From Porticoccaceae bacterium (lineage in GTDB: Bacteria; Pseudomonadota; Gammaproteobacteria; Pseudomonadales; Porticoccaceae): a DNA stretch of 64,000 bases. Made by a program: the position numbers and the translations under genes. Shown here piece after piece: positions 1 through 64,000 of the stretch. Below the pieces are notes generated by a model that had not been told where the DNA came from, ran no database searches, and was given only the letters and a program-made list of their open reading frames with translations. Position 1 is the first letter of the stretch. Each line of letters begins with the position of its first letter. The stretch lies in assembly GCA_048549915.1 (NCBI GenBank), contig JBLYYE010000010.1, forward strand, positions 68,543 to 132,542, in the 5' to 3' direction.

Positions 1-523
1 GGACACCGTGGCGATGGGCGATCTCCGCCAATTTGGCGATATCAACAACGTTGCCTGCGGGATTGCCGATAGACTCACAAAAGAGCAGCTTAGTTTTGTC
101 ATCAATCAAAGATTCGAGCTTGGCGTAGTCGTCACAACCGGCTAAACGCACATCAATACCCTGGTTGGGCAGGGAGTGAGCAAACAGATTATAAGTGCCG
201 CCGTAGAGTTGGCTGGTGCTGACAATGTTGTCGCCAACCGAGGCCAAAGTCTGCACGGTGTAAGTGATGGCTGCCATACCCGAGGCTAACGCCAACGCAC
301 CGATACCGCCTTCAAGCGCAGCTATACGCGCCTCGAGTACGGCGCAGGTAGGGTTCATAATACGCGAGTAGATATTGCCGGGGACTTTCAGATCAAAAAG
401 ATCCGCGCCATGCTGAGTATTGTCGAAGGTGAACGAGGTGGTCTGATAAATAGGCGCGGTCGCCGCGTTGGTCGCAGGGTCGCCGTCGTAGCCTACGTGC
501 AAAGCGATAGTCTCAGGTTTCAT
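1..523 (-). CDS. metY: O-acetylhomoserine sulfhydrylase (PLP-dependent Cys/Met metabolism family). N-terminal part only; the rest lies beyond the window start.
   Basis: Not in the ORF track because it runs off the edge. My translation of the reverse strand from the ATG at 523-521 gives MKPETIALHVGYDGDPATNAATAPIYQTTSFTFDNTQHGADLFDLKVPGNIYSRIMNPT..., a typical MetY/Met17 N-terminus. Confidence 0.8.
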   Translation of the reverse strand, partial: MKPETIALHVGYDGDPATNAATAPIYQTTSFTFDNTQHGADLFDLKVPGNIYSRIMNPTCAVLEARIAALEGGIGALALASGMAAITYTVQTLASVGDNIVSTSQLYGGTYNLFAHSLPNQGIDVRLAGCDDYAKLESLIDDKTKLLFCESIGNPAGNVVDIAKLAEIAHRHGV

Positions 524-640
524 AGCTCTCTCCAGATTCATTTCAGTAATAAAATTTAGCCAGATAGTAAACAATTAATCGGCACTCGGCCATACACTCG
601 CTAGAATAGCTCAAGCACTTTGTTTATCAGCGGTAAATTT

Positions 641-1072
641 ATGCAAGCTCTTATCCAGCGCGTCAGCCATGCCAGCGTCACTATAGGCGATACCACCACC
701 GCCACAATCGGCCGCGGTTTGCTACTTCTTTTGGGGATTGAAAAAACTGACGACAAAGCGGTCGCCGAGAAAACTCTGCAGCGGATCCTCGATTACCGTG
801 TCTTCAGTGACCCCGAGGGCAAGATGAACTTATCGCTGCGCGATATCGCTGGCGAGCTATTGGTGGTCTCGCAATTTACCCTCGCCGCCGACACACGCAA
901 AGGGCGCCGGCCAAGCTTTGCCAGCGCTATGCCACCGGCAGAAGCCGAGCAGCTCTACCGCTATTTTTTAGCACTGGCCGCAGACAGCGATGTGGCAACT
1001 CAAGCGGGCGAGTTTAGCGCCGACATGCAGATCAACCTGTGCAATGACGGCCCAGTTACTTTTTTACTGTAA
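641..1072 (+). CDS. dtd: D-aminoacyl-tRNA (D-Tyr-tRNA) deacylase
   Basis: ORF 620..1072. The ATG at 641 gives MQALIQRVSHASV... The protein contains SQFTL and ends NDGPVTFLL, which are Dtd hallmarks. Length is about 143 aa. Confidence 0.9.
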   Translation: MQALIQRVSHASVTIGDTTTATIGRGLLLLLGIEKTDDKAVAEKTLQRILDYRVFSDPEGKMNLSLRDIAGELLVVSQFTLAADTRKGRRPSFASAMPPAEAEQLYRYFLALAADSDVATQAGEFSADMQINLCNDGPVTFLL

Positions 1073-2422
1073 ACAGCCTGCCAAACTGGCCGGCAAACCG
1101 GCAAAGCCACCATTGCTCATCACTACGACATGCCCGCCCTGCTCGGCCCAAGCTGCGATGCCTGTAGTGAGTTCGGCCATGTCGCTGTAAACCGGCTGAT
1201 CTGGCTGCACCGCGGCGGCCAAATCAAAATCGACGCCGCTGTTTTGAAACCAAAATACATCATCTGCCGCCAGTGCTGAGTGCCCCAAACGGGCACCGTG
1301 GACACCGGCGCGCATAGTCGCAGAGCGCGGCTCAATAACAGCCAAAATGCGCTCGTGGCCGACTTGGGCACGCAACCCCTGCAAAGTTGTAGCGATCGCT
1401 GTCGGGTGGTGGGCAAAATCGTCATAAACAGTGATATTCGCTGTTTTAGACACTACCTCCATACGCCGTTTAACCCCGGCAAAAACACTCAGGGCTTGGG
1501 CTGCAACCATTAATTCAACACCCACTTGCGCCGCTGCGGCTGCGGCCGCCAACGCATTGGCCATGTTGTGCTGGCCTGTCAGTGTCCACTGGACGTGCGC
1601 CGCTTGATCTGCACAACAGAGGGTAAACTGAGTGCCGTCGGCACTGGCATCACGCACACACCAGTCTCCGCTGGCGTCTGCTAAACCAGCGCATCCGCCC
1701 AGGGTTATCTGCCGGCTCCAGCAACCCATCGCCAACACCTCGTTAAGCGGCTCGACAGCAGGCGGATAAATCACCTGGCCAGTGGCCGGCACGGTGCGAA
1801 TAAAATGATGAAACTGGCGTTGAATAGCGGCCAAATCGGGAAAGATATCGGCGTGGTCGTACTCGAGATTGTTGAGAACCGCAGTGCTCGCCCGATAGTG
1901 GACAAACTTAGAGCGCTTGTCGAAAAAAGCGCTGTCGTACTCGTCCGCCTCGACGACAAATAATTTGCCCCCGCCAAGGCGCGCTGACTGGCTGAAGTTA
2001 CTTGGCACACCGCCAATCAGGTAACCCGGTTCGCGGCCGGCAAACTCTAATATCCAAGTCAGCAAGCTAGCGGTCGTGGTCTTGCCATGAGTGCCCGCCA
2101 CCGCGAGGACGTGGCGGCCGGCCAATATTTGCTCACCTAACCACTGTGGTCCAGAGATGTACGGCAGTCGTCGTTCGAGCACAGCTTCTACCGCGGGGTT
2201 GCCACGCGACATGGCATTGCCAATAATCACTAAGTCTGGAGCCGGTTCCAACTGAGCGGGGTCGAATCCTTCAATGAGTTCAATGCCGGCCTGTTGCAGC
2301 TGCGTACTCATCGGCGGATAGACATTTTGGTCGCTGCCCGTCACTCGGTGACCCGCGGCTACGGCGAGTTGCGCCAGGCTGCCCATGAAGGTGCCACAGA
2401 TGCCCAAAATATGAATATGCAT
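1064..2422 (-). CDS. mpl: UDP-N-acetylmuramate:L-alanyl-gamma-D-glutamyl-meso-DAP ligase (murein peptide ligase)
   Basis: 452 aa. It starts MHIHILGICGTFMGSLA, has the GTHGKTTT P-loop, and shows Mur-ligase architecture with an Mpl-type N-terminus. Confidence 0.9.
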   Translation of the reverse strand: MHIHILGICGTFMGSLAQLAVAAGHRVTGSDQNVYPPMSTQLQQAGIELIEGFDPAQLEPAPDLVIIGNAMSRGNPAVEAVLERRLPYISGPQWLGEQILAGRHVLAVAGTHGKTTTASLLTWILEFAGREPGYLIGGVPSNFSQSARLGGGKLFVVEADEYDSAFFDKRSKFVHYRASTAVLNNLEYDHADIFPDLAAIQRQFHHFIRTVPATGQVIYPPAVEPLNEVLAMGCWSRQITLGGCAGLADASGDWCVRDASADGTQFTLCCADQAAHVQWTLTGQHNMANALAAAAAAAQVGVELMVAAQALSVFAGVKRRMEVVSKTANITVYDDFAHHPTAIATTLQGLRAQVGHERILAVIEPRSATMRAGVHGARLGHSALAADDVFWFQNSGVDFDLAAAVQPDQPVYSDMAELTTGIAAWAEQGGHVVVMSNGGFAGLPASLAGCLQ

Positions 2423-2541
2423 AGCGTTATCGGCGCCCTCAATAATAAGTATGCAATTATCCCACCGGCCGGAGCTAATGCAATAGCGGCGCTATTGAAC
2501 TAAAATTGCATTTTAAATTTACGCTCTTACAAGGAAGCCCC

Positions 2542-3804
2542 ATGGCCAAAATGAATGCGTTTTACGCTCAATCAGGTGGTGTTACCGCCGTTATTAACGC
2601 ATCGGCCGCCGGGGTGATTGAAGCCGCCCGGGAGCACAAAGACAAAATTGGCAAGGTCTACGCTGGCCTCAACGGCATAGTCGGCGCGCTGCAAGAAGAG
2701 CTCATCGACACCAGCAAAGAGAGTGTCAGCACCATTAAAGCGTTGCGCCACACCCCCTCTGGTGCATTTGGTTCGTGCCGCTACAAGCTCAAGGGTTTTG
2801 ACGAAAACCAAGCGGAGTACGAACGTCTTATCGATGTCTTTCGCGCCCACAATATCGGCTACTTTTTCTACAACGGCGGCGGTGATTCGGCAGATACTTG
2901 TTTAAAAGTAGCGCAGATGTCACACAAGATGGGGTTCCCCATCCAAGCCATCCATATCCCCAAGACCGTCGACAACGATCTGCCGTTTACCGATTGCAGC
3001 CCGGGCTTTGGCTCGGTAGCCAAGTATGTCGCCGTCTCCACCAAAGAGGCGAGCATGGATGTCGCATCGATGGCGCGCTCGTCGACCAAAGTATTTATTT
3101 TGGAAGTGATGGGGCGTCACGCCGGTTGGATTGCCGCGGCTAGCGCACTGGCTGCTGAACAGGCGGGGGATCCGCCCCATATTATTCTGCTCCCCGAGGT
3201 ACCGTTTGAACGCGACCGATTTATCGCCGAAGTCGAACGCTGCGTTAACGAGCACGGCTACTGTGTCATTGTCGCCTCGGAAGGGGCGCAGTATAAGGAT
3301 GGCGCCATGCTGGCCGGCTCTATTCACAAAGACGCCTTCGGCCACCAACAACTGGGCGGAGTGGCGCCGACGCTGGCGAGCATGATCAAAAAGGCACTCG
3401 GTTACAAATATCACTGGGCACTGGCCGACTATCTGCAGCGCGCTGCTCGCCATATCGCCTCTAAAACTGATGTCGAGCAAGCCTATGCTGTCGGCCGCGC
3501 GGCGGTTGATAAGGCGCTGGCCGGAAAACATTCGATCATGGTCACTATTGAGCGCAAAGAGAGCGCTCGCTACGGCTGGACAATTGGCGAGGCGCCGTTG
3601 GATAAGGTCGCCAACGTCGAGAAAAAAATGCCGCGCAGTTTTATCAGCAAAGATGGCTACGGCATCACAGCCAAAGGTCGCGCCTACCTAGCCCCGCTCA
3701 TTGAAGGTGAGGACTACCCGCCCTACAAAAACGGCATACCTCAATACGCCCGCTTGAAAAAAGTCATGGCCAATAAAAAACTGGATGAAACCTTTGAGGT
3801 GTAG
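2542..3804 (+). CDS. 6-phosphofructokinase family enzyme, likely of the PPi-dependent type
   Basis: ORF 2506..3804, with the likely start at ATG 2542 (MAKMNAFYAQSGGVTAVINAS). PFK motifs PKTVDNDL and MGRHAGW are present. At about 420 aa it resembles the PPi-PFK group. Confidence 0.8.
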   Translation: MAKMNAFYAQSGGVTAVINASAAGVIEAAREHKDKIGKVYAGLNGIVGALQEELIDTSKESVSTIKALRHTPSGAFGSCRYKLKGFDENQAEYERLIDVFRAHNIGYFFYNGGGDSADTCLKVAQMSHKMGFPIQAIHIPKTVDNDLPFTDCSPGFGSVAKYVAVSTKEASMDVASMARSSTKVFILEVMGRHAGWIAAASALAAEQAGDPPHIILLPEVPFERDRFIAEVERCVNEHGYCVIVASEGAQYKDGAMLAGSIHKDAFGHQQLGGVAPTLASMIKKALGYKYHWALADYLQRAARHIASKTDVEQAYAVGRAAVDKALAGKHSIMVTIERKESARYGWTIGEAPLDKVANVEKKMPRSFISKDGYGITAKGRAYLAPLIEGEDYPPYKNGIPQYARLKKVMANKKLDETFEV

Positions 3805-3891
3805 TGAAAAATTCTCCTGCGCACCCCTGTAGAGAGCCCAACTAGCCTATAATATCAGCCCAATTTTTGTGGCTGCTAAGGTAGGTCAAAT

Positions 3892-6417
3892 ATGCCCTCA
3901 CTGTTCACACGACTGATGCAATCTACCGTGCTGCGCTATCCGCGCAGCGCCCTGATAGCGGTGGCTACACTGACTGTGGCTATGGCGATTGGACTGGGCA
4001 ACTTTAAAATCGATGCCTCGGCAGACTCGCTCACTCTCGAACACGATGATGCGCTCAACTATTACCGAGAAGTGGCAGGCCGCTACGGCAGCAGCGACTT
4101 TTTAGTCGTCACTTTTGAGCCCAAACAGGGCGATCTGTTTGACGATGCAAACTTGTCGTTATTGGGCGAACTGCGCGATGAACTGGCCGCTATTAGCGGT
4201 GTCGAGCAAGTGGTATCGATCCTCGACCTGCCGCTGTTGTTTAGCCCCAAAGTGTCGGTCGGAGATTTGAGCGAACCGCTCAACACCCTGCTCAGTGATG
4301 GCGTTGTTCGCAGTGAAGCGCGCGACGAGTTTCTCACCAGCCCACTCTACCGAAATTTAATTCTCTCCCCCGATGGCACGACCACCGGTGTGCTTGCCAC
4401 ACTCTCGCTAGACAGCCGTTACCTTGAGCTGGTGGGGCTGCGCGACGGGCTGCGCCTAAAACGCGACACCCAAGGGCTAACCGGCGCCGAGATGGCCGAA
4501 TTAGAACGAGTGAGCACTGAATTTCTCGACTACCGCACCGCTAAAGCTGAGCGCGATAAACAGCGAGTCGCCCAAGTGCGCGCCATGATGGCTCCCTACA
4601 GCGATAGCGCCACTATCTATCTCGGCGGCCCCGACATGATCACCGCTGATATGATCGATTTTATTCGCAGTGATCTAGTGGTATTTGGCAGCGGCATCTT
4701 GGCGTTTATCGTACTGACTATGGCGGCCATCTTCCGTCGCTGGCGGTGGATAATCCTACCGTTGGCGACCTGTACAGTAACGCTGGTCTCAATGCTCGGG
4801 TTCCTGGCTTGGATAGATTGGCGGCTCACCGTTATCTCCTCCAACTTTGTCTCGCTGCTGCTGATTATCACTCTTGCCCTTACCATCCACCTAGTGGTGC
4901 GGTACCGAGAGCTGCACCGCGCCAACAGCGGTTGGGATCAGCTGCAACTGGTGTCAGCTACCGTAGGGTCGATGGCGCTGCCGTGCCTGTATACGGTCCT
5001 CACCACCATTGTCGCTTTCGCGTCACTGGTTGTCAGTGATATTCGCCCGGTCATCGACTTTGGCTGGATGATGACTATCGGCATTGCACTGGCACTGCTG
5101 CTGACATTCGTCGTCATGCCCGCCGGCATGATGCTTTTGCCCCGCGAAGCCGATATAGATGACAGTGACAACTCGGCATCGGTAACGCTGCGCTTTGCCC
5201 GCTTTACTGAAAAACGCGGCAATTGGGTGCTGCTAATTTCGGCACTGCTCGCCGCCCTGGCTGGTTTGGGTATTGGCCAGTTGCAAGTTGAGAACCGTTT
5301 TATCGATTATTTCCGCAGCGATACCGAGATTTATCGCGGCATGGAGGTAATCGACTCGGCGCTCGGAGGTACTACGCCACTGGATATTGTGATCCAGGCT
5401 CCCAGCTTTACACAGATTACCGCAGATGATCAGAGCGAAGATCCATTTGGTGAAGACCCGTTTGGTGAAGACCCGTTTGGTGAAGATCCGTTCGCCGAAT
5501 CGAACAGCGAACCACAACTCATTGATACCTACTGGTTCACCCGCGCCGGGCTCGCCGATTTAGACAAGCTGCACACGTTCCTCGAGAGCCAACCTGAGAT
5601 TGGCGTAGTCTCCTCGCTGGCGACTTTGAAGCGCGTTGTCGAATCACTGCTCGGACAACAGCTCAATGACTTTGAAATCGCCTTTATGCGCAAAAGCCTG
5701 AGCCCAGATATCTACCAGCAAATCGTCGCTCCTTATCTTATCGAAGAGCGCAACGAGGCGCGTATACAGCTGCGCGCCATGGAGACCCAAGGTCAACTGA
5801 AACGGGCCGAGCTGCTGGCGCGTATCGATCAGTTCATTGTTGAGGAGCTGGGCTACCGCAACAACGAGGCGCAATTTACTGGCCTGCTTGTACTCTACAA
5901 CAACATGCTGCAAAGCCTGTTCAAGTCACAAATTCTCACTCTTGGCGCTGTGTTTATTGGCATCGTTGCGATGTTCATTGTGTTGTTCCGCTCGCTGTCG
6001 ATTTCACTGATTGCAATTGTCCCCAACTTCTTAGCTGCCGGCATTGTACTCGGCGGCATGGGGCTGGCGCGTATCCCGCTGGATATGATGACGATCACCA
6101 TTGCTGCCATTACTGTAGGGATTGGCGTCGATCACGCCATCCATTACATCACCCGCTTCAAACGCGAGTTTGCAGTCGACAATAACTACGTAGCGACTAT
6201 GTATCGCGCCCATGCCAGCATCGGTAGAGCGCTGTTCTACACCGCCATCACGATAATTATCGGCTTCTCTATTTTGGCGTTTTCTAATTTTATCCCGTCG
6301 ATCTACTTCGGTCTTCTCACTGGGCTGGCGATGATTGCAGCACTATTTGGTTCAATGACGCTGCTGCCCAGACTCCTTATTCTCTTTAAGCCTTTTGGCC
6401 CAGGAAATCGCTCTTAA
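3892..6417 (+). CDS. RND/MMPL-superfamily exporter (predicted 12-TM, two large periplasmic loops)
   Basis: 841 aa. There are two hydrophobic blocks (about residues 250-420 and 690-830), each preceded by a large soluble domain. The family call is by architecture only. Confidence 0.7.
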   Translation: MPSLFTRLMQSTVLRYPRSALIAVATLTVAMAIGLGNFKIDASADSLTLEHDDALNYYREVAGRYGSSDFLVVTFEPKQGDLFDDANLSLLGELRDELAAISGVEQVVSILDLPLLFSPKVSVGDLSEPLNTLLSDGVVRSEARDEFLTSPLYRNLILSPDGTTTGVLATLSLDSRYLELVGLRDGLRLKRDTQGLTGAEMAELERVSTEFLDYRTAKAERDKQRVAQVRAMMAPYSDSATIYLGGPDMITADMIDFIRSDLVVFGSGILAFIVLTMAAIFRRWRWIILPLATCTVTLVSMLGFLAWIDWRLTVISSNFVSLLLIITLALTIHLVVRYRELHRANSGWDQLQLVSATVGSMALPCLYTVLTTIVAFASLVVSDIRPVIDFGWMMTIGIALALLLTFVVMPAGMMLLPREADIDDSDNSASVTLRFARFTEKRGNWVLLISALLAALAGLGIGQLQVENRFIDYFRSDTEIYRGMEVIDSALGGTTPLDIVIQAPSFTQITADDQSEDPFGEDPFGEDPFGEDPFAESNSEPQLIDTYWFTRAGLADLDKLHTFLESQPEIGVVSSLATLKRVVESLLGQQLNDFEIAFMRKSLSPDIYQQIVAPYLIEERNEARIQLRAMETQGQLKRAELLARIDQFIVEELGYRNNEAQFTGLLVLYNNMLQSLFKSQILTLGAVFIGIVAMFIVLFRSLSISLIAIVPNFLAAGIVLGGMGLARIPLDMMTITIAAITVGIGVDHAIHYITRFKREFAVDNNYVATMYRAHASIGRALFYTAITIIIGFSILAFSNFIPSIYFGLLTGLAMIAALFGSMTLLPRLLILFKPFGPGNRS
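5437..5496 (+). repeat. In-frame tandem repeat of 4 x 15 bp inside the RND exporter, encoding (EDPFG)x3 + EDPFA
   Basis: The units gaagatccatttggt / gaagacccgtttggt / gaagacccgtttggt / gaagatccgttcgcc were read directly from the sequence. Confidence 0.95.
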
Positions 6418-8319
6418 ATGTCTCTTCTCAATCTCAACGATGTCACTATCAGTTATGGCCAACCACCGCTTATCGACGGTATTACCTTGTCAATTGAGCG
6501 CGGCGAACGGGTCTGCCTAATCGGCCGCAACGGCGCCGGCAAGTCGACTCTACTCAAAGTCATTGTTGGCCAGATACAACCGGATGAGGGCGTGCGCAAA
6601 GTTGAAGAGGGGCTGGTTGTCGCACAGCTTGAACAGCAGGTACCCATCGGCTTAACCGGTTCGGTTTTTGATGTGATTGCCGCCGGGCTCGGCGAGCAGG
6701 GCGAACTGCTCAAACGCTACCATACCCTCACCCACGCTATGGCTGAGGGTGATTTTAGTGACGCCACTATGGCTGCTCTTGAGCGCTGCCAAAGTGCCCT
6801 AGATGACTGTGACGGCTGGGATACCAACCAACGCGTTGAGTCTATTATTACTAAAATGGAGCTCGACGCCGAGGCGGATATCGATGCACTCTCCGGCGGC
6901 TACAAGCGCCGCGTGCTGCTGGCGCGCGCATTGGTACGCAACCCCGATCTGCTCTTATTGGATGAGCCAACTAACCACTTAGACATTGAGGCGATTGGCT
7001 GGATCGAACAATTTTTACTCAACTGGCACGGGTCGCTGCTGTTTATCAGCCACGATCGCCAGTTCATGGAAAATCTCGCCACTCGCTTCATCGAGATAGA
7101 TAGAGGCCAGTTGCGGCAGTTTGATTGCAACTACGCCACCTACTTAGTGCGCAAAGAGGAGCAGCTCGAAACCGAAGCTAAGCAGCAAGCTCTGTTCGAT
7201 AAACGGTTATCTGAAGAGGAGCGCTGGATACGCCAAGGCATCAAAGCCCGCCGTACCCGCAACGAGGGCCGCGTGCGCGCCCTCGAAGAGATGCGCCGCG
7301 AACACGCCGAACGCCGCAAGGTAACCGGCTCGGCCAAAATGGCCATTCAGGATGGCAGCCGCTCCGGCAAGTTGGTCAGTGAAGTTAACGACATCACCAT
7401 CAAGTTTGGCGACAAAATCATTGCCGATGGCTTCTCCACGCTGATTCAGCGCGGCGATAAAATTGGTCTCATAGGCCGCAACGGCGTGGGCAAAACTACA
7501 CTGCTCAAAGCTATCTTGGGGGAGCTCACCCCCAGTAGTGGTTCGGTTCGCACTGGTCACAATTTACAGATCGCTTACTTTGACCAGTACCGCGCTGCAC
7601 TAGATGAAGAGCGCAGCGTCCAGGACAGCGTTGCCGATGGCCGCGACATGCTCGATATCGGTGGCAAACAGCGCCATGTCATCAGCTATCTACAAGATTT
7701 TCTCTTCGATCCCAAACGCTGTCGCCAGCCGGTAAGTGCACTCTCTGGCGGTGAGCGCAACCGCTTGCTGCTCGCCAAGCTGTTCGCTCAGCCATCTAAC
7801 TTACTGGTGCTCGATGAACCGACCAACGATTTAGATATCGACACGCTCGACCTGCTCGAGGAGCTACTAATCAACTACCCCGGCACACTTCTTTTAGTCA
7901 GCCACGATCGCGCCTTTATCAACAATGTTGTCACCAGCAGTATCGTCTTTGAGGGCACTGCCGAACAGCCGGGTCTGATCAATGAGTATGTGGGCGGCTA
8001 TGACGACTGGCTGCGACAACGAGATTACGCATCAGCCGCTACTGCTGTGCCAACAGAAAAAAAGAAGCCAGCGGTGACTGCAGCTGCGGCGCAAACCAAG
8101 CCGACCAAGCGCTCTTACAAAGAACAGCGTGAGCTAGACAGTTTGCCGCAAGAGATAGAGCAAGCGGAGACGCTGATTGAGCAGCTCGGCGAAACGATGT
8201 CGAGCAGTGATTTCTACCAACAACCACGGGAAAAAATTACCGATATCGAAGCTCAACTCAGCGCCGCTCAAGCCAAACTGGACGCGCTCTTTCAACGTTG
8301 GAGTGAGCTCGAGCCTTGA
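6418..8319 (+). CDS. uup: ABC-F family ATPase Uup
   Basis: 633 aa. It has two ABC cassettes (Walker A GRNGAGKST and GRNGVGKTT; signatures LSGGYKRR and LSGGERNR) and a C-terminal coiled coil. The ATG directly abuts the TAA of the upstream gene. Confidence 0.85.
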   Translation: MSLLNLNDVTISYGQPPLIDGITLSIERGERVCLIGRNGAGKSTLLKVIVGQIQPDEGVRKVEEGLVVAQLEQQVPIGLTGSVFDVIAAGLGEQGELLKRYHTLTHAMAEGDFSDATMAALERCQSALDDCDGWDTNQRVESIITKMELDAEADIDALSGGYKRRVLLARALVRNPDLLLLDEPTNHLDIEAIGWIEQFLLNWHGSLLFISHDRQFMENLATRFIEIDRGQLRQFDCNYATYLVRKEEQLETEAKQQALFDKRLSEEERWIRQGIKARRTRNEGRVRALEEMRREHAERRKVTGSAKMAIQDGSRSGKLVSEVNDITIKFGDKIIADGFSTLIQRGDKIGLIGRNGVGKTTLLKAILGELTPSSGSVRTGHNLQIAYFDQYRAALDEERSVQDSVADGRDMLDIGGKQRHVISYLQDFLFDPKRCRQPVSALSGGERNRLLLAKLFAQPSNLLVLDEPTNDLDIDTLDLLEELLINYPGTLLLVSHDRAFINNVVTSSIVFEGTAEQPGLINEYVGGYDDWLRQRDYASAATAVPTEKKKPAVTAAAAQTKPTKRSYKEQRELDSLPQEIEQAETLIEQLGETMSSSDFYQQPREKITDIEAQLSAAQAKLDALFQRWSELEP

Positions 8320-8381
8320 TCAAAACGCGACATCAATAAATTGCTGTTCTACACTTTAACGATTATTTTTTGGAGCTAAAA

Positions 8382-9926
8382 ATGTCTGAACACACTGCCA
8401 GCCCTACCGTTTTAATCATTCTCGATGGCTTTGGCCACCGCGAAGACAACGATAACAACGCCATTGCCAATGCTCATGCCCCTTTTTGGCAGTCACTGTG
8501 GGCAGAGTGTCCTCGCACCACCATCGCCACGTCAGGCATGGCGGTTGGCCTTCCCGAAGGGCAGATGGGCAATTCAGAGGTGGGCCATATGACCCTAGGC
8601 GCCGGGCGAGTGGTCTATCAGAATTTTACCCGCATCAACAAAGCCATTACCGATGGTGACTTTCAAACTAACTCGGTCTACTGCCATGCCATCGATACCG
8701 CGGTAGCTAACGATCGCGCTGTTCATGTTATGGGGCTGCTATCACCCGGCGGTGTCCACAGTCACGAGCAACACCTTCTGGCTATGATTGAGATGGCTGC
8801 TGCGCGCGGTGCGACAAAAATCTATCTGCACGCTTTTTTGGATGGCCGCGACTGCCCACCGCGCAGTGCTGAACCCAGCCTCAAAAAAGCTGAAGAGCTA
8901 TTTGCCAAGCTCGGCTGCGGGCGTATCGCATCGGTTTGCGGGCGCTTTTATGCAATGGATCGCGACAACCGTTGGGAGCGCGTCAGCCAAGCTTACCGTC
9001 TTCTCACACAAGGGCAGTGCGAGCAGCCGGCCAACAGTGCACAAGAGGCCTTAGAGAGCGCTTACCAGCGCAATGAGAACGACGAGTTCGTCGCCGCCAC
9101 CGCTATTTTAGACAGCCAAGGCAATTCCGCTTTTATTGAAGACGGCGATGCAGTCTTGTTTATGAACTTCCGACCCGATCGCGCCCGCCAGCTCGCCCAC
9201 TGCTTTACCGATGCTACTTTTTCCGGCTTTGAGCGCCCGGTAGTCCGCCAACTGAGCAGCTTTGTCCAGACCACTCAGTATGAAGACTCTATCCCCGCAC
9301 CGATTGCCTTCCCGCCCGAAGAGCTCATCAACAGCTTCGGTGAAGTATTGGCGAACAGCGGCAAACGCCAACTGCGTATCGCCGAGACAGAGAAGTACGC
9401 GCATGTCACGTTTTTCTTTAGCGGCGGCCAAGAGGCACTTTACCCGGGAGAAAAGCGAGAATTAATCGCTTCACCTCAAGTGGAAACTTACGATTTACAA
9501 CCAGAAATGAGCGCCCCTGAGGTGACTGAAAAATTAGTCGCAGCCATTCGCAGCGGTGACTTTGATGCGATTGTCTGCAACTACGCCAACTGTGATCAGG
9601 TCGGCCACACCGGCTCTTATCCGGCCGCTGTGAAGGCGGTAGAAGCCGTCGATGAAGCGCTGCGAGAAGTGATCAGCGCGCTGCGCGAAGTCGGTGGGCA
9701 AGCGCTGATTACCGCAGATCACGGTAATGTCGAGTCCATGTATGACGCTGAGAATGATCAGCCACATACACAACATACCACCCTGCCAGTGCCTCTGGTC
9801 TATGTGGGCCCTCGTCAACAGCCCCTGTCAGCGGGGGGCTCTCTCGCCGACATAGCACCGACGCTTCTCGATTTGATGGGTGTTGTTCAGCCCAGTGAGA
9901 TGAGCGGGCGCACCTTATTAGGCTAA
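8382..9926 (+). CDS. gpmI: 2,3-bisphosphoglycerate-independent phosphoglycerate mutase
   Basis: ORF 8370..9926, with the likely start at ATG 8382 ([22 protein letters not shown]). It contains GNSEVGH and ends ...ADHGN... Length is about 514 aa. Confidence 0.9.
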
Positions 9927-9928
9927 AC

Positions 9929-11065
9929 GTGTCAGGCCAAACCGCACCCACGTTATTGCTTTGGGCACTGCTGCTGGTCAGTTTTGGCGTCGCCATGCAG
10001 AGCTATGCCCAATCAAATCAAAGCCAGCAACTGGAGGCTTTGAGTGTTGAAATCGCCGCTCTGGAAGAACGCCTCACTGCGCAGAGCAGTGATTTAAGCG
10101 CACTGCAGCAGCAACTCAAAGCACTGGCGCGCGAACAGAATCTGTTGGCTCAAAATCGCCGCAGTCTAGCTGTCGACATCCGCGACAATAACAACCAACT
10201 GAAAAAACTCAACCAGACTGAGCTCGAGCTCAATCGACGTGTTGCACAGCAACGCCAAGAGGCGGCCGTGGTTATTGCTGCACACTACAAACTCGGTCGG
10301 CAACCACAGCTCAAACTGCTGTTAAACCATCAGCAACACACGACTGTTAAACGTCATCTGGCCTACTACCGCTATTTAGTCACTGCACGCTATACCCTAC
10401 TGCAAGCGCTCAATCGCGATCTCATACAACTGACCTCAGTACACAGCCAACTGCGTCAGAAACTCCAACAACTCCAAGCCTCTCAGCGCGAACATCAAAA
10501 AATTGAGACCCAACTCAAGCAATCTGTCGCCAAACAACAACAGCGCAGCCGCCAACTGAGCCAACAGATAAATTCACAGCGCGGCCAACTCAGTGCACTC
10601 CAAGAGCAGCGCCAACAGTTAGAAGCGATCATAAAAGAGGCGGCCAAACGCCGAGCTCCCCGCCTGCCAAGTAAGCCCTTGGCCGAGCTCAAAGGCTCTC
10701 TACCCAAGCCTGCTCCAGGACGCCTTCTGCACCGTTTTGGTGAGCGGCGCGATGATCAACTGCGCTGGCAGGGTTGGTTAATTGATGCGCGCCGCGGCGA
10801 TCCCATCAAAACGATCCATGCTGGCCGTGTTGTCTATGCTGATTATTTGCGCGGCTATGGCCTGCTTGTTATTGTTGAGCACGATGAGCGGACTCTTAGC
10901 CTGTACGCTCACAACAGTGAGCTCAGCGTAGAGCAAGGCGATCAAATCCCCGCAAAGTCGGTGATCGCGTACGCCGGCGACAGCGGTGAAGCGATTGGCA
11001 ATGCGCTCTACTTTGAACTGCGTCACAATGGCTTACCGGTTGATCCAGCAGAGTGGTTGCGATGA
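9929..11065 (+). CDS. envC: Murein hydrolase activator EnvC-like protein (coiled coil + LytM/M23 domain)
   Basis: GTG start at 9929. It has a signal peptide (…VAMQSYAQ), a long Q/L-rich coiled coil and a C-terminal M23-like domain (YAGDSGEAIGNALYFELRHNGLPVDP). The position between gpmI and ctpA matches pseudomonads. Confidence 0.8.
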   Translation: MSGQTAPTLLLWALLLVSFGVAMQSYAQSNQSQQLEALSVEIAALEERLTAQSSDLSALQQQLKALAREQNLLAQNRRSLAVDIRDNNNQLKKLNQTELELNRRVAQQRQEAAVVIAAHYKLGRQPQLKLLLNHQQHTTVKRHLAYYRYLVTARYTLLQALNRDLIQLTSVHSQLRQKLQQLQASQREHQKIETQLKQSVAKQQQRSRQLSQQINSQRGQLSALQEQRQQLEAIIKEAAKRRAPRLPSKPLAELKGSLPKPAPGRLLHRFGERRDDQLRWQGWLIDARRGDPIKTIHAGRVVYADYLRGYGLLVIVEHDERTLSLYAHNSELSVEQGDQIPAKSVIAYAGDSGEAIGNALYFELRHNGLPVDPAEWLR

Positions 11066-11316
11066 AAACCCATCTCACAGAAAGTGAACTGAGCCGCGTC
11101 ATCGAAATGGCGTGGGAAGACCGCACCCCCTTTGAGGCGATCGAGGCGAGCTTTGGCCTCAGCGAGGCTGAGGTGATTAAATTAATGCGCTCAAATATGA
11201 AATTGCGTTCATTTAAACTCTGGCGCGCCAGAGTCAGCGCGCGCAAGACCAAACACAGAGCTCTGCGCGGCTATACCGTGGGCACGTTCTGCTGCCCAAC
11301 GCAAAAAATGCGCTAA
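11062..11316 (+). CDS. Small conserved protein, TIGR03643/DUF2805-like
   Basis: ORF 11053..11316. The ATG at 11062 overlaps the envC stop (ATGA). The sequence MKTHLTESELSRVIEMAWEDRTPFEAIEASFGLSEAEVIKLMR... resembles the DUF2805 family as I recall it. Confidence 0.55.
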   Translation: MKTHLTESELSRVIEMAWEDRTPFEAIEASFGLSEAEVIKLMRSNMKLRSFKLWRARVSARKTKHRALRGYTVGTFCCPTQKMR

Positions 11317-11443
11317 TTCCCCACATTGGTCGCGTTCTAAGCTGTTCCGCCACCAGCCATGGGCCTATGCTGTTCTCAGTGGTTGTGTTTTGACCCCTAC
11401 ACCTGCACAACCGTTATCGCTCTACGCGTCGAGGTGCAGCGTT

Positions 11444-12700
11444 ATGAAAATAAAGTTACTTCTCAGTTTTTTCACCGTTAACCTAATCGCAGTGGTGAGC
11501 CACTCCACACTCGCACAGACTGCCACTATGCCGCCCACAACTCTCCCCCTCAGTGAGCTGCGGCTGTTCACACAGGTCTTTGACCAAGTGCGGCGCGGCT
11601 ACGTCGATGAGGTGAGCGATAGTGAGCTCCTTATCAGCAGCATCGAGGGTATGCTCTATAAACTCGACCCCTACTCGCGCTATCTAGACCGCGACGAATA
11701 CCGACAATTGCAGCAATTAACCAGCGGTAAATACGCGGGTATAGGTATAGAAGTAGCCGCCGAGGATGGCCTAATAAGAGTGATTTCACCGCTCGACCAG
11801 AGCCCGGCTCTGCGCGCTGGTATCCGCAGCGGCGATCTCATTATCGACATCGACGGTTCGTCACTGCGCGAACTCTCCCCCAGCAAAGCAGCAGAAAAGT
11901 TGCGCGGCCAGAGCGGCACCGCTCTACAACTGACGCTGATGCGCAGCACCCTCGACAAACCATTCAATGTGACGCTCGCCCGCGAGATGATTAATATCGA
12001 CTCTGTTCGCTACCGCCAGCTAGATTACGGTATTGGCTATATTCGCATTGCTCAGTTTCAAGACCAGACCGCGCAAGCGTTTGAACGCTCTCTCGATGAA
12101 CTAAAAAAAGAGCCGTTCACGGGCCTTGTACTCGATCTTCGCAATAATCCCGGCGGTCTGGTTAGCAGCGCCGTCGATGTCGCATCGGCACTGCTCGATG
12201 GCGATACCGTGGTTTATACCGAGGGTCGTATCAACAGCGCCAACCAACTACTCAGCGCCGATCTGGGCGACAGCCTCAACGGTTTGCCGATCGTTATCCT
12301 CATTAATGAAGGCAGCGCCTCGGCTGCGGAAATTGTCGCCGGAGCTATTCAAGACAACCGCCGTGGCGTAGTGCTTGGCACGCGCAGTTTTGGCAAGGGT
12401 TCTGTACAGACTATTATTCCCATTGAGGGTGGCCGCGCACTCAAATTAACCACTGCGCGCTACTTCACCCCCTCTGGGCGCTCTATTCAAGCCGAAGGTA
12501 TAGATCCGGATATTGTCGTTGTGCGCGGACAATTTAAACCCGCAGAAGCCAACTTGGCAGTGCGCGAGGAGAACCTAGGCGGACACCTGGAGAATATAGA
12601 AAATAGCCGTCAATCTGAACAGCATGCCGTTAGAGAAGAGGACAACCAACTCGCCGAGGCAATGAACGTACTGCGCGCCGTCTCTCTACTGCGCGATTAA
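11444..12700 (+). CDS. ctpA: Carboxy-terminal processing protease (S41 family, PDZ domain)
   Basis: ORF 11390..12700, with the likely start at ATG 11444 (MKIKLLLSFF, a signal peptide). S41 motifs LINEGSASAAEI and FGKGSVQ are present. Confidence 0.85.
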   Translation: MKIKLLLSFFTVNLIAVVSHSTLAQTATMPPTTLPLSELRLFTQVFDQVRRGYVDEVSDSELLISSIEGMLYKLDPYSRYLDRDEYRQLQQLTSGKYAGIGIEVAAEDGLIRVISPLDQSPALRAGIRSGDLIIDIDGSSLRELSPSKAAEKLRGQSGTALQLTLMRSTLDKPFNVTLAREMINIDSVRYRQLDYGIGYIRIAQFQDQTAQAFERSLDELKKEPFTGLVLDLRNNPGGLVSSAVDVASALLDGDTVVYTEGRINSANQLLSADLGDSLNGLPIVILINEGSASAAEIVAGAIQDNRRGVVLGTRSFGKGSVQTIIPIEGGRALKLTTARYFTPSGRSIQAEGIDPDIVVVRGQFKPAEANLAVREENLGGHLENIENSRQSEQHAVREEDNQLAEAMNVLRAVSLLRD

Positions 12701-12712
12701 TAGCAGCCTTGC

Positions 12713-13480
12713 TCAGCGAACTTCTATCCCCGCCTCGCGCATAAAAGCTTTTGCCTCTGGCACGGTGTGCTCGCCAAAATGAAAAATACTGGCAGCTAAA
12801 ACGGCATCGGCTTTTCCCAGAGTGACCCCATCGGCAAGATGTTGCAGATTGCCGACGCCACCGGAGGCGATCACTGGCACATCAACGGCGTCACTGATGC
12901 GCCGCGTGAGCTCTAGATCAAAGCCATTTTTGGTGCCGTCGCGATCCATACTGGTCAGCAGTATTTCCCCTGCGCCAAAGTCGGTCATTTTTACTGCCCA
13001 CTCAATTGCATCGATACCGGTCGGCTTGCGTCCACCGTGGGTAAATATCTCCCAACGCGGCTGGTCCCCCTCTGCCACCTGCTTGGCATCGATTGCCACC
13101 ACAATGCACTGGCTGCCAAAGCGCTCAGCGGCAGCGTGGACGAAGTCGGGGTTGTAAACAGCCGCCGAATTGATCGATACCTTGTCAGCACCGGCATTGA
13201 GCAGGTTGCGAATATCTTGTAGTTCGCGCACTCCACCGCCAACCGTGAGCGGAATAAACACCGATGCAGCCATACGTTCCACGGTATGGATCATGGTGTC
13301 ACGATTTTCGTGGCTAGCGGTAATATCTAAAAAGGTGATCTCATCGGCGCCCTGTTGGTTGTAGCGTATAGCCACTTCAACGGGGTCGCCAGCATCTCGA
13401 ATATCGACAAACTGCACCCCTTTAACTACGCGCCCGTTCTCAACATCTAAGCAGGGGATTATACGTTTCGCCAAACCCAT
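12713..13480 (-). CDS. hisF: Imidazole glycerol phosphate synthase, cyclase subunit
   Basis: ORF 12713..13588. The real start is the ATG at 13480 ([13 protein letters not shown]...), giving about 255 aa with a full-length HisF (beta/alpha)8 sequence. The upstream ORF extension overlaps ribA. Confidence 0.9.
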
Positions 13481-13484
13481 CAGA

Positions 13485-14087
13485 TCAGTCCAGTAGGTGG
13501 CCGAGCTTGCCGGCCTTAGTTGAGAGGTATTTAGCGTTGTGCGGGTTACTCTGGGTCTGCAGTGGGCGCCGCTCCACAACTTTGGCACCGAGCGCTTCTA
13601 GCGCTGCCACCTTGCGTGGATTATTGGTCATCAAGATAATATTGTTGGCACCGAGATGTTCAAGCATGGGCTGACACAGTGCGTAATCGCGCTGGTCGGC
13701 ACCAAAACCCAACTGTTCATTGGCCTCTACCGTATCGGCACCAGCATCTTGCAAATGGTAGGCCTTGATCTTGTTTAACAAACCAATACCACGCCCCTCC
13801 TGACGCAAGTAGAGGATCGCGCCGCGGCCGCGCTCGGCAATTGTCGCCATCGCCGCCTGCAGCTGGGCACCACAATCACAACGCAAGCTACCCAGTGCAT
13901 CGCCTGTCAGACACTCGGAGTGAAGACGCAACAGCAGCGGCTCATCTCCCGCGCACTCACCCATACTAATAATGATGTGTTCTTTGTCATTAGCAGCATC
14001 TTCAAAGCCGTGGATATCAAATGTGCCCCAGCGGGTGGGGAGCTTAGATTTTTCTATAAAACGCAACACCAAGATAGTGTCTCCCAA
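13485..14087 (-). CDS. ribA: GTP cyclohydrolase II
   Basis: 200 aa. It carries [21 protein letters not shown] (the Zn-binding cysteines), [10 protein letters not shown] and TNNPRK. The start is uncertain: TTG at 14087 or GTG at 14069. Confidence 0.9.
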
Positions 14088-14151
14088 TTTAAGCCGGCCA
14101 CCATTGTAGCTCTCAATAGCGACTCGTAAAGCAAGATAAAAACCGCCACAA

Positions 14152-14664
14152 TCATCCGGAGGTTTGTTTGTATAGATCCAACCCGATTAGTAACCCTTGG
14201 CCTACTAAAGCGGCAAACAGGCCGGCAATGATATCGTCGAGCATAATGCCAAAACCGCCATCGATACGTTTGTCACACCAACTGATGGGCCACGGTTTGG
14301 CGATATCAAACACCCTGAACAGAACAAATCCCAACAGCGCCGCCGGCAGTGTCGCAGGCAATAGCGCCAACACTAACCACAGGCCTATAAATTCATCCCA
14401 GACAATACCGCCGTGATCGTGAACACCCAGTTGCTTAGCCGCCACACCACAGATAGCAATGCCCGCAACACTGCCCAACGCTAACAACAACCACATCTGT
14501 GTGGTTGGCAACATTAACAGCAGGGGCCACAGTAGCAGCGCAGCCAGTGAACCGACTGTACCAGGAGCGCGCGGCGCCAAGCCACTGCCAAAACCGAAGG
14601 CGAGCAGCAATAGCGGTGAGCGCAGTAGCTGCGCGGGGCTGGGATTAACCGGCGAAATGGTCAT
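14152..14664 (-). CDS. pgpA: Phosphatidylglycerophosphatase A
   Basis: ORF 14152..14979. The real start is the ATG at 14664 ([39 protein letters not shown]...), a typical PgpA N-terminus. It overlaps the thiL end by 20 nt. Confidence 0.85.
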
Positions 14665-15619
14665 AGCCGCCTCGCAACTCTGAAAGCAGGGTCTCTTGAC
14701 GATCGCCGTTGAGATCGGTGACACAGAGTGAAGGCTCTGAGCTAAGCGCAACGATTTCCCCGACATCGGTGCACTCAATCGGCACGGCATTGTGCAGCGC
14801 TGCCGGCACGGTAAAACAGAGGCGGTAGTCATCGCCGCCGCGCAATGCCCACTCGAGGCTCTGTGCGTTGCGCAGCATGCCATCGGCAAGCGGTATTTGG
14901 CGGCTATCAATTGACGCGTTGACACCGCTTGCGCGGCAGAGATGACCCAGATCAGCGAGCAAGCCGTCAGAGAGATCAATAGCGCTATTAGCTACAGCGG
15001 CCAGCGCCGAACCCAACTCTATAGCGGGCTGTGGCGCGTTGTAACGGGCTAAAAGATACTCTTGCAGGGACTCGTCTGCACTCCAACGGTTTTCAATCAG
15101 CGCCAGTGCCGCAGCGCCATCTCCGAGCGAGCCACTGACAAAAATACGATCTCCCGGCTGTGCGTTGTGACGACACAGCGCAGAGCCCGCAGTCACCTCA
15201 CCCATGACCGTGAGAGTCAGCGTTAAAGGGCCGCGGCTGGTATCACCGCCAACCAAAGCAACATTGTGCGCTGATAGCGCCTGTTTAAGACCGCGACTAA
15301 ACGGTCGCAGCCAGTCGTCATTAGCCAACTCGGCGGGCAGCGTCAGCGCCAGTGTCACCCAGCGCGGAGTTGCACCCATAGCGGCCAGATCACTGAGATT
15401 GACACCGACCGTGCGTGTCGCAATAGCGAACGGATCGTAATTGTGAGGAAAATGTATTCCCTCGACCAGCGTATCGGTAGCGGCCACTAACTGCTGCCCC
15501 GGAGTGATATCTAACAGTGCAGCGTCATCGCCAATACCCAACTCCACGCCCAACTCAGAATCACTGCGCGGAGCCCAGCTGGAGAAGTAGTCGGCGATTA
15601 AGGCAAATTCACTGCTCAT
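14645..15619 (-). CDS. thiL: Thiamine-monophosphate kinase
   Basis: 324 aa. It starts MSSEFALIADYF..GIGDDAALL with an AIR-synthase-like fold. The position between nusB and pgpA is canonical. Confidence 0.9.
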   Translation of the reverse strand: MSSEFALIADYFSSWAPRSDSELGVELGIGDDAALLDITPGQQLVAATDTLVEGIHFPHNYDPFAIATRTVGVNLSDLAAMGATPRWVTLALTLPAELANDDWLRPFSRGLKQALSAHNVALVGGDTSRGPLTLTLTVMGEVTAGSALCRHNAQPGDRIFVSGSLGDGAAALALIENRWSADESLQEYLLARYNAPQPAIELGSALAAVANSAIDLSDGLLADLGHLCRASGVNASIDSRQIPLADGMLRNAQSLEWALRGGDDYRLCFTVPAALHNAVPIECTDVGEIVALSSEPSLCVTDLNGDRQETLLSELRGGYDHFAG

Positions 15620-15624
15620 ACCAA

Positions 15625-16062
15625 TTATCTTTTGTTAGCTTCAAATTCTGCACTGCGCAGCTGTGCCGCCACTTTATCTAACACGCCGTTGATATATTTA
15701 TAGGCGTCGGTGGGCCCAAAGGTCTTGGCTAAGTTCACCCCTTCATTAATAACCACCTTGTAGGGCACGTCGAGACGCTCGGCAAACTCGTAGCTGGCCA
15801 AACGCAGTACCGCCCGAGAAATAGGATCTAACTCTGCAACGGTGCGGTCGAGATGCTCAGAGTAATGCGCATCTATCTGGCTCAGCTGTTTAGGTATTGC
15901 GTAAAGAACTTCGTGGAAAAGTTCCACATCGGCCTTGCTCATGTTGTTGTCGACATGAAACTCCGCCTCGATAGTAGCCAGATCACAGCCACCCAGGTCC
16001 CATGAGTAGAGAGCCTGAACTAAAAGTCTACGGGTTTTTTGACGCTGTTTAGGAGTTGCCAT
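15625..16062 (-). CDS. nusB: Transcription antitermination factor NusB
   Basis: 145 aa, with RRLLVQALYSWDL... and the NusB family pattern. It sits downstream of ribH as in most gammaproteobacteria. Confidence 0.9.
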   Translation of the reverse strand: MATPKQRQKTRRLLVQALYSWDLGGCDLATIEAEFHVDNNMSKADVELFHEVLYAIPKQLSQIDAHYSEHLDRTVAELDPISRAVLRLASYEFAERLDVPYKVVINEGVNLAKTFGPTDAYKYINGVLDKVAAQLRSAEFEANKR

Positions 16063-16063
16063 A

Positions 16064-16540
16064 TCAGCCTTTAATCGCTTTGAGTGCTGTTATCATTTCG
16101 AGTACCGTCAGCGCGGCCTCGCGCCCTTTGTTCTCTTCGTTATCGCTGCTGCGCAGCTCCGCCTGCAGGAGATCGTCGGTGGTCAGCAGCCCAAAGCCAA
16201 CTGGCAAATGGCTGTGCAAGCTCACCTCGCCTATTCCGCGAGTCGTTTCCGCACAAACATAATCAAAATGTGGCGTGTCTCCGCGAATAACACAGCCCAG
16301 TGCGATTACCGCATCGAAGCGGCCGCTTTGGGCTGCCTGCTGGACGGCGAGTGGCAGCTCAAACGCACCGGGCACACGAAAGCTCTCGATTGCCTCACTG
16401 GCTACGCCATTCTCAGACAGCGTCTGCTGTGCAGCTGATAAAAGCGGGTCGGTAATATTGCCATTCCAGCGCGCTGCAATAACCGCAAAGCGGGCGCTAC
16501 CCACTTCAAATTGGGTGGTATCGGGGCGGTACTCGCTCAT
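16064..16540 (-). CDS. ribH: 6,7-dimethyl-8-ribityllumazine synthase
   Basis: 158 aa, with FAVIAARWNGNIT, VPGAFELP and ALGCVIRGDTPHFDYV. Confidence 0.9.
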   Translation of the reverse strand: MSEYRPDTTQFEVGSARFAVIAARWNGNITDPLLSAAQQTLSENGVASEAIESFRVPGAFELPLAVQQAAQSGRFDAVIALGCVIRGDTPHFDYVCAETTRGIGEVSLHSHLPVGFGLLTTDDLLQAELRSSDNEENKGREAALTVLEMITALKAIKG

Positions 16541-16571
16541 CGGCGAACTCCTCTGTTAATCGATTTCTGGT

Positions 16572-17684
16572 TTATTCGGGATCGACGTGTTCAACCACTT
16601 CCAAGTCAAATCCTGAAATACCGGTAAATTTAAATGGCGCGCTCATCAGACGCATTTTGCGCACACCCAGATCAAGTAAAATTTGTGAGCCAGCGCCTAC
16701 CTGCTGAAAGACCTTTTCAGTCGCTAACGGGGCTGCCGTACGGCCATTGGGCGCTGCGATCATCTCGATAGTGCGCTCAACATCGTCGGCGCTCTCTGGG
16801 TAGTAGAGCACCACTACGACGCCGCGGCCTTCAGCAGCAACACGCGCCAAAGCCTTTTGAATCGTCCAACTGGCATACTCTGCCGCTTCCAGACCGAGAA
16901 TATCGCGACTAGTGCGGCTGATGTGTACGCGCGTCAATACTGGCTGACCGTCGTCGATATCGCCAATACTCATAGCAAAGTGTTTCTCATTGCGCGCCAA
17001 GTCGTTGTAGGTGCGCAGAGTAAATTCGCCGTATGCAGTGTTGACCTGTCTTTTAGCAACACACTCGGTGGTTTTTTCGGTCACCAAGCGGTGGTGAATA
17101 AGATCGGCGATGGTGCCAATTTTCAGATCGTGCTTAGCAGCAAACAGCAACAGGTCGTCGCGCCGCGCCATAGTGCCGTCTTCGTTCATAATCTCAACGA
17201 TTACCGCAGCCGGCTCAAAACCCGCCAAGCGCGCCAGATCACACCCAGCTTCAGTGTGGCCCGCGCGGCTCAAGACACCACCGGGCTGAGCTTTAAGCGG
17301 AAAGATATGCCCGGGCTGAACAATATCTTGTGGCCGCGCAGTGGCGGCGACAGCGGCTTGAACTGTGCGGGCGCGATCAGCAGCGGAAATCCCAGTAGTG
17401 ACGCCGGTCGCCGCTTCAATAGAAAGTGTAAACGGAGTGCCGTGGCTTGAGCCATTGGCATTGACCATCATCGGCAAGGCCAGCTGTTCGCAGCGCTGCT
17501 CGCTGAGCGTGAGGCAGACCAAACCGCGCGCGTGGGTCGCCATGAAGTTAATATCCTCTGGCCGCACCATAGTGGCAGCCATGACTAAATCGCCCTCGTT
17601 CTCTCGGTCCTCATCGTCCATCAAAATCACCATCTTGCCGTGGCGGATGTCGTCGATGATCTCTTCTACACTATTTAACTTCAT
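16572..17684 (-). CDS. ribBA: 3,4-dihydroxy-2-butanone-4-phosphate synthase fused to a GTP-cyclohydrolase-II-like C-terminal domain that lacks the Zn-binding cysteines
   Basis: 370 aa. The N-terminal half is DHBP synthase (DDEDRENEGDLV, GHTEA). The C-terminal half aligns to RibA but reads VHISRTSRDILGLEAAEYASW where RibA has HSECLTGD...RCDCG. Confidence 0.9.
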   Translation of the reverse strand: MKLNSVEEIIDDIRHGKMVILMDDEDRENEGDLVMAATMVRPEDINFMATHARGLVCLTLSEQRCEQLALPMMVNANGSSHGTPFTLSIEAATGVTTGISAADRARTVQAAVAATARPQDIVQPGHIFPLKAQPGGVLSRAGHTEAGCDLARLAGFEPAAVIVEIMNEDGTMARRDDLLLFAAKHDLKIGTIADLIHHRLVTEKTTECVAKRQVNTAYGEFTLRTYNDLARNEKHFAMSIGDIDDGQPVLTRVHISRTSRDILGLEAAEYASWTIQKALARVAAEGRGVVVVLYYPESADDVERTIEMIAAPNGRTAAPLATEKVFQQVGAGSQILLDLGVRKMRLMSAPFKFTGISGFDLEVVEHVDPE

Positions 17685-17739
17685 GAACTCATTTCTCGGT
17701 TATCACTCAAAAAATTTCTGCAACCTGCACAGGCTTTGC

Positions 17740-18336
17740 TCAATCGCGCTCGGCAAGCAAGCGTTCGAGGTAACGCGCGACTAAATCAACCTCTAAGTTG
17801 ACTGCGCTGCCTACCTGGTAGGTGCCAATAATGGTGTTGTCTATGGTGTGTGGGATAATACATATCTCAAACTCTGCATCCTCAACTACATTGACTGTGA
17901 GGCTAGTACCATCGATGGTGATAGACCCTTTTGGGGCAATATAACGTGCCAACTCAGCTGGCGCGCGCAGGCGGAAACGCTCGCTGCGGGCATCGCTGTG
18001 GCGCGACACCACCTCACCGAGCCCGTCGACATGACCAGAGACCATATGACCACCAAAACGATCGCCCGCTTGCATTGCTTTTTCTAGATTGATCGAAGAG
18101 CCAACCTGCCAGCCACCAATCGTGGTGAGGTCGAGTGATTCAACCGATACATCGACAGCAAACTGCTGGCCGTTGAGCTCCACAGCAGTCAAACAGCAAC
18201 CGTTACAGGCGATACTGTCGCCCAATTTGACATCGTCCATCGACAGCTCGCCGGCGTCGATAGTGAGCCGCAAGTCGCCACCGCGCGGCTCTAACTGTGC
18301 GATGGTTCCCACTGCGGCAATAATTCCAGTAAACAT
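17740..18336 (-). CDS. ribE: Riboflavin synthase (alpha chain)
   Basis: 198 aa. It starts MFTGII..VG and has two lumazine-binding repeats (…GDSIACNGCCLT…, …GSITIDGTSLTV…). Confidence 0.9.
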   Translation of the reverse strand: MFTGIIAAVGTIAQLEPRGGDLRLTIDAGELSMDDVKLGDSIACNGCCLTAVELNGQQFAVDVSVESLDLTTIGGWQVGSSINLEKAMQAGDRFGGHMVSGHVDGLGEVVSRHSDARSERFRLRAPAELARYIAPKGSITIDGTSLTVNVVEDAEFEICIIPHTIDNTIIGTYQVGSAVNLEVDLVARYLERLLAERD

Positions 18337-18360
18337 TTTATTCTCCTATTGGCTGCGGGT

Positions 18361-19518
18361 TTAGTAGTCTTTATCTGGGCTAAAGGTGAGACGCAGATCT
18401 TCGCCAATCTGGCGGCAGTCACTCATACTCAAAGCTAAGTGGGCATCAATAGTGACAATCGGTAGATCAAACATCGGCCGAGCATCTGAACCGAACAATT
18501 TGGGTGCAACGTAACAGACCAGCTCATCAATTAAACCGGCACCGACAAAGGCGCCAGCAAGGCCAGCACCCGCTTCTACTAACAACTCGTTACAGCCGCG
18601 CTGCGTCAGTGCTGCAACCAGTGCAGCAAGATTGACTCGGCCACCGTCGGCGGCCAGCGTTAAAATCTCGAGATCACTTTTGGCCGCCCTTAACTGCAAT
18701 GCCTGGGGCTCGTCTGCCGAGCGCAATGTCGCCACTAATATCGGTCCGGGCTGTTTTAACAGCGCAGCATCGGCACAGAGCCGCAGCTGGCTGTCGACTA
18801 CCACGCGCAGCGGTTGACGAATAGCGCCGTCTTCAGCCGCAACATCACGCACGGTCATAGAGGGGTCGTCGTAGCTCACTGTGCCGATTCCGGTCACTAC
18901 CGCGCAGCTGCGCGCACGCAGTTGCTGCACATCCGCGCGAGCTGCGGGCGAGGTAATCCACTGGCTCTGGCCACTGGCCATCGCCGTGCGGCCGTCCAAG
19001 CTCATCGCTGTTTTTACACTGATCCACGGCTCGGACTGCTCATGGCGCTTAAAAAAGCCGCGGTTGAGCTGTCGCGCCTGCGCCTCTAATAGTGGCCCGC
19101 AAACGGTTATCCCAGCAGCCTGCAGTCGCTCAAGGCCCTCACCGGCAACCGCTGGGTTTGGATCTTGGCTGGCATAAATTAGCTCAGACACGCCGGCCTC
19201 TATCAGCGCATCGGCACACGGGCCGGTTCTTCCGGTGTGGCTGCACGGCTCAAGCGTGACATAGACCGTTGCCCCGCGCGCACGCGCGCCGGCCATCTCC
19301 AATGCCAAAACTTCAGCGTGAGCCTCACCAGCACGCAGATGCCAACCTTCACCGACCACTTGATCTTGGTTGACGATCACGCAACCCACCATCGGATTGG
19401 GTGCCACACTGACGCGACCGCGCTCTGCCAACTGCAACGCGCGAGCCATAAACTGCTGCTGTTGCGCCGTAAAACTCTGTGCTGGCTGAACGGTGGCGGG
19501 GGATAGCGCATTGTTCAT
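18361..19518 (-). CDS. ribD: Bifunctional diaminohydroxyphosphoribosylaminopyrimidine deaminase / 5-amino-6-(5-phosphoribosylamino)uracil reductase
   Basis: 385 aa. It has the deaminase motifs HAEV and [11 protein letters not shown], followed by a reductase domain. Confidence 0.9.
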
Positions 19519-19976
19519 GCATCGACCCCTTTGGCGAGACGGTTTAGCTCGTCTTGGAATTCACTAATATCTTGGAAACTGCGATAAACCGAGGCAAAAC
19601 GAACATAGGCGACTTTATCTAACTCACTCAGGCGCTGCATGACTTGTTCACCAACCACCCGAGAGGGCACTTCGCGCTCACCTGCTGCCTGCAAAGCGTG
19701 CTTAATCGCGCTAATCGCACCTTCTATCTGCTCCATGGCCACCGGGCGTTTCTCCAGCGCGCGAAGTAACCCGGAGCGCAATTTAGTTTCATCGAACGGT
19801 TCGCGCGTACCATCGCTTTTGATGATGCGCGGCATCAACAGCTCGGCAATTTCATAGGTAGTGAAGCGCTCGCTGCAGCTGAGACATTCGCGGCGACGGC
19901 GCACTTGGCCACCCTCAGCTACCAGCCGAGAGTCGATCACCTTAGTCTCCAATGCATTACAAAATGGGCAGTACAC
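19515..19976 (-). CDS. nrdR: Transcriptional repressor NrdR
   Basis: 153 aa. It starts [17 protein letters not shown] with a C4 zinc ribbon and an ATP-cone. A 4-nt overlap couples it to ribD. Confidence 0.9.
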
Positions 19977-19987
19977 AGCAACTCCAG

Positions 19988-20683
19988 TTATTCACAGCGA
20001 TCCATAGCACGCCAGCCGACATCCGCTCCCGAGTGTTGGTAGCTGAACCCTTCGGGGTAAAACCAACAGCGGTGCACGGCCCCACCCTCAACTGGAACGC
20101 CCTGATCAAAACCACTATCGCCGGGATAAAGCGACACCAGACAAGACTCTGCGCGGACAATCTTGGGTTCAACCCGGTAGGGCTCTACACTGTCGAGCGC
20201 TGCCAGCAATTCAGCGCAGTTGGCGTAACGGCCAAACAATATCAGGCTTAGGTAGGTTGGCGGCATTATTTTGAATTCACCGCGGTGGTGTTGAGCGAGT
20301 GCTTGCTTGGCACTCGTCCAATGATATTCGTGAATCTCACCTTCATCGATCTTGACCTGCGCAGCGGTATCCACTTGGGCACAGTAGAAATGTGTCGCAA
20401 AGCGCCGACTCATTCCACTAGTCGGTGTCGTCCAGTGGGCATACTCAACGAGCGCCGATTCGGGCAAATGAATACCACACTCTTCCACACATTCGCGGAC
20501 TGCCGCTGCAACGGGCGTCTCATTTACTTCGACAGCGCCACCGGGAAAGACCCAAGCGCCGCCAGCAAAGGCCAGCTCTCGGTTGCGACGCAACATCAGC
20601 AGCTCTATACCGTCGCCGCTATCGCGCACCACCGCCACCGTAGCGGCGGGGCGAATTAAGAGCGGCTCTTGGCTGTCACTCAT
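19988..20683 (-). CDS. NUDIX hydrolase
   Basis: ORF 19988..20719, with the likely start at ATG 20683 (MSDSQEPLL). The Nudix box [24 protein letters not shown] is present. Confidence 0.75.
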
Positions 20684-20715
20684 ACTGTTCTGGCGCCACG
20701 AATAGCGCCAGAGCC

Positions 20716-21975
20716 TCAACCGTAAACCGGTAACTTAGCGCAGACCGCCAGCACCTTTTGCTTTACTTCTGCAATCACCGTCTCGGAGTTGCCCGCTTCG
20801 AGGCTATCCAAAACATCGCAGATCCAATGAGTGAGCTCGACAGTTTCTTCGATACCAAAACCGCGAGTGGTGATGGCTGGGGTGCCGACGCGCAGGCCCG
20901 AGGTAACGAAAGGCGAGCGCGGGTCGTTGGGAACCGCATTTTTGTTAACCGTAATGAAGGCATGACCGAGCGCCTCATCGGCGTCTTTACCGGTGTATTC
21001 TTTGCCGATCAAGCTGACCAGCATCAAATGATTTTCAGTGCCCTTGGAGACGACATCGATACCGCGCTCCAAAAAGGTTGCCGCCATCGCTTTAGCATTG
21101 TCGATAACGCGCTGCTGGTAGGCTTTAAACTCGTCACTCGCCGCTTCTTTGAAGGCGATCGCTTTGCCGGCAATAACGTGGCAGAGCGGGCCGCCCTGGC
21201 CGCCGGGGAACACGGCGCTGTTAATTTTTTTAGCAACCGCTTCATCGTTGCACAAAATAATGCCACCGCGCGGACCGCGCAGTGTTTTGTGAGTTGTCGA
21301 GGTAATTGCGTCGGCATAGGGCACAGGGCTGGGGTAGACACCGGCGGCAACCAAGCCGGCAATGTGCGCCATATCCACCAGCAGGTAAGCACCCACTTTG
21401 TCGGCAATTTCACGGAATCGGGCAAAGTCGAGCACGCCCGAGTAGGCCGAGAAGCCGGCAATAATCATCTTTGGCTGGTGCTCAACGGCGAGCGCCTCAA
21501 CTTGATCGTAATCAATCAGGCCAGTCTCGGCATCGAGCCCATACTGCACCGCATTGTAGAGTTTGCCAGAGAAGCTCGGCTTTGCGCCGTGAGTCAAGTG
21601 ACCGCCATCGGCCAAGCTCATTCCCAGAATAGTGTCACCACCCTGCAGCAGCGCTAAAAACACTGCGCTATTGGCTTGCGAGCCTGAGTGAGGCTGAACG
21701 TTGGCGTAATTGCAGCCAAACAGCTCACATGCGCGCTCGATGGCCAACTGCTCAGTCTTGTCGACATACTCACAGCCGCCGTAGTAACGCTTACTCGGAT
21801 AGCCCTCGGCATATTTGTTGGTCAACTGGCTGCCTTGCGCTTGCATTACCGCAGGGCTGGCATAGTTTTCCGATGCGATCAGCTCAATATGCTGCTCTTG
21901 GCGCTGCTTTTCTTGCTGCATTGCCTCCCAGATGACGGGGTCAAGTTTATCTATAGTGAGTGCTTTATCGAACAT
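20716..21975 (-). CDS. glyA: Serine hydroxymethyltransferase
   Basis: 419 aa. It contains ELIASENY and [12 protein letters not shown] (the PLP lysine motif). Confidence 0.95.
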
Positions 21976-22139
21976 GGCGTTGTCCTACTCTGAGTGATGG
22001 CTGGAAAAGAGCGCAGAGCTGTGGACACTGGGCCAAGCAACGCTGCATTAAAGGCGGGGATTTTACCTCAAAAAGCGCGGCAATTGCAGCCATTAATCAC
22101 ATCAGTATCGACTGCAGCGTCACCCATTTGCAGGGTTTT

Positions 22140-23597
22140 TCAATCCTTCTCAAATAGCGCCAATGCCTCTAGGTGTGCCGTTTGTGGAAACATATCCAGC
22201 GCCGCAGCTCGGCGCCAGCGGTAGCCGGCCGCCAGCAGCGTCTTGGCGTCGCGCAAAAGTGTCGCAGGGTGGCAACTAATATAGATAATCTGCCTGGCCC
22301 CTGTCTTGGCAATCCAATCCATTGCCGCTGCGGCACCTGTGCGCGGCGGGTCGATCACCACCAGATCAACGCGATCGCGGCGCGGCGCATCAAGTAGTCG
22401 CACAGGCAGCGGCTGAGAGAGATCAGCACAGGCAAACTCTATATTGTTGAGGCCATTTTTCATGGCATTGGCGACACCCGCGTCGACCAGCCCCTGCAGC
22501 CCTTCAACGGCGATAACACGGCTGTAGCGCGCAGCCAGTGGCAGTGCAAAATTGCCGCTGCCAGCGAATAGATCGACGGCCAATTCGCCGCCATTGGCAA
22601 GCGCTAACACCTGCTCAATCATGCCTCGATTAACGGCTTCATTGACCTGTAGAAACTGCCCGGGCAAGGCTGCCAACCGCACACTACCCGGCAGCTCGAA
22701 TGCGGCTTCCGGGAGATCTTGCAGCGGGCTGAAGTCGCGCTGATCGGCCTCTCGCCACCACAATTGAAGTTGCTCTGCCTGCATTCCCAGCGCTGCTGCT
22801 GCAACCGCTGCTGCGCGCAACAAGCGCTCGCAACCACTGTCATTGAGCCGCTGGCCTGGCGCCGCAGTCAGCGCCACTAGAAGAGTCGGGGTCGGGCCAC
22901 TCACCTCGGTTAATTCGACCTCGGATATCAACAGTGGCTGAGCAGCTAGCAGCTCAGGCAGATAACCGAGCAGTGTCGAGAGCAGCGGGGTCAACACAGC
23001 ACATGTAGCAATCGGCTCAATGCGGCGACTGGCGACATTGCGAAAACCCAATTCGTAACGCCCATCTCGGGTTTTCTGTACAGCCAAGCGCGCGCGCCGC
23101 CGGTAGCCGTCACTAGCTCCTTGCAGGGGTGGCAACCACGCTTCGACCTCTAACCCAGCGCGGCGGATATCGCGCGCCAAACTCTCTTGTTTGTAATCGA
23201 GTGCCGCAGCCGCATCGAGATGGCGCAGCGAACAGCCACCGCAGCGCGGGTAATAGCGGCAGCCGGGCTCTTTTCTTTGCGCTGAAACGGCAGCAATATC
23301 CACCACCACACCCTCATCGAAGTTGCGGTGGCTCGCTTCGCGGCGCCAGGTAACCTGCTCACCAGGCAGCGCACCGCGGACAAAACAGGCCTTGCCCTCA
23401 AGGCGGCCTATACCGCGACCATCGTGTGTCAGCCCATCAATCGTTAACGGCTGCTCGGGCTGGGCCAGCGGCTGATCGGGGGTAGCCTTCGCAGCGGGGC
23501 GTTCGCGACGGCTCCAACCGGCGCCGGGGTTGCGCGGCCGGCGGTGCGGATGGCCAGAGGTGCTGCGGGGGCTGCGCGGGGCGCGGCTCTTTTTCAT
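22140..23597 (-). CDS. rlmD: 23S rRNA (uracil1939-C5)-methyltransferase, with an Arg/Pro-rich N-terminal extension
   Basis: 485 aa. It has a TRAM region, Fe-S cysteines (CRYYPRCGGCSLRHL), the SAM motif DLFAGSGNFALPLA and the C-terminal LDMFPQTAHLEALALF. The ATG overlaps the batD-like stop (ATGA). Confidence 0.85.
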   Translation of the reverse strand: MKKSRAPRSPRSTSGHPHRRPRNPGAGWSRRERPAAKATPDQPLAQPEQPLTIDGLTHDGRGIGRLEGKACFVRGALPGEQVTWRREASHRNFDEGVVVDIAAVSAQRKEPGCRYYPRCGGCSLRHLDAAAALDYKQESLARDIRRAGLEVEAWLPPLQGASDGYRRRARLAVQKTRDGRYELGFRNVASRRIEPIATCAVLTPLLSTLLGYLPELLAAQPLLISEVELTEVSGPTPTLLVALTAAPGQRLNDSGCERLLRAAAVAAAALGMQAEQLQLWWREADQRDFSPLQDLPEAAFELPGSVRLAALPGQFLQVNEAVNRGMIEQVLALANGGELAVDLFAGSGNFALPLAARYSRVIAVEGLQGLVDAGVANAMKNGLNNIEFACADLSQPLPVRLLDAPRRDRVDLVVIDPPRTGAAAAMDWIAKTGARQIIYISCHPATLLRDAKTLLAAGYRWRRAAALDMFPQTAHLEALALFEKD

Positions 23598-24895
23598 AAT
23601 CTGCCGTTCCGGTTGGGGGCTGAGGTGTCGTTATTAAGCGGCGGCAAGGATACCTTGCTGCGCTCACCAAGTCGCCTTTGCTCTGCTTGCTGGCGCTTCA
23701 ACGGCTTGCGCCAATGCGCCCAAACCAGACCCTTGTCGATCGGCGCGGTCTGGACCACAGAGCGGTTGAGCGCCGCCACCAACTCCGCCAACTCAGGGTT
23801 AGCCGCACTCGCCCACTGGGTTGGGGTAGCGACAATCTGTCGCTCAGCCAAGTAGGCGGTGAGGGCACGGTAGGCGACGGCACTTTCGCCGCCCAGCACC
23901 AGCGCTCGGCGCAACTGGCTATCGATGCGGCTGTTTCGACGGCGCCAAGCAAAGGCTGCGAAGAGCACTAGCACAGCTGAAACAACGAACAGCAACCAGA
24001 AGTTGATCGTTTGCTTATCAGCCATAGTCGGCGGCGCACCCTTCGCACCTACGGTGAAAGTTTTTCCCGGGGCAACAACCTGCAACCAGCGCTGCTGTTG
24101 CGGCTGCCAGTAATCTACCGACAGCTCGGGCAGCGGGTAACTGCCGGACTCGGTCAACAGGTAATCTAACTGCCAGACTATTCGGCTGAGCAGGTCGCCA
24201 CCGCGCCACTCGTCAATCCGCTCGAGCTCACTGGTAAAAAGCGTCACCGCCGGATCCTGCACCCGCTTTTGTGCCTGCTCGGCAAGGTTTGGCAACAACC
24301 CGTTACTCACCTGCTCGGCGCTCAATTCTAGACGCTGGCGCACCACAGTACCGGCCTGCAGAGATTCAGACGGCAAGCGGTTCCAGCGACTTTGCAGTTG
24401 TAATTTAGCCGCAGCTGGAGGCAGAACTGAATTTTTCTGGGGTGAGTTTTTGGCGGGCAGCGGCAGCACATCGAATGTCATCGGTGCGCTGCTCACTGCG
24501 CGCTCAACCACTCTGATACCGTCTTTGCTCTCGCCACCCACACGCAATGAAAATTGCTGGGAGGGAAAGCGCCACTCACCCGCGCGCTGCGGAAAAAAAG
24601 TCCGCTGCCAAACCTGGGTCGCCCAGTTGCGGCCCTCGATACGACGCGAACCGTTGGTCGCCGAGCTCGGCTGACGAACAACCAATGCATCGTCGAGAGT
24701 AAACAGTGGCTGTTCAGTAGCGCCGGCGAACCAGCCATCAACCTGCAACTCAATCTCTAGAGTCACCTGTTGGCCGATATAAATGGACGAACTATTCACT
24801 AAGCGCACTTGGCTGCGCACCTCGACCGCTTGCACAGACACCGCCGCCAACATCGAACAGAGAATAGCAGCCCACTGTATAAGGCGCTTACTCAC
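23594..24895 (-). CDS. BatD-like protein (last gene of the Bat/MoxR-VWA operon)
   Basis: ORF 23594..25018. I prefer the GTG at 24895 (VSKRLIQWAAILCSMLAAVSVQA, a signal peptide), which overlaps the upstream stop by 8 nt. A late TM helix (FWLLFVVSAVLVLFAAFAW) fits BatD architecture. Confidence 0.55.
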   Translation of the reverse strand: MSKRLIQWAAILCSMLAAVSVQAVEVRSQVRLVNSSSIYIGQQVTLEIELQVDGWFAGATEQPLFTLDDALVVRQPSSATNGSRRIEGRNWATQVWQRTFFPQRAGEWRFPSQQFSLRVGGESKDGIRVVERAVSSAPMTFDVLPLPAKNSPQKNSVLPPAAAKLQLQSRWNRLPSESLQAGTVVRQRLELSAEQVSNGLLPNLAEQAQKRVQDPAVTLFTSELERIDEWRGGDLLSRIVWQLDYLLTESGSYPLPELSVDYWQPQQQRWLQVVAPGKTFTVGAKGAPPTMADKQTINFWLLFVVSAVLVLFAAFAWRRRNSRIDSQLRRALVLGGESAVAYRALTAYLAERQIVATPTQWASAANPELAELVAALNRSVVQTAPIDKGLVWAHWRKPLKRQQAEQRRLGERSKVSLPPLNNDTSAPNRNGRL

Positions 24896-26450
24896 CCGAA
24901 CGCTCCTCTTCGCGCTGCTGTTGACGTCTAAACTTGCGCTGCAAGAACTCTGCCGGACCGCGGCTAACCTGCTGCAACCAAGCCTCGCGCAAGGCTGTTT
25001 CAGCGAGCTGCTCTGCACTCATCTGCTGCGTATTTTGCCACTGCGCCAACTCACCACTGCTGTTGGCATCTAACTCGCGCTCATCTATCTGCAACTCGAT
25101 CGAGTCGCTCTGCCACTGCTCGACCTGTTGGCGCTCGCTCTGCTCAGCCATCGCCTCCAGCAGCGCAATCAACTCTGCGCGCAACAGCTGCGCCACCGAC
25201 CACTCTGGCTCAAACTGCAGAGCGCGATTAACCGCGTTGAGGGCGAGGTCATACCTGCGCTCAGCCGCAGCAGAGAGTGCGGCATTGAACCAGCCTTCAC
25301 GGCTATTGAGGGCGACAAACTGCTGCCGTGCCATGGTGAATTGGCCATCGGCATAGTAGGCTGCACCGCTCCAATGCAGATCGATAAAGTGGCTGGCGGC
25401 GCGCGCGTAGTCACCGCGCTGGTAGTGCCAGCGGCCGAGCTGATCGGGGGTTAACAGCAGAGCTAGCGCACTGTCGCGCCACAGCGGCTGGCGCATCTCT
25501 GTAGCGTGCGCGGGCTGCGGCGAGCCGCCTTGTAACAGTGTGGCCAGTAATAGCGCGATCGGCAGTTGATGGCGATTCGCAGCGCGGCGCAGAGCCACAA
25601 CTAGGAGCCGCAAAACTGCCAAGAAGAGCACTGCCATAATTATGTAGGGACTCATATCCCTGTAGTCACGGTGCTCCAAGGGTTGCTTTTGCCACTGCTC
25701 AGCCATCAGCGCAGAGTGCCATTGGGCAACAGATTTATTAACGTTTGAAGAAGAGTAAACACTTACTCCAGAAGGTGTGTCGAGCAGTGGCTGGGCATTC
25801 AACCAGAGCAGGTGAACGCGGCTGCCAGAGGCTGACCAGCGCTCTAAAAGGGCTCTATCGCTGCCGGTGAGCACACCCGTAAACACCGCAATAGTGTCCG
25901 GTGGTTTCACCCAGTGGCGCTCCAGCTCGGCCAAATTGCGACCACCCGATGGCATCAATGCTGGGTTTAATTGCTGCAAATAGAGTGCACTAACCGCACT
26001 GTCGCGATTCATCGGCAGCGCCCGATGGGCGCTGCCGGCAACGACCCAAAGCTCGCTGCTGACCAAGCCGGCATGGCGCCACAACCCTTTGAGCAAATAG
26101 CCTGTGCGCTCCAATCGGCTTGGCGCTACGTCATCCACTAGTGCCGCTGAGGAAAGATCTATCACTACAGTCAGCTCGGTTGCCGCCAACGACTGGTCTT
26201 CTCTGTCGAGACGCCAGGCCGGTCCGGCCAGAGCAGTAATCAGCAGTACGACTAGCAACCAACGATTGAGGCTCTCAGGTCGCGATCGCCAATCAGTCGC
26301 TCGGCGCCCGCGCAGTGCTGTCGCCAAATGTGCCGGCAACTGTAGTGCAAGGCTATCAGTAGCACCCCAGCGACTGGCCAATAGCACTGCTAACGGCAAA
26401 AGTAACCAGAGTGGACGCAGCCAGTGCCAACTGTTTAGCCATTCAAACAC
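24888..26450 (-). CDS. BatB-like membrane protein: VWA-like domain + TPR repeats
   Basis: 520 aa. It has N-terminal TM helices (MFEWLNSWHWLRPLWLLLPL), a VWA-like region (VVIDLSSA...) and C-terminal TPR-like repeats (YQRGDYARAASHF..., ERRYDLALNAVNRALQFEP). Confidence 0.65.
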   Translation of the reverse strand: MFEWLNSWHWLRPLWLLLPLAVLLASRWGATDSLALQLPAHLATALRGRRATDWRSRPESLNRWLLVVLLITALAGPAWRLDREDQSLAATELTVVIDLSSAALVDDVAPSRLERTGYLLKGLWRHAGLVSSELWVVAGSAHRALPMNRDSAVSALYLQQLNPALMPSGGRNLAELERHWVKPPDTIAVFTGVLTGSDRALLERWSASGSRVHLLWLNAQPLLDTPSGVSVYSSSNVNKSVAQWHSALMAEQWQKQPLEHRDYRDMSPYIIMAVLFLAVLRLLVVALRRAANRHQLPIALLLATLLQGGSPQPAHATEMRQPLWRDSALALLLTPDQLGRWHYQRGDYARAASHFIDLHWSGAAYYADGQFTMARQQFVALNSREGWFNAALSAAAERRYDLALNAVNRALQFEPEWSVAQLLRAELIALLEAMAEQSERQQVEQWQSDSIELQIDERELDANSSGELAQWQNTQQMSAEQLAETALREAWLQQVSRGPAEFLQRKFRRQQQREEERSGE

Positions 26451-27447
26451 GCCGGCGGCCTCTCGCTAACCATCTGCGGCCATCGCAATGCCACCACAGC
26501 AATAGTGCGGAAACAGCCAATAGATAAGGATAGAGCGATCGCCGCTGGGGCTCCCAATACTGCTGCAACTGCACGGGAGCGAGCGTATTAAGCCGCTCAT
26601 AAACCGCTTTTAACTCATCACTATTGGCGGCCTGAAGTAACTCACCCCCACTGGTTTGAGCCACTCTCTCCAACAACTCCAGAGCCAGCGGATAGTCGCC
26701 TGAAGCAGCGGGGTCACCTAGCGCCACCGGGTATATCTCTATACCGCTACTCGCCGCAACTTTGGCGGCCTCTAGCGGCGGCACCAGACTGCCAGAATCT
26801 ACTCCATCGGTGAGCAACAACAGACGTTTGGCGTGACTCGGATTGGCAATTGCCGTCTTGGCATAGCGCTCGCCACCCACTGCAGCCCCCTCAAAAAGTG
26901 CAATAGCCAAGCCAATAGCATCGCCAATCATAGTCTTATCGCCGGCCAAACCGATCTCGCTCTCGTCGAGCAACTCGAGAAATAGCTCGCGGTCGGCAGT
27001 AAAGGGCATCTGCACATAGGCTTGGCCGCCAAATACCACTAGCGCCAAGCGCTCATCGCGCTCAGCCAACAACCACGGCCTCAGCAACGCCTTCACTGCA
27101 TCCAGACGCGCCAGCGATTGCTGTTGGAGGGAAAAATCTTCTGTCGCCATCGATGCAGAGAGGTCGATAGCCACCAAGAGCTCACTGCGCTGCTCGCTTA
27201 CCAGGCGCTCACTGCCAATCCACTGCGGCTGCAGCAATGCTAAAGCCATTAACAGCAGCGCACAGCGCAGAGCTAGCGTCGGCACCTTATTCGCGGGGCT
27301 AGCGGATAGGGCTCTGTACTGTTCAGCCAATCCAGCAGCGCGGTAGCGCGTCTGCGGCCAAGCCATTCCGTTGGGCATCGGCAAAAAAACGGCTATAGCG
27401 ATTATACCCGCCACCCATGGCCACCACTCTAAAGCTGCCCAGCTCAC
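26443..27447 (-). CDS. BatA-like VWA-domain membrane protein
   Basis: ORF 26443..27519. I prefer the GTG at 27447 (VSWAALEWWPWVAGIIAIAVF), which forms a GTGA overlap with the upstream stop. The MIDAS motif is intact (AIDLSASM) and there is a C-terminal TM helix. Confidence 0.7.
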   Translation of the reverse strand: MSWAALEWWPWVAGIIAIAVFLPMPNGMAWPQTRYRAAGLAEQYRALSASPANKVPTLALRCALLLMALALLQPQWIGSERLVSEQRSELLVAIDLSASMATEDFSLQQQSLARLDAVKALLRPWLLAERDERLALVVFGGQAYVQMPFTADRELFLELLDESEIGLAGDKTMIGDAIGLAIALFEGAAVGGERYAKTAIANPSHAKRLLLLTDGVDSGSLVPPLEAAKVAASSGIEIYPVALGDPAASGDYPLALELLERVAQTSGGELLQAANSDELKAVYERLNTLAPVQLQQYWEPQRRSLYPYLLAVSALLLWWHCDGRRWLARGRRRV

Positions 27448-27968
27448 TCGGTCTGACTCTGTGCTGCGAGGGTATGGCGGGCAATCCATCGCTCTGACAA
27501 CGCCAGCCAGCTGTGCCACTCTGCACGGCTAGGCTGCTCACTTTGTAGCTGCCAGAGTTGTCGCTGCCACTGCTCACCGACCGCACTAAACGAGCAGCCT
27601 GCTACTGTGGGCATAGTACTGTCCAGCCAAGACCACCACGTTGTGCCGGCTAACACGGCCACCTGTTCGCGCTCGCCCCCAGCAGCCAATGCCGTGCGCT
27701 TGAGCAATTGATTGAGCTTGGCAGCCGCTCTGCTGCAGCTCAGATCACCGGCTGCTACCTGCACTGCTAGCTGGCGCACACTCGCGCGCGCCACACGTCG
27801 ATAGCGGTTGCGCTGAAAGCGCTGCAGCCGTGCTATCAACACCCATAGAACCATCAGGCCAAGCAAAACTGATAAGGCTGTAGCTGCGGGGGTCGCTGGC
27901 AGATAGCTGACTGGATCTGCCGGTAGCAGCGCCGGCAGATCGATAACACTCTGTTTTTTGCTACTCAC
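27444..27968 (-). CDS. DUF4381-like small membrane protein
   Basis: ORF 27444..28064. I prefer the GTG at 27968, which forms a GTGA overlap with the DUF58 stop. A single TM helix (ALSVLLGLMVLWVLIA) is followed by RFQRNRYRRVA, the pattern typical of this operon slot. Confidence 0.5.
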   Translation of the reverse strand: MSSKKQSVIDLPALLPADPVSYLPATPAATALSVLLGLMVLWVLIARLQRFQRNRYRRVARASVRQLAVQVAAGDLSCSRAAAKLNQLLKRTALAAGGEREQVAVLAGTTWWSWLDSTMPTVAGCSFSAVGEQWQRQLWQLQSEQPSRAEWHSWLALSERWIARHTLAAQSQTE

Positions 27969-28894
27969 TGCGCCACACCACTGCACAATATCGCCGGCAA
28001 CTGCTCGCCAATTGCGACAAGCCCGGCACCGACGGCGGCGCAACGCTGCTGCCAAGATTGCCACAGCGCGCTATTGGCCGCATGTTGGTTGGCTGCCGCA
28101 GTGCGACTGAGCGCCACTGACTGAACACGACCCGCGACATCGAGCAGCTCACCATACAGGCCGGCCGGCGGCTGCCATTCGAGCGGGTCGACCACCACCG
28201 CGAGCAGCAGCTGGTTGCGCTGAGCCAGATAGCCGAGCAGCGCTACTGGAAGTTCGCGCAATAGCGACCAATCGGCGACCACTAACAGCTCTTTTCCGCG
28301 CAGTTGCCGCGCAGCCAGCTGCTCTAACTCGGCGACGACTGACCAAGCCGGTAGAGCAGCCGAGAGAGCGGGCTCACAGAGTGCTGTATTGGAATCGGCC
28401 AGGGCCGAGAGCATTGGCAGTGCACCGGCGCGAAAACGGACTGGAGCAAAGCGCACGGGTTCAATATCACCTAAAAGAGTCATCGCGACAGGTTGACGAG
28501 CGGCCAATGCAGCGAAAAGTTGCTGCGCTGCGTACTCGGCTGCGATCACTGATTTGAGTTTATCCACACTGCCAAAAAACAGTGACTCACTCTGATCGAC
28601 CAACAACAGCAGTGGCTGCTCACTCTCCTGGTGGAAGACCCGCGCATGCGCTCGACCGGTGCGCCGAGTGACACGCCAGTCGATTGTGCGCACATCATCA
28701 CCTGGCAGATATTCGCGCAACTGATCAAAACTGAGACCGGGACCGCGCCGTCGGCTCGGCTGTTCGCCGGGGCGGCGCTGCAAACTGGCAACAGCTGGCT
28801 GTTTGCGCAGCGCTGCGGGGAGTGCCAACAGCTGCTCGAGTGTTACTGCGATGCGCGGATCGGCGCTCTGCTGTCGCCCGGGAAAAATATTCAT
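27965..28894 (-). CDS. DUF58 domain protein (MoxR partner)
   Basis: ORF 27965..29308. The real start is the ATG at 28894 (MNIFPGRQQ...). The DUF58 signature LREYLPGDDVRTIDWRVTRRTGR is present. The longer ORF overlaps moxR. Confidence 0.75.
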   Translation of the reverse strand: MNIFPGRQQSADPRIAVTLEQLLALPAALRKQPAVASLQRRPGEQPSRRRGPGLSFDQLREYLPGDDVRTIDWRVTRRTGRAHARVFHQESEQPLLLLVDQSESLFFGSVDKLKSVIAAEYAAQQLFAALAARQPVAMTLLGDIEPVRFAPVRFRAGALPMLSALADSNTALCEPALSAALPAWSVVAELEQLAARQLRGKELLVVADWSLLRELPVALLGYLAQRNQLLLAVVVDPLEWQPPAGLYGELLDVAGRVQSVALSRTAAANQHAANSALWQSWQQRCAAVGAGLVAIGEQLPAILCSGVAQ

Positions 28895-28898
28895 CGGG

Positions 28899-29900
28899 TT
28901 ACCCGATAGCCACCTGCGCCAGTAGCGCCGCCACCAACGTATCGGCGTCGAGCCCCTCGGCTTGGGCGCTGTAGCTGAGCAATAAGCGGTGGCGGAGCAC
29001 TGAGGGTGCGACGGCGCGCACATCGTCTGGCTCGACCGCGTTGCGCCCAGCCAACCAGGCGTGAGCGCGGCTAGCTCGATGTAGTGCAATGGTGGCGCGC
29101 GGGCTGACACCTGCCAGTAACGCCCCGGCGAGTGGTGGCTGGCTCTGCTCGGTGTGGCGCGTCGCCATAGTGATATCAACAATGTACTCTTCGATGACAG
29201 GCGCCACCGCAACTTCGAGGACCGAACGCTGCGCCGCCTTGATAATATTGAGATCGACCAGCGCTTGCGGCTGCCACGCTTGCCGCTGTTCGCGCGCGAC
29301 CACACCAAGCATCGCCAATTCGCTGGCGCGGCTCGGATAGCCGAGCCTGATTTTCAACAAAAAGCGGTCTAACTGAGCCTCTGGCAGCGGGTACGTACCC
29401 TCCTGCTCAAGCGGGTTTTGGGTGGCAATCACCATAAACGGGTCAGGCAGCGGATGGCTGGTTCCGGCCGTAGTCACTTGGCGCTCTTCCATCGCTTCGA
29501 GCAGTGCAGACTGCACTTTGGCCGGCGCTCGGTTAATCTCATCGGCGAGCACCAGCTGCTTAAAAATCGGCCCCGGTTCAAACACTAGGCGCTGCTCTTC
29601 GCGCTGCGGGTGGTAGACCTCGGTGCCGGTAATATCTGCCGGCAACAGGTCAGGAGTAAATTGAATGCGCCCCATAGAGGCATCGAGCATAGCCGCCAAA
29701 CGGCGCACAGTGCGCGTTTTCGCCGTGCCAGGATAGCCCTCGAGGAGCACGTGCCCCTGACAGAGCAAGCCTATCAACAGCTCGCGGACCACCTCGGTTT
29801 GCCCCAGCACCTGCTCGCTCAGCTGGCTCTCCAACCGATGCAGTTGACGCTGTAGATCAGAGCTACTTTGGCTCTGTTGCGAATCGCTCATACCACTCAC
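28899..29900 (-). CDS. MoxR-family AAA+ ATPase
   Basis: 333 aa. It has Walker A (GYPGTAKT) and Walker B (LLADEINRA), with a typical MoxR length and C-terminal lid. Confidence 0.9.
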   Translation of the reverse strand: MSGMSDSQQSQSSSDLQRQLHRLESQLSEQVLGQTEVVRELLIGLLCQGHVLLEGYPGTAKTRTVRRLAAMLDASMGRIQFTPDLLPADITGTEVYHPQREEQRLVFEPGPIFKQLVLADEINRAPAKVQSALLEAMEERQVTTAGTSHPLPDPFMVIATQNPLEQEGTYPLPEAQLDRFLLKIRLGYPSRASELAMLGVVAREQRQAWQPQALVDLNIIKAAQRSVLEVAVAPVIEEYIVDITMATRHTEQSQPPLAGALLAGVSPRATIALHRASRAHAWLAGRNAVEPDDVRAVAPSVLRHRLLLSYSAQAEGLDADTLVAALLAQVAIG

Positions 29901-47709: not shown

Positions 47710-47726
47710 TGCACCGCTATGGTGCA
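47710..47726. promoter_or_regulatory. NtrC-like binding palindrome TGCACC-gcta-TGGTGCA
   Basis: It is a perfect 6+5+6 inverted repeat matching the enterobacterial NtrC consensus TGCACCA-N3-TGGTGCA. It lies downstream, not upstream, of the sigma-54 element. Confidence 0.4.
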
Positions 47727-47845
47727 TTTTTATGCGCCATTTTTGTGCGCTTACTTTGAGCTTAGCGTCACTGCTCGGCATCGCTATTGGCTTTTTTTCG
47801 CTCATTCATAACGAGAGGGCGGAGCTAACTACCTGGGAGTTAACC

Positions 47846-49159
47846 ATGAACTCAACGATGATTCGATCACTACTGCGCGGCGTGACTGTCGCAGTGCTAG
47901 GTGCACTGCCACTCTCCGCCTCGGCAGCCAGCTTTGACGGCGCCGACACCGCGTGGATTCTCACCGCAACCGCTCTTGTGTTATTTATGACGCTACCTGG
48001 CTTAGCACTTTTTTACGGTGGCCTGGTGCGCTCCAAAAACGTCCTTTCAGTGTTAATGCAGTGCTTTACTATCGCGGCAGTAATGTCACTCATCTGGCTG
48101 ATCGGTGGCTACTCTCTCGCTTTCGGTGACGGTGGCACACTCAACAATTGGATTGGCAACTTAGACAATATGATGCTTGCCAACATCAGCGTCGACAGCG
48201 CCAGCGGTACTATTCCCGAGTCGCTGTTTGCCATGTTCCAAATGACTTTTGCCATCATCACCCCGGCGCTGATGGTCGGCGCATTCGCCGAGCGCATGCG
48301 CTTTTCAGCCATGCTGCTATTTTGTGCAGCGTGGCTGGTCCTGGTCTATCTTCCCATAACCCACTGGGTGTGGGGGGGCGGCTGGCTAGGGCAAATGGGT
48401 CTTCTCGACTACGCGGGGGGCACCGTCGTACATATCACTGCGGGGGTTGGCGCACTGGTAGCAGCCCTCGTCTTAGGCAATCGCAAAGGCTTCCCCGGTC
48501 AAGCGATGATGCCGCACAACCTGACTATGACAGTAACCGGTGCTGGTATGTTGTGGGTGGGTTGGTTTGGATTTAACGCCGGATCAGCTTTAGCTGCTGA
48601 CGGCAGCGCCGCAATGGCCATGCTGGTTACGCACATCTCTGCTGCTGCCGGTGTGTTGGCGTGGATGATGATGGAGTGGGTGAAATACGGCAAACCTTCT
48701 GTGCTCGGAGCAGTGACCGGCATGGTTGCCGGCCTTGGCACGATCACCCCCGCCTCTGGCTTTGTCGGCCCTGGTGGAGCGCTAGTGATCGGCTTTAGCG
48801 CAGGGATTATTTGTTACTACGCCACACAGCTAATTAAGCAGCGCTGGCATATTGATGACTCGCTCGATGTCTTTCCGGTACACGGTGTGGGCGGCATTCT
48901 CGGCACTTTTTTTGCCGGCATTTTTGCCTCCGACCAGCTCGGCATGTTCAGTGGTGGCGGTTATGCCGAGGGCATGACCATGGGCTCACAAGTCACCGTA
49001 CAGCTGATCGGAATAGGCTCCACGTTCCTTTACACTGCGATAATCAGTTACGGGCTGCTGAAGCTGGTCGATAGCTTGCTGGGACTGCGAGTGGATGATG
49101 AAGAGGAGACCATCGGGCTCGACTTAACCGCACACGATGAGCGCGGTTACGACATTTAG
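47846..49159 (+). CDS. amt: Ammonium transporter (Amt family)
   Basis: ORF 47732..49159. The likely ATG at 47846 has a GGGAG Shine-Dalgarno sequence 6 nt upstream. It has a signal peptide (…LPLSASAA), 11 TM helices and Amt motifs (DYAGGTVVHITAG, VHGVGGILG). Confidence 0.9.
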   Translation: MNSTMIRSLLRGVTVAVLGALPLSASAASFDGADTAWILTATALVLFMTLPGLALFYGGLVRSKNVLSVLMQCFTIAAVMSLIWLIGGYSLAFGDGGTLNNWIGNLDNMMLANISVDSASGTIPESLFAMFQMTFAIITPALMVGAFAERMRFSAMLLFCAAWLVLVYLPITHWVWGGGWLGQMGLLDYAGGTVVHITAGVGALVAALVLGNRKGFPGQAMMPHNLTMTVTGAGMLWVGWFGFNAGSALAADGSAAMAMLVTHISAAAGVLAWMMMEWVKYGKPSVLGAVTGMVAGLGTITPASGFVGPGGALVIGFSAGIICYYATQLIKQRWHIDDSLDVFPVHGVGGILGTFFAGIFASDQLGMFSGGGYAEGMTMGSQVTVQLIGIGSTFLYTAIISYGLLKLVDSLLGLRVDDEEETIGLDLTAHDERGYDI

Positions 49160-49161
49160 TC

Positions 49162-49998
49162 TTAGCGCCTGGCTCGGTCGAGTAGCTCACAGAGCTGCTC
49201 GACACCATCGATAAAACGCGGCCCATGACGGGCCGTAATATCTGCTGAAATAGCATAGCGATGATCGCCTGCCACAGCCGAGAGTGTCGGCCACTGCGCC
49301 CAGAGCGCTAAGCTGGCGATATCTTCGCGATCACTGCCCGCAGTGATCATAACTTGCGGATCAGCCATCAATACCGCTTCAGCGCTAACATAGGGCACGA
49401 GCGGTTTAGCGCTGGCAAAGATGTTGACGCCGCCGCACTCCGACAGTGCCGCGCTTATCAGATGCTCGCCGTTGTAGGTAATCAACGGTTCATCCCATAT
49501 TTGATAAAAATACCGCACAGGCGAGCTATCTCGGTAGCGTTTACGCAGCGTCGTCAATCGCTGGCGGAGCTCATTGGCGACACTCTGCCCCTGTTCAGGG
49601 CGACCGACCAGCGCAGAGAGATACTCAACTGTAGCGGGTATATCATCCAGTTGGCGAGCCTCAACCATCACCACCGGCATACCCAACTGCCGCAGTGGCG
49701 CGACCATTTTCTCTCCGTTGCCACTCTCCCAGCCAATCACTAGATCGGTCTGTAGTGCTACTATTTGCTCGTAATTGGCCCCGGCGTAATTACTGACCCG
49801 GGGCAGCTCTAGCGCAGCAGCCGGGTAATCACTGTACTCATCTGCCCCCACCAGCTGTTCACCTGCACCAATCGCATAGAGTATCTCAGTGATATGCGGG
49901 GCCAGCGAGACAATATTTCTCGGCGCCTCGAGCCCCTGTGCAGCAGTACTGATCAGCGCAGTTAAAACCGCACACCGATACCAACTCGCACCCCTCAT
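49162..49998 (-). CDS. btuF: Vitamin B12 ABC transporter periplasmic binding protein
   Basis: 278 aa. IVSLAPHITEILYAIGAGEQLVGADEYSDYP and the C-terminal RHGPRFIDGVEQLCELL are alignable by eye to E. coli BtuF. Confidence 0.8.
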   Translation of the reverse strand: MRGASWYRCAVLTALISTAAQGLEAPRNIVSLAPHITEILYAIGAGEQLVGADEYSDYPAAALELPRVSNYAGANYEQIVALQTDLVIGWESGNGEKMVAPLRQLGMPVVMVEARQLDDIPATVEYLSALVGRPEQGQSVANELRQRLTTLRKRYRDSSPVRYFYQIWDEPLITYNGEHLISAALSECGGVNIFASAKPLVPYVSAEAVLMADPQVMITAGSDREDIASLALWAQWPTLSAVAGDHRYAISADITARHGPRFIDGVEQLCELLDRARR

Positions 49999-50768
49999 AC
50001 CACCACCATCGGCAAACCGCTGCGCGGGTGGCTGACAATAGTGGAATCAACTTTAAAAACTTGGTCGATAAGCTCTTCACTCAATACCTCTGACGGCGCA
50101 CCCTGTGCAGCTACAGTGCCCTCACGCATCACCACCAACTGATCGGCTACCGACGCGGCCAAGTTGAGATCATGTACTACCATCAATACCGCCACGCCCT
50201 CGGCGGCTAAGCTGCGCGCCAATGACAGAGTCATCTGCTGGTGCTGCAGATCGAAGGCAGAGGTCGGTTCGTCCAACAGCAGCACACGGTTTCCCTCAGC
50301 GACCGGCTCCCATATCTGAGCTACCACTCGCGCCAACTGTACGCGCTGTTTCTCACCGCCCGACATAGAGGTGTAAGGGCGCCGCTGCAGATAACTGGCA
50401 TCTAATCGAGACAGCGCTGCACCAACAATTTCTCTGTCGCGCAGTGCGCCGCTCGCATGAGGTATGCGCCCTAAATCGACCACCTCTTCGGCACTGAAAG
50501 GAAAAGCCAGCGCCAGCTGCTGCGGCAAAACAGCCAGTTGGCGCGCGCGGGCAATATCGCCCCAACTATTGAGCGGTTTATCATTTAGCAACACCTCTCC
50601 GGAGCTGCTTTCAAGTTCGCCACAAAGCACTTTAAGCAGAGACGATTTACCAGCACCGTTGGGACCGACCACCACAGTGACTTGCCCACAAGCAATCTCT
50701 AAATCAATGCCACGCAGCAGCTCAAAGCCGGCGACATAGAGCGATAAATTGACGACTTGCAAGCTCAT
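49995..50768 (-). CDS. btuD: Vitamin B12/iron-complex-type ABC transporter ATPase
   Basis: ORF 49995..50855, with the likely ATG at 50768 (MSLQVVNLS...). Walker A is GPNGAGKSS and the signature is MSGGEKQR. A 4-nt overlap couples it to btuF. Confidence 0.8.
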   Translation of the reverse strand: MSLQVVNLSLYVAGFELLRGIDLEIACGQVTVVVGPNGAGKSSLLKVLCGELESSSGEVLLNDKPLNSWGDIARARQLAVLPQQLALAFPFSAEEVVDLGRIPHASGALRDREIVGAALSRLDASYLQRRPYTSMSGGEKQRVQLARVVAQIWEPVAEGNRVLLLDEPTSAFDLQHQQMTLSLARSLAAEGVAVLMVVHDLNLAASVADQLVVMREGTVAAQGAPSEVLSEELIDQVFKVDSTIVSHPRSGLPMVVV

Positions 50769-50769
50769 A

Positions 50770-51786
50770 CTAGATCCGCGTGCGCTGTTGATAGAGCAGC
50801 GCAACAAAAAATGGCGCCCCCAGTAGCGCGGTAATGATCCCCGTTGGCAGTTCAACCGGAGCCACTACGGTGCGTGCCAACGTATCTGCCGCGACCAGCA
50901 ACAATCCGCCGCCGAGCGCACTGCAGGGCAGCAAGTAACGGTGGTCGGGGCCGGCCAACATGCGCACCATGTGCGGCACAACTAGGCCGACAAAAGCGAC
51001 GATACCGGCACTGGCAACAGCACTGCCCACGCCCAGCGCTGTTAAAACTATCAGGCCGCGCTTGAGATTTTGCACGGCCACGCCGAGATGGCGCGCCTCA
51101 GACTCACCCAGTAGTAGAGCATTAAGCGACTGAGCAAAGCGCGGCAATACCACAGCCAATACAACCGCCAAACTCGTCATTAACAGGGCGCGATCAAAGC
51201 TCGCTCCGCTGAGACTGCCCATTTGCCACAAGCTAATACGGCGCAACGTCGCGTTATCGGCAAAGTAACTCAGCAAACTCCCTGCCGCCCCCGCCAGTGC
51301 TGTGATCGCGATGCCAGCCAGCAACATAGTCGCCACCGAGGTGCCCGATGTCGAAGTAGCCAGACGATAGACAACTGCCGTCGCAAGCAGACCACCGACA
51401 AAAGCGGCCAGTGCAGTGAGCGGTAGGCCCACCCATTCAGGTGCCCAGCTCCCGGCGAAAACAATGACGACACTGGCACCCACTGAGGCACCACTGGAGA
51501 CACCCACCAGCGAAGGATCTGCCAGCGGGTTGCGAAAAAGCCCTTGCATCACGGCGCCACACAGCGCCAGAACAGCACCTACTGCCGCCGCCAGCAGGAC
51601 TCGCGGCAGACGAATCTGCCAAAGAATAGAAGCGATATGATCTGCCTCGCCGTTGACCGCCAGCCACAACTGCTGCCAACTCAACGCACTGCTGCCAACG
51701 GTTATTGCAAACAGAGACAATAGCGGCAGCGCGACTGCAAGTGCCGTCGCAAGCCAGCGGGGATCGACCCGACGAACACTAGACAT
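50770..51786 (-). CDS. btuC: FecCD-family permease (vitamin B12 import)
   Basis: 338 aa, very hydrophobic, with FecCD/BtuC motifs (LPRVLLAAAVGAVLALCGAVMQGLFRNPLADP). Confidence 0.8.
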   Translation of the reverse strand: MSSVRRVDPRWLATALAVALPLLSLFAITVGSSALSWQQLWLAVNGEADHIASILWQIRLPRVLLAAAVGAVLALCGAVMQGLFRNPLADPSLVGVSSGASVGASVVIVFAGSWAPEWVGLPLTALAAFVGGLLATAVVYRLATSTSGTSVATMLLAGIAITALAGAAGSLLSYFADNATLRRISLWQMGSLSGASFDRALLMTSLAVVLAVVLPRFAQSLNALLLGESEARHLGVAVQNLKRGLIVLTALGVGSAVASAGIVAFVGLVVPHMVRMLAGPDHRYLLPCSALGGGLLLVAADTLARTVVAPVELPTGIITALLGAPFFVALLYQQRTRI

Positions 51787-51789
51787 TAT

Positions 51790-52383
51790 TTAGAAATCGA
51801 CACCGCGGCGCGCCTTGATGCCGCTGTTGTAGGCGTGCTTAACCTCTTTGAGCTCACTGACCGTGTCTGCCAAGGCCTGTAGCTCATTGCCACCACCGCG
51901 CCCTGTCACTACAACACTCTGCTCTGCAGGCCGATTGGCCAATGCATCTAAAACCGTCTGCTGGTCGAGATACTTAAAGCTAAGCATGTAGGTGAGTTCG
52001 TCCAACACCACCAAATGTACCGAAGGATCCTGCAAAAGCTCTGCAGCTACCGCCCAGGTGCGCTCGGCGGCGGCAATGTCGCCACTGCGATCCTGGGTGT
52101 CCCAAGTAAAGCCTGTGCCCATTTGGTAAAAAGTCACTTCAGGACATTTTTCGCGCACATAGAGTTCTTCTCCAGAGAGCTGCTCTCCCTTAATGAACTG
52201 CACCACACCAACCTTATAGCCGTAACCTAAGGCGCGCATCACCATGCCAAATGCGGAAGATGACTTGCCTTTTCCGTTGCCGGTCAAGACGATCATTACA
52301 CCCCGCTCGGTATCTGCTGCGGCAATAGAAGCATCGACGCTCTCTTTGAGCTTTTCCATCTTCTTCTGGTGTTTATCGCTCAT
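51790..52383 (-). CDS. cobO: Cob(I)yrinic acid a,c-diamide / cob(I)alamin adenosyltransferase
   Basis: 197 aa. It contains GNGKGKSSSAFG, VGVVQFIKG and LDELTYM, and has BtuR/CobO family length. Confidence 0.9.
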   Translation of the reverse strand: MSDKHQKKMEKLKESVDASIAAADTERGVMIVLTGNGKGKSSSAFGMVMRALGYGYKVGVVQFIKGEQLSGEELYVREKCPEVTFYQMGTGFTWDTQDRSGDIAAAERTWAVAAELLQDPSVHLVVLDELTYMLSFKYLDQQTVLDALANRPAEQSVVVTGRGGGNELQALADTVSELKEVKHAYNSGIKARRGVDF

Positions 52384-52413
52384 TCTCTCTCTCCAATCGG
52401 TGTTGCAGGGTTG

Positions 52414-54345
52414 TCAGTCTGCCCACTGGTAACGGACACCAACGGCTATTTGGCGACTTGGCGTTGAGAAGCCAAATACCTCTTCGTAGTTAACATTCGC
52501 CGCATTCGTCGCCTTGGCATAAACCACCAGTTCGTCTGTCGCACGGTAGTTTACATTGATCGACACCAGCGTGAAGGCGTCGAGTTCAACATAACGGCTC
52601 CCAGAAGCATAGAAATGTTGATCGATCTGAGTGCCGCTGTGTTGTAAATTAATACTGCTCTGGAGTGTCTCTGAAATCTGCCAGTCCAAGCTCAGTGACG
52701 CGATATGGTTGGGTCGGCGCAACTCGTCTCGCTCACCCTCAGCGGCCTCTTCAGTCGAATCTATATAACTGTAGCTACCGTCTAGCGCTAAGAGTTCGTT
52801 GAGCTGCCAAGACCACCCCAACTCCGCACCCCGGCGCTGGCTCTCGCCTTCTTTATTGGCCGAACTGAAACCACCCAGGTCGCTGTTGTAAACAAATCCG
52901 TTAATTTCATCTTCGAGCGCGCTATCAAAAACGGTTAGGTCGACACTGACTCGATTATCCGGCGACTGCCAATCTAAACCCAGCTCTGATGTCGCCGAGC
53001 TTTCAGGCTGAAGGTCTGGGTTGCCAACAAAATTACTGTAAAAACCGTAGCGCTCAGAAAATGTCGGATTTTTCTCAGCCGTCGAATAACTGCTGCGCAA
53101 ACGCCACTGATCATTTAACTGATAGCTCACTTCAAAACGCTCGCTGCCACCGTCATCAAACTCGCTGTTGTCATCCACACGGCCACTAGCCGCCAGAGTT
53201 AGTTGATCAAAAAAGGTTTTGCGCAACTCGAGACCAACACTGTCTGTTTCGCGCTCGCGATCTTGATTGGGATCCAAAATCGAGCCCCAGAATTCGGTAA
53301 CGACACCACGTCGCTCAAACTCTTCGGTTTCGCGCTCTAGCAGCAACGTGGCACGCCCTGTCTGACTTTGGTAAGAGAGAAAATACTGCCATTGCTGCTT
53401 CTCTGCGGCGGTGCTGCCGTCGTAACTGGCGCTGGGATAGTTGCTGTTTTGGCTGTCGGCAATTGTCCACTTAACACGCTGACTGAGACCATTTTTATTT
53501 TCATAATCTACGCTCAGTCCATAATGGGAGTTATCAAAATCACTGAAACTAGGGGCGTCAACTATCAGGCCTGTGGCGCTGTCATTTTTATCAAACTCGC
53601 TACTTCCTGAACTATTGCGCGCCGAGAAATTCGCTCGCCACTGCTCGCTAGGGCGCCAACTACCCTTTAAACTCAACGTGGTATTGTCGTGACCGTCTCT
53701 TTCTGACCCCTCGCGAGCAATATTCTCTCCTTCACTGTCGAGTTTATTGGCTGCCAAACGCAGCGCAACCTGCTCGCTGGCAAAGCCCACGTTTAAACCG
53801 TGCTGCCAGGTGGCATTGCCGCCGCGCTCAACAACAAACCCCGCCGAAACCGGCGATTTGTTACTGCGAGTAATAATATTGACTACACCCGCCATCGCAT
53901 CGCTGCCGTAGAGGGCACTTTGCGAGCCGCGAATCACCTCAATTCGTTCTATATCTGCAGCACTCAGCGTGCCCCAGTTGAGACCGTCATCCTGCGAGGG
54001 GTCGTTGGCTTCAACGCCGTCAATGAGTACCAACAACTGATTGGCCTCAGCACCGCGCACACGGATATCACTCATCGAGCCCAGCACACCGGATTGGCTC
54101 ACTGCCATACCGGGAACATCGCGGAGCAGGTCAACGACAGAGAGCGCAGCGCGATTCTCTATGGTGTACTGATCGATAACACTAACAGCCGCTGCAGCTT
54201 GGTTACTGGCCAGCGGGTAATGAGAGGCCGTAACAGTAATCTCTTCGATAACGTCTTGTGCATAACTTGGCGCAACAGCGCAGAGAGGTAACAGAGCCAG
54301 CACTGTGCGACTGGCTTGATATATATAGATCAACAATGATTTCAA
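52414..54345 (-). CDS. btuB: TonB-dependent outer-membrane vitamin B12 receptor
   Basis: ORF 52414..54381. I prefer the TTG at 54345 (SD GGAG 7 nt upstream; MKSLLIYIYQASRTVLALLPLCAVAPSYAQD signal peptide), but the ATG at 54381 is possible. It has a TonB box (EEITVTAS), a plug, a beta-barrel and a terminal aromatic-rich strand. A B12 riboswitch precedes it. Confidence 0.85.
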   Translation of the reverse strand: MKSLLIYIYQASRTVLALLPLCAVAPSYAQDVIEEITVTASHYPLASNQAAAAVSVIDQYTIENRAALSVVDLLRDVPGMAVSQSGVLGSMSDIRVRGAEANQLLVLIDGVEANDPSQDDGLNWGTLSAADIERIEVIRGSQSALYGSDAMAGVVNIITRSNKSPVSAGFVVERGGNATWQHGLNVGFASEQVALRLAANKLDSEGENIAREGSERDGHDNTTLSLKGSWRPSEQWRANFSARNSSGSSEFDKNDSATGLIVDAPSFSDFDNSHYGLSVDYENKNGLSQRVKWTIADSQNSNYPSASYDGSTAAEKQQWQYFLSYQSQTGRATLLLERETEEFERRGVVTEFWGSILDPNQDRERETDSVGLELRKTFFDQLTLAASGRVDDNSEFDDGGSERFEVSYQLNDQWRLRSSYSTAEKNPTFSERYGFYSNFVGNPDLQPESSATSELGLDWQSPDNRVSVDLTVFDSALEDEINGFVYNSDLGGFSSANKEGESQRRGAELGWSWQLNELLALDGSYSYIDSTEEAAEGERDELRRPNHIASLSLDWQISETLQSSINLQHSGTQIDQHFYASGSRYVELDAFTLVSINVNYRATDELVVYAKATNAANVNYEEVFGFSTPSRQIAVGVRYQWAD

Positions 54346-54496
54346 AGGAGCAGCTCCACAAGCACTCTCACCCGAGCGCATTTAGGGTAAGCGGAGCAGC
54401 GATGGAGCAGAGACAAAAACAACAGTACTCGCGAGAATGCGAGCAGAGCATAAAGTCTAGGCAGCAAATCGCGCCCCGCGATTTGCTTGCAGTGTG

Positions 54497-54692
54497 TTAA
54501 GGCCGGTCTCCGGACTCACAAGCGAGTGGCTTTACACCACTCTGTCTGACAACCTTCCCGTGGCGTACCACAGTGGCGATCCTGTCAGACTACTCTTGTT
54601 TACCGTTGCGGGGGCAGTGTTGGGGTTGCACCAACTTCCCGTTTCATCACGCTGGCCTGAGACCAGCGGGACACCTTTACACGTAGCAAGTG
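54497..54692 (-). promoter_or_regulatory. Cobalamin (B12) riboswitch in the btuB leader
   Basis: The reverse-strand RNA reads ...GGGAAGUUGGUGCAACCCCAACACUGCCCCCGCAACGGUAA...GCCACUG...GGGAAGG...AGUCCGGAGACCGGCC. This gives the conserved core plus the B12 box (plus-strand 54501-54516). Confidence 0.85.
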
Positions 54693-54698
54693 GAAAGT

Positions 54699-54727
54699 AT
54701 TCTAGGCAGGCGAGCGAAGCCGGTCAA
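54699..54727 (-). promoter_or_regulatory. Sigma-70 promoter for the riboswitch/btuB operon
   Basis: The reverse strand reads TTGACC-N17-TAGAAT. The -35 hexamer directly abuts the nhaA stop codon. Confidence 0.5.
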
Positions 54728-55945
54728 TCAGTTTGTCGCTTTTCTAAGGGCGCTCCTTCTCGGCAGTGAGCGGCGCAAAATGAAGTGCCCCACCAGGCCA
54801 GCCAACAGCGAACCAATGATAATACCCAGGCGCTCGTCAAAGATCTGCATTGGACCTTCTGCCGGGACATCAAATGCCAGCGAGCCAATAAATAGGCTCA
54901 TGGTAAAACCGATACCACAGAGCGAAGCTGTGCCGTAGAGCATACCCCAGTTGACTGAATCGGGCAGCTTGGCCCAGCCCAATTTAATCGCCAGCCAGCA
55001 GAATCCGAATACCCCTAACTGTTTGCCGATGAATAGGCCCGCTGCAATACCCAGTGGCACCGGGTGTAAAAGCTGATCCACCCCTACACCCTCTAAGCTC
55101 AGGCCTGCATTGGCAAAAGCAAACACCGGCAGCACCACAAAACCAACAAAACCGTGCAAGCCGTGTTCGAGCGCCCGCAGTGGCGAATAATCTGGGTCGG
55201 CTGCATTTTTAAGCGGAATAAACATCGCCAAGACTACCCCAGCAAGGGTGGCGTGAACGCCCGATTTCAGGGTCGCCACCCACATTACCGCACCCAGAGC
55301 CATATAAAAGCCAACCCGTGTAACGCCGCGATAATTGAGCACCGCCAGCAGTGGTAGGCACAGTGCGACCACGGCCAGGGCTACAAAAGAGATACTGTCG
55401 GTGTAGAAAATGGCGATAATCATCACCGCGCCAACATCATCAAAAATCGCCAACGAAGTTAAAAATAGCTTGATGGAGAGTGGTACGCGCGGGCCCAACA
55501 GCGACAACACCGCTAACGCAAAGGCAATATCAGTAGCGGCAGGTATTGCCCAACCCTGCATAGCGAAAGCATCGCCCCAGTTAAAATAGGTATAGACCAG
55601 CGCTGGCGCCAGCATACCGCCGACAGCGCCGAATGCGGGCAAGGCAATATTGCCCGGCTTAGAGAGTTCACCTTCGAGCAATTCACGCTTGAGCTCCAAA
55701 CCCACTAAAAAGAAAAATACTGCCATTAAGCCATCGTTAATCCACAGCAGCAGTGGCTTATCAATATCCAGTGCGCCGATCCGGATTTCAACCGGGATCT
55801 CTAGGAATAAGTTGTACCAATACGCCAGCGGGCTATTGGCGACAATAATCGACAGCGCGGCACAAGCCATAAGTATAAGCCCGCCAGCAGATTCCGACTG
55901 CAGCCAAGACTCACGTGAGGTAGAACGGTTAAGGGAGTGTGGCAC
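54728..55945 (-). CDS. nhaA: Na+/H+ antiporter NhaA
   Basis: 405 aa with NhaA motifs (AIPAATDIAFALAVL, LAIFDDVGAV). Confidence 0.9.
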   Translation of the reverse strand: MPHSLNRSTSRESWLQSESAGGLILMACAALSIIVANSPLAYWYNLFLEIPVEIRIGALDIDKPLLLWINDGLMAVFFFLVGLELKRELLEGELSKPGNIALPAFGAVGGMLAPALVYTYFNWGDAFAMQGWAIPAATDIAFALAVLSLLGPRVPLSIKLFLTSLAIFDDVGAVMIIAIFYTDSISFVALAVVALCLPLLAVLNYRGVTRVGFYMALGAVMWVATLKSGVHATLAGVVLAMFIPLKNAADPDYSPLRALEHGLHGFVGFVVLPVFAFANAGLSLEGVGVDQLLHPVPLGIAAGLFIGKQLGVFGFCWLAIKLGWAKLPDSVNWGMLYGTASLCGIGFTMSLFIGSLAFDVPAEGPMQIFDERLGIIIGSLLAGLVGHFILRRSLPRRSALRKATN

Positions 55946-56041
55946 AAAAAATTCTCAGTAATTGTTTACCCATAGTCTACTCGAGCCGCGTTGCAGGTCA
56001 ATCTAGTGCGACTCATTAAACTTTAGTATAGTCGGGCAAAT

Positions 56042-57412
56042 CTAACTCAGCGCATCCAGTGCCTCAGAAATATTTCTCACCGCCACCACTTCCATCCCTG
56101 GCAATGGCTTCTTGGGGGCATTAGCTGCCGCGACAATCGCTTTGGTAAAACCGTGTTTGGCCGCTTCGCGAAGCCGCTCCGGGCCATTGGGCACAGGGCG
56201 AATCTCACCGGCCAAACCGACCTCGCCGAATACCACCAACTGGCGCGGTAGCGGTTGGTTGCGGAAACTGGAAATTACCGCCAGTATCACCGCCAAATCG
56301 GCACTGGTCTCCAATACCTTGACGCCGCCCACCACGTTGACGAAAACATCTTGGTCTCCCACCATGATACCGCCGTGGCGGTGCAGTACCGCCAGCAGCA
56401 TGGCCAGACGATTGTGCTCTAGCCCCACGGTTACACGGCGCGGGTTGCCCAAATGGCTGTCATCGACCAAGGCCTGTAGTTCAACTAACAGCGGCCGAGT
56501 GCCCTCCCAGACCACCATCACTACGCTGCCCGAAGCAACCTCATCACCGCGCTGTAAAAATATCGCCGAGGGGTTGGCGATCTCGCGCAGACCGCGGTCT
56601 GTCATCGCAAAAACACCCAGTTCGTTGGCGGCGCCAAAACGGTTTTTACTGCTCCGAAGTATCCTAAAATGGCTGTCGCTGCTGCCCTCGAGCATCAACG
56701 AACAGTCAATCATATGCTCGAGGACTTTCGGACCGGCGAGCGAACCATCTTTCGTAACATGGCCCACCAGCAGCAAAATTGTCCCGCTCTGCTTGGCGTA
56801 GCGGACCATCATTGCCGCACTCTCGCGCACCTGAGAGACACTCCCAGGCGCCGAAGTAACCTCATCGAGATGCATAACCTGAATCGAGTCGATCACCAGT
56901 ATTTTGGGGCGGCGCTGTTCAGCGGTAGCGCAGATCACTTCGACAGAGGTCTCGGCCATTATCTCGACTTTATCGGTCGGCAAGCCGAGCCGATTGGCGC
57001 GCATGGCTACCTGCTGGGGGGACTCCTCTCCAGTCACATAGAGCGTGCTTTGCTGTTCGGCCAGGGCGCACAATGTCTGCAACAACAGGGTACTTTTACC
57101 AGCCCCCGGCTCTCCGCCCAACAGTACCGCGGAGCCCGGCACCAAACCGCCACCCAGGACCAAGTCCAACTCGCTGTTGGCGGTAGTAATACGGGGTATT
57201 TCAGCTAGCTCTATCTCAGCTAAAGTACTGATCTGCCCATCTGCTGCACCAGCGAATCCGCCGCCGCGCGCTACCGGCGCACCTTTGCCCAGGCGCACTT
57301 CGCTGAGGGTGTTCCAGGCCTGGCATTCACTGCACTGGCCCTGCCATTTAGTGAAATCTGCGCCGCAATCGCCGCAGACATAGGCGCGCTTCTGTTTTGT
57401 AGCCACCGCCAT
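56042..57412 (-). CDS. radA: DNA repair protein RadA (Sms)
   Basis: 456 aa. It has a C4 zinc finger (YVCGDCGADFTKWQGQCSEC), Walker A GEPGAGKST, the KNRFG motif and a Lon-like C-terminal domain. Confidence 0.95.
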   Translation of the reverse strand: MAVATKQKRAYVCGDCGADFTKWQGQCSECQAWNTLSEVRLGKGAPVARGGGFAGAADGQISTLAEIELAEIPRITTANSELDLVLGGGLVPGSAVLLGGEPGAGKSTLLLQTLCALAEQQSTLYVTGEESPQQVAMRANRLGLPTDKVEIMAETSVEVICATAEQRRPKILVIDSIQVMHLDEVTSAPGSVSQVRESAAMMVRYAKQSGTILLLVGHVTKDGSLAGPKVLEHMIDCSLMLEGSSDSHFRILRSSKNRFGAANELGVFAMTDRGLREIANPSAIFLQRGDEVASGSVVMVVWEGTRPLLVELQALVDDSHLGNPRRVTVGLEHNRLAMLLAVLHRHGGIMVGDQDVFVNVVGGVKVLETSADLAVILAVISSFRNQPLPRQLVVFGEVGLAGEIRPVPNGPERLREAAKHGFTKAIVAAANAPKKPLPGMEVVAVRNISEALDALS

Positions 57413-57459
57413 TTCCTCGCAAAAAATTATTTTTCGTCAATGAAGAGAATACCTCAAAA

Positions 57460-57475
57460 CTGTATGAATATACAG
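57460..57475. promoter_or_regulatory. LexA (SOS) box in the radA / dnaT-like divergent intergenic region
   Basis: CTGTATGAATATACAG fits CTGT-N8-ACAG with an AT-rich spacer, close to the gammaproteobacterial consensus CTGTATATATATACAG. It lies 48 nt from the radA ATG and 65 nt from the plus-strand gene ATG. Confidence 0.6.
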
Positions 57476-57539
57476 CTTGCTGCCAACGCTAGTCTCCACA
57501 CTTCTTCTGACCTTTGATGGTTTCTGTTAAAGTGGCGAC

Positions 57540-58661
57540 ATGTCCCTTTTTCCCGAGAAAGTCCTCACCCTATCGCCCACTCTCGCCGCCGCTATTGGCG
57601 TCGAAGAAGCACTGCTATTACAGCTGCTTGGCGACTGGCGAGCACTGCAAAGTGGCGAGCAGCGCGATGGCTTCTGTTGGTATCAAATTGAACTCGCCCA
57701 GCTGCACCAGTGCGCCCCGTTCTGGAGCAGCGAACAGCTGCAGCGACTGGTCGCAAGTCTGCATGAGAAAGGCCTTTTACTTTACCGAGGCGGCCGCATT
57801 GGCAGCGACAACCTATTCACTTTTGCATTCAACGAAGCGAGCGGCAACCACCGTCCAGCGACAGTAACCGCTCCGCCGGCAGCGCCGCCAACGGTGAGCG
57901 CAACCAACCCCGCACCGGCCAAAACTATCGACAACAGCTGGCAGCCGAGTGAAGATGCACTGCGCCAACTCGGCCAACTCGGGGTAAGCCGCGAGTTCTC
58001 TCTCACCCAACTGCCACAATTTACCGCCTACTGGCGCGACCGCAATGTCTCGCGACACAGCTGGGAGTCTAAGTTTATCAAAGAGGTGTGGCGCCAGTGG
58101 CAGCAGCAGATGAGCACCGACCAACGTCGCGCTGCACAACAGCCGATGTCTGCCAGTTGGCGCCCCTCGGCTGATGCCCTGCGCATCCTTACCGAGCAAG
58201 GCGGTATCAACAGCAACTTTATTGAGGACGCTATCCCCGAGTTCGTCCTCTACTGGCGAGACCGCGGCGAACGCTCATCGACCTGGGATTCAAAGTTTAT
58301 CAGTCATATTCGCCACCAGTGGCAACACTATTGCGGGCTGATTCAAAACGACCACGCACCTCGAGTCATCAGTGCTGACTGGCAACCCAATCCAGCGGTC
58401 TACGATCTGCTCGAGATGGCCAACATCGAACGCCGTTTCGCAGAGCAGTTGATAGCCGAGTTTGTGCTCTACTGGCGCGAAAGCGGCAAGCCACAGAGCT
58501 CTTGGAGCAGTAAATTTTTACAGTTCGTCAAACGCCAATGGGCGCGCGATAACAGTGCAACGGTAGATAAATCTCATGGCCAAAACCACGCTCAACCATC
58601 AACTCGCCTCCGCAACCGCAGCTTTGTCGAAGACCTCACCGACCGCAGCTGGGCATCCTGA
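57540..58661 (+). CDS. DnaT-like protein: N-terminal wHTH-like domain, Pro/Ala linker, then three tandem DnaT C-terminal (ssDNA-binding) domain repeats
   Basis: 373 aa. The repeats are at residues 134-189, 207-262 and 281-336 (nt 57939-58106, 58158-58325, 58380-58547). Each follows the pattern W(Q/R)P..............F..YWR..........W.SKF......QW. This aligns by eye to E. coli DnaT DWQPDADFIRLAALWGV...[26 protein letters not shown]. Confidence 0.6.
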   Translation: MSLFPEKVLTLSPTLAAAIGVEEALLLQLLGDWRALQSGEQRDGFCWYQIELAQLHQCAPFWSSEQLQRLVASLHEKGLLLYRGGRIGSDNLFTFAFNEASGNHRPATVTAPPAAPPTVSATNPAPAKTIDNSWQPSEDALRQLGQLGVSREFSLTQLPQFTAYWRDRNVSRHSWESKFIKEVWRQWQQQMSTDQRRAAQQPMSASWRPSADALRILTEQGGINSNFIEDAIPEFVLYWRDRGERSSTWDSKFISHIRHQWQHYCGLIQNDHAPRVISADWQPNPAVYDLLEMANIERRFAEQLIAEFVLYWRESGKPQSSWSSKFLQFVKRQWARDNSATVDKSHGQNHAQPSTRLRNRSFVEDLTDRSWAS

Positions 58662-59247
58662 CAGTGCAGCGCAACCGCCGTTATCCGCAGAGCTGATTGA
58701 TGCGATCAACCAGGTATTTGCCTTATTTCGCGCCAACTACCACAACCAGTACTACAGCGCTTTTGGCAATGACCAAGGCTCTGTCGCGATCACTAAAAAA
58801 CTTTGGCTGCAAACACTGCGCAGTTTTCCCGCCGAGGTAATCTGTACAGCGGCCGAACGCATAATCGCCGAAAGTGAATATCTGCCAACGCTGCACAAAA
58901 TGCTCGACGCCTGTCGCCGCGCCGGGCTGCCTGGCCAACTGCCAAGCCCGCTGGCGGCTTACCGCGAGGCGTGCAATACCGCCAGCCCAAAAGCGGCACA
59001 GCACTGGAGCCACGCCGCGGTCTATCTTGCTGGGCGCGACTGCGGCTGGTACCGACTGGCCAACTTTAGTGAGCGCCAAGTACTGCCTGAGTACAGCGAA
59101 ATTTATCAGCGCTATGCCGACCGTGTTGCCGCCGGCGAAACACTGTGCGTAGAGCCGCCGCCGGCTCTCGAAGAGAGCCCTCATCGCCCCGCTAGCGCCG
59201 CGACAGCGGAACACAACATGGCATCACTCAAAGCCCTTTTTGATTGA
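58576..59247 (+). CDS. Bacteriophage lambda replication protein P-like protein (helicase-loader family)
   Basis: 223 aa. IDAINQVFALFRANY...KKLWLQTLRSFPAEVICTAAERIIAESEYLPTLHKMLDACRRAGLPGQLPSP parallels lambda P IINGVFSQLLATFPA...RRQWVLAFRENGITTMEQVNAGMRVARRQNRPFLPSPGQFVAWCREE..GLP. The only canonical start (ATG 58576) overlaps the upstream gene by 86 nt, so the start is uncertain. Confidence 0.5.
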   Translation: MAKTTLNHQLASATAALSKTSPTAAGHPDSAAQPPLSAELIDAINQVFALFRANYHNQYYSAFGNDQGSVAITKKLWLQTLRSFPAEVICTAAERIIAESEYLPTLHKMLDACRRAGLPGQLPSPLAAYREACNTASPKAAQHWSHAAVYLAGRDCGWYRLANFSERQVLPEYSEIYQRYADRVAAGETLCVEPPPALEESPHRPASAATAEHNMASLKALFD

Positions 59248-59280
59248 CCCATGGCAGACCCTCTAGCGCGAGAAATCTCT

Positions 59281-61053
59281 ATGAGCGAGACACAGATCAC
59301 ACACAACTCCAGCGCTCGGCGCATGGCAAAAACGGTACTCAATGGCTTTAACAGCTACTTTGCCGACTATCTCAATGCCACCCTAGCCGCCAAAGCGCGC
59401 TTCGAAAAAGCCGATTGGCAAGCGGTACAACAAGCCAATGTGATGCGCTTGGAGCTCTATAAAGAAAAAGTCCACCAGACTGTGCAGTTTCTCGGCATCG
59501 TCACTAATCGCGACATCCGCTCACTGGATTTGTGGCGCCAAGCCAAATCCGCCTACTCGCAGCTGGTCTCCAATTTCCCCAATTTTGAAATCGCCGAAAC
59601 TTTTTTTAACTCAGTTTTTGCCGATGTTCACGACCACGACAAAATAGATGACGATATTATTTATGTGCTCTCGTCGCAGATGCTGACCCAGCCGAGCTCT
59701 GAGTACTCCATCTACATACACTACCAAGGTAGTGACTGCCGCGATCTGTTTAGACGCCTACTCGAGGAGTCTGAATTCTCACTGCCTTTTGAAGACCTTG
59801 AAGATGACTTAGATGGCATTGTCGCCAATTTTGTCGCGCAACACGGTGAGCACTACAACAACGGCACTGTCGAGATAGGCATCGATCTACTAGAGTCAGT
59901 TTTCTACCGCGGCAAAGCCGCCTATATGGTCGGGCGCATCACCCTAGATGGCGATAGCCATCCTATGATTCTCGCTATCCTCAACAATGACCATGGCAGT
60001 TGCTACGTAGACACCGCGCTATTCAGCCAAGACGATATGAGCGTGATATTCAGCTTTGCTCGCAACCATTTTATGGTCGACGCTCCGCTGCCCTATCAAT
60101 ACGCGCATTTCTTAAAACAGCTGATGCCCAGAAAACGCGATTACGAAATCTACAACGCACTCGGTTTTCCCAAGCACGCTAAAACCGAATTCTACCGCGA
60201 ACTGGTCGGGCACCTGCGCAGTTCTGACGATCAATTTATTATCGCACCCGGGATCAAAGGTATGGTGATGACAGTATTCACCCTGCCCAGCTACAACATC
60301 GTCTTTAAAATTATTAAAGATAAATTTGCCCCACCCAAAGAGGTCACTCACGAGATTGTTCGCGACCGCTACCGATTGGTATCGCGCCACGACCGCATCG
60401 GCCGCATGGCAGACACCCAGGAGTTCGACAATTTAGTTTTCCCGCTAGCGCGGTTCTCTCCCGAGCTGATCGCAGAGCTTCAGAAAGTCGCCGCCTCGCA
60501 AATCGTTATCGATGGCGACCGCCTGATTATTCGCCACCTCTATACCGAGCGCTACATGACACCGCTCAACATTTATCTGGAGAACGCCGACGAAGCAGAG
60601 CAGCGCAACGCCATCGAAGAGTACGGCAACTGCATTAAACAGCTTGCCGCCGCCAACATCTTCCCCGGCGATATGCCGCTGAAAAACTTTGGTGTCACCC
60701 GCCACGGTCGAGTGGTTTTCTACGACTACGACGAAATCGAACTGCTCACCGACTGTAACTTCAGGCGTATTCCAGAGCCGGTGCACGAAGAGGACGAACT
60801 GCGCGCTGGCACCTGGTATACGGTGGGTCCACAGGATATTTTCCCTGAAGAATTTAGACTGTTCTTCTCTGGCAAACCAAAAGCGCGCAAGGTCTTTGAA
60901 GAGATGCACGGCGAGCTATACGACGTAGAGTTTTGGCACAACCTGCAAGAGAAAATACGCGCCGGTTATGTGGTTGATGTCTTCCCCTACCGGCGTGCCA
61001 AACGTTTTCCTCGCCACCAAGATGACGACCGCTTACAGATCTACTCGAGTTAA
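59281..61053 (+). CDS. aceK: Isocitrate dehydrogenase kinase/phosphatase
   Basis: ORF 59251..61053. ATG 59281 (MSETQITHN...) is favoured by alignment to the E. coli AceK N-terminus. Strong identity blocks include APGIKGMVMTVFTLPSYNIVFKIIKDKFAPPKE, GRMADTQEF and IFPGDMPLKNFGVTRHGRVVFYDYDEI. Confidence 0.9.
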   Translation: MSETQITHNSSARRMAKTVLNGFNSYFADYLNATLAAKARFEKADWQAVQQANVMRLELYKEKVHQTVQFLGIVTNRDIRSLDLWRQAKSAYSQLVSNFPNFEIAETFFNSVFADVHDHDKIDDDIIYVLSSQMLTQPSSEYSIYIHYQGSDCRDLFRRLLEESEFSLPFEDLEDDLDGIVANFVAQHGEHYNNGTVEIGIDLLESVFYRGKAAYMVGRITLDGDSHPMILAILNNDHGSCYVDTALFSQDDMSVIFSFARNHFMVDAPLPYQYAHFLKQLMPRKRDYEIYNALGFPKHAKTEFYRELVGHLRSSDDQFIIAPGIKGMVMTVFTLPSYNIVFKIIKDKFAPPKEVTHEIVRDRYRLVSRHDRIGRMADTQEFDNLVFPLARFSPELIAELQKVAASQIVIDGDRLIIRHLYTERYMTPLNIYLENADEAEQRNAIEEYGNCIKQLAAANIFPGDMPLKNFGVTRHGRVVFYDYDEIELLTDCNFRRIPEPVHEEDELRAGTWYTVGPQDIFPEEFRLFFSGKPKARKVFEEMHGELYDVEFWHNLQEKIRAGYVVDVFPYRRAKRFPRHQDDDRLQIYSS

Positions 61054-61098
61054 TCTTCAACCGATTAGAGAGTCTAACCGCGCAGGGAGCACAACAGC

Positions 61099-61917
61099 TT
61101 AGTCATCTATACGGCGCACAACTCTTTGCGGGAACGGGATAGTGATCCCTGCATCATCAAAGGCATTTTTTACCGCCTCAGTCAGCGCAAAATGGGTTGG
61201 CCAGTAATCGCTGCTGGCCACCCACGGCCGAGCAATTAAGTTGACACTACTGTCGGCCAATGTGTGCACCGCCACCACGGGAGCAGGCTCGGCCAGCACC
61301 CGCGGATCGGCTGCCACAACTTCGCGCAATAGCTCTTGTGCACGCGTCAAATCGTCGCTGTAACTGACCGAAAACACCAAGTCGATGCGCCGGGTGGAGT
61401 TGGCGGAGTAGTTGATAATACTGCCCGAGATGATTTGCCCGTTGGGGACAATAATTTTTTTATTGTCGGGGCTATTTAGCTCGGTAGTAAAGATTTGTAT
61501 ACGCTGCACGGTACCGGCAATACCGGCCATTTCGACATAATCGCCAATTTTAAAGGGGCGAAACACCAGCAGCAGCACACCGGCGGCAAAGTTAGAGAGC
61601 GAGCCTTGCAGCGCCAAACCAATTGCCAGACCGGCCGCACCGACCACAGCTACCAGCGAGGCGGTTTGCACCCCCAACTGGCCGAGCGCCGCGATGACAA
61701 TCGCCGCCAATAAACCCCAGTTGAGCATGTTGGACAAAAAGTGGCTGACCGCTGCATCGACGCGGCGCTGCTCCATCAGCCGCTCAGCCCAATTGACCAG
61801 CCGTGCAGCCACCCAGCGGCCGATAATAAATATTGCCGCAGCGCTAATTAACTGAACAGCGTAACCGACCGCCACCCCTTGGGCTTGCTCTAAGTATCCC
61901 ACCACTGACGTTTCCAC
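61099..61917 (-). CDS. mscS: Small-conductance mechanosensitive channel (MscS family)
   Basis: 272 aa. It has three TM helices followed by the MscS beta-domain motif (FKIGDYVEMAGIAGTVQRIQIFTTEL...DNKKIIVPNGQI). Confidence 0.85.
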   Translation of the reverse strand: METSVVGYLEQAQGVAVGYAVQLISAAAIFIIGRWVAARLVNWAERLMEQRRVDAAVSHFLSNMLNWGLLAAIVIAALGQLGVQTASLVAVVGAAGLAIGLALQGSLSNFAAGVLLLVFRPFKIGDYVEMAGIAGTVQRIQIFTTELNSPDNKKIIVPNGQIISGSIINYSANSTRRIDLVFSVSYSDDLTRAQELLREVVAADPRVLAEPAPVVAVHTLADSSVNLIARPWVASSDYWPTHFALTEAVKNAFDDAGITIPFPQRVVRRIDD

Positions 61918-61944
61918 ACTGTCACCTCGCTATTGTTTACCGCT

Positions 61945-64000
61945 TTATTCTAGCCCTAAACCGTCAACTTTCTGGAAACCGCGCGGCAATTTATGACCGC
62001 GCCTGCCACGCTCACCTATGTAGTGTTCGAGGTCTTTGCCCTTCATCGATAGGTGTCGCTTGCCAGAGTAAACTTGTAGCGCTCCCCCGGCGGGCACTAC
62101 CGCGCAATCGACCACAAACTCTTCGCGGCTCTGCAGGCGCGAGCTGGGAATACTCAGCAGTTTATTGCCTTTACCGCGAGCTAATTCCGGAACTTCACTG
62201 AGCGGGAAGACCAACATGCGCCCCTCGTTGCTGACTAATGCCACCAAGGCGTCTTCGCTATCGATCAACTTGGGCGACAACACGCGCGCCCCTTTAGGCA
62301 GAGATACAACGGCCTTCCCGGCTCGGTTTTTGGTGTAAAGATCGCCCACTTTGGCGACAAAGCCGTAACCCGCGTCCGAGCTCAGCAGCACTTTCTGCTC
62401 ATCGCCACCCATCAACAAATTAGCGATTACTGCCCCCGCCGGCAGATTGAGCCGCCCGGTAGCCGGCTCGCCTTGGCCGCGCGCCGAAGGCAAGGTATGC
62501 GCTGCCAGGGCATAGAAACGGCCAGCACTGTCTTGTAAGAACAAGTTTTGGTTACTGCGCCCCTTGGCCGCGGCCAAGAAGCTGTCGCCCGCTTTGTAGT
62601 TGAGCGAAGTGGGATCAATCTCATGACCCTTGGCAGCGCGTATCCAGCCCTTGTCTGAAAGTACGGCGGTAATCGGCTCGCTAGGTAACAGCTCGGTTTC
62701 GTTAAAGGCCTGTGTTTCAGCGCGCTCGACCAGCGGTGAGAGACGCTCATCACCAAACTCATCAGCCGCTTGCTGAAGCTCTTTCTTGACTAAAGTTTTC
62801 AAGCGCGCATCGGAGCTCAGCAGCAATTCCAACTTGGCTTTCTCTTCGGCCAATTGCTCTTGCTCCGCGCGAATTTTAACCTCTTCAAGACGCGCCAACT
62901 GACGCAGTTTTGTGTCAAGAATATAGTCGGCTTGTACCTCGGTGAGCCCAAATCGCTCCATCAATACCGCTTTGGGTTCATCCTCAGTGCGGATGATGTG
63001 AATGACCTCGTCGATATTGAGGAAGGCGGTCAACAAGCCCTCCAACAGATGCAAGCGCCGATCTACTTTGTCGAGCCGGTGCTCGAGGCGACGCCGTGTG
63101 GTATCCACTCGGAACGCGAGCCACTCTTTGAGGATCTCGCGCAGCGACATCACTCCCGGTTTACCATCGCGGCCAATAATATTGAGGTTAACTCGGTAGC
63201 TGCGCTCAAGATCGGTAGTGGCGTAGAGGTGGCCCATTAGCCCCTCGATATCGACGCGGTTTGAACGCGGGGTAATTACCAAGCGACAAGCGTGCTCGTG
63301 GTCGGACTCATCGCGCAGATCCTCCACCATCGGCAGTTTCTTATTGCGCATTTGCGCGGCAATCTGCTCGAGTATTTTTGACCCCGAAGCTTGGAACGGC
63401 AGTGCGGTGACAATGATGTCGCCATCCTCTTTGTGCCACACCGCCCGCATCTTCACCGAGCCGCGGCCGCTCTCATAGATCGCCAGCAGATCGCTGCGCG
63501 GGGTAATAATCTCCGCTTCGGTCGGGTAGTCCGGGCCGGGCACAATTTCGCACAGCTCGGCCGTGGTCGCCTTGGGATTGTCCAATAGGTGAATACAAGC
63601 CGAAACCACTTCGCGCAGGTTGTGTGGCGGAATATCGGTCGCCATGCCCACAGCAATACCGGTTGTACCGTTGAGCAGCACATTGGGTACGCGCGCCGGT
63701 AGTATCTCTGGCTCGTCCATACTACCGTCAAAGTTGGGTTTCCAATTAACCGTGCCTTGGCCGAGCTCGGAGAGCAGTAGCTCGGCATAAGGGCTCAACT
63801 TGGATTCGGTATAACGCATCGCAGCAAACGATTTAGGGTCATCCGCAGAGCCCCAGTTGCCCTGGCCATCGACCAGTGGATAGCGGTAGGAGAACGGCTG
63901 TGCCATAAGGACCATCGCCTCATAGGCGGCGCTGTCCCCATGCGGGTGGAACTTGCCAATCACATCGCCGACTGTGCGCGCCGACTTTTTATGTTTGGCG
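61945..64000 (-). CDS. parC: DNA topoisomerase IV subunit A. The N-terminal about 70 aa lie beyond the window end.
   Basis: The ORF 61945..63963 continues open to the window edge (…[47 protein letters not shown]). The active-site region AAMRYTE is present. The short C-terminal domain and the lack of a GyrA box fit ParC rather than GyrA. Confidence 0.9.

Follow-up and report, generated by a model that had tools for sequence, protein, structure and literature searches.

Domesticated relatives of the phage lambda O and P genes were described in bacteria by Brezellec et al. 2017 (Genome Biol Evol 9:1561; PMC5509034) and named dopC and dopE. According to PMC5509034, the two genes occur in Cellvibrionales and in Oceanospirillales lacking dciA; the clade possesses neither dciA nor dnaC/dnaI, and dopC/dopE were proposed as the third type of replicative helicase loader. 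The same paper found dopCE in four different genomic contexts, with no origin at dopC, and it noted a DnaT C-terminal motif in DopC with a possible link to fork reactivation. Porticoccaceae, including SAR92, were outside its genome set. Later papers on helicase loaders cite dopC/dopE, where DopE is only "suggested" to be a loader, and no experiments on DopE or DopC were found in the literature searched.

The DNA analysed here is a stretch of 64 kb (called the window) from a SAR92-clade Porticoccaceae bacterium, within Cellvibrionales. The pair and its two neighbours are located as follows:

57540..58661, plus strand: dopC, open reading frame of 373 aa
58576..59247, plus strand: dopE, open reading frame of 223 aa
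56042..57412, minus strand: radA (sms), divergent neighbour, given as context outside the loader pair
59251..61053, plus strand: aceK, given as context, beginning 3 nt past the dopE stop codon

The gene pair is the published dopC-dopE system, acquired from a lambda-like phage: immediately upstream of dopE stands an O-like gene whose product combines an N-terminal HTH with a domain of the DnaT C-terminal type, in a resident context and in a Cellvibrionales host. The initial annotation had called the pair apparently undescribed, which cannot be maintained, as it was published in 2017 for the same bacterial order (PMC5509034). The coordinates of both reading frames agreed with that annotation, and so did the placement of the pair between radA and aceK with phage genes absent nearby, as judged from the gene content of the window. 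Its reading of the genes as a domesticated, non-prophage combination of a DnaT-domain protein and a lambda-P-type protein was likewise borne out by Pfam, PHROG, a structural match and the conserved radA synteny. The window therefore adds no new system, but the text of PMC5509034 does not mention the three DnaT modules, the C-terminal tail, the overlap of 86-89 nt, the radA neighbour or the LexA box described below. The explanation that we favour, and regard as very probable, is that these genes are the Porticoccaceae orthologues of dopC/dopE, a resident pair derived from lambda O/P and the proposed replacement of DciA; a putative mechanism is outlined further on.

DopC is composed of a winged-helix N-domain, a disordered linker, three DnaT modules and a conserved tail. 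The boundaries of the modules were obtained from an HMM built on the repeats:

57576..57830, plus strand: N-terminal winged-helix domain of the phage O-like initiator type (aa 13-97)
57936..58109, plus strand: DnaT-type module 1 (aa 133-190), Y164/W165 and K178 invariant
58149..58331, plus strand: DnaT-type module 2 (aa 204-264), Y238/W239 and K252 invariant
58371..58550, plus strand: DnaT-type module 3 (aa 278-337), Y311/W312 and K325 invariant
58605..58658, plus strand: tail RLRNRSFVEDLTDRSWAS with invariant D-R-S-W-A, putative docking peptide for a P-type loader

The search against Pfam matched PF17948 (DnaT DNA-binding domain) in three stretches with an E value of 8.4e-69, confirming the three tandem DnaT domains that had been recognised in the first gene; the pattern W-x-P...F..YW...W..K...QW assigned to it is real and is seen in the repeat alignments. 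Exactly three repeats were present in all full-length DopC orthologues examined (78/78), and three was also the commonest repeat number among diverse representatives. The YW pair was invariant in every DnaT repeat of the orthologues. In DnaT this pair (Y127/W128) is essential for ssDNA binding (PMC4132743), and the DnaT C-domains are described in the literature as forming a multi-copy filament on ssDNA. DopC carries the three-helix ssDNA-binding domain of the DnaT C terminus (PF17948) with the Y127/W128 pair in three copies. The DnaT matches obtained with phmmer against the PDB were marginal (E 0.14-0.31).

The N-terminus of DopC is of a different type. Residues 3-81 matched phrog_6493, which represents the O-like/DnaD-like N-terminus in PHROG (E 1.7e-6), the identity with phage "replication initiation O-like" proteins was 35-42%, and the pattern of helices and strands in the AF2 model fits a winged helix. 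The initial annotation had overlooked this domain. The Foldseek search with the whole DopC model gave no significant match, just weak winged-helix and plasmid Rep matches, so the multi-domain model was uninformative as a single query. The N-terminal oligomerisation domain of DnaT, linked to PriB, is absent from DopC. The possibility that DopC is a DnaT orthologue was therefore rejected: a phage O-like winged helix replaces the DnaT N-domain, and the gene downstream is of the P type and not the AAA+ DnaC.

The similarity of DopE to lambda P was examined at the level of sequence and structure. Against PF06992 (Phage_lambda_P) DopE reached 24.1 bits (E 3.6e-5), just below the gathering score of 26 bits, and a precomputed match to this family is present in most close DopE homologues. 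The match to PHROG 109 (P-like helicase loader) had an E value of 1.1e-16. The PF06992 score below the cut-off counts against the favoured explanation, and so does the sequence profile of DopE, which retrieved none of the lambda P chains in the PDB and made a structure search necessary. The best three PDB matches of the AlphaFold model were the lambda P chains of the DnaB-lambdaP complex 9OA1 (Foldseek, E 1e-5, probability 1.0), and the hhalign comparison of the DopE alignment with lambda P was full-length but weak (probability 10%, E 0.003, about 25% identity). Judged by its profile matches and its predicted fold, DopE is a lambda-P-like protein, and the resemblance to lambda P that had been claimed for the second gene is upheld by PHROG 109 and 9OA1, with PF06992 just under its threshold.

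The tail motif of DopC was found in 80/80 loci and in 70 of 150 diverse representatives, and in none of the 120 controls. The O-like proteins whose genes precede those of phage P-like loaders, among them lambda O, also end in a D(R/T)SW tail; the end of DopC, LTDRSWAS, resembles that of phage lambda O, LTNTDWIYGVDL. This recurrence suggests that the D(R/T)SW tail may serve the loader as a docking peptide, an idea built on a small phage set of five members with a P-like partner and two without. The low confidence of the linker and the tail in the AF2 model of DopC and the lack of a significant Foldseek match for the whole chain count against the favoured explanation. The region encoding the tail lies within the overlap of the two genes:

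58576..58661, plus strand: dual-coding overlap of 86 nt between the 3' end of dopC and the 5' end of dopE (+1 frame)

An overlap of 86-89 nt was present in 56 of the 80 loci, while a start in the dopE frame beyond the dopC stop codon was present in only 2/80. The overlap showed low entropy at all three codon positions. On a viral contig (L084), the O-like and P-like genes overlap too, by 80 nt.

The gene content around the pair was analysed within the window. The 20 kb upstream and the 4.7 kb downstream contain cellular genes only, with no integrase, structural genes or att repeats at the locus and no tRNA in the whole 64 kb, and the pair is not part of a prophage replication module, being without surrounding phage genes or att sites. 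The earlier claim of 10 kb free of phage genes on either side holds upstream; downstream the window reaches just 4.75 kb past dopE, all of it cellular, and the region beyond can be followed only in the close relatives L002 and L003. Moreover, dopC is not an origin: it contains no iterons (its DNA repeats merely mirror the protein repeats), there is no DnaA-box cluster at the locus, where a single DnaA box with one mismatch was detected, and the cumulative GC skew runs monotonically through the locus, with no inflection or minimum.

The window pair is 98-100% identical to that of a SAR92-clade MAG, its nearest named relatives are Porticoccaceae, and at least 558 species genomes contain a DopE relative. 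The order radA / dopC-dopE / aceK, which it had been suggested to survey in relatives, is kept in about 75 species genomes; aceK is the conserved downstream neighbour of dopE throughout Porticoccaceae, and radA-dopC-dopE is found in Halieaceae and Simiduia as well. The identity decreases with taxonomic distance, from SAR92 through other Porticoccaceae to Halieaceae and Simiduia. Only two distant matches were found among 2.9 million viral contigs (IMG/VR), and the identity of the pair to phage proteins was 25-42%. These sequence comparisons support vertical inheritance, with a distribution that follows the host phylogeny.

The same results bear on two other explanations. The phage ancestry of both proteins would fit a decaying remnant of a prophage replication region without cellular function. 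Such a remnant would hardly be expected at an identical position between core genes in about 75 species-level genomes of several families, with 43-60% identity, many invariant residues, intact reading frames and a conserved repeat number, and the absence of integrase, structural genes, tRNA and att repeats also speaks against it; we regard it as extremely improbable. The second explanation is that the pair is kept chiefly to exclude phages, for instance through competition for DnaB with the loaders that they bring in, and PMC5509034 does speculate that some phages may be hindered by a domesticated viral loader. Neither protein, however, matched a defence family in PADLOC, and the fixed core-genome position and clade-wide vertical inheritance are unlike those of defence islands. 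Exclusion would also leave the loading of DnaB without DciA or DnaC unexplained, and we consider it a quite improbable main function. The search of NCBIfam matched neither protein.

The divergent intergenic region between radA and dopC contains two candidate regulatory features:

57460-57475, no strand assigned: LexA-type operator CTGTATGAATATACAG
57459..57486, minus strand: sigma-70-like candidate promoter of radA, TTGGCA-16-TACAGT, from a consensus scan only

The LexA box is situated 48 nt from the radA ATG and 64 nt from the dopC ATG. The initial annotation had placed the pair behind this box; read as SOS control, this corresponds to an explanation of dopCE as a dedicated SOS-induced restart module, analogous to dnaT-dnaC but with a loader other than DnaC, as opposed to the general loader. 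A good LexA box this close to dopC agrees with it, as do the DnaT-type modules, which in the restart primosome of E. coli bind the ssDNA, and fork reactivation was also raised in PMC5509034. The number of strict LexA-type matches in the 64-kb window was 1, with 1.06 expected by chance; as a single match is thus at chance level, the box gains its significance from being conserved in position across other genomes, where the strict form was present in 52 of 73 loci, with CTGG variants in addition.

This position, however, follows radA. The box keeps a fixed short distance of 9-67 nt to radA, whereas anything from 63 to about 2000 nt separates it from dopC. An insert of 0.7-2 kb separates radA and dopC in 35 loci, and in these the box lies 24-58 nt from radA and 640-2000 nt from dopC. 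Moreover, the -10 element of the minus-strand radA promoter candidate overlaps the box, and no box was present in two Halieaceae loci (L077, L078) or in Simiduia (L080), where radA-dopC-dopE persists. Because the box stays with radA despite the inserts and is absent in Halieaceae and Simiduia, SOS control of dopCE is not established. The inserted GNAT/SDR genes lie on the same strand as dopC, with gaps of 44-53 nt; given this common orientation and short spacing, transcription may read through from the LexA-controlled region, which favours the restart module and weakened the candidate conclusion that the insert loci exclude LexA control. In the insert loci CTGYTTTGTSGGNCAG recurs 76-104 nt before dopC; it was considered as a regulatory site and dropped, as it belongs to the coding sequence at the 3' end of the inserted gene. 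The literature searched on whether LexA governs radA in Gammaproteobacteria yielded nothing useful. We propose that the LexA operator between radA and dopC mainly controls radA.

A role limited to restart also disagrees with the reported absence of dciA and dnaC/dnaI from the clade (PMC5509034), because of which some loader must act at oriC and initiation there is expected of the pair as well. In view of these results the dedicated SOS-induced module is unlikely, and the comparative details speak against the idea of an SOS-controlled pair. The neighbourhood of radA allows for one more explanation, namely that DopE and DopC act on RadA, a DnaB-related hexameric helicase with a weak DnaB_C match, either instead of DnaB or in addition to it. 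In Porticoccaceae, Halieaceae and Simiduia the pair has radA directly beside it in divergent orientation, and the intergenic region with the LexA box is common to both transcription units. The GNAT/SDR genes nevertheless separate radA and dopC in 35 loci, dopCE occurs in the four contexts reported in PMC5509034, and no partner other than DnaB is known for the lambda P fold, which leaves RadA a scarcely credible target.

In the favoured explanation, a resident loader pair replacing DciA, DopE would bind the host DnaB hexamer and open its ring by analogy with lambda P. DopC would serve as the adaptor, its three DnaT-type modules, joined covalently, acting as a short counterpart of the DnaT C-domain filament and binding ssDNA exposed at the unwound oriC and/or at abandoned forks and D-loops. 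The D-R-S-W tail, derived from lambda-O-type proteins, would dock the DopE-DnaB complex, so that the helicase is delivered to ssDNA, and the long conserved overlap may couple the translation of both genes. A bolder version, which we put forward tentatively, is that DopC is a single-chain mimic of the DnaT filament, its modules holding a few nucleotides of ssDNA with no need of PriA, PriB or a DnaT N-domain, and that its D-x-S-W tail hands over DopE-DnaB both at oriC and in PriA-independent restart; the tail would then be a general docking code by which O-type initiators and P-type loaders of phages recognise each other, and in Porticoccaceae the pair may in addition be co-regulated with radA through the LexA operator. 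If this were true, a single unit of two genes would serve initiation at oriC as well as restart independent of PriA. After DciA and DnaC/DnaI, DopCE is the third answer proposed to the universal problem of placing a ring helicase on DNA, and the three modules with ssDNA-binding residues, the tail shared with lambda O and the dual-coding overlap are handles for the first DopCE biochemistry.

The locus was finally compared with the known systems. The dopC-dopE pairs of PMC5509034 have the same order of an O-like gene (HTH and DnaT-type domain) followed by a P-like gene, in a resident, non-prophage context; they come from the same bacterial order, have no iterons or origin at the locus, and differ in nothing essential. 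Phage lambda likewise has the order O then P, and DopE has the lambda P fold. In contrast, the N-domain of lambda O belongs to another winged-helix subfamily than that of DopC, its central and C-terminal domain is replaced in DopC by the three DnaT modules, its gene contains the iterons of ori-lambda while that of DopC has none, and the lambda O and P genes overlap by 4 nt as against 86 nt for dopC/dopE. The dnaT-dnaC operon of E. coli is also a two-gene unit in which a DnaT-type ssDNA-binding protein precedes a phage-derived helicase loader, and Y127/W128 of E. coli DnaT are conserved in each DopC repeat. However, the N-domain with which DnaT oligomerises and contacts PriB is missing in DopC, three covalently linked C-type modules are found where DnaT relies on oligomerisation, and the loader is the AAA+ protein DnaC in E. 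coli but a P-type protein without an ATPase domain in the case of DopE.

Among phages, the "DnaD-like primosome initiator" of Stenotrophomonas phage vB_SmaS_QH16 (PHROG 1032) combines a DopC-like N-domain with PF17948. Initiators of this O-like type have one DnaT module, unlike the three of DopC, and are phage-encoded, without the D-R-S-W tail and without a downstream P-like gene. VdhL1 and VdhL2 of Vibrionaceae (PNAS 2024, PMC11087808) are also virus-derived replacements of DciA that moved together with an O-like companion gene; they belong to a different protein family and are sporadic, through repeated horizontal replacement, whereas dopCE is vertical across the whole clade.

The Pfam and PHROG searches confirmed that a protein with three DnaT domains and a lambda-P-like protein are encoded by adjoining genes, as the initial annotation had proposed. 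The genes, dopC (gene 1) and dopE (gene 2), and their surroundings are as follows:

56042..57412, minus strand: radA, the neighbour on one side of dopC-dopE
57460-57475, radA/dopC intergenic region: LexA-type box CTGTATGAATATACAG, the sole strict CTGT-N8-ACAG in the window
57486 to 57459, minus strand: sigma-70-like site TTGGCA-16-TACAGT, whose -10 hexamer overlaps the LexA box
57540..58661, plus strand: dopC, open reading frame of 373 aa
58576..59247, plus strand: dopE, open reading frame of 223 aa, overlapping dopC
59251..61053, plus strand: aceK, the neighbour on the other side

The profile PF17948 (DnaT DNA-binding domain) matched DopC in three stretches with an E-value of 8.4e-69, and an HMM made from the repeats placed the modules at residues 133-190, 204-264 and 278-337. 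The N-terminal ~80 residues of DopC matched phrog_6493 'DnaD-like helicase loader' (E 1.7e-6) and also phrog_11233, and the N-terminus is 35-42% identical to 'replication initiation O-like' proteins of E. coli, Klebsiella and Pseudomonas phages. Winged-helix regulators and plasmid Rep initiators resembled this domain weakly and non-significantly; it may bind dsDNA or a protein partner, for instance DnaA. DopE matched PHROG 109 'P-like helicase loader' with an E-value of 1.1e-16 and PF06992 (lambda P) with 24.1 bits, slightly under the gathering score of 26 bits. A lambda P fold is predicted for DopE, whose AlphaFold2 model (13 homologues as input) has a mean pLDDT of 72.5.

A relative is encoded by at least 558 species-representative genomes, and synteny, repeats, tails and overlaps were counted in the best 80 loci from these. 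Among the matches listed, the nearest were a SAR92-clade MAG, at 98-100% identity, and strain LSUCC0057, at 84%; many Porticoccaceae came next. Within the 80 loci, the order radA (divergent), dopC, dopE, aceK is kept across Porticoccaceae, and radA, dopC and dopE also stand together in a Halieaceae MAG and in Simiduia aestuariiviva. The relatives in the GenBank phage collection are 25-42% identical and cover parts of the proteins, and only two of 2.9 million IMG/VR contigs encode a relative (38-40% identity). The dopC-dopE genes are resident and inherited vertically.

The gene content agrees with the earlier placement of the pair outside any prophage. No tRNA, integrase or structural genes were found in the window, and the 20 kb upstream encode cellular functions only (M6 peptidase, RapA, ABC-F proteins, AmtB, NhaA and RadA), including a cobalamin uptake cluster with its own riboswitch; aceK, a MscS channel gene and parC lie downstream of dopE. 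The G+C content is unchanged at the locus and the cumulative GC skew is monotonic across it. The DNA repeats within dopC, spaced by 219-222 nt, merely reflect the protein repeats; no iterons were found in dopC and no DnaA-box cluster at the locus. The window as a whole holds 17 DnaA-box-like 9-mers (TTATCCACA, at most one mismatch), where chance predicts 8.5 (a count of 17 was attained in 2 of 100 shuffles), and these are scattered and unclustered. The B12 uptake locus is an ordinary one, with CobO and BtuCDF-like genes at 49162-52383 after the receptor gene:

54484-54693, minus strand: riboswitch for cobalamin (Rfam RF00174, 103 bits), preceding the TonB-dependent receptor gene
52414..54381: TonB-dependent receptor gene, downstream of the riboswitch

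In the window, aceK starts 3 nt past the dopE stop codon (59245-59253), and in most examined Porticoccaceae loci (L002-L079) the two genes likewise lie close together in this order. For this reason aceK, encoding isocitrate dehydrogenase kinase/phosphatase, may be co-transcribed with the helicase-loader pair, away from aceBA.

One strict LexA-type box in the window compares with a chance expectation of 1.06, and the box is judged real because of its conserved position across loci, not from the window count. A strict CTGT-N8-ACAG box occurs in the radA-proximal intergenic region of 52 of 73 loci, with a CTGG variant in most others, and all 1.41 Mb of fetched loci contain only 65 strict boxes. 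The radA-dopC gap holds an insert of 0.7-2 kb in 35 loci (within L011-L073; e.g., L026:7729-8906 and L025:8379-8882), encoding a GNAT acetyltransferase and, in some loci, also a short-chain dehydrogenase. In these loci the box stays close to radA (24-58 nt from its start) and far from dopC (640-2000 nt). The box is absent from L077 and L078 (Halieaceae) and L080 (Simiduia), though radA adjoins dopC there. Its persistence near radA despite the inserts and its absence from these three loci argue that the operator is a Porticoccaceae feature anchored to radA and not a conserved attribute of dopCE. The inserted genes lie on the dopC strand and end 44-53 nt ahead of dopC, so read-through transcription from the divergent region into dopC is possible in such loci. 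The box behind which the pair was said to lie is real and conserved in position, but it is tied to radA, and dopCE is not demonstrably SOS-controlled. The conserved position upstream of radA (window and L002-L079) suggests that radA (sms) is in the SOS regulon of Porticoccaceae.

Exactly three DnaT modules are present in all 78 full-length DopC orthologues from the loci. Of 150 more diverse proteins, each representing a 50%-identity cluster, the N-terminal domain is present in 106, and among these the number of modules is three in 73, two in 18, one in 10 and four in 5. The initiator of Stenotrophomonas phage vB_SmaS_QH16 (QH16), with the same N-domain as DopC, has a single module. The YW pair, whose double mutation Y127A/W128A in E. 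coli DnaT abolishes ssDNA binding (PMC4132743), is kept without exception in each of the three DopC repeats and also occurs in the QH16 protein; the Lys following the next Trp is also invariant (K178, K252 and K325). The preprimosome structures published in 2026 showed DnaT C-domains as a helical filament on ssDNA, with four copies resolved and a nucleotide pair gripped at each domain-domain interface (PMC13377028). By analogy with this multi-copy filament, the three covalently linked modules of DopC may amount to a short filament within one chain. In E. coli DnaT oligomerisation is driven by the N-domain, whereas DopC is without that domain. One 3622-aa representative (P0360) gave 37 separate matches to DopC at 25% identity, mainly to residues 158-229, and no DnaT module with the stricter repeat HMM; a giant repeat protein and a match caused by composition are both conceivable.

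The C-terminus of DopC is an invariant ...LxDRSWAS. The motif was found in 80/80 loci, in 70 of the 150 diverse representatives and in none of 120 control proteins, and O-like proteins encoded directly upstream of P-like loaders end similarly:

IMG/VR contig L084, HTH_36 protein: ...RITDRSWAE, then stop
IMG/VR contig L083, lambda-O C-domain-like protein: ...LTDCSWATGL...
Pseudomonas phage Ab31, O-like protein: ...NDTSWAVGLEQDLF, then stop
Pseudomonas phage D14P: ...DDDW, then stop
Lambda O: ...LDLTNTDWIYGVDL, then stop

Two O-like proteins without a downstream P-like gene, those of QH16 (...AFALLK) and mEp460 (...IPPGFRG), do not have the motif. Lambda genetics and biochemistry place the contact of O with P in the C-terminal part of O. 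We therefore infer from this small sample that the tail may serve to dock the P-type loader. The 'Primosomal protein I' of Escherichia phage mEp460_ev081 (L082:2992-3957) combines a DopC-like N-terminal winged helix with a lambda-O-like C-domain (…FWVKNIMSPSKLREKW…) and the tail …SEPDTEIPPGFRG, which is similar to the C-terminus of E. coli DnaT, a hint that the tail of an initiator may suit its kind of partner.

The genes dopC and dopE share 86-89 nt in 56 of the 80 loci, whereas lambda O and P share 4 nt; larger overlaps arise from upstream in-frame ATGs, and a dopE-frame start codon past the dopC stop exists in only 2/80 loci. The last 12 dopC codons vary little at all three positions (entropy 0.46/0.18/0.68, versus 1.26/1.11/1.65 for a roughly anchored control). 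DopE varies at residue 24 (A/E), in keeping with synonymous substitutions of the DopC Arg codon, from which DopC looks like the dominant constraint. A like overlap, of 80 nt, joins the viral O-like/P-like pair of L084:5382-6447 (UViG_3300020438_000005), whose O-like protein has the DRSWAE tail and HTH_36 but no DnaT module; of the phage-borne pairs found, this one comes closest to the dopC/dopE junction.

The analysis shows which domains the two proteins contain, that DopE is predicted to fold like lambda P, that the residues for ssDNA binding are conserved, that the pair is resident and conserved, that origin features are absent and that the LexA box is anchored to radA; the mechanism is proposed. 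DopE would bind and open DnaB, as lambda P does, while DopC would bind ssDNA via its three modules and recruit DopE-DnaB through its tail. The pair would act in initiation at oriC, since no other loader is reported for the clade, and probably also in restart.

Such a pair has been published. Brezellec et al. (2017) sought the helicase loader of Cellvibrionales and Oceanospirillales without dciA and dnaC/dnaI, and gave the name dopE to one clade-specific gene matching the lambda P profile, always preceded by the lambda-O-like dopC (PMC5509034). The published DopC has an N-terminal HTH and, in its C-terminal part, the DnaT C-terminal motif (PDB 2RU8); dopCE occupies non-prophage contexts of four classes with a phylogeny congruent with the host, dopC is without iterons or DnaA boxes, the GC-skew origin lies at gidA-dnaA, and DopC was suggested to help initiation or to provide a link to fork reactivation (PMC5509034). 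Later loader papers cite DopE merely as suggested, and no experimental test of DopE or DopC was found in the literature searched. The window shows all defining dopC-dopE features checkable in 64 kb, the absence of dciA and dnaC being a genome-wide trait. Porticoccaceae/SAR92 are missing from the 2017 genome list, which includes Simiduia (PMC5509034), whose locus is syntenic with the window. The description of the pair as apparently undescribed was wrong, its reasoning having rediscovered a published idea; the reading as a domesticated resident pair stands, without the novelty and without demonstrated SOS control. The system is important but already published, and the comparative details added here on modules, ssDNA-binding residues, tail and gene overlap, which go further than the 2017 text, offer starting points for experiments and do not define a new kind of system: the pair is no DnaT orthologue but the known dopC-dopE, in a lineage not explicitly listed before.
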